Notes under the pieces: generated by a model
The model's input: only the letters and a program-made list of their open reading frames with translations
Databases searched by the model: none
What the model was told of the DNA's origin: nothing
Program-made: the position numbers and the translations under genes
Origin: an uncultured archaeon
GTDB taxonomy: Archaea; Hadarchaeota; Hadarchaeia; Hadarchaeales; WYZ-LMO6
Direction of reading: 5' to 3'
Assembly: GCA_938074535.1 (NCBI GenBank)
Contig: CALJER010000043.1
Span: forward strand, 1-42,096
Length of the DNA stretch: 42,096 nucleotides
Shown here: piece by piece, positions 1-42,096 of the stretch
How the letters are laid out: every line of letters starts with the position of its first letter
How positions within the stretch are numbered: the stretch's first letter is position 1

Positions 1-757
1 CTTCCAGGAAGCCGCCCTGCTCAACTCCAAAATCCACAGGAGGGTGGGGGAGCTCCTCAGGAAGAAGGGCGGGAGGTTCGCGGGTGGGAGGGGGGACGAG
101 GGGGCCTGGATCTCCCCGCTCAGGGGCAGGGAATCGCTGGAGGTGGTGAGGAGGGCCTGCGAGGAGGTGGGCGAGGAGGAGGGGGTGGGGATCAGGATGG
201 GCCTGGACATGGCCGCCAGCAGCCTCTACGATCCCGGGGGCAGGAGATACGTGTACCCCAGGGAGAGAAGAAAGCTCACGGAGGAAGAGCAGCTGGAGCT
301 CGCCGAGGAACTCGTGGAGGCCTACAGCCTGCTCTACCTGGAGGACCCCCTGCACGAGGAGGACTTCGGGGGCTTCTCCAGGGTGCTCGAGGAGGTGGGG
401 AGGAGGTGTCTGGTGTGCGGGGACGACCTCTTCGCCACCAGCGTGGAGAGGATGGAGAGGGGGATAAGGGAGAAAGCCGTCAACGCCGTGCTGATAAAGC
501 CCAACCAGGTGGGCACCCTCAGCGGAGCCCTGGACGCCATCCAGCTGGCGCACAAGAAGAAGCTGGTGCCCGTGGTTTCCCACCGCTCGGGGGAGACGAC
601 GGACGAAACCATCGCCCATTTGGCGGTGGGGGGTGGATGCCCCCTCATCAAGACGGGGGCGGTGGGGGGCGAGAGAACCGCCAAACTCAACGAGCTCATC
701 CGCCTGGAGGAGGAGCTGGGGAGGAGGACGGCGAAGCTGCGGCTCGCGGGCGGATAA
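1..757 (+). CDS. eno: Enolase, 5'-truncated by window edge
   Basis: Frame open from base 2; motifs LDMAAS, YLEDP, GDDLF, IKPNQVGT, SHRSGET, IKTG, ERTAKLNEL. Confidence 0.95.
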   Translation, partial: FQEAALLNSKIHRRVGELLRKKGGRFAGGRGDEGAWISPLRGRESLEVVRRACEEVGEEEGVGIRMGLDMAASSLYDPGGRRYVYPRERRKLTEEEQLELAEELVEAYSLLYLEDPLHEEDFGGFSRVLEEVGRRCLVCGDDLFATSVERMERGIREKAVNAVLIKPNQVGTLSGALDAIQLAHKKKLVPVVSHRSGETTDETIAHLAVGGGCPLIKTGAVGGERTAKLNELIRLEEELGRRTAKLRLAGG

Positions 758-787
758 CTTTTAACCGGAGGCGGACGAGGAGAGAGG

Positions 788-1432
788 ATGAGCGAGGGCG
801 AGTTCGCCGGAGAGCTGACCGGGACCGAGCTGCTGGTGGAGCAGGATACCTATCTGGCCTGCGGGGTCCACATAGGAACCAGGCAGAAGACCGGCTCCAT
901 GGGCTCCTACATCTACAGGGTCCGCCCCGACAGGATCTACATCCTGGATGTGAGGAAGACCGATGCCAAGATAAGGGTGGCCGCCAGGATGATCGCCAGG
1001 GAGAAGCCCGAGCGAATCCTGGTGGTTTCGGCCAGGCAGTACGGCCAGCAGCCCGTCCTCAAGTTCTGCGAGGTGGTGGGCTCGAAGCCCATGGTGGGGA
1101 GGTTCATCCCCGGCACCCTCACCAATCCCTCCTATCCGGGATACTCGGAGTTCTCCCTCCTCCTCCTCACGGACCCCATGGCCGACTCCCAGCCCCTCGC
1201 CGAGGCCTCAAAGATGGGCATACCGGTGATAGGCCTCTGCGACACCGACAACGAAACGGCGGACGTGGATCTGGTCATCCCCACCAACAACAAGGGCAAG
1301 AAAGCCCTGGCGCTGGTCTACTGGCTCCTGGCCAGGCAGGTCCTGAGGGAAAGGGGAGAACTGGCGGCCGACGCTCCCTTCCCGGTTCCGCTGGAGGACT
1401 TCGAGAGCAAGCCCAGGGAGGTCCCCCAGTGA
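788..1432 (+). CDS. rps2: 30S ribosomal protein S2 (uS2)
   Basis: YLACGVHIG, GRFIPGTLTNP, PVIGLCDTD, IPTNNKG motifs; follows eno. Confidence 0.97.
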   Translation: MSEGEFAGELTGTELLVEQDTYLACGVHIGTRQKTGSMGSYIYRVRPDRIYILDVRKTDAKIRVAARMIAREKPERILVVSARQYGQQPVLKFCEVVGSKPMVGRFIPGTLTNPSYPGYSEFSLLLLTDPMADSQPLAEASKMGIPVIGLCDTDNETADVDLVIPTNNKGKKALALVYWLLARQVLRERGELAADAPFPVPLEDFESKPREVPQ

Positions 1433-2268
1433 TACGTCTCCCGGCGGTGGCGGGAGCCTTCTATGAGGGGAAGAGGGACTCCCTCCTCTCGAGGATAGAG
1501 TGGTGCTACACCCACCCGCACGGCCCGGGCAGCCTGCCCTCCCCCGGCAAGAAGGGGAAGAGGGTGCTGGGACTGGTCTCACCCCACGCCGGCTACATGT
1601 ACTCCGGCCCCGTGGCGGCCCACGGGTACTCCCTCCTGGCCCTCTCCCCTTCCGAGACGGTGGTGGTGCTGGGGCCGAACCACACGGGAATGGGCTCGGG
1701 GGTCTCTCTCTCCCCGCACCGGGCCTGGAGGACCCCCCTCGGGGAGGTGGAGGTGGATGGGGAGCTCTCCCGCTCCATAGCGGAGGAGTGCCAGCTGGCC
1801 GATCTGGACGAGGCGGCCCACCTGTACGAGCACTCCATCGAGGTTCAGCTCCCCTTCCTGCAGCACCTCTTCGGCTCCCGCTTCAGGCTCGTGGCCATCT
1901 GCATGATGCTCCAGGACGAAAGGACGAGCGAGGAGGTGGGGAGGGTCCTGGGTGAGGTGCTGAAGGGGAGGAAGGCCGTCATCATCGCCTCCACCGACTT
2001 CACCCACTACGAGCCCCAGGAGAGGGCCAGGAAAAAGGACGAAAGGGCTCTCAGGAGGATAGAGTCGCTGGACTGGAAGGGCCTCCTGCGCACGGTGGAG
2101 GAGGAGGACCTCACGATGTGCGGGTACGGCCCCGTGGCGGCCATGCTCCGCGCCTGTCTGGAGCTCGGGGCCAGGGAGGGGAAGCTGCTCAAGTACGCCA
2201 CGAGCGGCGACATAGCCGGCCCCATGCCGGAGGTGGTCGGATACGGATCTCTCGCCGTGACGGGCTGA
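1429..2268 (+). CDS. Memo-family protein (AmmeMemoRadiSam protein B)
   Basis: GTG start overlapping rps2 stop (GTGA); PAVAGAFY, PHAGYMYSG, GPNHTG, EHSIEVQLPFLQ, STDFTHY, MCGYGP. Confidence 0.93.
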   Translation: MIRLPAVAGAFYEGKRDSLLSRIEWCYTHPHGPGSLPSPGKKGKRVLGLVSPHAGYMYSGPVAAHGYSLLALSPSETVVVLGPNHTGMGSGVSLSPHRAWRTPLGEVEVDGELSRSIAEECQLADLDEAAHLYEHSIEVQLPFLQHLFGSRFRLVAICMMLQDERTSEEVGRVLGEVLKGRKAVIIASTDFTHYEPQERARKKDERALRRIESLDWKGLLRTVEEEDLTMCGYGPVAAMLRACLELGAREGKLLKYATSGDIAGPMPEVVGYGSLAVTG

Positions 2269-3053
2269 GTCCCCCCCGTCCGGTGGTGGTGAAGCTCGGG
2301 GGAAGCGTGATCACGGACAAGGAAAGGGAGTTCTCGATCAGGAGGGGAACCATCAGGAGGCTGGCCAGGGAGCTGAGGGGGGTGAAGGGAATCGTCCTGG
2401 TCCACGGAGGGGGCTCCTTCGGCCACCCCCTGGCCAGGCGCTACGGCCTCACCGGGGGGCTGAGGGGGCCCGAACAGCTCAGGGGGTTCGCGGAGGTGAG
2501 GAGGGCCATGGAGCGCCTGAACCTCCGCGTGGTGGAGGAGCTGGGCAGAGAGGGGCTCCGGGCGGTGCCCGTTCCCCCCTCCGCCTGCTGCCTCCTGGAG
2601 GGGGGAGAGGTGAAAACCATGGAGCTGGGGCCCGTAAAGGAGATGGCGGAGCTCGGCCTCCTTCCCGTGCTCTACGGCGACGCCGTGGTGGACCTGGCCC
2701 AGGGGATCAACATCCTCTCTGGGGACAAGCTCGCGGTCCACCTGGCCCTCCGCCTGGGGGCCTCCCGCGTGGTGGTGGGAGTGGACGTGGACGGGGTCTT
2801 CACCGAAGATCCCAGGAGGAACCCGAAGGCCGAACTCATAAAGGTCATCACTCCCAGGGAGTGGGAGAGGATGAGGCCCTCCTTCTCCTCCCGCGGATGC
2901 GACGTCACGGGGGGGATGCTGGGAAAAGTCAGGGAGCTCCTCAGGCTGGCGGAAGGGGGGATAGAGGCCCAGATCGTGAACGCCTCCAGGAGGGGCGTCC
3001 TGCGGAGGGCGCTGGAGGGCGATCGGAGCCTGGGCACCCTCATAAGGGGGTGA
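2265..3053 (+). CDS. ipk: Isopentenyl phosphate kinase (amino-acid-kinase fold)
   Basis: [28 protein letters not shown]; upstream of fni. Start uncertain (CTG 2265 or GTG 2283). Confidence 0.9.
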
Positions 3054-3057
3054 GGGA

Positions 3058-4131
3058 GTGGGATCCATCAGCGAGCGGAAGAAATCCCACATGGAGCTCT
3101 GCCTCAGGAAAAACGTGGAGATGGTCTGGAACACCACGGGCCTGGAGGACATCTTCCTGCTCCACCAGGCCCTCCCTGAGCTTTCCCCCGAGGAGGTGGA
3201 GCTGGGAACCACCTTCCTTGGGAAGAAGCTGAAGGCACCCCTCATGATCCTCCCCATGAGCGGCGGGCACAGAGAGGGGGGGAAGCTCAACCGCCTGCTG
3301 GCCTCCGTGGCCCAGGAGAGGGGGGTGGCCTTCGGGGTGGGAAGCCAGAGGGCGGCGCTGGAGAGGAAGGACCTGGCCGACACGTACAGGGTGAGGGAGG
3401 TGGCCCCGGAGGTCTTCCTGGTGGCCAACCTCGGGATCTCCCAGTTCTCGGGGAAGGAAGTGGAGGAGGCCAGGGAGGCGGTGGAGATGATAGGGGCGGA
3501 CGCCCTCTCCATCCACCTGAACCCCCTCCAGGAAGCGGTGCAGGAGGAGGGAAAGCCGGACTACAGGGGGGCCCTCGCCAGGTTCAGGAGGATATGTGCC
3601 GGGGCAGGGGTGCCCGTGATAGCCAAGGAAACGGGGGCGGGCCTCGGCGGTGCGGTGGCCAGGAAGCTGGAGAGGGCGGGTGCGGCGGCCATAGACGTGA
3701 GCGGGGCTGGGGGAACCTCCTGGGCAGGGGTGGAAGCCCTCAGGAACCCGGCCTCCTCCGCGCTGGGCCGCACCTTCTGGGACTGGGGCATCCCCACGGC
3801 CGTGTGCACGGCTGAGGTGGCCAGGGCGGTCAGGGTGCCCGTGATAGCCAGCGGGGGGATACGCTCGGGCCTGGACGCCGCCAAGGCCATAGCGCTGGGG
3901 GCCGACCTGGTGGGGGTGGCCCTTCCCATCCTCAGGGCGGCCTCCAGGGGAAGGAGGGCCCTGGAGGGATGGCTGGACGAATTCCTGCTGGAGCTCAGGG
4001 TGGCCATGTTCCTCACGGGCTGCCGGCGCCTGGAGGAGCTCAGGCGGGCTCCGCTGGTCGTGACGGGGAGGACGAGGGAGTGGTTCCTCTCCAGGGGTCT
4101 GGAGACCGAAAGGAGGGAGAGGGGTGCTTGA
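3058..4131 (+). CDS. fni: Type 2 isopentenyl-diphosphate isomerase
   Basis: RKKSH, MSGG, GSQR, HLNPLQE, KETGAG, GAGGTSW, WGIPT, SGGIR. Confidence 0.96.
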
Positions 4132-5434
4132 GGTGCTGCCCCTGGGAGGGCTGGGGGAGGTGGGCAGGAACATGACGGCCGTGAGCTTCGGCGACGGGTA
4201 TGTGGTGGTGGACATGGGGGTGAGGCTGGATGCCGTTCAGGCCTTCGAGGACGCCAACCTGGCGGAGATGGGCCTGGAGGAGCTGGTGAAGGCCAACGCC
4301 ATCCCCGACGACCGCCCCCTGAGGAAGAAGGAGGTGAAGGCCATCCTCCTCACCCACGGCCACCTGGACCACATAGGGGCGGTGGGCAAGCTGGCCCGCC
4401 CCTACCGGGCGCCCCTCTACGGCACCCCCTTCACGCTGGAGCTGGTGAAGCGCCTGGTGCTGGGGGAGGAGAAGCTGGAGCTGGTCCCCGTCAGGCCGGG
4501 CGAAAGGATAGAGGTGGGGGACCTGGAGGTGGAGTTCCTGCACGCCAACCACAGCATCCCCCAGACCGTCCTCCCGCTCCTGAGGGAGGGCGAGCACTCC
4601 CTCCTCTTCGCCACCGACTTCAAGCTCGACGAAAGCCCCCTGCTGGGGCCGCCCACGAACCTGCAGGAGCTGAAGAGGGAAGTGGGGGAGGAACCGGAAG
4701 CCGCGCTGGTGGGTACGGTGAGGGTGGACGAGCCGGGACCCACCGGGAGCGAGGCGAAGGCAAGGGAGATGCTGCAGGAGATCATGGGAAAAGCGGAGGA
4801 GAGGGGCAGGGCCATGCTGGTCACCACCTTCTCCTCCCATCTCGCCAGAATAAGATCCATCGTGGAAATCTCCGAGGGGCTGGGGAGGATACCCGCTCTG
4901 GTGGGCAGGTCCATGAAGAACTACTTCTCCGCCGCCGTGGAGCTCAACCTTCCCCACCTGCCCCACGATCTTCCCGTGCACGGCTCACCCGGCTCCATCA
5001 AGAAGTTCCTGAAAAAGGCCGACGGCTCCAGGGGGGACTACGTGCTGATCTGCACGGGGCACCAGGGGGAGCCCACCTCCGTGCTGAGCAAGATAGCGGA
5101 CAGGAAGCTCCCCTTCCGCCTCAGGGACGGGGACCAGGTGATCTTCTCGGCCAGCGTCATCCCCAATCCCATCAACCAGAACAACAGGAGCATCCTGGAG
5201 ACCAAGCTCATGGTCCAGGGGGCCAGGATACACCGGGACGTGCACGTCTCGGGCCACGCCGCCCGAACCGACACGGCCGAGTTCCTGCGGGCTCTCTCCC
5301 CGAGGCACCTCCTTCCCTGCCACGGGACCCCCGAGAAGCTGGAGGCCATGATGGAGCTGGGGAGGGAGCTGGGATACGGGGAGGACCGTCTTCACCTGCT
5401 GGAGAACGGAAGACCGGTGAGGCTGTCGGGATGA
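4124..5434 (+). CDS. rnj: RNase J-family beta-CASP metallo-beta-lactamase
   Basis: [37 protein letters not shown]; usual position between fni and idsA. Confidence 0.92.
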
Positions 5435-6429
5435 GCGTCCTGAAGTACATCGGCAGAAGGAACCCGGCGGTGGAGAAAACCCTGAGCAGGCTCCTCCCCC
5501 GGGGGATGGAACCGAGGGTGCTCGCCAGGGCCTCCAGGCACCTGCTGGAGGCCGGCGGGAAGAGGCTCCGTCCCTGCCTCACCCTGGCCTGCTGCGAAGT
5601 GGTGGGAGGAAGGGCGGAGGGGGCGCTGGAAACCGCCGCCGCCTTTGAGCTGCTCCACACCTTCTCCCTCATCCACGACGACATCATGGACCACGCCGAC
5701 CTCAGGAGGGGGGTGAAGACCGTGCACAGGCTCTGGGGGGAGCCCATGGCCATCCTCGCCGGGGACGCCCTCTTCGCCAAGGTCTTCGAAGCCCTCTCCC
5801 TGAATGTTTCCAGGGTGGGGCTGGAGAGCGGGAGGGCCGCCAAGCTCTTCTGGATCGTGAGCAGGGCGAGCTTCGAGCTGAGCAGGGGGCAGGCCCTGGA
5901 CATGCTCTTCTCAAAGCGCCTTGGCCTGAGGGAGGAGGAGTATGTGGAGATGGTGGCCCTCAAGACCGGGGCCCTCATGCAGGCCTCAGCCTCGGCCGGG
6001 GCCCTGCTGGGCGGTGGAACGCCCTCCCAGGTGGAGAGGCTGGGGGAGTACGGGAAGAACCTGGGAATAGCCTTCCAGATCCAGGACGACATCCTGGGCC
6101 TGGTGGGGGAGAAGGGAGAACTGGGCAAGCCCGTGGGCTCCGATCTGCTGGAGGGAAAGCGCACGCTGGTGGTCTCCCTGGCCCTGCAGATCCTCAGGGG
6201 GGAGGAAAAGAAGAAGCTGCTCGGGGTGCTGGGAAATCCCGCGGCCTCCAGGGAGGAGGTGGAGGAGGTGGTCTCCCTCCTGCGGGAAAGGGGGGTTCTG
6301 GAAAGGACCAGGGAAAGGGCGCTGAAGTTCTCCGGCAGGGCCAGGAAGCTCCTCCGCGGCTTCCGGGAGTCGGAGGCTCTCAGCTTTTTAGAGGAGCTGA
6401 CGGAGTTCGTAATCGAGCGTCGGGTGTAA
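5431..6429 (+). CDS. idsA: Geranylgeranyl diphosphate synthase (short-chain polyprenyl synthase)
   Basis: GGKRLRP, first Asp-rich motif FSLIHDDIMD..RRG, GQALD, KTG, FQIQDDILG. Confidence 0.93.
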   Translation: MSVLKYIGRRNPAVEKTLSRLLPRGMEPRVLARASRHLLEAGGKRLRPCLTLACCEVVGGRAEGALETAAAFELLHTFSLIHDDIMDHADLRRGVKTVHRLWGEPMAILAGDALFAKVFEALSLNVSRVGLESGRAAKLFWIVSRASFELSRGQALDMLFSKRLGLREEEYVEMVALKTGALMQASASAGALLGGGTPSQVERLGEYGKNLGIAFQIQDDILGLVGEKGELGKPVGSDLLEGKRTLVVSLALQILRGEEKKKLLGVLGNPAASREEVEEVVSLLRERGVLERTRERALKFSGRARKLLRGFRESEALSFLEELTEFVIERRV

Positions 6430-6439
6430 AGGGAGAGCC

Positions 6440-8131
6440 TTGGAGGACCTCAGGAGCAGGCTGATCAGGCTGGCCCTGGAGAACGCCGTGGAGTACGGGG
6501 GAAAGGCCCTGCCGGACCCCGTGCTGAGGAGGATCGCCGGGGAGCTCCCGGAGCTCCGTCCCAGGCTGAAGGAGCTCCTCCCGCTGGTGAGGGAGGTCCT
6601 CTCCGAGGTGAACGAGATGACCCCCGAGGAGCAGGCCAGGAAGCTGGAGGAGCTGGGGGGCAAACCCAGGGAGAGGAGGGAGAGGAGAAAGGGGCTCCCG
6701 GAGCTCCCTGAGGTGGAGAAGTACGAAAGGGTGGTCACAAGGTTCGCTCCCAACCCCAACGGGCCGCTCCACCTCGGCCACGTGCGGGCGGCCCTCCTCA
6801 GCCACGAGTACGCCAGGCTGTACGGGGGAAGGTTCATCCTGAGGTTCGAAGACACCAACCCTGCCAACGCCAGAGGGGAGATGTACGAGCGGATAAAAGA
6901 GGACCTCCGCTGGCTGGGTATGAGCTGGGACGAGGAGTTCTTCCAATCGGACAGGCTGGAGCTCTACTACCGGGTGGCGGAGGCGCTGCTGGCGGAGGGG
7001 AAGGCGTACGTGTGCGTGTGCAGGGCGGAGGAGTTCAGGGAGAGGAGGGACAGGGGTCTCCCGTGCCCCTGCAGGGACCTCCCGCCCTCCCGGCACCTCG
7101 AGAGATGGAGGGGGATGAGGGAGGGCGAGTACGGAGAGGGGGAGGCGGTGCTGCGCCTGAAGACGGACCTCCGGCACCCCAACCCGGCGGTGAGGGACTG
7201 GCCCGCCTTCAGGGTGGTGGAGGCCGCCCACCCCAGGACGGGGAACAGGTACCGCGTGTGGCCCCTCTACAACTTCTCCGTCTCGGTGGACGACCACGAG
7301 ATGGGGATCACGCACGTGATAAGGGGGAAGGAGCACGAGGTCAACGAGGCCAGGCAGAGGGTCCTCTTCCAGCTGCTGGGGTGGGAGTACCCCACCGTGG
7401 TGCAGTACGGACGCCTCACCCTGGCCGGAAGCAGGCTCAGCAAGACGGAGATCGTGAGGGCGGTGGAGAGGGGGGAGCTGGAGGGCTACGACGACGTGAG
7501 GCTGGGAACGATTTCCGCCCTGAGGAGGAGGGGCTTCCTCCCCGAGAGCATAAGGAGGGTGATCCTGGAGGTGGGCCTGACCCCCGTGGACTCCTCCCTC
7601 AGCTGGGAGAGCCTGGAGGCCCACAACAGGAAGCTCGTGGACGACCTGGCCCTCAGGTACTTCTTCGTCCCCTCCGGGGTGTGGATGAGGATCAGGGGGG
7701 CGCCGGAGCTTCCAGAGGTGGAGCTGCCCCTCCATCCCTCCCATCCTGAGAGGGGAAAACGCCGCCTCCCCCTTCTCTACCGCAACGGGCACCTGCTGGT
7801 CTTCCTCCCGCCGGGCGACCTGGAGTCCCTGAGGGAGGGGGAGCTCTTCAGGCTGAAGGACCTGATGAACGTTGCCCTGCTCTCCAGGTCCCCACCCGAG
7901 GGCGAGTTCCGCGGCCTGGAGCTCCTGCAGGGAGTGCCCAAGGTACAGTGGGTCTCCGGGAATCCCGTGGTGGTAAGGGTGCTGAGGCCCGACGGCTCCG
8001 TGGAGGAGGGTCTGGGGGAGCCCGCCCTCCTGGGGGTGAGGCCGGGGGAAATCGTGCAGTTCGAGCGCTACGGGTTCGTCAGGGTGGAGGAAACCGGAAG
8101 GGAGATATCGGCCGTTTTCGCACACAGGTAG
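6440..8131 (+). CDS. gltX: Glutamate-tRNA ligase, archaeal type
   Basis: RFAPNPNGPLHLGH, RFEDTNP, THVIRGKEH, LSKT, QFERYGFVR. Confidence 0.96.
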   Translation: MEDLRSRLIRLALENAVEYGGKALPDPVLRRIAGELPELRPRLKELLPLVREVLSEVNEMTPEEQARKLEELGGKPRERRERRKGLPELPEVEKYERVVTRFAPNPNGPLHLGHVRAALLSHEYARLYGGRFILRFEDTNPANARGEMYERIKEDLRWLGMSWDEEFFQSDRLELYYRVAEALLAEGKAYVCVCRAEEFRERRDRGLPCPCRDLPPSRHLERWRGMREGEYGEGEAVLRLKTDLRHPNPAVRDWPAFRVVEAAHPRTGNRYRVWPLYNFSVSVDDHEMGITHVIRGKEHEVNEARQRVLFQLLGWEYPTVVQYGRLTLAGSRLSKTEIVRAVERGELEGYDDVRLGTISALRRRGFLPESIRRVILEVGLTPVDSSLSWESLEAHNRKLVDDLALRYFFVPSGVWMRIRGAPELPEVELPLHPSHPERGKRRLPLLYRNGHLLVFLPPGDLESLREGELFRLKDLMNVALLSRSPPEGEFRGLELLQGVPKVQWVSGNPVVVRVLRPDGSVEEGLGEPALLGVRPGEIVQFERYGFVRVEETGREISAVFAHR

Positions 8132-8136
8132 AGGGG

Positions 8137-8721
8137 ATGCTGGTCTTGGGAATCTGCGGGAGCCCCAGGGAGGGGTCCACGGAGAGGATTCTGCTCAGGG
8201 CCCTGAGGGGGATGGAGGGGAGGGGCTTTTCCACCCGCTTCTTCACCGTGAGGGGCAAGAACCTGGGCTACTGCAGGCACTGCGATTTCTGCCTCAAGCA
8301 CGGGAGATGCGCGCTCCAGGACGACATGCAGGAGCTGTACGGGCACCTGCTGGAGGCGAAGGGGCTCATCCTGGCCACCCCCGTGTACAACGGGGGCTGC
8401 AGCGCGCAGCTCAAAACCGTGATGGACCGCACCAGGGCCCTCCTGGCCTCCCACCCCGGGGCCCTGAGGGGGAAGGTGGGGATGGGCATAGCGGTGGGGG
8501 GGGACAGGATGGGGGGACAGGAGCTGGCCCTCCTCCAGATCCACACCTTCTACCTCCTCAACGGGGTGATCCCGGTGAGCGGGGGGGCCTTCGGGGCCAA
8601 CCTGGGGGCCACCTTCTGGAGCAGGGACCTGCCGGAGGGAGCGGAAAGGGACGAGGAGGGGCTGAGGAGCCTGGAGCAAACCCTGAAGAGGTTCGAGGAG
8701 GCGCTGGGCAGGTATGGCTGA
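8137..8721 (+). CDS. Iron-sulfur flavoprotein / flavodoxin-family protein
   Basis: GSPR, compact CxxCxxCx5C (CRHCDFCLKHGRC), ATPVY; ATG at 8137 after GAGGGG. Confidence 0.88.
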   Translation: MLVLGICGSPREGSTERILLRALRGMEGRGFSTRFFTVRGKNLGYCRHCDFCLKHGRCALQDDMQELYGHLLEAKGLILATPVYNGGCSAQLKTVMDRTRALLASHPGALRGKVGMGIAVGGDRMGGQELALLQIHTFYLLNGVIPVSGGAFGANLGATFWSRDLPEGAERDEEGLRSLEQTLKRFEEALGRYG

Positions 8722-9289
8722 AAGGGTGGCCTGGGGGGTCACGGGGAGCGGGGACAGACTCAGGGAGATCGTGGAGGAGATGAAGAGGCTGGCGGGAGAG
8801 TACGCGGGGAGGGTGGAAATCCGGGTCTTCCTCTCCAGGGCGGGGGAGGAGGTGGTGAGGATGTACGGCCTCTGGGAAGAGCTGGAGGGGGCCTTCGGGA
8901 AGCCCTCGGTGGAGAGGGGACCCAACCAGCCCTTCCTGGCCGGGGCCCTGCAGAGGGGCTCCTACAGGTTCCTCCTGATCGCCCCCGCCACCTCCAACAC
9001 GGTGGCCAAGATAGCGGTGGGAATCGGGGATTCGCTCCTCTCCAACTCCGCCCTGCAGGCCCTGAAGGTTCATCCCCCCGTGCCCGTGTGCGTGATGCCC
9101 TGCGACCTGGAGGAGGGGTTCACCGTCACCAGGCTGCCCGGCGGGGAGGAGCTGAGGCTGAGGATAAGGAAGGAGGATGTGGAGAACGTGGAGAGGCTCA
9201 GGAGGATGGAGGGAGTGGAGATCCTGAGGGGCCCGGAAGAGCTGGGTCCCCTCTTCCGGAGGTACTTCGGCAGAGCCGAGCCGCGATAG
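8714..9289 (+). CDS. afpA: Archaeal flavoprotein AfpA (HFCD superfamily)
   Basis: AWGVTGSG, APATSNTVAKIAVGIGDSL, MPCD; no ferredoxin insert as in DmrX. Confidence 0.8.
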   Translation: MAERVAWGVTGSGDRLREIVEEMKRLAGEYAGRVEIRVFLSRAGEEVVRMYGLWEELEGAFGKPSVERGPNQPFLAGALQRGSYRFLLIAPATSNTVAKIAVGIGDSLLSNSALQALKVHPPVPVCVMPCDLEEGFTVTRLPGGEELRLRIRKEDVENVERLRRMEGVEILRGPEELGPLFRRYFGRAEPR

Positions 9290-9348
9290 CTTTTAAACCG
9301 ACCTCCCTTAGTAGTATGACCCGATAAAGGAAAGCGGAGGGTGATGGA

Positions 9349-9720
9349 GTGGCCAAACCCATCTACGTGCGCTTCGAGGTGCCGAAGGACCTGGCCGAGA
9401 AGGTGTACGAGGCGGTGGAGAAGGCCAGGGACAAGGGAAAGATAAGGAAGGGGGTAAACGAGACGGTGAAGGCGGTGGAGCGCAGGCAGGCCAAGCTGGT
9501 GGTCATCGCAGAAGATGTGGATCCGCCCGAGGTGGTGGCCCACCTTCCCCTCCTCTGTGAGGAGAAAGGCACACCCTACGTGTACGTCCCCAAGAAGCTG
9601 GAACTGGGGGCGGCCTCCGGGATAGAGGTCCCCTCGGCCGCCGTGGCCATCGTGGAGGAAGGGGAGGCCGAACCCCTGGTGAAGGAGATCCTCTCCAGAC
9701 TCAAAGAGCTGAAGCGATGA
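9349..9720 (+). CDS. rpl7ae: Ribosomal protein L7Ae
   Basis: [27 protein letters not shown]; TTTTAAA TATA box at about 9291. Confidence 0.97.
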
Positions 9721-9724
9721 GAAA

Positions 9725-9943
9725 ATGCCTGAAGAGCAAAGAATTGGTTATGCCGCTGAGGTTCTCCAAATCAAGGGAAGGACGGGAGTGACGGGGGAGG
9801 TCAAACAGGTGAGGTGCAGGGTGCTGGAAGGACCGGACAAGGGAAGGATCCTGACCAGGAACGTGAGGGGCCCCGTCCAGGTGGGGGACATCCTGACGCT
9901 CAGGGAAACGGAGAGGGAAGCCAAGGAAATAAAGGTGCCCTGA
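9725..9943 (+). CDS. rps28e: Ribosomal protein S28e
   Basis: [27 protein letters not shown]. Confidence 0.96.
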
Positions 9944-10132
9944 ATGCCCGCCAGCTTCCGCTGTTCTTTCTGTGGGGGAAGGGTAGCACCCGGTACTGGA
10001 ACCATGTTCGTGAAGAGGGATGGGAGCCTTCTCTACTTCTGCTCCTCCAAGTGCGAGCGCAACTTCAACCTCGGGAGGAGACCAGACCGGACGAGGTGGA
10101 CGGAGAAGTACAGAAGGAAAAGGATGGCCTAG
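9944..10132 (+). CDS. rpl24e: Ribosomal protein L24e
   Basis: CSFCG..PGTG..FCSSKC..WT. Confidence 0.96.
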
Positions 10133-10208
10133 GAGGGTGGAGGGGCGGCCTTCCGGAGCTCCCGGCGCCGGACCTGCCTCCTTATAGAGAAAAGTGGAAA
10201 TATCTTCG

Positions 10209-11993
10209 ATGAGCCTCAGGTGCCCCATCGTAGCCATCCTGGGCCACGTGGACCACGGGAAAACCACCCTCCTGGACACCATACGGGGTACCGCGGTGGC
10301 CTCCAGGGAGCCGGGGAGAATCACCCAGTGGATAGGGGCTTCCGAGGTGCCCGTGGAGGCCATCAGGAAAATCAGCGGGGAGCTGATGAAGAGAATGGGC
10401 ATAGAGCTGGCGGTGCCAGGACTGCTCTTCGTGGATACCCCGGGACATGAGGCCTTCACCAACCTGAGGAAGAGGGGGGGAAGCTTGGCGGACCTGGCGG
10501 TCCTGGTGGTGGACGTGAAGGAAGGCTTCATGCCCCAGACCCTGGAGTCCCTCCAGATCCTGAGGACCTACAAGACTCCCTTTATGGTGGCCGCCAACAA
10601 GATCGACCTCCTGCCGGGGTGGAGGCCAGGAAAAGAACACAGCTTCCTCCAGGCCCTGCGCGGGCAGAGGCCGGAGACTCAGGCCCTTCTGGACCGGAGG
10701 GTTTACGAGCTGGTGGGAGAGCTCCACCGGCAGGGTTTCGACTCCGAGCGCTTCGACAGGGTGGCGGACTTCAGGAAGCAGGTGTGCATCGTCCCCATAA
10801 GCGCTAAAACGGGGGAGGGTCTGGCCGAGCTCCTCGTGGTGCTGGCCGGGCTGGCCCAGCGCTTCCTCAAGGAAGCCCTGACCGTCGAGGTCACGGGTCC
10901 GGGCAGGGGAACCGTGCTTGAGGTCAAGGAAGAAACCGGGCTGGGAACGGTGATGGACTTGATTCTGTACGACGGCAAGCTCTCCGTGGGGGATTCCTTC
11001 GCGGTGGTGGGCAGGGAGGGGGTGAGGGTCTCGAAGGTGAGGGCCATCCTCAAGCCCAGGCCCCTGGACGAGATAAGGGACCCCGAGGACCGCTTCCAGA
11101 GGGTGAAGAGCGTTGCAGCCGCGAGCGGGGTGAGGATCTCAGCACCCCAGCTGGAGGGCGTGGTGGCGGGAGCACCCTTCAGGGTGATAAGGGACCCCTC
11201 CGAGGCGCAGAAGTTCTGGGAGGAAGTGGAGGAGGAGATGAAGAGGGTGAGGATAGCCTCTGACATCAACGGGGTGGTCCTGAAGGCCGACACCCTCGGC
11301 TCGCTGGAGGCGCTGGAAGGACAGCTGAGGGGGAGGGGAGTACCCATAAGGAAGGCGGACGTGGGGGAAGTCTCCAAGAGAGACGTGGTGGAGGCCTCGA
11401 CCGTCTCCCAGAGCGATCCCCTGCTGGGGGTGGTGCTCGCCTTCAACGTTTCCATCCTCCCCGATGCCTGGGAGGAGGCCTCCAGGAGCGGGGTCAGCAT
11501 CCTCTCGGGGAAGGTGATCTACGAGCTCCTGGAGGAGTTCGACAGGTGGAGGGAGGAAAAGCAGAGGGAGGTGAGGGAGAAGAAGCTGGAGGGAGTCATC
11601 AGGCCTGCCAAGTTCTCCCTCAAGCCAGGATATGTCTTCAGGAGGAGCGAGCCCGCCATCGTGGGGATCTCCGTGCTGGGAGGGGTTCTCCGCCCCAAGT
11701 ACCCCGTGATGAGGAAGGACGGAAAGCCCGTGGGGAGGATCAGGGAGATGCAGCAGGAGAAGAAGAGCCTGCAGGAGGCCAGGAAAGGAGACGAACTGGC
11801 AGTCTCCATCGAGGGGGCGGTGGTGGGGAGGAACGTGAAGGAGGAAGACGTCCTCTTCACCGACATACCCAGGGACCACGCGCTGAAGCTCCAGAGGGAC
11901 CTGAGGGACCTCCTGAGCGGGGACGAGCGGGAGGTGCTGGACGAGATCCTCTCCATCAAACGCAGGGAGGATCCCACGTACGGGATGATGTGA
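10209..11993 (+). CDS. infB: Translation initiation factor aIF5B (IF-2)
   Basis: [28 protein letters not shown]; no intein; ATG 10209 preferred over GTG 10194. Confidence 0.96.
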
Positions 11994-11995
11994 AC

Positions 11996-12151
11996 TCAGG
12001 ATTTCAAACCCGCGAACTTCTGGAGGAACTCCCTGGCCTCGGAGAGGGTCAGCTCATGCTCCCTGTAGAGGTGGGGGACCAGAGTGGGTATGGGGACTTT
12101 TTTGTCGCAGAGCGGGCACCTGACCTTCTCCCAGGAGGGCGGGCTCGTCAT
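11996..12151 (-). CDS. 51-aa C2H2-type zinc-finger microprotein
   Basis: Hand-translated MTSPPSWEKVRCPLCDKKVPIPTLVPHLYREHELTLSEAREFLQKFAGLKS; GAGGGG directly before the ATG; fills the infB-rps6e gap. Confidence 0.72.
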   Translation of the reverse strand: MTSPPSWEKVRCPLCDKKVPIPTLVPHLYREHELTLSEAREFLQKFAGLKS

Positions 12152-12301
12152 CCCCTCAATCCCCCCGGGCGTGGAAGGAACTCAGCCTGCCCGAGCTGAC
12201 CCCCGGCATTCCCCCCACCACTTTTTTCTCTTCGAAAACATAAATAAGCTGGCCCTGCTGAAAGGCAACCTATATAGCGGGGAAACCCGCAAGCCTAAAG
12301 G

Positions 12302-12688
12302 ATGCTCAAGGTGGTGATAGGGGACCCAAAAACGGGAAGAAGCTACCAGAAGGAGCTCAAGGAGCCCCTTTCGAGGGCTCTCATGGGAAAAAGGATAGGG
12401 GACTCCTTCGACGGGAGTCTCCTGGGCCTGCCGGGGTACAAGCTGCAGATCACGGGGGGGACGGATGCGAGCGGCTTTCCCATGAGGGCGGACGTGCCCG
12501 GGCCCGGACACCAGAGGATTCTCCTCTCCGGAGGTGTGGGATACCGTCCCCGGAAGAAAGGAGAGAGGAGGAGGAAGAGGGTGCATGGATGCGTGGTGGC
12601 GGAGGACATCAGACAGCTCAACGTGAAGATCCTCGAATACGGGGAAAAGCCCGTGGAGGAGCTCCTGAAGCCCGCCGAAGAGAAGTAG
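12302..12688 (+). CDS. rps6e: Ribosomal protein S6e
   Basis: DPKTGRSYQ, LQITGGTDASGFPM, GERRRKRVHG, QLNVKI. Confidence 0.96.
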   Translation: MLKVVIGDPKTGRSYQKELKEPLSRALMGKRIGDSFDGSLLGLPGYKLQITGGTDASGFPMRADVPGPGHQRILLSGGVGYRPRKKGERRRKRVHGCVVAEDIRQLNVKILEYGEKPVEELLKPAEEK

Positions 12689-12738
12689 CGGGACCGGCCT
12701 CCGATAGGATTAAAGTGGGGGAAATCCAAGAAAAAGAA

Positions 12739-12843
12739 GCCGGGGTGGCCCAGCCAGGTACGGCGACAGGTCGTACGACCCGCCAAGGGTTGCTAACCCG
12801 TTGGCGCTTACGCGCTTCCTGGGTTCAAATCCCAGCCCCGGCG
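12739..12843 (+). tRNA. tRNA-Ser(GCU) with 19-nt intron (12768-12786) at position 28/29
   Basis: Acceptor GCCGGGG/CCCCGGC, T arm CTGGG-TTCAAAT-CCCAG, long variable arm; intron removal restores ACGGG-TTGCTAA-CCCGT; CCA not encoded. Confidence 0.92.
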
Positions 12844-12911
12844 CCTCACCCCTACCGGCCAAATCCCAGGCCCGACGACTTCTATTTAGGCCCGCAGGTG
12901 AAGAAACCGTG

Positions 12912-14054
12912 ATGCACCTTACAGGATCCATAGTCTTTCAGTATTTCTACGACTGCGGGGGGGAGGTGAACCTGGGCCTCATTCCGGCCGAGAAGCTCGG
13001 GCTGGTGGAGCAGAGGCCCAGGAGGAGGATGAGGATCCTGGCTCCCAAGTACGAGCACATAGGCCTCATCCCCCTGGTGGGGAAGCTGGGAACCCTGGAG
13101 GTGGAGGGAAAGAAGCTGGAGGTGGAGGCCAAGATCTTTCCGGTGGGGGCCATAGAGATTTCCTTCACTCTCAGGTTCGAGGGGGTCGAGCTGGACTCGG
13201 TGGTCAGGCTGGTGGGGCTGGACGAAAGGAAAGTCAGGATGGGAGAGGAGGAAACGGAGCTGGGGGAGATAGCGAGGAAGTACTTCGAGGACTTCAAGAG
13301 AAAAATCAAAAAAGCCATCACCTTTCCCTACCAGGAGTTTGGCAGACCGGAGACCTACACCCTCATCCTCCTCTCCAGCTCCGATCCACCCCTCTCCGCC
13401 TCCGACCTGCTCACCAGGTTCAGAAAACAGGCGGCGGGATTGCTGAGGGGGGAAACGGAGTGGAGGTCCCTGAGCAGGAAGGAAGTGGAAGACGCCCTCA
13501 GGACCTTCCTGACCTACTCCAACAAAGATCTGATAATCCTGGACTGGTACTCCGCCCTCATCTACGAGCAGGCGGGATACGCGGACGACTACGTGAGAAT
13601 GATAGAGCTGGCCAAAATTCAGCTGCTGGAGCTGAAGACCTACGACTCCCTGCTGGACCTCGAGACGGAGAAGGCATACAGCGCCCTGCGCACGGCCTTC
13701 CCCAGAAGGATGGGGGTGAGGTGGGGGAGTCGGTCCTACCGGGAACTCATGAAGACCGCCAGCGAGCTGGCCGAGCTCAGGGTGGAGATCATGGAGTACG
13801 TGGGGGATCTGAGGAACATCCTGAAGTTCACCGGTGAGTGGTACCTGGGGAAGCTCTACCGCCTGGCCGGGGAGCGCTTCAGGATCTCGGAGTGGCTCTC
13901 CCTGGTGGACAAAAAGCTGGATCAGCTCCAGGAGCTCTACGCCATGGCCATGGAGAGGGTGGACGCCCAGCACGCCAGCACCCTGGAGTTCCTCACCCTC
14001 CTCCTCATAGCCGCCATCGTGCTCTTGGAAGTGATCATGGTTCTCAAAATGTAA
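12912..14054 (+). CDS. Hypothetical protein with C-terminal membrane helix, RMD1/DUF155- or CorA-like
   Basis: Long ORF with genome-typical codon use; helical C-terminal half ending LEFLTLLLIAAIVLLEVI; family call tentative. Confidence 0.6.
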   Translation: MHLTGSIVFQYFYDCGGEVNLGLIPAEKLGLVEQRPRRRMRILAPKYEHIGLIPLVGKLGTLEVEGKKLEVEAKIFPVGAIEISFTLRFEGVELDSVVRLVGLDERKVRMGEEETELGEIARKYFEDFKRKIKKAITFPYQEFGRPETYTLILLSSSDPPLSASDLLTRFRKQAAGLLRGETEWRSLSRKEVEDALRTFLTYSNKDLIILDWYSALIYEQAGYADDYVRMIELAKIQLLELKTYDSLLDLETEKAYSALRTAFPRRMGVRWGSRSYRELMKTASELAELRVEIMEYVGDLRNILKFTGEWYLGKLYRLAGERFRISEWLSLVDKKLDQLQELYAMAMERVDAQHASTLEFLTLLLIAAIVLLEVIMVLKM

Positions 14055-14078
14055 TAAAGTCCCTTTCCCAGTTTAGGC

Positions 14079-14153
<75 letters not shown>

Positions 14154-14168
14154 CTGCAACGAACCATC

Positions 14169-15002
14169 TCATCCGCCTGGCCTCCCGGTGAGGGCCCTGA
14201 CCAGCCTCGCCACCATCTCGTCTCCTCCCCTTTCCCCGGAGAAACCGTAGGGAGGACCGGACCTGCCCGCAAGCACCTCGGCCAGGCCCTGGATGGCTAA
14301 GGAGGCCCTGCACTCGGGGTCGTAGACCACCACCGGCACGCCCTCCCTCTCGGCTTCCTGAACGACGGGGTCCTCGGGCACCTCGGCGAGGATGGGCATG
14401 GCACCGAGCGTGTGGCCCATGAACTCCTCCACCTCCCTCGTAGAAAGGTCCGCGCTCTTGCCCGTCCGGTTGACCACCACCCCCCTGGTCCAGGAGCCGA
14501 GCACGTTGGCCAGTCTCACCGTCTTGTAGCAGTCCACCAGGCTGGTGTAGGTGGGGTTGCACACGGCGATCATCTCCCTAGCGGCGGCCAGGGAGAGAAT
14601 GGTGGAATCCTGAATCCCCGCGGGGGCGTCTATGAGGAGAAACTCCGTCTCCTCCAGTATGCTCCTCACCACCTCCTCCACCTTCTCCGGCTTGACCCTG
14701 AAGAGGGCCTCGTGGGCCTCCTCGAACCTGAACCCCGTGGGTATCACGTTGATCCCGTAATTCCTGTAAGCTGCCTCCTCCACCCTGGCCCTTCCCATCA
14801 GCACATCCAGCAGGCTCGTCCTGAACTTGGTGAGTCCCATCACGATGGAGAGGTTGGCCATAGCCAGATCCCCGTCAAGAATGGTCACCTTCTTGCCCAG
14901 CGCCCCTAGGGCCACCCCCAGGTTGGCCGTCATGGTGGTCTTCCCCGTGCCGCCCTTCCCTGAGGCGATGGCGATGGACCTGTGAAGGTTCCTCCTCCCC
15001 AC
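14169..15002 (-). CDS. minD: MinD/ParA-family ATPase
   Basis: Deviant Walker A SGKGGTGKTT, DGDLAMANL, IDAPAG, VVNR, PEDP. Confidence 0.9.
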   Translation of the reverse strand: MGRRNLHRSIAIASGKGGTGKTTMTANLGVALGALGKKVTILDGDLAMANLSIVMGLTKFRTSLLDVLMGRARVEEAAYRNYGINVIPTGFRFEEAHEALFRVKPEKVEEVVRSILEETEFLLIDAPAGIQDSTILSLAAAREMIAVCNPTYTSLVDCYKTVRLANVLGSWTRGVVVNRTGKSADLSTREVEEFMGHTLGAMPILAEVPEDPVVQEAEREGVPVVVYDPECRASLAIQGLAEVLAGRSGPPYGFSGERGGDEMVARLVRALTGRPGG

Positions 15003-15058
15003 CTTCTCCTCCAGAAGTTGGAGGAAGGGATTTATAAAGGGGAAAGGACCCGGCAGAA

Positions 15059-16015
15059 CTACTTCTTCCCCAGGTGCTCCCTCACGGGGCGGAAGAGCTC
15101 GATGAGACCCTCGGCCACGGCCGGCTTCAAATCGGCAGGATGAAGTTCTCCCTCCCTGTACCTTCTTCTGAGCTCACCAGCCTCCTCAAGGAAAATCGTG
15201 CCCCCGTGCCTCTCGGACCTCCTCACCTCCAACCCTCTCGTGTAGGGGAGCACCAGATGCTCGGCGTACTCCACCACGGGGTTCCCCTCCACCTGCCTGG
15301 GAGGGCAGAAGGCCTTCCGGATCTTCTCCCTTACCTCATCGGGCGAATCGTCCACCGCTATAAAGTTGCCCTTGGAGGACGACATTTTGACATCCCCGTC
15401 GAGGCCGTGCAGCAGGGGCATGTGCACGCACACGGGCTTCCTGTGACCCAGCTTCTCCAGCTTCTCCCTGGCTATCATGTGGACCTTCCTCTGGTCCTCC
15501 CCTCCCACCGCCACCTCCACTTTCAGATGGACCATATCGACCGCCTGCATGAGGGGGTAGAGCACCTGGGCCACGTCTGGATTCTCCGCCTTCCTGGCTA
15601 TCTCCGCCATGGCCCTCCTGGCCCTGAGGAGGGTGGTTTCCGTGGACAACCTCAGCACATCCGTCATGTACTCCCGGCTTAGCTGGAACTCCGAACCCAG
15701 CCTGTACTCCGTCTTCGGGGGGACCAGCCCCATCCCTACGAAGCATTCCCTGTTGTACTCCGTGATCCTTCTTATCTCCTCCAGCGTGCCTTTGTGGTTC
15801 AGATAGGCATGGAGGTCCGCCAAAAGCACTATGACCCGGGCACCTTCTCTCTGGAAGTCGAGCAGCTTGAAGGCGGTGAGGGCATGACCGCAGTGGATCC
15901 TGCCCGAGGGCTCGTATCCGCAGTAAACCGTGGGTCTTCCCTTCATCACCTCCTTCAGCTCCTCCTCCGTCACCACCTCCGCGGCTCCCCTCCTCACCCT
16001 CTCGTAGGCATCCAT
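15059..16015 (-). CDS. tyrS: Tyrosine-tRNA ligase, archaeal
   Basis: YCGYEPSGRIHCGH, LADLHA, YPLMQAVD, GGEDQRK, KMSSS, LHPADLK. Confidence 0.96.
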   Translation of the reverse strand: MDAYERVRRGAAEVVTEEELKEVMKGRPTVYCGYEPSGRIHCGHALTAFKLLDFQREGARVIVLLADLHAYLNHKGTLEEIRRITEYNRECFVGMGLVPPKTEYRLGSEFQLSREYMTDVLRLSTETTLLRARRAMAEIARKAENPDVAQVLYPLMQAVDMVHLKVEVAVGGEDQRKVHMIAREKLEKLGHRKPVCVHMPLLHGLDGDVKMSSSKGNFIAVDDSPDEVREKIRKAFCPPRQVEGNPVVEYAEHLVLPYTRGLEVRRSERHGGTIFLEEAGELRRRYREGELHPADLKPAVAEGLIELFRPVREHLGKK

Positions 16016-16054
16016 CAAGTCCCTTCACCTCACGGGGTAAAAAACGGCTTCCCG

Positions 16055-17647
16055 TCAAGAATCCCCGGACCTGCCCTCCGCGCCGTCGCCCACTGCCCAG
16101 GAGAACTTCTTCAGGAGGGACTTGGGGTATATCCTCTCCACCCCGTATCCCACCTTCCTGGCCCAGGAGGCGTAGACCCTCGGATCGATGTAGGAGTTGA
16201 GGGAGGTGCCCAAGTTGAAGTCCCTTATCTCGCGCTCCAGCTCCAGCCTGAGCCTGAGCTCCCTTATCCTCTCCCTCAGCTTCCTCACCCTTTCCTCCGT
16301 CCTCTTTCCAGGCTTCTCCCGCAGCTCCGCTATCCTCCGCTCCAGCGCCCTTATCCTCTCCCTTATCCTCTCCATCTTTTTCTTCCATCCGGCGGGAACC
16401 TTGCGCTTGTGGTTCAGCTCCTCAGCAGCCCTCAGGTTGGCCATCTTGGCCGCGTACCTCTTCTCCATCTCCGTGCTCCCCCTCCCCACCTTCACCTTCT
16501 TCAGCTCCTCCTCCACTATCCTGGAGGCGTGGTAAGTGCGGAAGACCTTCGCCGTAAGACCCGGCATCGCTTCCCCCAGAAAGGAGTTAACATCCTCCGA
16601 ACTCACGCCCGGGAAAATCCTCTCTCCTCCCCTGCCCGCGAACTCCTTCAGGTTCCGGAGAACCTCGGGAGAGGGATCCAGGATCTTGGACCACCGCACA
16701 TGATCTTTACCCAAGAAGCTGAACTTCACCCTCCCTCCGTCGAACTTGAGGTGCTGCGGTCCCAGCGTGGTGGCCCCCACCGTGTTCCTCTCCTCCCTGT
16801 CCCTCTCGTCGCCCACCCTCAGCTTCAGCTCATCTATGAGATAGCAAACGGTTGCCACCATCCTGCGCTTGGGATCGGGATCCGAGAGACCCTTCCTTAT
16901 GTGCTCCCTCACTCTCTCAATCTTCCTGCCCAGCTCCCTGGCACGGTCGAACTTCTCCTTCTCCCTCTCCTGCTTCAGGGGGGAGGAGTCTGAGAGCCAG
17001 ACATACTTCATCTTTCCCGTGAGCTTGTCCCTCCACTTCGCTATCCAGAGGGCGCCCGGGTCCCACTCCCTCCCACCCCACCTCCTGCCGGCTGGGGCCT
17101 CCGGCATGGGTGCCTCGGGGGAGAGGTTGAGGATGATATCCTCGTACTCCACCCTGGGCTTCCACCTGCCCCTCTGGGGATGCTTTCCCCTCCCCACGAA
17201 AACACAGGGAGGTTCGACCGTGTAGTTCTTCACCTCCACCCTCTCCCCGTCGATCCAGGCCGTGCCCCATCTCTCCCTGTTGGCCTCCCTCAGGCGCCTG
17301 CGCTCCTCGGCCAGCCTCCTACGCTCCTCCCTCGTCATTTCCTCTTTTCTCTTCCTCTCCCGCTCAAGCCACTCCAACACGGGTGAAAAATCGAAATGCC
17401 CAAGCTCCGTGTCCCTGGGCAAACCCAGGGCCTCGCTGAAATCGGAGAGGAAGTTCCTCACGAAAACCCCGTCCTCCCCCCTGCCTGCCAGCAGGTGCCT
17501 GCCAAAGGCCACGGCCATTTCCTCCTGCTGGGGATTCAAATCCACCCTCTTTCCCCGGTACAGGATGTGCAGTCCCTTGAACTCGTAGGGCGGAAGCAGA
17601 ACGCCCTTGTGAACAAGGGATTTCATCCTCGCTTTCCTCTTTTCCAT
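16055..17647 (-). CDS. DNA topoisomerase IB, long eukaryote/Thaumarchaeota type
   Basis: VEPPCVFVGRGKHP.RG, catalytic pentad in LRVG, FLGKD, KVFRTY, LNHKR, NSYIDPR; coiled-coil linker. Start 17647 or 17626. Confidence 0.93.
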   Translation of the reverse strand: MEKRKARMKSLVHKGVLLPPYEFKGLHILYRGKRVDLNPQQEEMAVAFGRHLLAGRGEDGVFVRNFLSDFSEALGLPRDTELGHFDFSPVLEWLERERKRKEEMTREERRRLAEERRRLREANRERWGTAWIDGERVEVKNYTVEPPCVFVGRGKHPQRGRWKPRVEYEDIILNLSPEAPMPEAPAGRRWGGREWDPGALWIAKWRDKLTGKMKYVWLSDSSPLKQEREKEKFDRARELGRKIERVREHIRKGLSDPDPKRRMVATVCYLIDELKLRVGDERDREERNTVGATTLGPQHLKFDGGRVKFSFLGKDHVRWSKILDPSPEVLRNLKEFAGRGGERIFPGVSSEDVNSFLGEAMPGLTAKVFRTYHASRIVEEELKKVKVGRGSTEMEKRYAAKMANLRAAEELNHKRKVPAGWKKKMERIRERIRALERRIAELREKPGKRTEERVRKLRERIRELRLRLELEREIRDFNLGTSLNSYIDPRVYASWARKVGYGVERIYPKSLLKKFSWAVGDGAEGRSGDS

Positions 17648-17679
17648 CCTTTTCCGAAAAGACCTCAAGCTCTAAAAAG

Positions 17680-18006
17680 TTAGAACCTACCCCTCTGCTT
17701 CCACTGGAGAACATTCTCTTTCCACTTTTCATACTGCCGGATTTTGGAGGGGGTTCTGAGCCCCCCTTCTAGAAACTCCATAAGCGCCACTACCTCCCTC
17801 TTTTTTCTCACCTCCCAGCGGTAGAGGTTCCCTACCTTTTTTACCTCCCCCAGTCCCGTTGCTTCCCTCAGAAAAAGAAGGGTTTCTTTCTCCATCTGGG
17901 TGAGGAAGAAGGCCGGGTTCTGGTAACTCCTGCGCCCTGCCACCACCCTGTTGGTGGTGAAGCATCCCTTTGCTTCCAGGTATCCCAAGATCCAGTCCTT
18001 CTCCAT
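17680..18006 (-). CDS. Single-motif LAGLIDADG-fold protein (108 aa), catalytic residue degenerate
   Basis: WILGYLEAKGCF motif, P-F-LTQ, LGEV, YRWEV, LRTPSK..Y..W pattern of I-CreI-like proteins; ATG at 18006. Confidence 0.75.
   Translation of the reverse strand: MEKDWILGYLEAKGCFTTNRVVAGRRSYQNPAFFLTQMEKETLLFLREATGLGEVKKVGNLYRWEVRKKREVVALMEFLEGGLRTPSKIRQYEKWKENVLQWKQRGRF
17689..17709 (-). promoter_or_regulatory. Origin recognition box (ORB), left copy
   Basis: Minus strand CTCCAGTGGAAGCAGAGGGGT: TCCA-G-TGGA dyad plus G-string, matching the Orc1/Cdc6 ORB consensus. Confidence 0.8.
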
Positions 18007-18051
18007 ATTTGATATGTTTGTTACAAACGTTTGGGTAAAAATAATTAACAG

Positions 18052-18072
18052 CTCCAGTGGAAACAGAGGGGT
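18052..18072 (+). promoter_or_regulatory. Origin recognition box (ORB), right copy
   Basis: CTCCAGTGGAAACAGAGGGGT, 20/21 identical to the left copy and inverted; AT-rich tract 18005-18050 adjacent. Confidence 0.85.
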
Positions 18073-18118
18073 CTGTCCGAGAGATTTATAGGGGGGAAAA
18101 AGAAAATTTTGGGAGAGG

Positions 18119-18532
18119 GTGTTCGAGGAGGACTTCTTCGAGAAAATAAGGAGGATGGTCGAGGAGACGGAGAGGAAACAGGAGGAGATTTCGGTGGAGA
18201 TAAAGGGATCCGAAGCCTCCTCGGTGAGGGTCAGAAGAAGGGGTCCGAGAGTCCTAGAGCAGGTAAGCATACAGGAAACCCTGGAAACGGAGTACATGTG
18301 CCTGGAAAAACCCAGGGAGATGATTTTCTGCATGCACGTGCCCGGCGTGGAGAGGGAAGGCATAGAGATACGGAGGAGGGGAAGGGCGCTGGAAATCGTC
18401 GCGAAGAGGAGGGACGGGAGGGCCTACTTCTCAACCTTCGAACTCCCCCGGAACGCGGTTCCAGAGGAGCGCATTCTGAGGGTAAAGGATGGCCTTTTAG
18501 TTTTGATCATCCCAAAGAGGAAGAGAGTCTGA
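18119..18532 (+). CDS. Hsp20/alpha-crystallin small heat-shock protein
   Basis: VPGVEREGIEI, FELP, VKDGLLVLIIPK; TTTATA at 18085. Confidence 0.8.
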   Translation: MFEEDFFEKIRRMVEETERKQEEISVEIKGSEASSVRVRRRGPRVLEQVSIQETLETEYMCLEKPREMIFCMHVPGVEREGIEIRRRGRALEIVAKRRDGRAYFSTFELPRNAVPEERILRVKDGLLVLIIPKRKRV

Positions 18533-18553
18533 GGATGCTGGGAGGGGAGGGAA

Positions 18554-19057
18554 ATCCTAGTCCGACTGGAGCTGGAGCTGGAAGACGTACCCGGTCAGCT
18601 GGTGAGGGCCCTAGAGCCCATCTCTAGGTTTGGAGGCAACATCAAGAGCGTGGTCCACAGACGAGAGAAGAAGACCAAACTGGGTCTGGTTCCCGTCACG
18701 GTGGTTCTGGAGATAGGCGACAGGAGCAGGTTCAGGAGGGTGCTTTCCGAACTGAGGGCGCAGGGTGTCAGGATCACGCATGTGGGGGAGAAGGAAGAGC
18801 TCAGCAAGAAGGTGGTTCTGATAGCGGGGAGGATGAGGGTGGAGGACCTCAGGGAGATAACGGAGGAGATGGGAAGGGTGAGCGGGGCGAAGGTCTCGGA
18901 CATGAGGCTTTCCATGGGTGAGAGGGGGGAGATGGCGGTGCGTTTGAGGCTCAACGGCAGGGACGAAAGGGTTTTGGAGGAGGCCCTCTCCCTCCTGGAG
19001 AGGCTTTCGGGGGAGAAGGGGCTTCTCCTTCTGAAGGCGGTGGAGGAAGGGCCTTGA
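18554..19057 (+). CDS. ACT-domain protein (homoserine dehydrogenase-associated)
   Basis: LELEDVPGQLVRALEPIS ACT start extends upstream of GTG 18602; overlaps hom start; true start uncertain. Confidence 0.8.
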   Translation: MLVRLELELEDVPGQLVRALEPISRFGGNIKSVVHRREKKTKLGLVPVTVVLEIGDRSRFRRVLSELRAQGVRITHVGEKEELSKKVVLIAGRMRVEDLREITEEMGRVSGAKVSDMRLSMGERGEMAVRLRLNGRDERVLEEALSLLERLSGEKGLLLLKAVEEGP

Positions 19058-20055
19058 AGCTCATCGTAGTCGGCTTCGGGAACCTGGGCAGGGCCCTCGT
19101 CAGAATTCTCTCCGAGAAGAAGGAGTTCCTGGAGAAGAGGTACGGACTCTCGCCCAGGGTGAGCGCCGTGGTCGACGAATACGGGGCGCTCGTGAGGGAG
19201 GAGGGAGTCCCCTTCAGGGAGCTCATCGAGCTGGCGGAGAAGGGCAGGGTGGTGGGCGGGAGGAGGATGAGCGGAAGGGAGGTGATAAGGGAAGTGGAGG
19301 GTGAGGTGGTTTTTGAACTCACCCCCACCAACATAGAGACGGGCGAGCCAGGCCTGAGCCACATAAGGGAGGCCATGCTTTCCGGGAAGCATGTGGTGAC
19401 CTCCAACAAAGGCCCTCTGGTGGTGGCCTTCAGGGAACTGGAGGAGCTCTCCAGGAAGAGGTCCGTGGAGTTCAGGTACTCTGCCTCGGTGGGTGGAGCC
19501 ATACCCGTGATAAACTTGGCCAGAAGGGTTCTCGCCGGGAACAGGATTCTGGCTATACGTGGAGTGCTTAACGGCACCACCAACTACATTTTAACGCGCA
19601 TGAGCCAGGAAGAAGTTCCCCTCGACATCGTCCTCAGGGAGGCCCAGGAGCTGGGGATAGCGGAGAAGGATCCGAGCTTGGACCTGGAGGGTGTGGACAC
19701 GGCCTGCAAGATAACCATCCTGGCCAATGCGGTGCTGGGCAGGAACGCGAAGCTGAAGGAGGTGAAGAGGGAGGGGATCATGCGCGTCACCCCCCAGGTA
19801 ATGCGCCTGGCCCAGGAGGCGGGATTCACGGTGAAGCTGGTGGGCACGGCCAGCGAGAGCGTGCTGGAAGTGGCGCCCAGGCTGGTGCCCGTTCATCACC
19901 CCCTGGCCGTCAGCGGCACCCTCAACGCGGTTTCCCTGGAGCTCGACCTCGCCAGGGAGATAACCATCACTGGGTTCGGGGCAGGGCCGCGGGAGACCTC
20001 CAGCTCCCTCCTGGGTGACCTGGTGGACATCCACCAGACCCTCTCTGGGAAATAG
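19054..20055 (+). CDS. hom: Homoserine dehydrogenase
   Basis: GFGNLG, VVTSNKGP, ASVGGAIP, GVLNGTTNYIL, AQELGIAE.DP, GAGP. Confidence 0.95.
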   Translation: MKLIVVGFGNLGRALVRILSEKKEFLEKRYGLSPRVSAVVDEYGALVREEGVPFRELIELAEKGRVVGGRRMSGREVIREVEGEVVFELTPTNIETGEPGLSHIREAMLSGKHVVTSNKGPLVVAFRELEELSRKRSVEFRYSASVGGAIPVINLARRVLAGNRILAIRGVLNGTTNYILTRMSQEEVPLDIVLREAQELGIAEKDPSLDLEGVDTACKITILANAVLGRNAKLKEVKREGIMRVTPQVMRLAQEAGFTVKLVGTASESVLEVAPRLVPVHHPLAVSGTLNAVSLELDLAREITITGFGAGPRETSSSLLGDLVDIHQTLSGK

Positions 20056-20098
20056 CCGCGACTCGAAAGGCTATTAACTCGTGTGTGAAGGGGGGAAG

Positions 20099-21328
20099 AT
20101 GGCTGCTTGGTTCGAGTACCGATGCATAGAGTGCGGGGAGAGGAGGGACCCCCACCAGAAGCTCTACGAGTGCCCCCGCTGTGGGGGTTTGCTGGAGATT
20201 GAGCTGGACCTGGAGCAGGTCTCGGAGAAGCTGGATCGGAGGAAGTTGGAGAGGGAGCCCATACGTGTTTGGAAGTACCGCCCCTTCCTGCCGGTGGAGG
20301 ATGAGAGCAAGGTGGTAACGCTGGGCGAGGGCGGGACTCCCCTTTACCGCTGCAGGAAGCTGGAGGAGAAGCTGGGGCTCAGAGAGATACGCGTGAAGTA
20401 CGAGGGAGCCAACCCCACGGGCTCCTTCAAGGACAGGGGCATGACGGTAGGGGTCACCAGGGCGCTGGAGTTGGGGGTCAAGACGGTGGTCTGTGCTTCC
20501 ACGGGCAATACCTCAGCCTCCCTGGCGGCTTACGCAGCCAGGGCCGGGCTTCGGTGTTTGGTGCTTCTCCCTGCCGGGAAGGTGGCCATGGGGAAGCTGG
20601 CGCAGGCTCTGGTATATGGTGCCCGGGTGCTGGCCGTAAGGGGGAACTTCGACAGGGCCCTCTCCCTGCTGCGGGAGATATGCCTGGAGAGGGAGGACTT
20701 CTACCTTCTCAATTCCCTCAACCCCTTCAGGCCCCAGGGGCAGAAGACCATAGGTTTCGAGATAGCGGAGCAGATGGGGTGGGAGGCTCCGGAGAGGGTG
20801 GTGGTGCCCATGGGGAACTGCGCCAACATATGGGCCATCTATAAGGGATTCCTGGAGCTCCAGAAGACTGGGCTGGTGGGGAGCATACCCAAGATGACCG
20901 GCATTCAGGCCGAGGGGGCGAAGCCCATAGTGGATGCCATCAAGAGGGGTCTCGAGAGATTCGTCCCCGTGGAGAACCCGGAGACCATAGCCACGGCTAT
21001 CAGGATAGGGAACCCCGTGAACGGTCCCAAAGCCATAAGGGCGATAAGGAGGTCGGGAGGAACGGCGGAGAGCGTGACGGACGAGGAAATCGTGGAGGCC
21101 CAGCTCATGCTGGCCAGGTTGGAGGGAATAGGGGTGGAACCCGCCAGTGCAGCGGCTTTGGCAGGGCTTAAAAAGCTGGTGGAAGCAGGTGAGGTGGACA
21201 GGGACGAGAGGGTGGTATGTGTGGCCACGGGCAGCGTGATGAAGGATCCCGAGGAGGCGGTGAGGGTTTCGGAAGGCGCGGTGGAGCTGGAGGGAGAGAA
21301 GGAGGAGATACTGGGGGCGGTGAGGTGA
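20099..21328 (+). CDS. thrC: Threonine synthase
   Basis: N-terminal Zn ribbon, NPTGSFKDRG, ASTGNTS, GQKT, EPASAA. Confidence 0.95.
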   Translation: MAAWFEYRCIECGERRDPHQKLYECPRCGGLLEIELDLEQVSEKLDRRKLEREPIRVWKYRPFLPVEDESKVVTLGEGGTPLYRCRKLEEKLGLREIRVKYEGANPTGSFKDRGMTVGVTRALELGVKTVVCASTGNTSASLAAYAARAGLRCLVLLPAGKVAMGKLAQALVYGARVLAVRGNFDRALSLLREICLEREDFYLLNSLNPFRPQGQKTIGFEIAEQMGWEAPERVVVPMGNCANIWAIYKGFLELQKTGLVGSIPKMTGIQAEGAKPIVDAIKRGLERFVPVENPETIATAIRIGNPVNGPKAIRAIRRSGGTAESVTDEEIVEAQLMLARLEGIGVEPASAAALAGLKKLVEAGEVDRDERVVCVATGSVMKDPEEAVRVSEGAVELEGEKEEILGAVR

Positions 21329-22629
21329 GGGGGAGGACCCCCAGGGAGGCCTTCGAGCGGACCTTCGAACTCCTTAGACAGCACCACGAGTGGATGGAGA
21401 GGACCATCAACCTCATCGCCAGCGAGAATGTCACGAGCCTCGCCGTGAGGGAGGCCCTGCTCACGGACTTTCAGCACAGGTACGCCGAGGGCTGGCCGGG
21501 CGAGAGGGTCTACGCGGGGTGCAAATACATAGACCAGGTTGAGCTTCTGTGCATAGAGCTGGCGAAGGAACTCTTCAGAGCGGAGCATGTGAACGTGCAG
21601 CCCGTTTCAGGGGTGGTGGCCAACCTAGCGATGTACACCACCCTCACGGAGCCTGGTGACAGGATGATGTGTCTTGCCATTCCCGCGGGGGGCCACATAA
21701 GCATGGGGAAGAAGAAGCTGGGGGGGACGGCTGGAGCGGTTCACGGGCTGGAGGTGGAGAACTGGCCCTTTGACGAGAAGAAGATGAACATAGAGGTGGA
21801 CGCGGCCATCAGGAAGGTTAGGGAGTTCAAGCCCAAGCTCCTCCTCTTCGGAGGTAGCGTTATGCTCTTTCCGCATCCCGTGAAGGAGTTTCAAGAGGTG
21901 GCCCAGGAGGTGGGAGCATACATAGGATATGACGCCGCCCACGTGGCCGGGCTGATAGCGGGGAAGCAGTTCCAGGAGCCACTCAGGGAGGGTGCGGACG
22001 TAATGACCTGCAGCACCCACAAGACCCTTCCTGGGCCCCAGCACGGAATGATCATGTGCAGGAAGGAACTGGCGGAAGCGGTCAACAGGGCGGTGTTTCC
22101 GGGTGTGGTGAGCAATCACCACCTCCACTGCGTGGCGGCACTGAACGTGGCGCTTGCAGAGATGCTCGAGTTCGGGAGGGAGTATGCGAGGCAGATAGTG
22201 AGGAACGCCAGGGCCCTGGCGGAGGAGCTTTACGAAGGCGGGCTGAGGGTAATAGGTGCTGATCTGGGTTTCACCTCTTCCCACACCATTTTGGTGGAGG
22301 TGGTGAAGGAGGGAGGGGGAAGGGAGCTGGAGGAGAAGCTGGAGAAGGCCAACATTCTGGTCAATCGCAACCTCTTGCCCTGGGACATCAGGGAGGGCAG
22401 ACACTACCAAAACCCCGGCGGGATTAGACTGGGGGTTTCGGAGGTCACCAGGCTGGGGATGAAGGAGGAGGAGATGGGAAGGGTGGCAGAGTTCATCCTC
22501 AGGGTGGTGAGGGGGGAAAACCCGGGCAGGGTGGCTGCCGATGTTGAGGAGTTCAGAAGGGGCTTTAACAGGATCCACTACGCCTTCGATTCGGCGGCGG
22601 AGGCTTATCGATACATAAAACTCAGGTGA
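21325..22629 (+). CDS. glyA: Serine hydroxymethyltransferase
   Basis: LIASEN, YAEG, GGHISM, YDAAHVAGL, STHKTLPGP, GIRLG. Confidence 0.95.
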   Translation: MRGRTPREAFERTFELLRQHHEWMERTINLIASENVTSLAVREALLTDFQHRYAEGWPGERVYAGCKYIDQVELLCIELAKELFRAEHVNVQPVSGVVANLAMYTTLTEPGDRMMCLAIPAGGHISMGKKKLGGTAGAVHGLEVENWPFDEKKMNIEVDAAIRKVREFKPKLLLFGGSVMLFPHPVKEFQEVAQEVGAYIGYDAAHVAGLIAGKQFQEPLREGADVMTCSTHKTLPGPQHGMIMCRKELAEAVNRAVFPGVVSNHHLHCVAALNVALAEMLEFGREYARQIVRNARALAEELYEGGLRVIGADLGFTSSHTILVEVVKEGGGRELEEKLEKANILVNRNLLPWDIREGRHYQNPGGIRLGVSEVTRLGMKEEEMGRVAEFILRVVRGENPGRVAADVEEFRRGFNRIHYAFDSAAEAYRYIKLR

Positions 22630-22861
22630 CCCAACGGGTCCGTGATGGGGCGGTAACTTCGGGTCACCTCTCTGGGAGAAGCCCTTTTTTGTTACACCGA
22701 CTGAAACGCGGTAGAAAGTCGGGAGGGAGGTGGAAAAGATATGCGTCCAATTTTTATGGAGGTAAAAAAATTTCACCGTCCTAAAAAAAGAGAATTCTTT
22801 TTTGTCACCGATGGGGAGATAAGAGCTCTCTTCGGACCGACGGTTAAGCGGGGGGAAACTC

Positions 22862-24886
22862 TTGGAAGAACTTGCCGGGGCTGAGGAGGAGCTCAAGGAG
22901 AAGTTGAGGGAGTTCTTCTCCCGCAGGAAGATCAGAAAAGAGCTGGAGGCTGCTCAGGCCGCGGGGAAAACCTCTTTGGTGGTGGAGTTCGATGACCTGA
23001 TAGCCCACGAGAAGGGATTTCTGGCCGACTCCCTGCTGAAGTCCCCGCATCGCTTCTTCCGTGTAGCGAACGAGCTGCTGGCCGAAGAGAGCGGCAACCC
23101 GAAGATGCAGCTGAGGGTGAAGGGGTCAGGAGAGGTCGTCAAAATTCGCAACTTGAGGGCGGGGCACGTGGGGAAGTTCATACAGGTGGAGGGCATTCTC
23201 ACGAGGGCCAGCGAGATAAAGCCAGAGATAAGGGAAGCCCTCTTCAGGTGCCTGCACTGCGGAGAGCTTAACTCGGTTCCGCAGAGCGAGGAGATTTTCA
23301 GGGAGCCCCTCAGCTGTCAGAACCCCAACTGCAGGAGAAGAGGTCCCTTCAAGCTGGAGGTGGAGAAGTCGGAGTTCAGGGACTGGCAGAGCCTCAGGGT
23401 TCAGGAGAAGCACGAGGAGCTGAGGGGAGGACGCATGCCCATGATGCTGGACTGCATCGTGAGGGACGACCTGGTCGACGTAGCGGTTCCGGGCAATCAT
23501 GTGGTGATGAGCGGGATTCTGGAGGTCTTCCAGGAGAGCGTCAAGCAGAGGAAGATGAAAACCTTCAGAAAGGTGCTCTACGTTTCCCACCTGGAGGTTT
23601 TGCAAAAAGGGGTGGAGGAGACCGAGCTCACGGAGGAGGACGAGAAGAAGATAAAGGAATTGATCAAGGATCCTTGGTTCTACCACAACGTCATCAAGTC
23701 CGTGGCGCCCAGCGTGCACGGTTACGAGGCGGTGAAGGAGGGAATAGCCTTGATGCTCTTCGGCTGCGATCCCCTGGAGCTTCCGGACAGGACCAGGATA
23801 AGAGGGGACATCCACATCCTCCTCACTGGAGATCCAGGCGTGGCGAAGAGCATGCTTCTCTCCTGGACGGCCAACGTGGCTCCGAGGGGCCTGTACACCT
23901 CCGGGAAGAAGGCCACGGGAGCGGGGCTGACGGCGGCGGCGGTCAGGGATGATCTCGGAGGCGGGTGGACCCTGGAGGCGGGTGCGCTGGTGATAGCCGA
24001 CGGTGGGGTAGCATGCATAGACGAATTTGACAAGATGGCGGATGAAGACAGGAGTGCCATCCTGGAAGCGTTGGAGCAGCAGACGATTTCAGTGGCCAAA
24101 GCCGGAATAGTGGCCACCCTCAACTCTAGAACCTCCGTGCTCGCAGCCTCCAACCCCAAGATGGGCAGACTGGACAGGAACCGCAACCTGGTCCAGCAGA
24201 TAGGTCTGGAGCCGGTGATCCTGTCCAGGTTCGACCTCATCTTCATCATAAGGGACGAACCGCACGGGGAGACCGACAAGAAAATTGCGAAGCACATGCT
24301 GGAGCTTCACAGGAAGCCGGAGATAGCCAGACCCCCCATAGACTCCGAAATGCTGCGGAAGCTGATCATCTACGCTAGGAAGCACATCCACCCCAAGTTG
24401 AAGGACGAGAAGGTGATCAAGAGGATGGAGGAGTTCTATGTCAAGTACAGGAGCGTGGCGGAAAGGGGGGAGCCGGTGCCCATCACCCCCAGGCAGCTTG
24501 AGTCCATCATAAGACTGGCCAAGGCCAGCGCCAGGATGCACTTCAGGGAGGAGGTGACGGAGGAGGATGCGAGCAGGGGCATAGAGCTCATCTCCAAGTA
24601 CCTGCAGGAGGCAGGCGTTGACACCGCCACGGGAAAGGTGGATATAGACTCCATCATCACGGGGAAGACCAAGAGCCAGAGGGACAAGGCCCAGAAGGTG
24701 ATGGACCTCATAGGGGAGTTGGAGAACAAGCACGGCGGCATGGCCCCGATAGAAGAAATCGTGCAGAGGGCCAAGGGGGAGGGAATAGAGGAGAGCTTCG
24801 TTCTCAAGTGGATAGAGGGAGAGAAGAGGGAGGGTTTCCTCTACGAGCCCAAGACAGGTTACGTGACGAGGGTGTTTAAAGGATGA
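22862..24886 (+). CDS. mcm: MCM replicative helicase
   Basis: Zn finger, GDPGVAKS, IDEFDKM, LSRFDL, ITPRQLES, C-terminal winged helix; no intein. Confidence 0.97.
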   Translation: MEELAGAEEELKEKLREFFSRRKIRKELEAAQAAGKTSLVVEFDDLIAHEKGFLADSLLKSPHRFFRVANELLAEESGNPKMQLRVKGSGEVVKIRNLRAGHVGKFIQVEGILTRASEIKPEIREALFRCLHCGELNSVPQSEEIFREPLSCQNPNCRRRGPFKLEVEKSEFRDWQSLRVQEKHEELRGGRMPMMLDCIVRDDLVDVAVPGNHVVMSGILEVFQESVKQRKMKTFRKVLYVSHLEVLQKGVEETELTEEDEKKIKELIKDPWFYHNVIKSVAPSVHGYEAVKEGIALMLFGCDPLELPDRTRIRGDIHILLTGDPGVAKSMLLSWTANVAPRGLYTSGKKATGAGLTAAAVRDDLGGGWTLEAGALVIADGGVACIDEFDKMADEDRSAILEALEQQTISVAKAGIVATLNSRTSVLAASNPKMGRLDRNRNLVQQIGLEPVILSRFDLIFIIRDEPHGETDKKIAKHMLELHRKPEIARPPIDSEMLRKLIIYARKHIHPKLKDEKVIKRMEEFYVKYRSVAERGEPVPITPRQLESIIRLAKASARMHFREEVTEEDASRGIELISKYLQEAGVDTATGKVDIDSIITGKTKSQRDKAQKVMDLIGELENKHGGMAPIEEIVQRAKGEGIEESFVLKWIEGEKREGFLYEPKTGYVTRVFKG

Positions 24887-25410
24887 AGGTCCACTGCACG
24901 GTCAGGAAGGATTTTGAGGCGGATCTGGGCGGCGGCCCATCCTCCTGGAGGGAGGGAGAAAGGGTCGAGCTGGAGCACTGGCAGATGAGGGTGCTGAGGA
25001 GGCACGGGCTGGCGGAGCCCCTCAACCCGCTGGGACTGGCCGCCGTGAGGAAGCTCCTGCTCCTGGAGGGTAAACAGCCGGGGCTCCAGCCCCTTCCGCA
25101 GGGTTTCTACGCGCTGCTGGCGGAGGAGATAGAGTACCGCAGGGAGAGGGGGGAGGAGGAGGCGGAAGAACTCAGGAGGGCGGCGGAAGATTTCCTGGAG
25201 CTGCGCCTGCAGAAGCTCGTGCGTTTGGCCCCCTTTCCCTCCCAGGCCAAGGGTGCCCTGCCGGAGGAAAGGGTGCTCTTGGAGGAGCTGGGCAGGGGGA
25301 TAGAGGAGTGGAGAAAGTGGATGAGTAAGAGGTTGAAGGTGGGGGAAAATGAGGGAAGGAGAACTCTTCGGGAGCTGGACGGAGAGAAGCCAGATCTTCA
25401 GGAACCGTGA
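24883..25410 (+). CDS. GINS subunit (Gins23-like, B-A domain order)
   Basis: ATGA-coupled to mcm; LQPLPQGFY, LRLQKL, LPEER motifs. Confidence 0.75.
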   Translation: MKVHCTVRKDFEADLGGGPSSWREGERVELEHWQMRVLRRHGLAEPLNPLGLAAVRKLLLLEGKQPGLQPLPQGFYALLAEEIEYRRERGEEEAEELRRAAEDFLELRLQKLVRLAPFPSQAKGALPEERVLLEELGRGIEEWRKWMSKRLKVGENEGRRTLRELDGEKPDLQEP

Positions 25411-26608
25411 GCTTCTCCGGCCCAGCTACCTGCCCGAGAGGCTCCCACACAGAGAGGAGCAGATCGGGAGGCTGGCGAGGATTCTATCCTTTCCCCTGAG
25501 GGGTGAGACCCCCTCCAACGTCTTCATCTACGGGAAGACGGGGACCGGTAAGACGGCTACCGTGAGGTACGTGCTGGGAGAGCTGGAGAAAATGGGGAGA
25601 AAGCTGAACCGGGGGATAAAGGGGATTTACCTGAACTGTGAGAGGGTGAACACCAGGTACCGCGTGCTGGCTACCCTCACCAACTCCCTCCTGAACGGCA
25701 CCTCCTCCGTCCCCACGACCGGCTGGCCCATCGATGTGCTGTACGAGACCTTCCTCAGGGTGCTGGACTCGGAGGAGCGCGTGCTGATCATAGTGATGGA
25801 CGAGGTGGACCGGATGGTGGTGAAGAAGGGGGATGAGGTGCTCTACGACCTCACCAGGGTGAACTCGGAGCTGGAGAGGGCAAAGGTGAGCGTGATAGGG
25901 ATCTCCAACGATGCCAGGTTCACCCACTACCTGGATCCGCGCGTGAGGAGCAGCTTGGGGGAGGAAGAGCTGGTGTTCCCCCCCTACGACGCCCTCCAGC
26001 TGAGGGACATCTTGGAAGAGAGGGCTTCCGGGGCCTTCCAGCCCGGGGCTCTGGAAGGGGGGGTTCTCTCCCTCTGTGCGGCCCACGCGGCGAGGGAGCA
26101 CGGTGACGCCAGGAGGGCGCTGGATCTCCTGAGGGTTGCGGGTGAGCTGTCGGAGCAGGAGGGAGCGATGCGTGTTACGCTGGAGCACGTGAGAAGAGCC
26201 TACGAAAAGCTGGAGGAGGACAAGATGGTGGAAATCGTCCGCACCCTCCCCAGCCAGTCCAAGCTGCTGCTCTTCAGTCTTTTGCTCCTGGTGGAGAGGG
26301 GTGCGGAAAAGGTGACCACGGGGGAGGTCTATGAGGCTTACCGGAGGGTGAGCCTCCAGAAGGGCCTGGATCCCCTCACCCCCCGCAGGGTGAGCGATCT
26401 TCTCTCGGAGCTTGAGATGCTGGGGGTGGTGAGCACCAGAATCCTCAACAGCGGCAGGTACGGCAGGACCAAGGAGATTTCCCTCAACCTCCCCACACGG
26501 CAGCTCAGAAAGATGCTGGAGGGGGATGGGATGCTCCTCCCCCACACCGTTTCTCTTCTTCGCCAGGCGAAGCTTGGGGGATGGGAATGGACGGGGGAAG
26601 CCTGGTAA
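25349..26608 (+). CDS. cdc6: Orc1/Cdc6 replication initiator
   Basis: YLPERLPHRE, GKTGTGKT, MDEVD, LDPRVRSSL, HGDARRALD, GRYGRT wing. Confidence 0.96.
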   Translation: MREGELFGSWTERSQIFRNRELLRPSYLPERLPHREEQIGRLARILSFPLRGETPSNVFIYGKTGTGKTATVRYVLGELEKMGRKLNRGIKGIYLNCERVNTRYRVLATLTNSLLNGTSSVPTTGWPIDVLYETFLRVLDSEERVLIIVMDEVDRMVVKKGDEVLYDLTRVNSELERAKVSVIGISNDARFTHYLDPRVRSSLGEEELVFPPYDALQLRDILEERASGAFQPGALEGGVLSLCAAHAAREHGDARRALDLLRVAGELSEQEGAMRVTLEHVRRAYEKLEEDKMVEIVRTLPSQSKLLLFSLLLLVERGAEKVTTGEVYEAYRRVSLQKGLDPLTPRRVSDLLSELEMLGVVSTRILNSGRYGRTKEISLNLPTRQLRKMLEGDGMLLPHTVSLLRQAKLGGWEWTGEAW

Positions 26609-28077
26609 GAAAATTCCAAGAGGCGCAGATGTGCCTCACTCCGGAGGCCCTCAGGCTCCTGGAGGGGAGGGGGGAGGAGGAGGCGGAGAAGGTGCTTTTG
26701 GCCCTCAGGGGGAAGGAGTTCATCGTCACCCAAGAGCTCGTGAGGAGGGTCCTGGAACCGGCGCCAGAAGTTCAGGAGGAGGGGAGGATGGAGCTCTCCC
26801 ACACCAGCTTCAAACCTCTGGCGGCGGAGGTGGAGGCCAGGGTGGAGGTGCTGAGGGACGTCACGGGAAAGAGCTACAGCAGGGGGGAGGTGAAGGACTT
26901 TCTCAACCTCTTCCTGGACAGATACGAGAGGCTGAGGGGCCTCCTCAGGGAGAGGAGCGACTACGCGGATGCACTGCCGCTGAGGGAGCTGAGGGGGATG
27001 GAGGAAGGGGAGCTGGTGAGGGTGGTGGGGATGGTGGCGGAGAGGAGGGAGACGGCAGGGGGACACCTCCTCATAAGGCTGGAGGACCCCACGGGACAGG
27101 CGGCGGTCTGGGTCTTCAGGGGAAAGAGCGAGGAGCTCATGGAGAAGGCAGCGGAGGTCGTGCCCGACGAGGTGATAGGGGTGGAGGGGACGGTGCGCTC
27201 GGGGGACAAGCTCCCCAGGATAGTGGCCAGGGACATAGTATGGCCCGACCTGCCCGTGCGGGCAGCCGCCAACAGGGCCGAGGAGCCGGTCTGCGCCGTC
27301 CTCATCTCGGACCTCCACGTGGGGAGCAAGATGTTCCTTCGTGGGACCTTTGAGAAGTTTCTCAGCTGGCTGGAGGGGAAGGTGGGGAAGGCTTCTCAGA
27401 GGGACATGGCGAGCAGGACGAAGTACCTCGTGGTGGCGGGCGACCTGGTGGACGGAATAGGGATCTATCCCCAGCAGGAAGAGGAGCTCTATCTCGACGA
27501 CATCTTCCAGCAGTACGAGGAGGTGGCCAGATTGCTGGAGAGGGTGCCCGATTACATAAAGATCATCCTCGCACCGGGGAACCACGACGCGGTCAGGCCC
27601 TCCGAGCCCCAGCCAGCGATTCCGCGGGAGGTGGGGGGGAGACTGTACGACCTGAACTCGGTGATGGTGGGCAACCCCGCCTGGGTCTCCCTGCACGGGG
27701 TGAAGTTCCTGATTTACCACGGTAGGAGCTTCGACGACTTGGCTTCCACCCTGCCGGGAGAAGGCAGGAACGAGGTCTCCTCCATGATGATAAGGCTTCT
27801 GAAGAAGAGGCACCTAGCTCCCATGTACGGGGGGAAGGTGGCGGTGGTGCCGGAGGAAAGGGACTTTCTGGTCATAGACGAGGTCCCCGACGTGCTTCAC
27901 TGCGGGCACATCCATATCTCGGGGCTCGGGAAGTACAAGAAGGTCTGGGCCGTTAACTCCGGGACCTTCCAGGGGATGACGAGCTACATGAGGGAGAGGG
28001 GTATCGTTCCCACTCCCGGGAGGGTGACGGTGATGGACCTCCAGAAGAACCATCCCTGGGTGATAGATTTTGCCTGA
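26581..28077 (+). CDS. polB: DNA polymerase D small (proofreading) subunit DP1
   Basis: OB fold, ISDLHVGS, GDLVDGIGIYP, PGNHD, YHGRS, RHLAP, GHIH, NSGTFQ. Confidence 0.96.
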   Translation: MGMDGGSLVRKFQEAQMCLTPEALRLLEGRGEEEAEKVLLALRGKEFIVTQELVRRVLEPAPEVQEEGRMELSHTSFKPLAAEVEARVEVLRDVTGKSYSRGEVKDFLNLFLDRYERLRGLLRERSDYADALPLRELRGMEEGELVRVVGMVAERRETAGGHLLIRLEDPTGQAAVWVFRGKSEELMEKAAEVVPDEVIGVEGTVRSGDKLPRIVARDIVWPDLPVRAAANRAEEPVCAVLISDLHVGSKMFLRGTFEKFLSWLEGKVGKASQRDMASRTKYLVVAGDLVDGIGIYPQQEEELYLDDIFQQYEEVARLLERVPDYIKIILAPGNHDAVRPSEPQPAIPREVGGRLYDLNSVMVGNPAWVSLHGVKFLIYHGRSFDDLASTLPGEGRNEVSSMMIRLLKKRHLAPMYGGKVAVVPEERDFLVIDEVPDVLHCGHIHISGLGKYKKVWAVNSGTFQGMTSYMRERGIVPTPGRVTVMDLQKNHPWVIDFA

Positions 28078-28855
28078 GCTTCGTGCCCTGGTGCTGGACC
28101 TGGACGGGGTCGTTTACGTGGGAAACAAATCCGTGGAGGGGGTGGCTGAGTTCCTTCACGAGTGGAGGGGGAAGGGCAGGAAGGTAGCCTTCGTCACCAA
28201 CAACTCCTCCCTCTCGAGAGGGGGATATGCCGCAAAGCTGGGAAAAATGGGAATCACCGCCCATCCCGGGGAGATCCTGACCTCAGGCTATCTCACGGCC
28301 GAGTACCTCCGGGGAAAGTCGCCCGGGGCGAGGGTCTATGTGGTGGGGGAAGGGGGGCTGAGGGAAGAGCTGAGGAGGGCTGGAATGAGGCTGGTGGGGG
28401 AGAGGGAATCGGCGGAGGCGGATTACGTGGTGGTGGGAATAGACAGGAAGTTCAACTACAGGAAGCTGGAGGCGGCTCTCAGGGCCCTGAACCGGGGGGC
28501 GGAGTTCCTGGCCACCAACGCGGATCCCACCTACCCCACCGAGAGGGGGCTCCTCCCAGGGGCCGGGGCCATGGTTGCGGCCCTTTCTTTTTCTTCGGGC
28601 AGGAGGCCCAGGATCATGGGGAAGCCCTCCACCAGGATGTACAGGGAGGCCCTCCGCCTCCTGGGGACGAGGCCGGGGGAGACGGCGGCGGTGGGGGACA
28701 GGCTGGACCTGGACGTGGCGCCCGCCAGGAGGCTGGGGATGGTTTCGATCCTGGTCTTGAGCGGGGTCACCAGGCGCGAGGACCTGAGGGGCCTCGAGGG
28801 AGGGAGGAGACCGGATTTGGTTCTGGAGAGGCTTCCTGACTTGGTGAGAGGATGA
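28070..28855 (+). CDS. HAD-IIA (NagD-like) phosphatase
   Basis: DLDGV, TNNS, TNAD, GKP, VGDRLDLD, VLSGV. Confidence 0.92.
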   Translation: MPELRALVLDLDGVVYVGNKSVEGVAEFLHEWRGKGRKVAFVTNNSSLSRGGYAAKLGKMGITAHPGEILTSGYLTAEYLRGKSPGARVYVVGEGGLREELRRAGMRLVGERESAEADYVVVGIDRKFNYRKLEAALRALNRGAEFLATNADPTYPTERGLLPGAGAMVAALSFSSGRRPRIMGKPSTRMYREALRLLGTRPGETAAVGDRLDLDVAPARRLGMVSILVLSGVTRREDLRGLEGGRRPDLVLERLPDLVRG

Positions 28856-31800
28856 AGGTGGAGATGAGCCAGTCGGTTGAGGCGTACTTCTCGGAGATAG
28901 AGCGCAGGGTGGAGGAAGCCTACGAGATCGCCCGCAGGGCCAGGCTGCAGGGAAAAGATCCCGAGCTGGAGCCCGAAATCCCCCAGGCGGAGGACATGGC
29001 CTCCAGGGTGGAGGAGATGGTGGGGCCCCCCGGGGTGAGCAGGGTGATAAGGGAGCTGGAGGGGAAGATGTCCCGCGAGGAGCTCGCCCTGAAGGTGGCG
29101 GAGATGATCGTGGACGGGGTGGTGGGTGAGGAGCCGAGCGACGAGAAGAGGGCGGAGCAGGCCGTGCGCACGGCCCTGGCTATCATCACCGAGGGAATAG
29201 CGGTGGCAGCTCCCCTGGAGGGTCTCACGGAGGTGAGGATAGAGAGGAATCCCGATGGCAGCCGGTACCTGGCCCTGTACTTCTCCGGGCCGATAAGGTC
29301 CGCGGGCGGGACGGCCGCCGCCCTGGCCGTGCTGGCGGGGGACTTCGTGCGCAGGAAGCTCTTGCTGGACAGATACAAGCCCACGAAGAGCGAGGTGGAG
29401 AGGTTCGTGGAGGAGGTCAACCTCTACTCCTCCGAGATTTCCCACCTCCAGTACACCCCCAGTCCGGACGAGGTCAGGCTGGCGGTGCGCAACCTTCCCG
29501 TGGAGATCACGGGTGAGCCCACGCACAGGGAGGTGATGGTGACGGCCTACCGCGACCTTCCCAGGGTGGGACACAACTTCGTCAGGGGTGGTGCCGTCCT
29601 GGCCCTCGCGGAGGGCGTGCTCCAGAAGGCCCCCAAGATCATGAAGTACGTGAGGAAGCTGGGGATGGAGGGATGGGATTGGCTGGAGGAGCTCATGCAG
29701 CATCCCGCTTCGGAGAAGGAGGAGGTGGAGGAGGCCAGGTACCTGGAGGAGGTGATAGGGGGGAGGCCCGTCATCTCCTACCCCGGAAGGCCCGGTGGCT
29801 TCAGGCTCAGGTACGGGAGAGCGAGGAACACGGGCATAGCGGCGGTGGGTGTGCACCCCGCCACCATGGTGGTGCTGGGAGGCTTTCTCGCGGTGGGCAC
29901 GCAGCTCAAGCTGGAGCGTCCCGGCAAGGGGGGGGCCGTGGCCCCCGTGGATACCATAGAGGGTCCCACGGTGAAGCTCCAGGACGGCTCCGTGGTGAGG
30001 GTTTCCTCCGTGGAGGAGGCGGAGAGGCTGAAAGGTCAGATAGAGGAAATCCTGTGCCTGGGGGACCTCCTGGTGGACTTCGGGGAGTTCCTGGAGAACA
30101 ACCATCCCCTTCTCCCCGCGGGATACTGCGAGGAGTGGTGGGCCCAGGAGGTGGAGCGGGCGGGTAAGGGGTTCCCGCAGGATCTCTCCCCCTACCTCTT
30201 CCCCCCCTATCCCGTCCCTCCCCCCGGGCTGGCGGTGGAAATCTCGGAGAAGCTGGGAGTTCCCCTTCATCCCTGGTACACCTACCTCTACCACGAGGTG
30301 GAGAGGGAGGACCTCCTCAGGCTGGCCAGGTGGCTGTGCCGGGGGGAGGCCGAGTTCGAGGGGGAAGAGCTCAAGGGTCTGACCCTGCCGCTTGAAAGGG
30401 AGCCCAAGAGGATCCTGGAGCTCCTCTGCGTGCCCCACCGGGTGGAGGGGGACAGGGTCAGGATAGAGGAGCACGCCCTCCCCCTCTGCCGGACGCTGGG
30501 GATTCTGAAGGGAAGGGAGAGGACCACGGAGAGGCTGGAGGCGGAGGATGAGAGGGACGTGATGCTCCTGCTGGAGAAAGTGGCCGGCTTTCCCGTCAGG
30601 AGGAAGGCCCCCACCTGGATAGGGAGCAAGATGGGGAGGCCGGAGAAGGCGAAGCCCAGGGAGATGGATCCCCCTCCCCACCTCCTCTTTCCGGTGGGGC
30701 AGGCGGGTGGTCCCACCAGGAGCCTCCTGAAGGCCGCCTCCTCCAGGGAGGAACTGAGGGTGGAGCTGGCGAACCTGAAGTGCCCCTCCTGCGGCACGCT
30801 GGGAATCACAAGGAAGTGCCCCTCCTGCGGGGAGAAAACGGAGTTCGTGAAGCTCTGCCCCAAGTGCGGCAGACCCGCCAGGGGGAGGTGCCAGACCTGC
30901 GGGGCGAGGGAGGAGTTCTTCAGCGAGAGGCTGGTGAACCTGAAGGAAATGCTGGAGGAGGCCGAGAAAAGGCTGGGGGAAAAGGCGCCGGCGGACCTCA
31001 AGGGTGTGAGGGGGATGAGCAGCGCCTACAAAGTGCCGGAGCCCCTGGAGAAAGGAATTCTAAGGGCGAAGCATGGTCTGCGCGTGTTCAAGGACGGGAC
31101 CGTGCGCTTCGATGCCACCAACCTTCCTCTCACCCATTTCCGTCCCAAAGAGGTGGGGGTCTCGGTGGAGCGTCTGAGGGAGCTCGGCTACACCAGGGAC
31201 TACCTGGGGGAGCCCCTGGAGAGGGAGGATCAGCTGGTGGAGCTGAAGGTGCAGGATCTCCTCCTTTGTGAAGAGGGTGCCAAGTACTTGCTCGGGGTTT
31301 CCAAGTTCCTGGACGAGCTCCTCCAGAAGTTTTACGGTTTGCCCCCCTACTACAGGGCGCAGCGCAAGGAGGACCTCCTGGGCCACCTGGTTCTGGGTCT
31401 TTCCCCCCACACCTCCGTGGGCATGGTGGGGAGAATAGTGGGCTTCACGAAGGCCAACGTGGGTTATGCCCACCCCTACTTCCACGCCGCCAAGCGCCGC
31501 GATTGCGACGGCGACGAAGATGCCGTGATGCTCCTGCTGGATGCCCTCCTCAACTTCAGCAGGAAGTTCCTCCCCGCGAGCAGGGGGGGCTTCATGGATG
31601 CCCCCCTCGTCCTCAACCTGAGGATAGATCCCAGGGAGGTGGACAAGGAGGTCCACAACATGGATGTCATGTTCAGGTACCCGCTCGAGTTCTACGAGGC
31701 CACCCTCAAACAGGTTCATCCCAGCGAGGTGCTGGCCAGGATGGAAACCGTGGAGAAGAGGCTCGGGACCAGGGGCCAGTACGAGGGCCTGGCCTTCAAC

Positions 31801-32256
31801 GTGCACACCTCGGACCTCTCCAGTGGACCCCTCGTCTCCATCTATTCCACCCTGGAGACCATGGAGGAGAAGGTGATGGCGCAGCTGAACCTGGCCAGGA
31901 AGATCAGGGCGGTGGACGAGAGGGATGTGGCGGAGAGGGTGATAGAGCACCACCTCATCCCGGACCTGAAGGGCAACCTGCGCAAGTTCTCCACCCAGCA
32001 GTTCAGGTGCACGAGCTGCAACGCGAAGTACAGGCGCCTTCCCCTCACCGGGGTTTGCAGCGAGTGCGGGGGGAACCTCGTCCTCACCGTTCCCAGAGGG
32101 GGTGTGGAAAAGTACCTGCGCACCGCCATGAGGGTGGCGGAGGAGTTCGGAGTGAGAGAATACACCAAGCAGCGTCTGAAGCTGATGGAGAGTGACATAA
32201 AGTCGGTGTTTGAGAGCGATGCCGAGAAACAGACCAGCTTGGCCGACTTTCTGTGA
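28852..32256 (+). CDS. polC: DNA polymerase D large catalytic subunit DP2
   Basis: GPIRSAGGT, GRPEKA, AKRRDCDGDED, Zn fingers, C-terminal PIP box QTSLADFL; no intein. Confidence 0.97.
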   Translation: MKVEMSQSVEAYFSEIERRVEEAYEIARRARLQGKDPELEPEIPQAEDMASRVEEMVGPPGVSRVIRELEGKMSREELALKVAEMIVDGVVGEEPSDEKRAEQAVRTALAIITEGIAVAAPLEGLTEVRIERNPDGSRYLALYFSGPIRSAGGTAAALAVLAGDFVRRKLLLDRYKPTKSEVERFVEEVNLYSSEISHLQYTPSPDEVRLAVRNLPVEITGEPTHREVMVTAYRDLPRVGHNFVRGGAVLALAEGVLQKAPKIMKYVRKLGMEGWDWLEELMQHPASEKEEVEEARYLEEVIGGRPVISYPGRPGGFRLRYGRARNTGIAAVGVHPATMVVLGGFLAVGTQLKLERPGKGGAVAPVDTIEGPTVKLQDGSVVRVSSVEEAERLKGQIEEILCLGDLLVDFGEFLENNHPLLPAGYCEEWWAQEVERAGKGFPQDLSPYLFPPYPVPPPGLAVEISEKLGVPLHPWYTYLYHEVEREDLLRLARWLCRGEAEFEGEELKGLTLPLEREPKRILELLCVPHRVEGDRVRIEEHALPLCRTLGILKGRERTTERLEAEDERDVMLLLEKVAGFPVRRKAPTWIGSKMGRPEKAKPREMDPPPHLLFPVGQAGGPTRSLLKAASSREELRVELANLKCPSCGTLGITRKCPSCGEKTEFVKLCPKCGRPARGRCQTCGAREEFFSERLVNLKEMLEEAEKRLGEKAPADLKGVRGMSSAYKVPEPLEKGILRAKHGLRVFKDGTVRFDATNLPLTHFRPKEVGVSVERLRELGYTRDYLGEPLEREDQLVELKVQDLLLCEEGAKYLLGVSKFLDELLQKFYGLPPYYRAQRKEDLLGHLVLGLSPHTSVGMVGRIVGFTKANVGYAHPYFHAAKRRDCDGDEDAVMLLLDALLNFSRKFLPASRGGFMDAPLVLNLRIDPREVDKEVHNMDVMFRYPLEFYEATLKQVHPSEVLARMETVEKRLGTRGQYEGLAFNVHTSDLSSGPLVSIYSTLETMEEKVMAQLNLARKIRAVDERDVAERVIEHHLIPDLKGNLRKFSTQQFRCTSCNAKYRRLPLTGVCSECGGNLVLTVPRGGVEKYLRTAMRVAEEFGVREYTKQRLKLMESDIKSVFESDAEKQTSLADFL

Positions 32257-32293
32257 TTCCAAGGCTTTTATCCAGGCTTGGAAAAGAGAAACG

Positions 32294-32833
32294 ATGGAGG
32301 GGGAATATCGGAAGGCAAAGAAGGAGATAGAGGAGTATCTGAGCCGCCACTGGAAGAAGGCCTTTGAGATGTGGATGGGATGCTTGGTGGACGCGGGAGA
32401 AATTCTGGAGTTCGCACCCCCGATGGAGGTGAGGGAGGACATCTGGAGGGACACCTGCAACACCTTCCTCTACGACACGGGCTTCAGGTCGGGGAAGAGG
32501 GTGGCCCAGTGGCTCTACCGCACCTTCGGGCTGGGGAAGAAGAGCCTGAAGGAGAGGACCATCTACACGGACATCTTCTTCGTTGAGAGCGGACTGGGGG
32601 AGATAGAGCTCCTGGGGGAGAAGGGGGGGAGGATCCTGAGGTTCAGGAGGGGGAGCTTCATCGCCAGGGAGACGGGAAGGGTGGGAAGAAAGGCCTGTCA
32701 CTACCTGGCGGGCTTCATCGCCGGGGCCACCCAGCACTTCACGGGCAAGGACTGCAGGGTGGAGGAGCTGAGGTGCTACTCCAACAGGGATCCCCACTGC
32801 GACTTCCTGGTCAGGCTCCTGGGTTCCACTTAG
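32294..32833 (+). CDS. V4R-domain protein
   Basis: GLGEI, CHYLAGFIAG, VEELRC....DPHCDF. Confidence 0.85.
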   Translation: MEGEYRKAKKEIEEYLSRHWKKAFEMWMGCLVDAGEILEFAPPMEVREDIWRDTCNTFLYDTGFRSGKRVAQWLYRTFGLGKKSLKERTIYTDIFFVESGLGEIELLGEKGGRILRFRRGSFIARETGRVGRKACHYLAGFIAGATQHFTGKDCRVEELRCYSNRDPHCDFLVRLLGST

Positions 32834-32864
32834 GCTATATTTTCGGTCGCCCACCTTCTCAGGG

Positions 32865-32953
32865 GCCGGGGTAGCCTAGCCAGGTAAGGCGACAGCCTCG
32901 AGAGCTGTTGACCCTTTGAGGTCTCGAGGGTTCAAATCCCTCCCCCGGCGCCA
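32865..32953 (+). tRNA. tRNA-Ser(CGA)
   Basis: GCCGGGG/CCCCGGC, ACAGC-CTCGAGA-GCTGT, long variable arm, encoded CCA. Confidence 0.96.
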
Positions 32954-32968
32954 GTTCGCCGCGAGCTT

Positions 32969-33580
32969 TCACTCGGGGATTCTGGTTTGGAGGGAAGACC
33001 TTCTTCCGGCTCGGGCGGCCGTCGGGACGGGGATTCCCACCCTGACGAGGAGCCTGGCCATTCCCACCAGCGGGGGGACGAAGACGAGGGAGCAGAGATG
33101 GTAGAGGGTGAAGGGCACCTGCCCTATGAAGGAGACCCAGAGGGGCGCGTGCAGGAGCGACCACCCCACGATTCCGGTCCAGAAGTCGAAGAGAAGGATG
33201 GCGATGGCCGTGGTGACCAGGCTGGAGCCGAGGAGCCTGCCGAGCTTTTCGAAGGGGGAGAGCCTGCTGCGGAGGCCGAGGGACCAGGCGAGGAGAAAGC
33301 CCGTCCAGGTGAAGAGGTAGATGGGTCTCGGGCCCCAGACGGCAAGGTCCGTGAGGAAGACCGCCAGGAGGGCCACCACCCCGAAGTAGCGGGTCACCCA
33401 TCCCCAGAGCCCTTCCTTCAGGGGAGGGGAGAAGGAGCCCACGACCACCAGCGTGGGTATCACGAGCTCCAGGTTGGGAAGGGTTATCCCCGAGAGATAG
33501 AGCAGCTTGCTCATTCCCACCAGCAGAGCTCCGAAGAGGACGAAGAGCTTGAACCTACCGGAGGGGAAGAGCTCCTCCAT
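32969..33580 (-). CDS. Integral membrane protein, ECF S-component-like
   Basis: About 200 aa with 5-6 hydrophobic segments, PN motif after first helix, PF..H near the end; family call tentative. Confidence 0.6.
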   Translation of the reverse strand: MEELFPSGRFKLFVLFGALLVGMSKLLYLSGITLPNLELVIPTLVVVGSFSPPLKEGLWGWVTRYFGVVALLAVFLTDLAVWGPRPIYLFTWTGFLLAWSLGLRSRLSPFEKLGRLLGSSLVTTAIAILLFDFWTGIVGWSLLHAPLWVSFIGQVPFTLYHLCSLVFVPPLVGMARLLVRVGIPVPTAARAGRRSSLQTRIPE

Positions 33581-33632
33581 CTTATTGGATGGTATATCCA
33601 ATATTTAAATAAGCTGGATATCCAGTTTTACG

Positions 33633-34343
33633 GTGAGGGTCCATCACCTCGCCCGGTCTTCCTGCCTGAGGGAGGTTTACCTCCATTTCCGCGGGTGCAA
33701 CTTCAGCTGCCTGGGCTGCGTGGGGAGGGGCTTTCCCTACGATGTGCACCTCGGGGAACCCCCTAGGGGCAAGCCACGCCTCTTGAGCTTGAGGGAGCTC
33801 TTGGGGCTCCTGGACGGAGCAGGGCCGGGCAGGGCTTTTCTGGTGGGGGGTGAGCCCACCCTCGACCCCCATCTCCCCCTCCTCATCCGGGAGCTGGGGG
33901 AGAGGGGAATCCAAGTACATTTTTTGACCAACGGCTGCCAGCTGCCGGATGGGGTGCCGGAGGAGGTTGAGGGCATTTGCATGAGCCTGAAGGCCCACTC
34001 TTCCCCCCTCCACCGGTTCCTGACCGGAAGGGACAACCGAAGGGTACTGGAGAACTTTAGGAAAGTCCACGAAGAGGGCATCCCCCTTTCCGCGGAGACC
34101 GTACATCTTTCCGGTCTGGTGGAAAAGGGGGAAATAGGGAAGATAGCCAGGTTCATCTCCCCCTTGGATGATACCATCCCCTATCACCTAGATGTCTATC
34201 TCGCCGTGAACGGGAGGTGGAGGGCTCCTCACCCCTGGGAGGTGGAGGAGGCGGCGGGGGAAGCGGGCAAGTACCTGAAGAAGGTGACCCATTTCGCGGG
34301 AAGGGAAAAGCCGATCGGGGAGGTGGTGAGCCTTTTCCCCTGA
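33633..34343 (+). CDS. Radical SAM protein (PFL-activase-like)
   Basis: CNFSCLGC, GGEPT, TNG, SLKA. Confidence 0.85.
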   Translation: MRVHHLARSSCLREVYLHFRGCNFSCLGCVGRGFPYDVHLGEPPRGKPRLLSLRELLGLLDGAGPGRAFLVGGEPTLDPHLPLLIRELGERGIQVHFLTNGCQLPDGVPEEVEGICMSLKAHSSPLHRFLTGRDNRRVLENFRKVHEEGIPLSAETVHLSGLVEKGEIGKIARFISPLDDTIPYHLDVYLAVNGRWRAPHPWEVEEAAGEAGKYLKKVTHFAGREKPIGEVVSLFP

Positions 34344-34350
34344 AGCCGTC

Positions 34351-35004
34351 GTGGTCTCCTGGAGCGGTGGAAAGGAGAGCGCCCATGCTCTCTGGCGAGT
34401 CCTGAGGGAGGGAAGGGCGGTGCCTGTGTGCCTGCTCACCGTTCTCACGGAAGGTTATGAGAGGGTGAGCATGCACGGGGTAAGGAGGGAGCTGGTGGAG
34501 GAACAGGCCAGGGCGCTGGGTTTCCCCCTCCACCTGGTCTACCTTCCCAGGGAGTGTTCGAACGAGGAGTATGAGAGGAGGATGGGGGAGGCGGTGCGGG
34601 GCTTTCTGGAGAAGGGAGTGAGAGGCTGGGTCTTCGGGGACGTCTGGCTGGAGGAGGTCAGGAGGTACAGGGAGGAAAAACTGCTAGCCGGGGGTGCGGT
34701 CGGATACTTTCCCCTCTGGGGGAGGGGGAGCAGCAGGCTCGTGGGTGAGTTTTTGAGCGCCGGCTTTCGTGCGGTGGTGGTGTGCGTGGACGGGAGGGTG
34801 CTGAACCCCTCCTTTTTGGGCAGGGAGGTGGACAGGAACTTCCTCAGGGAGCTCCCCTCCTCCGTGGATCCGGCGGGGGAGAAAGGGGAGTATCATTGCT
34901 TTGTGTGGGATGGCCCGATTTTCAGGTATCCGGTTCCTTTCGAAAAAGGCGAGGTCGTGAAGAGGGGGGACTTCTACTTCTGCGATCTGATTCCCGAGGT
35001 CTAG
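34351..35004 (+). CDS. PP-loop ATP pyrophosphatase, Dph6/MJ0570 family
   Basis: SWSGGKES, MHGVR, FGD, FPLW, DPAGEKGEYH, DGPIF. Confidence 0.88.
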   Translation: MVSWSGGKESAHALWRVLREGRAVPVCLLTVLTEGYERVSMHGVRRELVEEQARALGFPLHLVYLPRECSNEEYERRMGEAVRGFLEKGVRGWVFGDVWLEEVRRYREEKLLAGGAVGYFPLWGRGSSRLVGEFLSAGFRAVVVCVDGRVLNPSFLGREVDRNFLRELPSSVDPAGEKGEYHCFVWDGPIFRYPVPFEKGEVVKRGDFYFCDLIPEV

Positions 35005-35034
35005 CCGGAGGAGTTTTTTCCGGAAGCTTCGGGC

Positions 35035-35116
35035 GACGGGGCTGTTCCCCGGCGTGTGGACGCCCTTTTCATCGCTTCGCTCGAGGGGCCATGGCTACCG
35101 GGGGAAGCGCCCCGTC
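35035..35116 (-). ncRNA. Candidate structured sRNA (H/ACA-like hairpin with apical K-turn)
   Basis: Nested stems GACGGGGC/GCCCCGTC and TTCCCCGG/CCGGGGGAA; minus strand has GA..GAUGA and ACA after the lower stem. Confidence 0.4.
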
Positions 35117-35233
35117 AAGGTGGGTGGAAAAGAAAGTTTTTAGCCTTCACCGGGGGGTCCAGGTCCGTCCGAAGGGGCTGAAGAGGGCTCAAGGGGGACA
35201 GACTTTTACTTTCATGTTCAAAGAAAAGAGGAA

Positions 35234-35309
35234 GCCGCCGTAGCTCAGCCGGTAGAGCGACCGCCTCGTAAGCGGTAGGTCGTGGGTTCGATCCCCACCG
35301 GCGGCTCCA
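35234..35309 (+). tRNA. tRNA-Thr(CGU)
   Basis: GCCGCCG/CGGCGGC, ACCGC-CTCGTAA-GCGGT, encoded CCA. Confidence 0.96.
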
Positions 35310-35372
35310 CAAAAGAAGTCTTTGCTTCAGGCAGCCAAATGATTCGAGGCGCGAAACCTTCAATGGGTGGTT

Positions 35373-35913
35373 TTACTCCCTGTTCAGAATGAGGGCGTTG
35401 GTGTCCGTGTAAACCCTCTGAGTGTACCCCATGGACCATGAGTCATCCCAAGTACCCTGTATGAGGTCGGAGGTGAAGCTGAACTCTCCCACGATCCTGC
35501 TGCCGCTCATCACCGTCAATCTCGACCCGCTGACGATACCCGTGAAGAAAGAGGGAGAGACATCGGGGACGTAGCCGGAGCCTGAAACCAGCTGCCGGCT
35601 GGAAACGGTGAAGCGCTGCTCGATGCGCACCGTGTTTTCGGAGCTGCCTCTTGTTACTACCCAGGTGACCATCCGCTCTTCCGAGCCCACCTCCTCAAGC
35701 TCGGGCCAGTTTCGAAAATCGGTCTGGATGCGAAAGGTCACGGGGAAGGTGGTTTTCCAGGTACCCTCCAGCTCGGGCCGGTGTGAGAGTAGATCCGTAA
35801 CCCAGGGTCAGTACGTAGTGATAGAGGAGGTAAGCACCCGCTATTATCCCTAAACCGGCCAGTATCGCCGCTAGGGCTGCGGTTGAGGTTCCTTTTTTCT
35901 CCGCAAGAAACAT
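35373..35913 (-). pseudogene. Frameshifted exported beta-rich protein
   Basis: Signal-anchor ORF 35913-35695 and beta-rich ORF ending 35373 join by one frame change near 35774. Confidence 0.6.
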
Positions 35914-36059
35914 ACCGTCTCTCGCCTTATTAAACCTGGTATTAAGCCAGGATTCCGCAACTTCTTTCCCTGTGGGACAGAAAGGGTAGAAAGCCGCTCT
36001 CCCGTCTCGAAGGAGCCTGGGGTGGGTGTCTAATAGGAAGCCGTCCAGAGAGGAGAAGG

Positions 36060-36833
36060 ATGGAGTGCTCCCTCCTGGTGGTGGGTAACGAAATCTTGGA
36101 CGGGACGGTGAGGGAGGAGAACGCCTCCTGGCTGGCGGGAAGGCTGAACGCCCTCGGGTTCAGGGTGAGGAAGATTGGGGTGGTGGGAGACGGTGAGGAG
36201 GAGATAGAGGAGGGACTGGAGTGGGTGATGGCTGGGTCCCGCTTCGTCTTCGTGTGCGGCGGGCTGGGCGGCACTCCGGACGACAGGACCAGGGAGGCCG
36301 TGGCGAAGAGGCTGGGGAGAAGGCTGGTCCAGCACGAGGTGGCCCGAAGGGAGCTGGAGGAGAAACTGGAGAAGCTCAGCCGATGGGGCATAGAACTAGG
36401 GGGAAGGGAGTGGATCATGAAGATGAGCCTGGTGCCCGAGGGGGGAGAGATACTGAAGAACCGGCTGGGCATGGCGCCGGGCATCAGGCTCTCCGCCGGG
36501 GAGGTCACGCTGTTCCTCCTTCCGGGCGTGCCGGTGGAGCTGAAGGTGATCTTCGCCGAGGAGGTGGAGCCCCTCCTCGGAAGGGGGGAGGAGAGGGAGG
36601 TGGTGGAGCTGACGCTGGGATCCGAGGAGACCAGGTTCAGCGGGCTGGCGGAGGAGCTGGAGAGGGAATGCGGGGTGGTGGTGGGGATGTATCCCCTCTT
36701 CGGCAGGCTGGAGGTGAGGATGAGGATCGTGGGAAAGGCGGGCAGGGCGGCGGAGGCGGCGAGGAGGGTTAAGGAGGAGGCGGAGAGAGCTGGGGTCCCC
36801 CTCCTTGCGGAGAGGAGCTTCAGATTAGGATGA
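36060..36833 (+). CDS. CinA-like molybdopterin-binding-domain protein
   Basis: VGNEILDG, VGD, GGLGGTPDDRT, N..GMAPG, LPGVP.E. Confidence 0.9.
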   Translation: MECSLLVVGNEILDGTVREENASWLAGRLNALGFRVRKIGVVGDGEEEIEEGLEWVMAGSRFVFVCGGLGGTPDDRTREAVAKRLGRRLVQHEVARRELEEKLEKLSRWGIELGGREWIMKMSLVPEGGEILKNRLGMAPGIRLSAGEVTLFLLPGVPVELKVIFAEEVEPLLGRGEEREVVELTLGSEETRFSGLAEELERECGVVVGMYPLFGRLEVRMRIVGKAGRAAEAARRVKEEAERAGVPLLAERSFRLG

Positions 36834-37622
36834 GCCGAAGGCAGGCTCGCACCTCACCCCCTTCTCCCTGCACACCCTCTCTATCCTCTCCCTTTCCTCC
36901 TTCCAGGCCCTGGAGCGGAGGGAGGGCGAGAGAAGGATCCCCAGGGTTTCTGGGGAGAGCTCCTCCAGGGTCTCCCTCAGCCTCCCCATCACCCCCCTCT
37001 TCAGGTTCAGCCTGTCGTAGATCAGCAGGCTCCGGGTGGAGGCTGCCACCTCCACCACCTCCCTTATCTTCTCCTCCGAGTCGGTCAGGGAGGGAAGGAG
37101 GGGACCGAGGAAAAGCCAGGTGCTGATCCCCCTGGAGGAAAATTCCTCGAGCACCCTCGCTCTCCTGCGAGGGGTGCTGGCTCCTGGCTCCAGCGCCCTG
37201 GCGATTCCCTCGTCCAGCGTGGTGATGGTCACCCCCACCTCGGAGTTTCCCCCTGAAAGAAGCTCGAGGTCCCTGAGGATGAGGTCGGACTTGGTCTGGA
37301 CGCACACCGGGAAGCCCTCTTCAAGCAGGATGCGTATGCACTCCCTCGTGAGTCCGAACCTGGCCTCGGGGGGCTGGTAGGGATCGGTCACCGTCCCCAC
37401 CCCCACCGTCTTCCTCGGTTTTTTCCTCACCTCCTCCTTCAGCACCTCGGGGGCGTTGATCTTCACGTCCACGAACCTCCCCCAGGGCCTGGTCTCCCTC
37501 AAAAAAGATGGGGAGTAACAGTAGAGGCAGCCGTGCAGGCAGCCCCGGTAGGGGTTGAGGGAGTAGTGGAGCCCGGGCAGGCTGGTCCTGCACAGCAGGC
37601 TCCTGCTCCTGACCTCCCTCAC
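36825..37622 (-). CDS. Radical SAM protein, SplB/Rv2578c-like
   Basis: LNPYRGCLHGCLYCY, TDPYQPPE, QTKS, LEP. Confidence 0.9.
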   Translation of the reverse strand: MREVRSRSLLCRTSLPGLHYSLNPYRGCLHGCLYCYSPSFLRETRPWGRFVDVKINAPEVLKEEVRKKPRKTVGVGTVTDPYQPPEARFGLTRECIRILLEEGFPVCVQTKSDLILRDLELLSGGNSEVGVTITTLDEGIARALEPGASTPRRRARVLEEFSSRGISTWLFLGPLLPSLTDSEEKIREVVEVAASTRSLLIYDRLNLKRGVMGRLRETLEELSPETLGILLSPSLRSRAWKEERERIERVCREKGVRCEPAFGSS

Positions 37623-37623
37623 C

Positions 37624-38955
37624 TCAAGCCCCTTTCCGCGCTGCGTGCTCCCCCCTCCAGAACTCCGTGAGCTTCCTCTGGAAGAGGCATCGCCTGAGAA
37701 GACCGCTGTGTTTCACCCACTCCTCCAGGGGAACGGTGAGCTTGGTTCGGGCGCGGGCCAGGGCCTCCTCCAGGGTCTCGAACTTCTCCGGTTCCCCCCT
37801 GAGCATCTTCCTCACGCACTCCCTCACGAACCAGACCCCCAGGGGGAGGAGGAAGCCTGGGTGGATTTCCCTCAGGACCACGGCCGAGGCCTGCCTTCCC
37901 TCCTCCACCAGCCTCTCCGCCACCGCCAGCCTGCAGGCGTAGTAGCACCCCCCTATCTCCGGGTAGCCCCTTCTCCCTTGGTAGGGCTCCCAGTCTCCCA
38001 TCACGGCCGGTGAAGCGGCCCCCGCTGGGTTCCAGGTGGTCCCCGGGAACCAGCTCTCGATCCAGTCGAAGCTCCACTTCTCGGGCATGAGGATGGCCAG
38101 GAAGAGGTTGCCGTGGTGTCGGAGAGAATAAACGCGGTACTCGTCCAAGGTGTCGAAGTCCTTGAGCCTCTCTACCAGCTCCTGGGAGAGGATGGCATCC
38201 ACGGCCGTGATGCTCCACCTAGTGGGGACCAGCCTCCTGCGGTCCCTCAGGCCGAAGACACCCACGCTGAAGGCCCTCTGGATCCTGCTCACCGGCACAC
38301 CTTCCCGGTAGAGCTCCACCACCGCCTCCTGCGCCTTCAGGTCCCCGTCGTGGAAGGCCCGCTCCATCCTCTCATCCGTCCTCACCTGGGAAACCCTCAT
38401 CTCCCGCAGAGGGGCGGAAGGCCCCATCGGCGGTACTTCTTCCCCCAGGGTGAGGAAGCCGGAGGGCTTCTTGCTCAGAAAGACCTCAGCCTCCACCGGT
38501 TGCTTCCCCATGGCCATCTCCTGGAGCATCTCCACGAACCTGCCCCCCTCCCTGGCGGCCTCCACCCTCTCCCTCCTCTTTCCCCTCACAAGCGAGGACC
38601 GGAAGCCCACGATTTCTTCCACGCTCCTCTCCACCCAGCTCTCCGGCGCGTCCAGGAGGCTCGTATCCCCCAGGTAGGGTGGCAGCATGGGACCCGCGTA
38701 CACCCTGGGATACCCCAGCCTTCCCACGAAGACGGAGGGAGGGGAGGAACCCCACACCCTTGAAGAAAGCCCCCTTCCCACCCTGGCCAGCGCTTCAGCC
38801 CTGAGCAGAACGGGGCACCTCGCCTTGCCGCACAGGCCCCTTCCCCTGCAGGAGAGGCAGAGGTGTCCCGACCTCCTGAAACGCAGGCCGGTTATGCCCT
38901 CCAGGAGGGAGGGGGGCAGCACTTCCCTCAGCCAGTGCGCATCCTCGGGTCTCAA
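37624..38955 (-). CDS. nreA: Nre-family DNA repair protein (DUF650/DUF651)
   Basis: N-terminal Cys cluster, SPPSVFVGR.GYP, LVPTRWSITAVD, GGCYYA, PLGVW, C-terminal PIP QRKLTEFW. Confidence 0.92.
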   Translation of the reverse strand: MRPEDAHWLREVLPPSLLEGITGLRFRRSGHLCLSCRGRGLCGKARCPVLLRAEALARVGRGLSSRVWGSSPPSVFVGRLGYPRVYAGPMLPPYLGDTSLLDAPESWVERSVEEIVGFRSSLVRGKRRERVEAAREGGRFVEMLQEMAMGKQPVEAEVFLSKKPSGFLTLGEEVPPMGPSAPLREMRVSQVRTDERMERAFHDGDLKAQEAVVELYREGVPVSRIQRAFSVGVFGLRDRRRLVPTRWSITAVDAILSQELVERLKDFDTLDEYRVYSLRHHGNLFLAILMPEKWSFDWIESWFPGTTWNPAGAASPAVMGDWEPYQGRRGYPEIGGCYYACRLAVAERLVEEGRQASAVVLREIHPGFLLPLGVWFVRECVRKMLRGEPEKFETLEEALARARTKLTVPLEEWVKHSGLLRRCLFQRKLTEFWRGEHAARKGA

Positions 38956-38959
38956 GGGC

Positions 38960-39622
38960 TCACAGATGGCTCAGGGCTATATACCGGATGAGATCGCTCA
39001 CGTCCTCGCACCGGTCGGCCACTTCCTCCAGGTTGTCCGCAATTTCCTTCAGCAGGAGGGAGGAACCCACGTTTTTGTTAGTTTTTTGCCATTCCAGCAC
39101 TTTGGGTACGAGCTTTTCCCCCCTGAAGTCGTCTATCTCCTCCTCTATCCTCTCCACCTCGTGGGAGACCCTGATGGCGGAGGAGGGGGTTCGGGTGAGG
39201 GCAAGGAAGTCCTTGTACATGGTTTTGGAAATCTCCACCACCTTGGAGGAGAAGTGCGAGAGGAGCTTCCTCAGGTCCTTGGGCAGCTCCTTCGGGTCGA
39301 GGAAGGTGAGCTTCCTGATAGCCGCCTTGGCGTTGGAGGCCACATCATCCGCCGTCATCACCAGCCTGACGATCTCGTCCCTGTTCATGGGCTGGAAGAG
39401 CTTCTTGGCCAGGTCTTCCAGGACCTCCTTTTTGATTTTGTCAGCCTCTCTCTCCCTCTCAAAGGTTCTTCGGAAGGCCTTCTCCACCTCTTTCCCGTCC
39501 TTCAGGGAGCAGGCTGCCTGGAAGCCCCGGTCCATCTCCACCACCGTCTCCACCACCTTCTTCATGTGGCCATCGCACCTCCTCAGCACTTCCGTCTCCC
39601 GCCCCCTTCCTATCCAGAGCAT
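38960..39622 (-). CDS. DUF47 PhoU-like phosphate transport regulator
   Basis: EREADKIK, PMNRDE, IEEEIDD, LEEVADRCED; downstream of the PiT gene. Confidence 0.88.
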   Translation of the reverse strand: MLWIGRGRETEVLRRCDGHMKKVVETVVEMDRGFQAACSLKDGKEVEKAFRRTFEREREADKIKKEVLEDLAKKLFQPMNRDEIVRLVMTADDVASNAKAAIRKLTFLDPKELPKDLRKLLSHFSSKVVEISKTMYKDFLALTRTPSSAIRVSHEVERIEEEIDDFRGEKLVPKVLEWQKTNKNVGSSLLLKEIADNLEEVADRCEDVSDLIRYIALSHL

Positions 39623-39636
39623 GGGACCTCCTCCCC

Positions 39637-40830
39637 TCATCCCGTTATCACCCCGGCCAATCTAAATAAAACGGCACTTAATAAAGCCGCGCAGGGAATG
39701 GTGAGGACCCAGAAGAGAAGGATTTTAGCAACCGTTTTTCGGTCCACGCCCCCCATTCCCCCGCTGGCTATTCCCACTCCCACTACGGTTCCTATGTTGC
39801 TGATGGAGGTGGAAACGGGTATGCCGTACTTCCAGAGGAGGGCCGGAACGGTGGTGAACACGAGGACGGTGAAAGCCTGCGAGTACTCGGCGGCCAGCCC
39901 GGTGAGGGGGTTGAGCTTCGTCACCCTGTAAGCGGCCGTGTCGATTACCTTGGGCCCCCAGGTGAAGGCTCCCAGGGCGATCCCTACCGCCCCCATCACC
40001 GAGAGCAGCAGCATGGCGGGAGGGGAGGGGAGGCCTACCACGCGCTCGGTGGGGGTGATGAACACCCCCGTGGCGTTGGCCATGTCGTTGGCCCCGAAGG
40101 CGAAGGCACTGAGGAAGTGGACTAGGATCAGGAGCTTCGAGGACAGCTCCGCTCCCTCCGCCTTTCTCACCCAGAGAAGGAGAGCCGAGAGGCAGAGGAA
40201 GGAGCAGAGGAGGGTGTAGAGGAGGGAGCTCTCCCCTCCCCACTTCAGGATCCCGAAGAAGAGGGAGAAGAACAGGGTCAGGAAGAGGGGAAGGTAGAGG
40301 GAGAAGGAGAGGAAAAGATTGGAGACCACCCTCCTGCGCCTTTCAAAGTACTTCCTGAGGAGGAAGAAGAGGCCGGCCGCCAGCCCCATGGCTACCAGGG
40401 GGGAAAGCGGAATGCTCAAAAGGGCCTTTCTGGCGGTCCCCCAGCGGACGGGAGCACCCGTGGCGAGCGCGAAGCCCAGCACTCCGCCCATCACGGAGTG
40501 GGTGGTGGAAACGGGCATCCCCATCCAGGTGCTGAAGGTTATCCACAGACACCCGGCCAGCGCAGCGCACAGGCTTCCCAGCACCAGCGTCATGGTTTCG
40601 AACTGCTCCCTCCTGATCAGCCCCCGGTCGAGGGTTTTCATCACGAAGGGTCCAAAGAGGATCCCTCCAAGGGCGGCGAAGAGCACAAAGGTGTAGATGG
40701 CTTTTCTGGTGGGGTAGACACCCGCCCCCACCACGCAGTTGCAGGGATTGGCGGCGTCGTTGGCTCCCAGGCCCCAGGCCATATAAAAGGCCAGGGCCAG
40801 ACTGGCTCCGTAGAGCGGGAGCTCGAGCAT
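39637..40830 (-). CDS. pit: Inorganic phosphate transporter, PiT family
   Basis: Two GAND motifs and two PVST motifs; ATG at 40830. Confidence 0.93.
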   Translation of the reverse strand: MLELPLYGASLALAFYMAWGLGANDAANPCNCVVGAGVYPTRKAIYTFVLFAALGGILFGPFVMKTLDRGLIRREQFETMTLVLGSLCAALAGCLWITFSTWMGMPVSTTHSVMGGVLGFALATGAPVRWGTARKALLSIPLSPLVAMGLAAGLFFLLRKYFERRRRVVSNLFLSFSLYLPLFLTLFFSLFFGILKWGGESSLLYTLLCSFLCLSALLLWVRKAEGAELSSKLLILVHFLSAFAFGANDMANATGVFITPTERVVGLPSPPAMLLLSVMGAVGIALGAFTWGPKVIDTAAYRVTKLNPLTGLAAEYSQAFTVLVFTTVPALLWKYGIPVSTSISNIGTVVGVGIASGGMGGVDRKTVAKILLFWVLTIPCAALLSAVLFRLAGVITG

Positions 40831-40878
40831 TCTCCCTTTCTTTTCCCCTGCCTTATATAGCTTTCCCCAAATTTTATA

Positions 40879-40896
40879 TATTTCTAAATAGAAATA
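40879..40896. promoter_or_regulatory. Palindromic operator in the pit/phoU divergent promoter
   Basis: TATTTCTA-AA-TAGAAATA, perfect 8-bp arms overlapping the TATA region. Confidence 0.55.
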
Positions 40897-40905
40897 CGAG
40901 AAGAT

Positions 40906-41931
40906 ATGGAGAAGCGTAAGCTCCAGCTCACAGGGGGGTCCACCTACATCCTTTCCCTGCCGAAGAAGTGGGTCGTGGAGATGGGGCTGAAGGAGGGGGA
41001 CGAGGTGGAGATGGAGAAGAGGGGAGATGGCTCCCTGGTCGTGTTCCTTTCCCCGAAGAGGGGGGAAAGGAAGAACGAGGTGGTCCTGAAGGTTCACCCC
41101 GGGGATAACCCCTACTCCCTGGCCAGGAGGGTGGTTTCCCTCTATCTGGTGGGATGCAACGTGATAAGGCTGAGGGCCGGAGAGGGGAGGATCTCCACGG
41201 CCCAGAGGGAGGTGCTGAGGAGTTTCGTGAGGACGAAGCTGGTGGGGACGGAGATAACCACGGACCTGCCGGGTGAGATGGTCCTGCAGGTCCTCATGAG
41301 CTACCCCGAGCTTTCCGTGAAGGATGCCCTGAGGAGGATGTACCTCATCGCCATGAGCATGAGGGAGGATGCGATGTTGGCCCTGGAAAGCTCCAAAGCA
41401 GAGCTGGCCAGGGACGTGGTGGCCAGGGACGACGAGGTGGACAGGTTCGGGATGTACATCATAAGGCAGCTGAAGTCGGCCGTGGAGGACCCCAGGCTCA
41501 TAAGGGAAATAGGGCTTGAAAGCGGGAGGGATTGCCTGGGTTACAGGATCATCACCAAAATGGTGGAGAGGGTCTCGGATCACCTCGTTCTCTTGGCCCA
41601 GAACACGCTCCAGCTCAAGGGGAGGGTGCCGGGCGAGGTGCTGAGGCGGATGAAGGAGATGGAGGGATTGGTCTTCTCGGTCTTCCAGGATGCCGTGAGC
41701 TCCCTTTTCGAGGAGGACTACGCTAAGGCCGAAAGGGTAATGGAGAGGAGGGAAGAAATCCTGAAGACGGAGGAGAGGGCGATAAGGGAGGCCCTCAGGA
41801 GGGTCTCGGGGGAAGACCTGCTTGCCCTCCGGCTCATGATCGAGAGCCTGCGGAGGATAGGGGAGTACGGAAGCGACATAGCCGAGATCGTTCTCAATCT
41901 GAACGCCTTCAAGATGGCGGAGGAGCGCTGA
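40906..41931 (+). CDS. phoU: AbrB-PhoU phosphate uptake regulator
   Basis: RKLQLTGGSTYILSLPKKW AbrB domain plus two PhoU repeats (DDEVDR, ERVSDH, RRIGEYGSDIAE). Confidence 0.9.
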   Translation: MEKRKLQLTGGSTYILSLPKKWVVEMGLKEGDEVEMEKRGDGSLVVFLSPKRGERKNEVVLKVHPGDNPYSLARRVVSLYLVGCNVIRLRAGEGRISTAQREVLRSFVRTKLVGTEITTDLPGEMVLQVLMSYPELSVKDALRRMYLIAMSMREDAMLALESSKAELARDVVARDDEVDRFGMYIIRQLKSAVEDPRLIREIGLESGRDCLGYRIITKMVERVSDHLVLLAQNTLQLKGRVPGEVLRRMKEMEGLVFSVFQDAVSSLFEEDYAKAERVMERREEILKTEERAIREALRRVSGEDLLALRLMIESLRRIGEYGSDIAEIVLNLNAFKMAEER

Positions 41932-41932
41932 G

Positions 41933-42096
41933 TTGAGAGAGGACTACGACTTGGAGGAGGAGAGGGTAAGGAGGTTTCTCAGGTCGCGCAGGGTGAGGAG
42001 AGTAGCGGTTCAGCTCCCGGAGGGGCTCCGCAGGTACTCGGGGAGGATAGGGGGTCTGCTGGAGGAGGAAGGGGTGGAGGCGGTCTTCTTGGGGGG
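41933..42096 (+). CDS. dph2: Diphthamide synthesis protein Dph2, 3'-truncated
   Basis: Hand-translated from TTG: YDLEEERV...VAVQLPEGL. Confidence 0.8.
   Translation, partial: MREDYDLEEERVRRFLRSRRVRRVAVQLPEGLRRYSGRIGGLLEEEGVEAVFLG

What the first reader, a model, noticed from the sequence alone, without database searches (positions are those of the whole stretch)
17680..18090. Candidate replication origin whose two ORBs enclose a degenerate LAGLIDADG gene, next to TopIB
Seen: two 21-bp inverted copies (20/21 identical) of CTCCAGTGGAA(A/G)CAGAGGGGT at 17689-17709 and 18052-18072, an AT-rich tract at 18005-18050, and a 108-aa LAGLIDADG gene filling the space between. Gene orientation diverges here: four genes run left and about 15 kb, including mcm-gins-cdc6-PolD, run right. 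Known: this is the Orc1/Cdc6 ORB consensus, but origins are usually non-coding and adjacent to cdc6. Inference: an origin module (ORB, domesticated homing-endonuclease DNA-binding protein, ORB, TopIB) detached from cdc6 by about 7 kb. Caveat: the G-strings point outward, whereas as I recall they face the unwinding element in characterised origins.
Basis: partly seen in the sequence, partly recalled or inferred. Interest (0 to 1): 0.88.

Follow-up and report, generated by a model that had tools for sequence, protein, structure and literature searches.

The report
Replication origin housing a domesticated endonuclease gene
This is very probably the chromosome's replication origin in a Hadarchaeales archaeon, and unusually the space between its two initiator-binding boxes holds a conserved gene for a homing-endonuclease-like protein that lacks the usual catalytic residue.

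Summary
Two inverted 21-mers (20/21 identical) at 17689-17709(-) and 18052-18072(+) are the only such sites in the window and in the 1.2-Mb genome. They match the printed archaeal ORB consensus. They flank a 45-bp tract of 76% A+T and a 108-aa LAGLIDADG gene (17680-18006, -).

The origin reading is strongly supported. The same (-)/(+) ORB pair recurs at the syntenic place across the phylum. In 3 of 3 long contigs of relatives, the cumulative G+T skew minimum falls at most about 0.8 kb from the pair. The nearby Cdc6 is of the Orc1-1 type.

The LAGLIDADG gene sits between the ORBs in 11 of 11 genomes with 362-417-bp spacing. It is absent in 8 of 8 with 91-234-bp spacing. It is under purifying selection (dN/dS 0.05-0.28) and has a confident LAGLIDADG fold with a modelled homodimer. 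Lysine replaces the catalytic acid. Its last codons are themselves the left ORB.

TopIB lies beside the origin only in this genus, so it is not part of a module. The protein's role at the origin is inferred, not shown.

An earlier scan note (e1-1239367) placed a hadarchaeal origin upstream of mcm in another genome.

The parts
18052..18072 (+). ORB-R: origin recognition box, G-string pointing right (outward), directly beside the A+T-rich tract
   Evidence: Exact 21-mer, one of only two such sites in the genome. GGAAACAGAGGGGT is identical to the printed 'Ca. M. alvus' ORB2. The whole site is close to the 'Archaea consensus ORB' printed in Table 2 of PMC4153887. Orthologous sites occur across the phylum.
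18007..18051 (.). A+T-rich tract: candidate duplex-unwinding element and, by inference, promoter of the LAGLIDADG gene. Contains the 13-nt palindrome GTTTGTTACAAAC (18016-18028).
   Evidence: 75.6% A+T against 37.6% for the window. The palindrome is unique in the genome. Spacers of gene-free origins in relatives have GC 0.21-0.36 against 0.38-0.61 for their loci. The promoter role is inferred from position only.
17680..18006 (-). 108-aa single-domain LAGLIDADG protein gene (stop codon 17680-17682). Motif ILGYLEAKG, with K13 at the catalytic position.
   Evidence: Pfam LAGLIDADG_1. AF2 model pLDDT 93.2, pTM 0.84. TMq 0.85 to I-TnaI 5gkk and I-Vdi141I 3e54. K aligns to the E of GFIEAEG / GFIDGEG. 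dN/dS 0.05-0.28. Orthologues were collected from 24 of the 25 relatives with a hit, plus this window; all are open over the aligned region except one cut by a contig end, and 16 were checked from start to stop. Single copy in this genome.
17689..17709 (-). ORB-L: origin recognition box, G-string pointing left (outward), embedded in codons 100-106 of the LAGLIDADG CDS
   Evidence: The Arg105 codon is AGG in 16 of 16 orthologues, and the Q/E codon ends in G in 16 of 16. Another invariant Arg column uses three different third bases.
25349..26608 (+). Orc1-1-type Cdc6 initiator, the presumed reader of the two ORBs (acts in trans, 7.3 kb away)
   Evidence: Pfam Cdc6_C, Cdc6_lid and AAA. E 1.9e-108 to S. 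solfataricus Orc1-1 (2qby_A) and 2.2e-104 to A. pernix ORC1 (2v1u_A), both solved on ORB-type DNA. The second paralogue, on contig C23, is far weaker (7.4e-44).
22862..32256 (+). Replication gene island mcm-gins-cdc6-PolD small subunit-HAD-PolD large subunit, linked to the origin throughout the order
   Evidence: Pfam. Synteny in L030-L044.
16055..17668 (-). Type IB topoisomerase gene: a neighbour, not a conserved part of the origin
   Evidence: Pfam Topoisom_I, Topoisom_I_N and Topo_C_assoc. Adjacent to the ORBs only in genus g1.

Best explanation
This is the chromosomal replication origin (oriC1 type) of a Hadarchaeales archaeon.

How it most likely works (inferred from characterised origins): the Orc1-1-type Cdc6 encoded 7.3 kb away binds ORB-L and ORB-R as monomers of opposite polarity. 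Its AAA+ domains lie on the outward G-strings and its winged-helix domains face inward. DNA opens at the 45-bp A+T-rich tract beside ORB-R. MCM is loaded between the boxes and forks leave in both directions.

The unusual part is the 342-bp inter-ORB space. Relatives with the plain form have 70-200 bp of non-coding A+T-rich DNA there. Here most of it is taken up by a gene for a small homodimeric LAGLIDADG protein that has lost the catalytic acid (K13).

The gene most likely entered the origin spacer as a free-standing homing endonuclease gene in an ancestor of families f1 and f2. It has since been inherited vertically and kept by selection on the protein. It has become interwoven with the origin: its 3' end is an ORB, and in family f2 it also carries an internal mini-ORB.

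My preferred reading of its present role is a sequence-specific DNA-binding protein that acts at or on the origin, transcribed from within the unwinding region. That last step is inference only.
For: ORB identity. The sites match the printed consensus and the Methanomassiliicoccales ORBs (PMC4153887 Table 2). Relatives' variants CTCCAGTGGAAATGAA equal the first 16 nt of the reverse complement of the P. furiosus ORB2 gel-shift oligo (PMC1904270).

Uniqueness: 2 sites per genome.

Conservation. The stricter pattern is found in 23 of 41 relatives and the looser one in 55 of 66 genomes of the phylum. All 19 genomes with a same-contig pair within 500 bp have the order (-) then (+).

Position. The pair lies between the mcm/SHMT/homoserine-dehydrogenase block and a ParA gene, beside a class-I aaRS gene that is orthologous within f1/f2 and only 38-39% identical and inverted in most f4/f5 loci.

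Skew. The cumulative (G+T)-(A+C) minimum is at 326,419 in G002:C2 (440 kb; ORBs 326,353-326,734), with the best step at 318-328 kb, F about 100. It is at 89,091 in G010:C2 (250 kb; ORBs 87,869-88,277), step 88,000, F 39. It is at 790,858 in G013:C1 590-990 kb (ORBs about 790,996-791,105), step 790,000, F 146, with the GC-skew minimum at 790,950. In all three the top strand is G+T-rich to the right of the switch, as expected of an origin rather than a terminus.

Initiator type.

Gene. Spacing is bimodal and tracks the gene: 11 of 11 genomes with 362-417 bp carry it, and 8 of 8 with 91-234 bp lack it. See also dN/dS, fold and the K at the catalytic position. The homodimer model scores ipSAE 0.52 against 0.00 for the best of 3 controls; the mark was reached by 20 of 30 proteins solved as pairs of one chain and 1 of 23 solved as single chains. 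The three runs agree in at least 93% of contacts, partner pLDDT is at least 88, and the interface is the LAGLIDADG helix, residues 1-13. The LAGLIDADG tree splits f1 from f2 at 100/99 and groups the resolved genera (g1, g16, most of g10) without supported conflict.
Against: No binding, unwinding or initiation has been measured.

The skew tests are on relatives. The window's own 42-kb contig is too short (best step at 18,000, but F only 2-3). In G002, GC skew alone switches at about 366 kb and AT skew alone at about 280-300 kb; only their sum points at the ORBs. The regressions use crude ORF-based gene calls.

cdc6 is not adjacent to the origin.

A second Cdc6 paralogue exists whose sites are unknown, so further origins are not excluded.

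For the protein there is no evidence of what DNA it binds, and no RNA data (see Tried and rejected). The downstream ORB is recognisable at up to 5 mismatches in only 11 of 16 gene-bearing loci; the other 5 carry a diverged TGGAGTGGAA..AGGGCG version. 40 of 66 genomes of the phylum do without the gene, and gene-free origins were seen directly in 8 of them, so it is not essential for origin function.
Confidence: 0.8

Rival explanations
1. The site is the origin, but the LAGLIDADG gene is only a selfish free-standing homing endonuclease gene. It uses the unique, conserved inter-ORB spacer as its homing site and cycles through invasion, decay and loss. It does nothing for the host.
For: Distribution is patchy: 26 of 66 genomes, and within family f2 19 of 46. 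Gene-free 'empty' origins exist in the same family (G028 g14, G013 g9). In the aaRS tree the gene-free genera g13/g14 sit beside g3 (91/85) and g9 sits inside the g10/g12 clade (87/96), so several losses or gains are needed. 5 of 24 orthologues keep E at the catalytic position. A 114-aa paralogue with an intact GFVEGEG motif exists elsewhere in a relative (L080).
Against: The catalytic position is K, A, R, C or G in 19 of 24 orthologues, and K in all 6 of family f1. Reading frames are open over the aligned region in 23 of 24 (one is cut by a contig end), and dN/dS is 0.05-0.28 even where dS exceeds 1. That is not the decay expected after fixation. The gene tree follows taxonomy with no supported conflict. 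The gene is single-copy in this genome. The CDS has absorbed an ORB, which argues for long residence.
Confidence: 0.14
2. The two boxes are Orc1/Cdc6-type operator sites that regulate transcription of the LAGLIDADG, TopIB and Hsp20 genes. Replication starts elsewhere.
For: Both boxes are followed on their outer side by TATA-like runs about 25-30 nt before the flanking start codons (read; inference). Non-initiator Orc1 paralogues that act as transcription regulators are known (PMC9738581, abstract in the listing). A second Cdc6 paralogue is present.
Against: Skew minima coincide with the pair in 3 of 3 contigs examined, from two families and from both spacing classes. No other ORB cluster exists in the genome. 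The flanking genes differ between lineages while the boxes stay.
Confidence: 0.04
3. The inverted 21-mers are terminal inverted repeats of a small mobile element that carries the LAGLIDADG gene.
For: An inverted repeat brackets a homing-endonuclease-like gene.
Against: There is one copy per genome. The same repeats occur in the same orientation without any gene between them in 8 genomes. The sequence is the pan-archaeal ORB. One repeat lies inside the CDS.
Confidence: 0.02

Closest known systems
oriC1-type archaeal origins (Sulfolobus ORB3-DUE-ORB2; Haloarcula hispanica oriC1; Aeropyrum ori1)
   Same: Consensus ORBs in inverted orientation with outward G-strings around an A+T-rich element. An Orc1-1-type initiator. 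Both boxes are needed in the models (PMC12141716, PMC3936714, PMC6742236; passages).
   Different: The Sulfolobus unit is 130 bp and non-coding. Here the boxes are 342 bp apart, the space is mostly a protein-coding gene, one box is coding sequence, and cdc6 lies 7.3 kb away.
Thermococcales oriC-cdc6-dp1 island with a second ORB/mini-ORB cluster inside the dp1 coding sequence
   Same: An ORB written into a coding sequence and bound by Cdc6 in vivo. Two long ORBs form an inverted repeat with mini-ORBs. PolD genes lie nearby (PMC1904270, abstract and passages).
   Different: There the coding ORBs are a second cluster in a replication gene. Here a primary ORB (plus a mini-ORB in family f2) lies in a LAGLIDADG gene that sits between the primary boxes.
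Origin accessory and initiator proteins of Sulfolobus: UBP on the ucm motif, and WhiP at oriC3
   Same: UBP binds midway between the two ORBs and touches MCM (PMC12141716). WhiP binds repeats inside its own ORF next to oriC3 (PMC3607249). Both are precedents for a protein acting inside an origin and for origin signals inside an ORF.
   Different: The folds are unrelated. For the LAGLIDADG protein no DNA target or partner is known. The likeness is in how it may work, not in family membership.
Homodimeric LAGLIDADG homing endonucleases (I-Vdi141I 3e54, I-TnaI 5gkk, I-CreI)
   Same: Same fold (TMq 0.79-0.85), sequence-level homology (E 2.2e-10 to 3e54), and a modelled dimer through the LAGLIDADG helix.
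   Different: 108 aa against 150-170 aa. Lysine replaces the catalytic acid. It is not in an intron or intein. It forms a discrete Hadarchaeota-only subfamily: 7 representatives at E of 3.8e-27 or better, and the next hit at 4.7e-18.
WhiA-type domesticated LAGLIDADG DNA-binding regulators of bacteria (recalled, not checked in any call)
   Same: The LAGLIDADG scaffold is kept for DNA binding after loss of catalysis.
   Different: WhiA has two degenerate domains plus a helix-turn-helix and is not origin-resident. No homology test was made here.

Membership tests
Archaeal Orc1/Cdc6-dependent replication origin (oriC1 type) | Repeats matching the ORB consensus (dyad TCCAGTGGA, GGAAA, G-string) | tested here: met
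   GGAAACAGAGGGGT is identical to a printed Methanomassiliicoccales ORB. The whole site is near the printed pan-archaeal consensus.
Archaeal Orc1/Cdc6-dependent replication origin (oriC1 type) | ORBs of opposite polarity flanking an A+T-rich unwinding element, G-strings distal | tested here: met
   Polarity rule from PMC3936714 and PMC6742236. The spacer is 342 bp and only 45 bp of it is strongly A+T-rich.
Archaeal Orc1/Cdc6-dependent replication origin (oriC1 type) | Site is unique or clustered in the genome and conserved in relatives | tested here: met
Archaeal Orc1/Cdc6-dependent replication origin (oriC1 type) | Cognate Orc1-1-type initiator encoded, usually adjacent | tested here: inconclusive
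   An Orc1-1-type gene is present but 7.3 kb away. The linkage is conserved across the order. Adjacency itself is not met.
Archaeal Orc1/Cdc6-dependent replication origin (oriC1 type) | Strand-composition switch with origin polarity at the site | tested here: met
   Met in 3 of 3 relatives' contigs. Inconclusive on the window's own 42-kb contig.
Archaeal Orc1/Cdc6-dependent replication origin (oriC1 type) | Initiator binding and initiation in vivo (footprint, marker frequency, 2D gels) | not testable with these tools
   Only assembled contigs of one DNA run hold the stretch.
LAGLIDADG homing endonuclease | LAGLIDADG alpha-beta-beta-alpha-beta-beta-alpha fold and family profile match | tested here: met
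LAGLIDADG homing endonuclease | Acidic metal-binding residue just before the last G of the motif (I-CreI D20; recalled) | tested here: not met
   K13 aligns to the E of I-Vdi141I, I-AabMI and I-TnaI. Across 24 orthologues the position is K 14, E 5, A 2, R 1, C 1, G 1.
LAGLIDADG homing endonuclease | Single-domain members act as homodimers | tested here: inconclusive
   The model supports a dimer: ipSAE 0.52 against 0.00 for the best of 3 controls. The mark was reached by 20 of 30 solved pairs of one chain and 1 of 23 single chains. Like complexes are solved, so the pass may reflect memory.
LAGLIDADG homing endonuclease | Mobility: occupied and empty alleles of one site, with gene tree discordant from host tree | tested here: inconclusive
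   Occupied and empty origins both exist, but the gene tree shows no supported conflict with taxonomy. Both trees are poorly resolved.

The most novel reading that the evidence does not exclude
A former homing endonuclease has been recruited as an origin-specific factor. On this reading, the catalytically dead LAGLIDADG dimer is expressed from a promoter inside the unwinding element. It binds within oriC and tunes Orc1 binding, MCM loading or origin firing. Its coding sequence doubles as initiator-binding DNA, so helicase loading would occur on a transcribed gene. This would be the first archaeal origin with a dedicated, origin-encoded accessory protein derived from a selfish element.
Probability: 0.3. 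Interest if true: 0.85.

Novelty: new variant of a known kind. Interest (0 to 1): 0.68.

Why it matters
Archaeal origins are described as non-coding ORB-DUE-ORB units next to cdc6. Here a well-supported origin has kept a protein-coding gene inside the zone where the helicase should be loaded. It has done so across two families of an uncultured phylum, and natural gene-free versions exist for comparison.

This gives a concrete case of a selfish endonuclease gene settling in a replication origin and being kept. It also adds a case of initiator-binding sites encoded in protein-coding DNA.

It yields testable questions. Does Orc1 bind a box that is being translated? Does transcription through the origin help or hinder firing? 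What does the dead endonuclease bind?

It also supplies an origin annotation, checked by strand skew in three genomes, for Hadarchaeota. The two literature searches run here turned up none: 0 papers hold both 'LAGLIDADG' and 'origin recognition box', and none of the 12 listed of 1,090 papers on Hadesarchaea/Hadarchaeota with origin terms was on point.

Tried and rejected
I used the genome search over the phylum instead. The family was therefore not looked for in genomic context outside the 66 Hadarchaeota genomes. The protein-only searches found no close member named from another phylum.

2. The palindrome TTGTTAY-N4-RTAACAA in origin spacers was considered as the LAGLIDADG target or an origin-specific 'ucm'. 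It was rejected. It occurs many times per genome, most of all in gene-free family f4 (44, 29 and 22 sites per strand in G011, G019 and G014, against 0-4 for the reversed-pattern control). It does not occur in G000. A first scan used the wrong spacing, N5, and is uninformative.

3. RNA evidence: no RNA holder is listed. One DNA run, kept as contigs, holds the stretch and may be its source. Read laying was not used, since contigs give neither depth nor transcripts.

4. A second origin near the Cdc6 paralogue on contig C23: no ORB-like core was found there. This does not exclude other site types.

5. The 227-aa ORF 17680-18363 listed is an upstream extension. The N-termini of 16 orthologues place the start at 18006.

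6. The mobile-element (terminal inverted repeat) reading and the operator-only reading are treated under rivals.

7. The search of earlier findings near this place returned nothing.

8. Supplementary files of the papers were not opened. Supplementary figures of PMC1904270 and PMC12141716 may show ORB orientation directly.
Full report
WHAT IS THERE

The window is one whole 42,096-bp contig (C43) of a 1.206-Mb genome in 53 contigs, 93.6% complete.

At 17689-17709(-) and 18052-18072(+) lie two inverted 21-mers that differ at one base. With up to 3 mismatches they are the only matches in the window, against 0 in 100 shuffles. They are also the only matches in the genome. The looser core T[CT]CA[GC]TGGAA[AG] occurs 3 times in the genome, 2 of them here.

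Between the boxes are 342 bp. These comprise a 45-bp tract of 75.6% A+T (window mean 37.6%) directly inside the right box, followed by a 108-aa ORF on the minus strand (18006 down to 17680). The ORF matches Pfam LAGLIDADG_1 end to end. The left box is not beside the gene but in it: it forms codons 100-106, LQWKQRG.

Pfam confirms the neighbours:
- Leftward: TopIB, a class-I aaRS and a ParA-type ATPase.
- Rightward: Hsp20, a 151-aa ORF, homoserine dehydrogenase, a PLP enzyme, SHMT, MCM, GINS, Cdc6, PolD small subunit, a HAD hydrolase and PolD large subunit.

Named close homologues of the small protein all come from Hadarchaeales, Hadarchaeum or Hadesarchaea assemblies. That places the organism in this group.

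ARE THE REPEATS ORBs, AND IS THEIR ORIENTATION ODD?

Table 2 of PMC4153887 (read as passages) prints the 'Archaea consensus ORB' CTTCCAGTGGAAACGAAAGGGGT. It also prints Methanomassiliicoccales ORBs such as GTTCCACTGGAAACAG-AGGGGT, whose last 14 nt are identical to the right box here. Variants in relatives (CTCCAGTGGAAATGAA...) equal the first 16 nt of the reverse complement of the P. furiosus ORB2 gel-shift oligo printed in PMC1904270.

The literature shows this is the normal arrangement:
- In Haloarcula hispanica oriC1 the mutated C-run sits at the left end and the G-run at the right end of the minimal ORB-A+T-ORB origin. The G-string is the part read by the AAA+ domain (PMC3936714, passages).
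- A review states that the winged-helix and lid domains face each other across the DUE (PMC6742236, passages).

Outward G-strings are therefore canonical. All 19 genomes of the phylum with two boxes on one contig within 500 bp have them in the order (-) then (+) (my reading of the places listed).

CONSERVATION

The 21-mer, at up to 3 mismatches, is found in 23 of 41 relatives at 1-2 copies each. A shorter pattern, at up to 1 mismatch, is found in 55 of 66 genomes of the phylum.

In 20-kb stretches around the boxes the place is syntenic across the order. It lies between the mcm/SHMT/PLP/homoserine-dehydrogenase block and a ParA gene, beside a class-I aaRS gene. That aaRS is orthologous within f1/f2, and only 38-39% identical and inverted in most f4/f5 loci.

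Spacing between the boxes is bimodal:
- 362-417 bp start to start in 11 genomes, all in families f1 and f2. All 11 carry the LAGLIDADG gene.
- 91-234 bp in 8 genomes, in families f4, f5 and the outgroup f6. None of the 8 carries it.

Gene-free short forms also exist inside f2: G028 at 119 bp and G013 at about 110 bp. The short spacers have GC 0.21-0.36 against 0.38-0.61 for their loci.

TopIB occurs in 42 of 66 genomes. It is next to the boxes only in genus g1. In G010 and G013, checked against the ORB places, it lies on another contig or 326 kb away. G005, of the sister genus, has the LAGLIDADG gene directly beside the aaRS with no TopIB.

IS IT AN ACTIVE ORIGIN?

The window's own contig is too short to test: the best step is at 18,000, but F is only 2-3. 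I therefore rebuilt three long contigs of relatives from 20-kb pieces and computed cumulative skews. I also fitted a regression that removes a crude gene-strand term and scans for one step.

| Contig | Family, form | Keto-skew minimum | ORB pair | Best step |
|---|---|---|---|---|
| G002:C2, 440 kb | same genus, long form | 326,419 | 326,353-326,734 | 318-328 kb, F about 100 |
| G010:C2, 250 kb | f2, long form | 89,091 | 87,869-88,277 | 88,000, F 39 |
| G013:C1, 590-990 kb | f2, short form | 790,858 | about 790,996-791,105 | 790,000, F 146 |

In G002, GC skew alone gives about 366 kb and AT skew alone about 280-300 kb, so the precision there is tens of kb. In G013 the profile is a sharp V and the GC-skew minimum is at 790,950.

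In all three contigs the top strand becomes G+T-rich to the right of the switch. By the usual leading-strand rule (established knowledge) that marks an origin, not a terminus. Three hits within about 1 kb on contigs of 250-440 kb would be very unlikely by chance, roughly 1e-7 if positions were uniform. That figure is a rough estimate, and the genomes are related.

The Cdc6 in the window is of the ORB-reading type: E 1.9e-108 to S. solfataricus Orc1-1 and 2.2e-104 to A. pernix ORC1. The second paralogue, on contig C23, is far weaker and has no ORB-like core nearby.

THE GENE BETWEEN THE BOXES

A profile of 16 orthologues finds the family in 26 of 66 genomes:
- f1: 5 of 5, plus this genome.
- f2: 19 of 46. 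Genera g3, g7, g10, g12 and g16 have it. Genus g9 (0 of 14), g13 (0 of 3), g18 (0 of 2) and four single-genome genera do not.
- f4: 1 of 9, and that hit is a weak paralogue in a provirus-like context.
- f5, f3 and f6: none.

Public proteins give 74 members, all at E of 1.7e-29 or better. In the exhaustive representative search, 7 clusters score E of 3.8e-27 or better and the next hit is 4.7e-18. So it is a discrete subfamily.

All 16 aligned genes are open from start to stop. Of the 24 collected later, 23 are open over the aligned region and one is cut by a contig end. Pairwise dN/dS is 0.05-0.28 where dS is not saturated, although dS is mostly above 0.8.

The AF2 model is confident (pLDDT 93.2, pTM 0.84). 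It superposes on the homodimeric enzymes I-TnaI and I-Vdi141I (TMq 0.85) and on I-CreI (0.79-0.80).

In the profile alignment the motif ..LEAKG aligns to GFIEAEG (I-Vdi141I), GFIDGEG (I-AabMI) and GFVDGEG (I-TnaI). So lysine 13 occupies the place of the metal-binding acid. The identity of that place with I-CreI D20 is recalled. Across 24 orthologues this position is K 14, E 5, A 2, R 1, C 1 and G 1.

Two copies are modelled as a dimer through residues 1-13:
- ipSAE 0.52, against 0.00 for the best of 3 controls.
- The mark was reached by 20 of 30 proteins solved as pairs of one chain and 1 of 23 solved as single chains.
- The three runs agree in at least 93% of their contacts, and the partner's pLDDT is at least 88.
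- Like complexes are solved, so this shows likeness rather than proof.

CODING SEQUENCE AND ORIGIN SIGNALS ARE INTERWOVEN

In the codons that form the downstream box:
- Arg105 is AGG in 16 of 16 orthologues.
- The Q/E codon ends in G in 16 of 16.
- Leu100 is CTC in 9 of 15 Leu codons; the sixteenth sequence has Phe TTC there.
- By contrast, another invariant Arg column uses three different third bases.

In 11 of 16 loci the downstream box is within 5 mismatches of the consensus. In 5 loci (genera g3 and g10) it has drifted to [CT]TGGAGTGGAA[AG]..AGGGCG, encoding LEWK.RA.

Family f2 genes also carry a mid-gene mini-ORB, T[CG]CA[CG]TGGAAA, encoding S/P-A/P-L/V-E. Its synonymous sites are conserved: A in 10 of 11, G in 9 of 11 and A in 10 of 11. 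Genus g1 lacks it.

Coding ORBs have a precedent in the dp1 cluster of Thermococcales, which Cdc6 binds in vivo (PMC1904270).

HISTORY OF THE GENE

The LAGLIDADG tree separates f1 from f2 at 100/99 and groups the resolved genera (g1, g16, most of g10) with no supported conflict.

In the aaRS tree, gene-free genera nest among gene-bearing ones: g13/g14 beside g3 (91/85), and g9 inside the g10/g12 clade (87/96). The simplest account is one ancient insertion between the A+T-rich element and the downstream box, vertical descent, and several clean losses. Repeated gains by homing are not excluded, because both trees are poorly resolved.

A 114-aa paralogue with an intact GFVEGEG motif elsewhere in a relative (L080) shows that small active-looking relatives exist in the phylum.

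HOW IT MOST LIKELY WORKS

Shown by sequence, comparison or modelling:
- Canonical boxes in canonical polarity.
- An A+T-rich tract.
- A skew switch at the orthologous site in relatives.
- An Orc1-1-type initiator.
- A selected, folded, probably dimeric protein without the catalytic acid.

Inferred by analogy with Sulfolobus and Haloarcula:
- Orc1 binds both boxes.
- DNA opens at 18007-18051.
- MCM loads between the boxes.

Inferred from position only:
- The gene's promoter lies in that tract, with a start codon 45 nt from the right box.
- Transcription runs through the left box.
- The protein acts on the origin.

40 of 66 genomes lack the gene, and gene-free origins were seen directly in 8 of them. 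The protein therefore cannot be essential for initiation; a modulating or lineage-specific role is the most that fits.

COMPARISON AND VERDICT

As an origin this is a member of the oriC1 kind. Every sequence-level criterion is met except adjacency to cdc6, and binding and firing are untested.

As a LAGLIDADG protein it belongs to the fold family but fails the catalytic-residue criterion. I therefore do not file it as an endonuclease.

What is new is the combination: a long-conserved, selected gene inside the helicase-loading interval of a chromosomal origin, with initiator sites written into its codons. The searches behind that statement are limited:
- 'LAGLIDADG' together with 'origin recognition box': 0 papers.
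- Hadesarchaea/Hadarchaeota with origin terms: the 12 listed of 1,090 papers were read as listings only, and none was on point.

Two earlier notes of this scan, both unchecked AI notes, touch on it. e1-1239367 placed the main origin of another hadarchaeal genome about 9 kb upstream of mcm, which agrees with the map. e1-1161947 reported ORBs inside DNA-binding protein genes beside a Pacearchaeota origin, which I did not test.

Noticed in passing
window 18016-18028; L043, L044, L048, L082 and L085 spacers: Origin spacers across the phylum carry a palindrome of the type TTGTTAY-N4-RTAACAA about 25-35 nt inside the (-) box. In the window this is GTTTGTTACAAAC, unique in the genome. The motif is not origin-specific. 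It occurs up to 44 times per strand in other genomes (reversed-pattern control 0-5), often as TTGTTATATATATAACAA. It may be a global operator or a TATA-centred promoter element.
   Followed up: partly
window 22684-22700 and 22797-22813 (upstream of mcm): CTTTTTTGT(T/C)AC is repeated twice in the mcm upstream region. Together with the copy in the origin's A+T-rich tract, these are 3 of only 10 genome-wide matches to TTTGT[TC]AC. This is a possible shared regulatory site for the origin and the replication genes. An earlier scan note described a repeat array upstream of mcm in another hadarchaeal genome.
   Followed up: partly
window 16055-17668 (-): A eukaryote-type topoisomerase IB (three Pfam domains, E down to 9e-62) is present in 42 of 66 Hadarchaeota genomes: f1 4/5, f2 34/46, f5 3/3, f4 0/9. 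It has moved next to the origin only in genus g1.
   Followed up: partly
L036 167-3328 and L044 13-2664 (relatives G022, G011): The mcm gene of two relatives is interrupted by about 1.1 kb between residues about 326 and 327 of the window's MCM. This looks like an intein insertion. It was not examined further.
   Followed up: no
L080 1501-1845 (G039:C36): A 114-aa free-standing LAGLIDADG paralogue with an intact GFVEGEG motif, located away from the origin. It is a possible living relative of the ancestor of the origin-resident gene.
   Followed up: no
window 17670-17688 and 18073-18091: The inverted similarity extends about 19 nt beyond each G-string (40-nt arms, 75% complementary). It ends in TATA-like runs (CTTTTTAGAG / ATTTATAG) about 25-30 nt before the TopIB and Hsp20 start codons. 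Orc1 bound at the boxes could therefore also affect both flanking promoters.
   Followed up: no
G000 contig C23 about 10,300-11,540 (L051 643-1875): A second, divergent Cdc6/Orc1 paralogue (E 7.4e-44 to Sso Orc1-1) with no ORB-like core nearby. Its DNA sites and role are unknown.
   Followed up: partly
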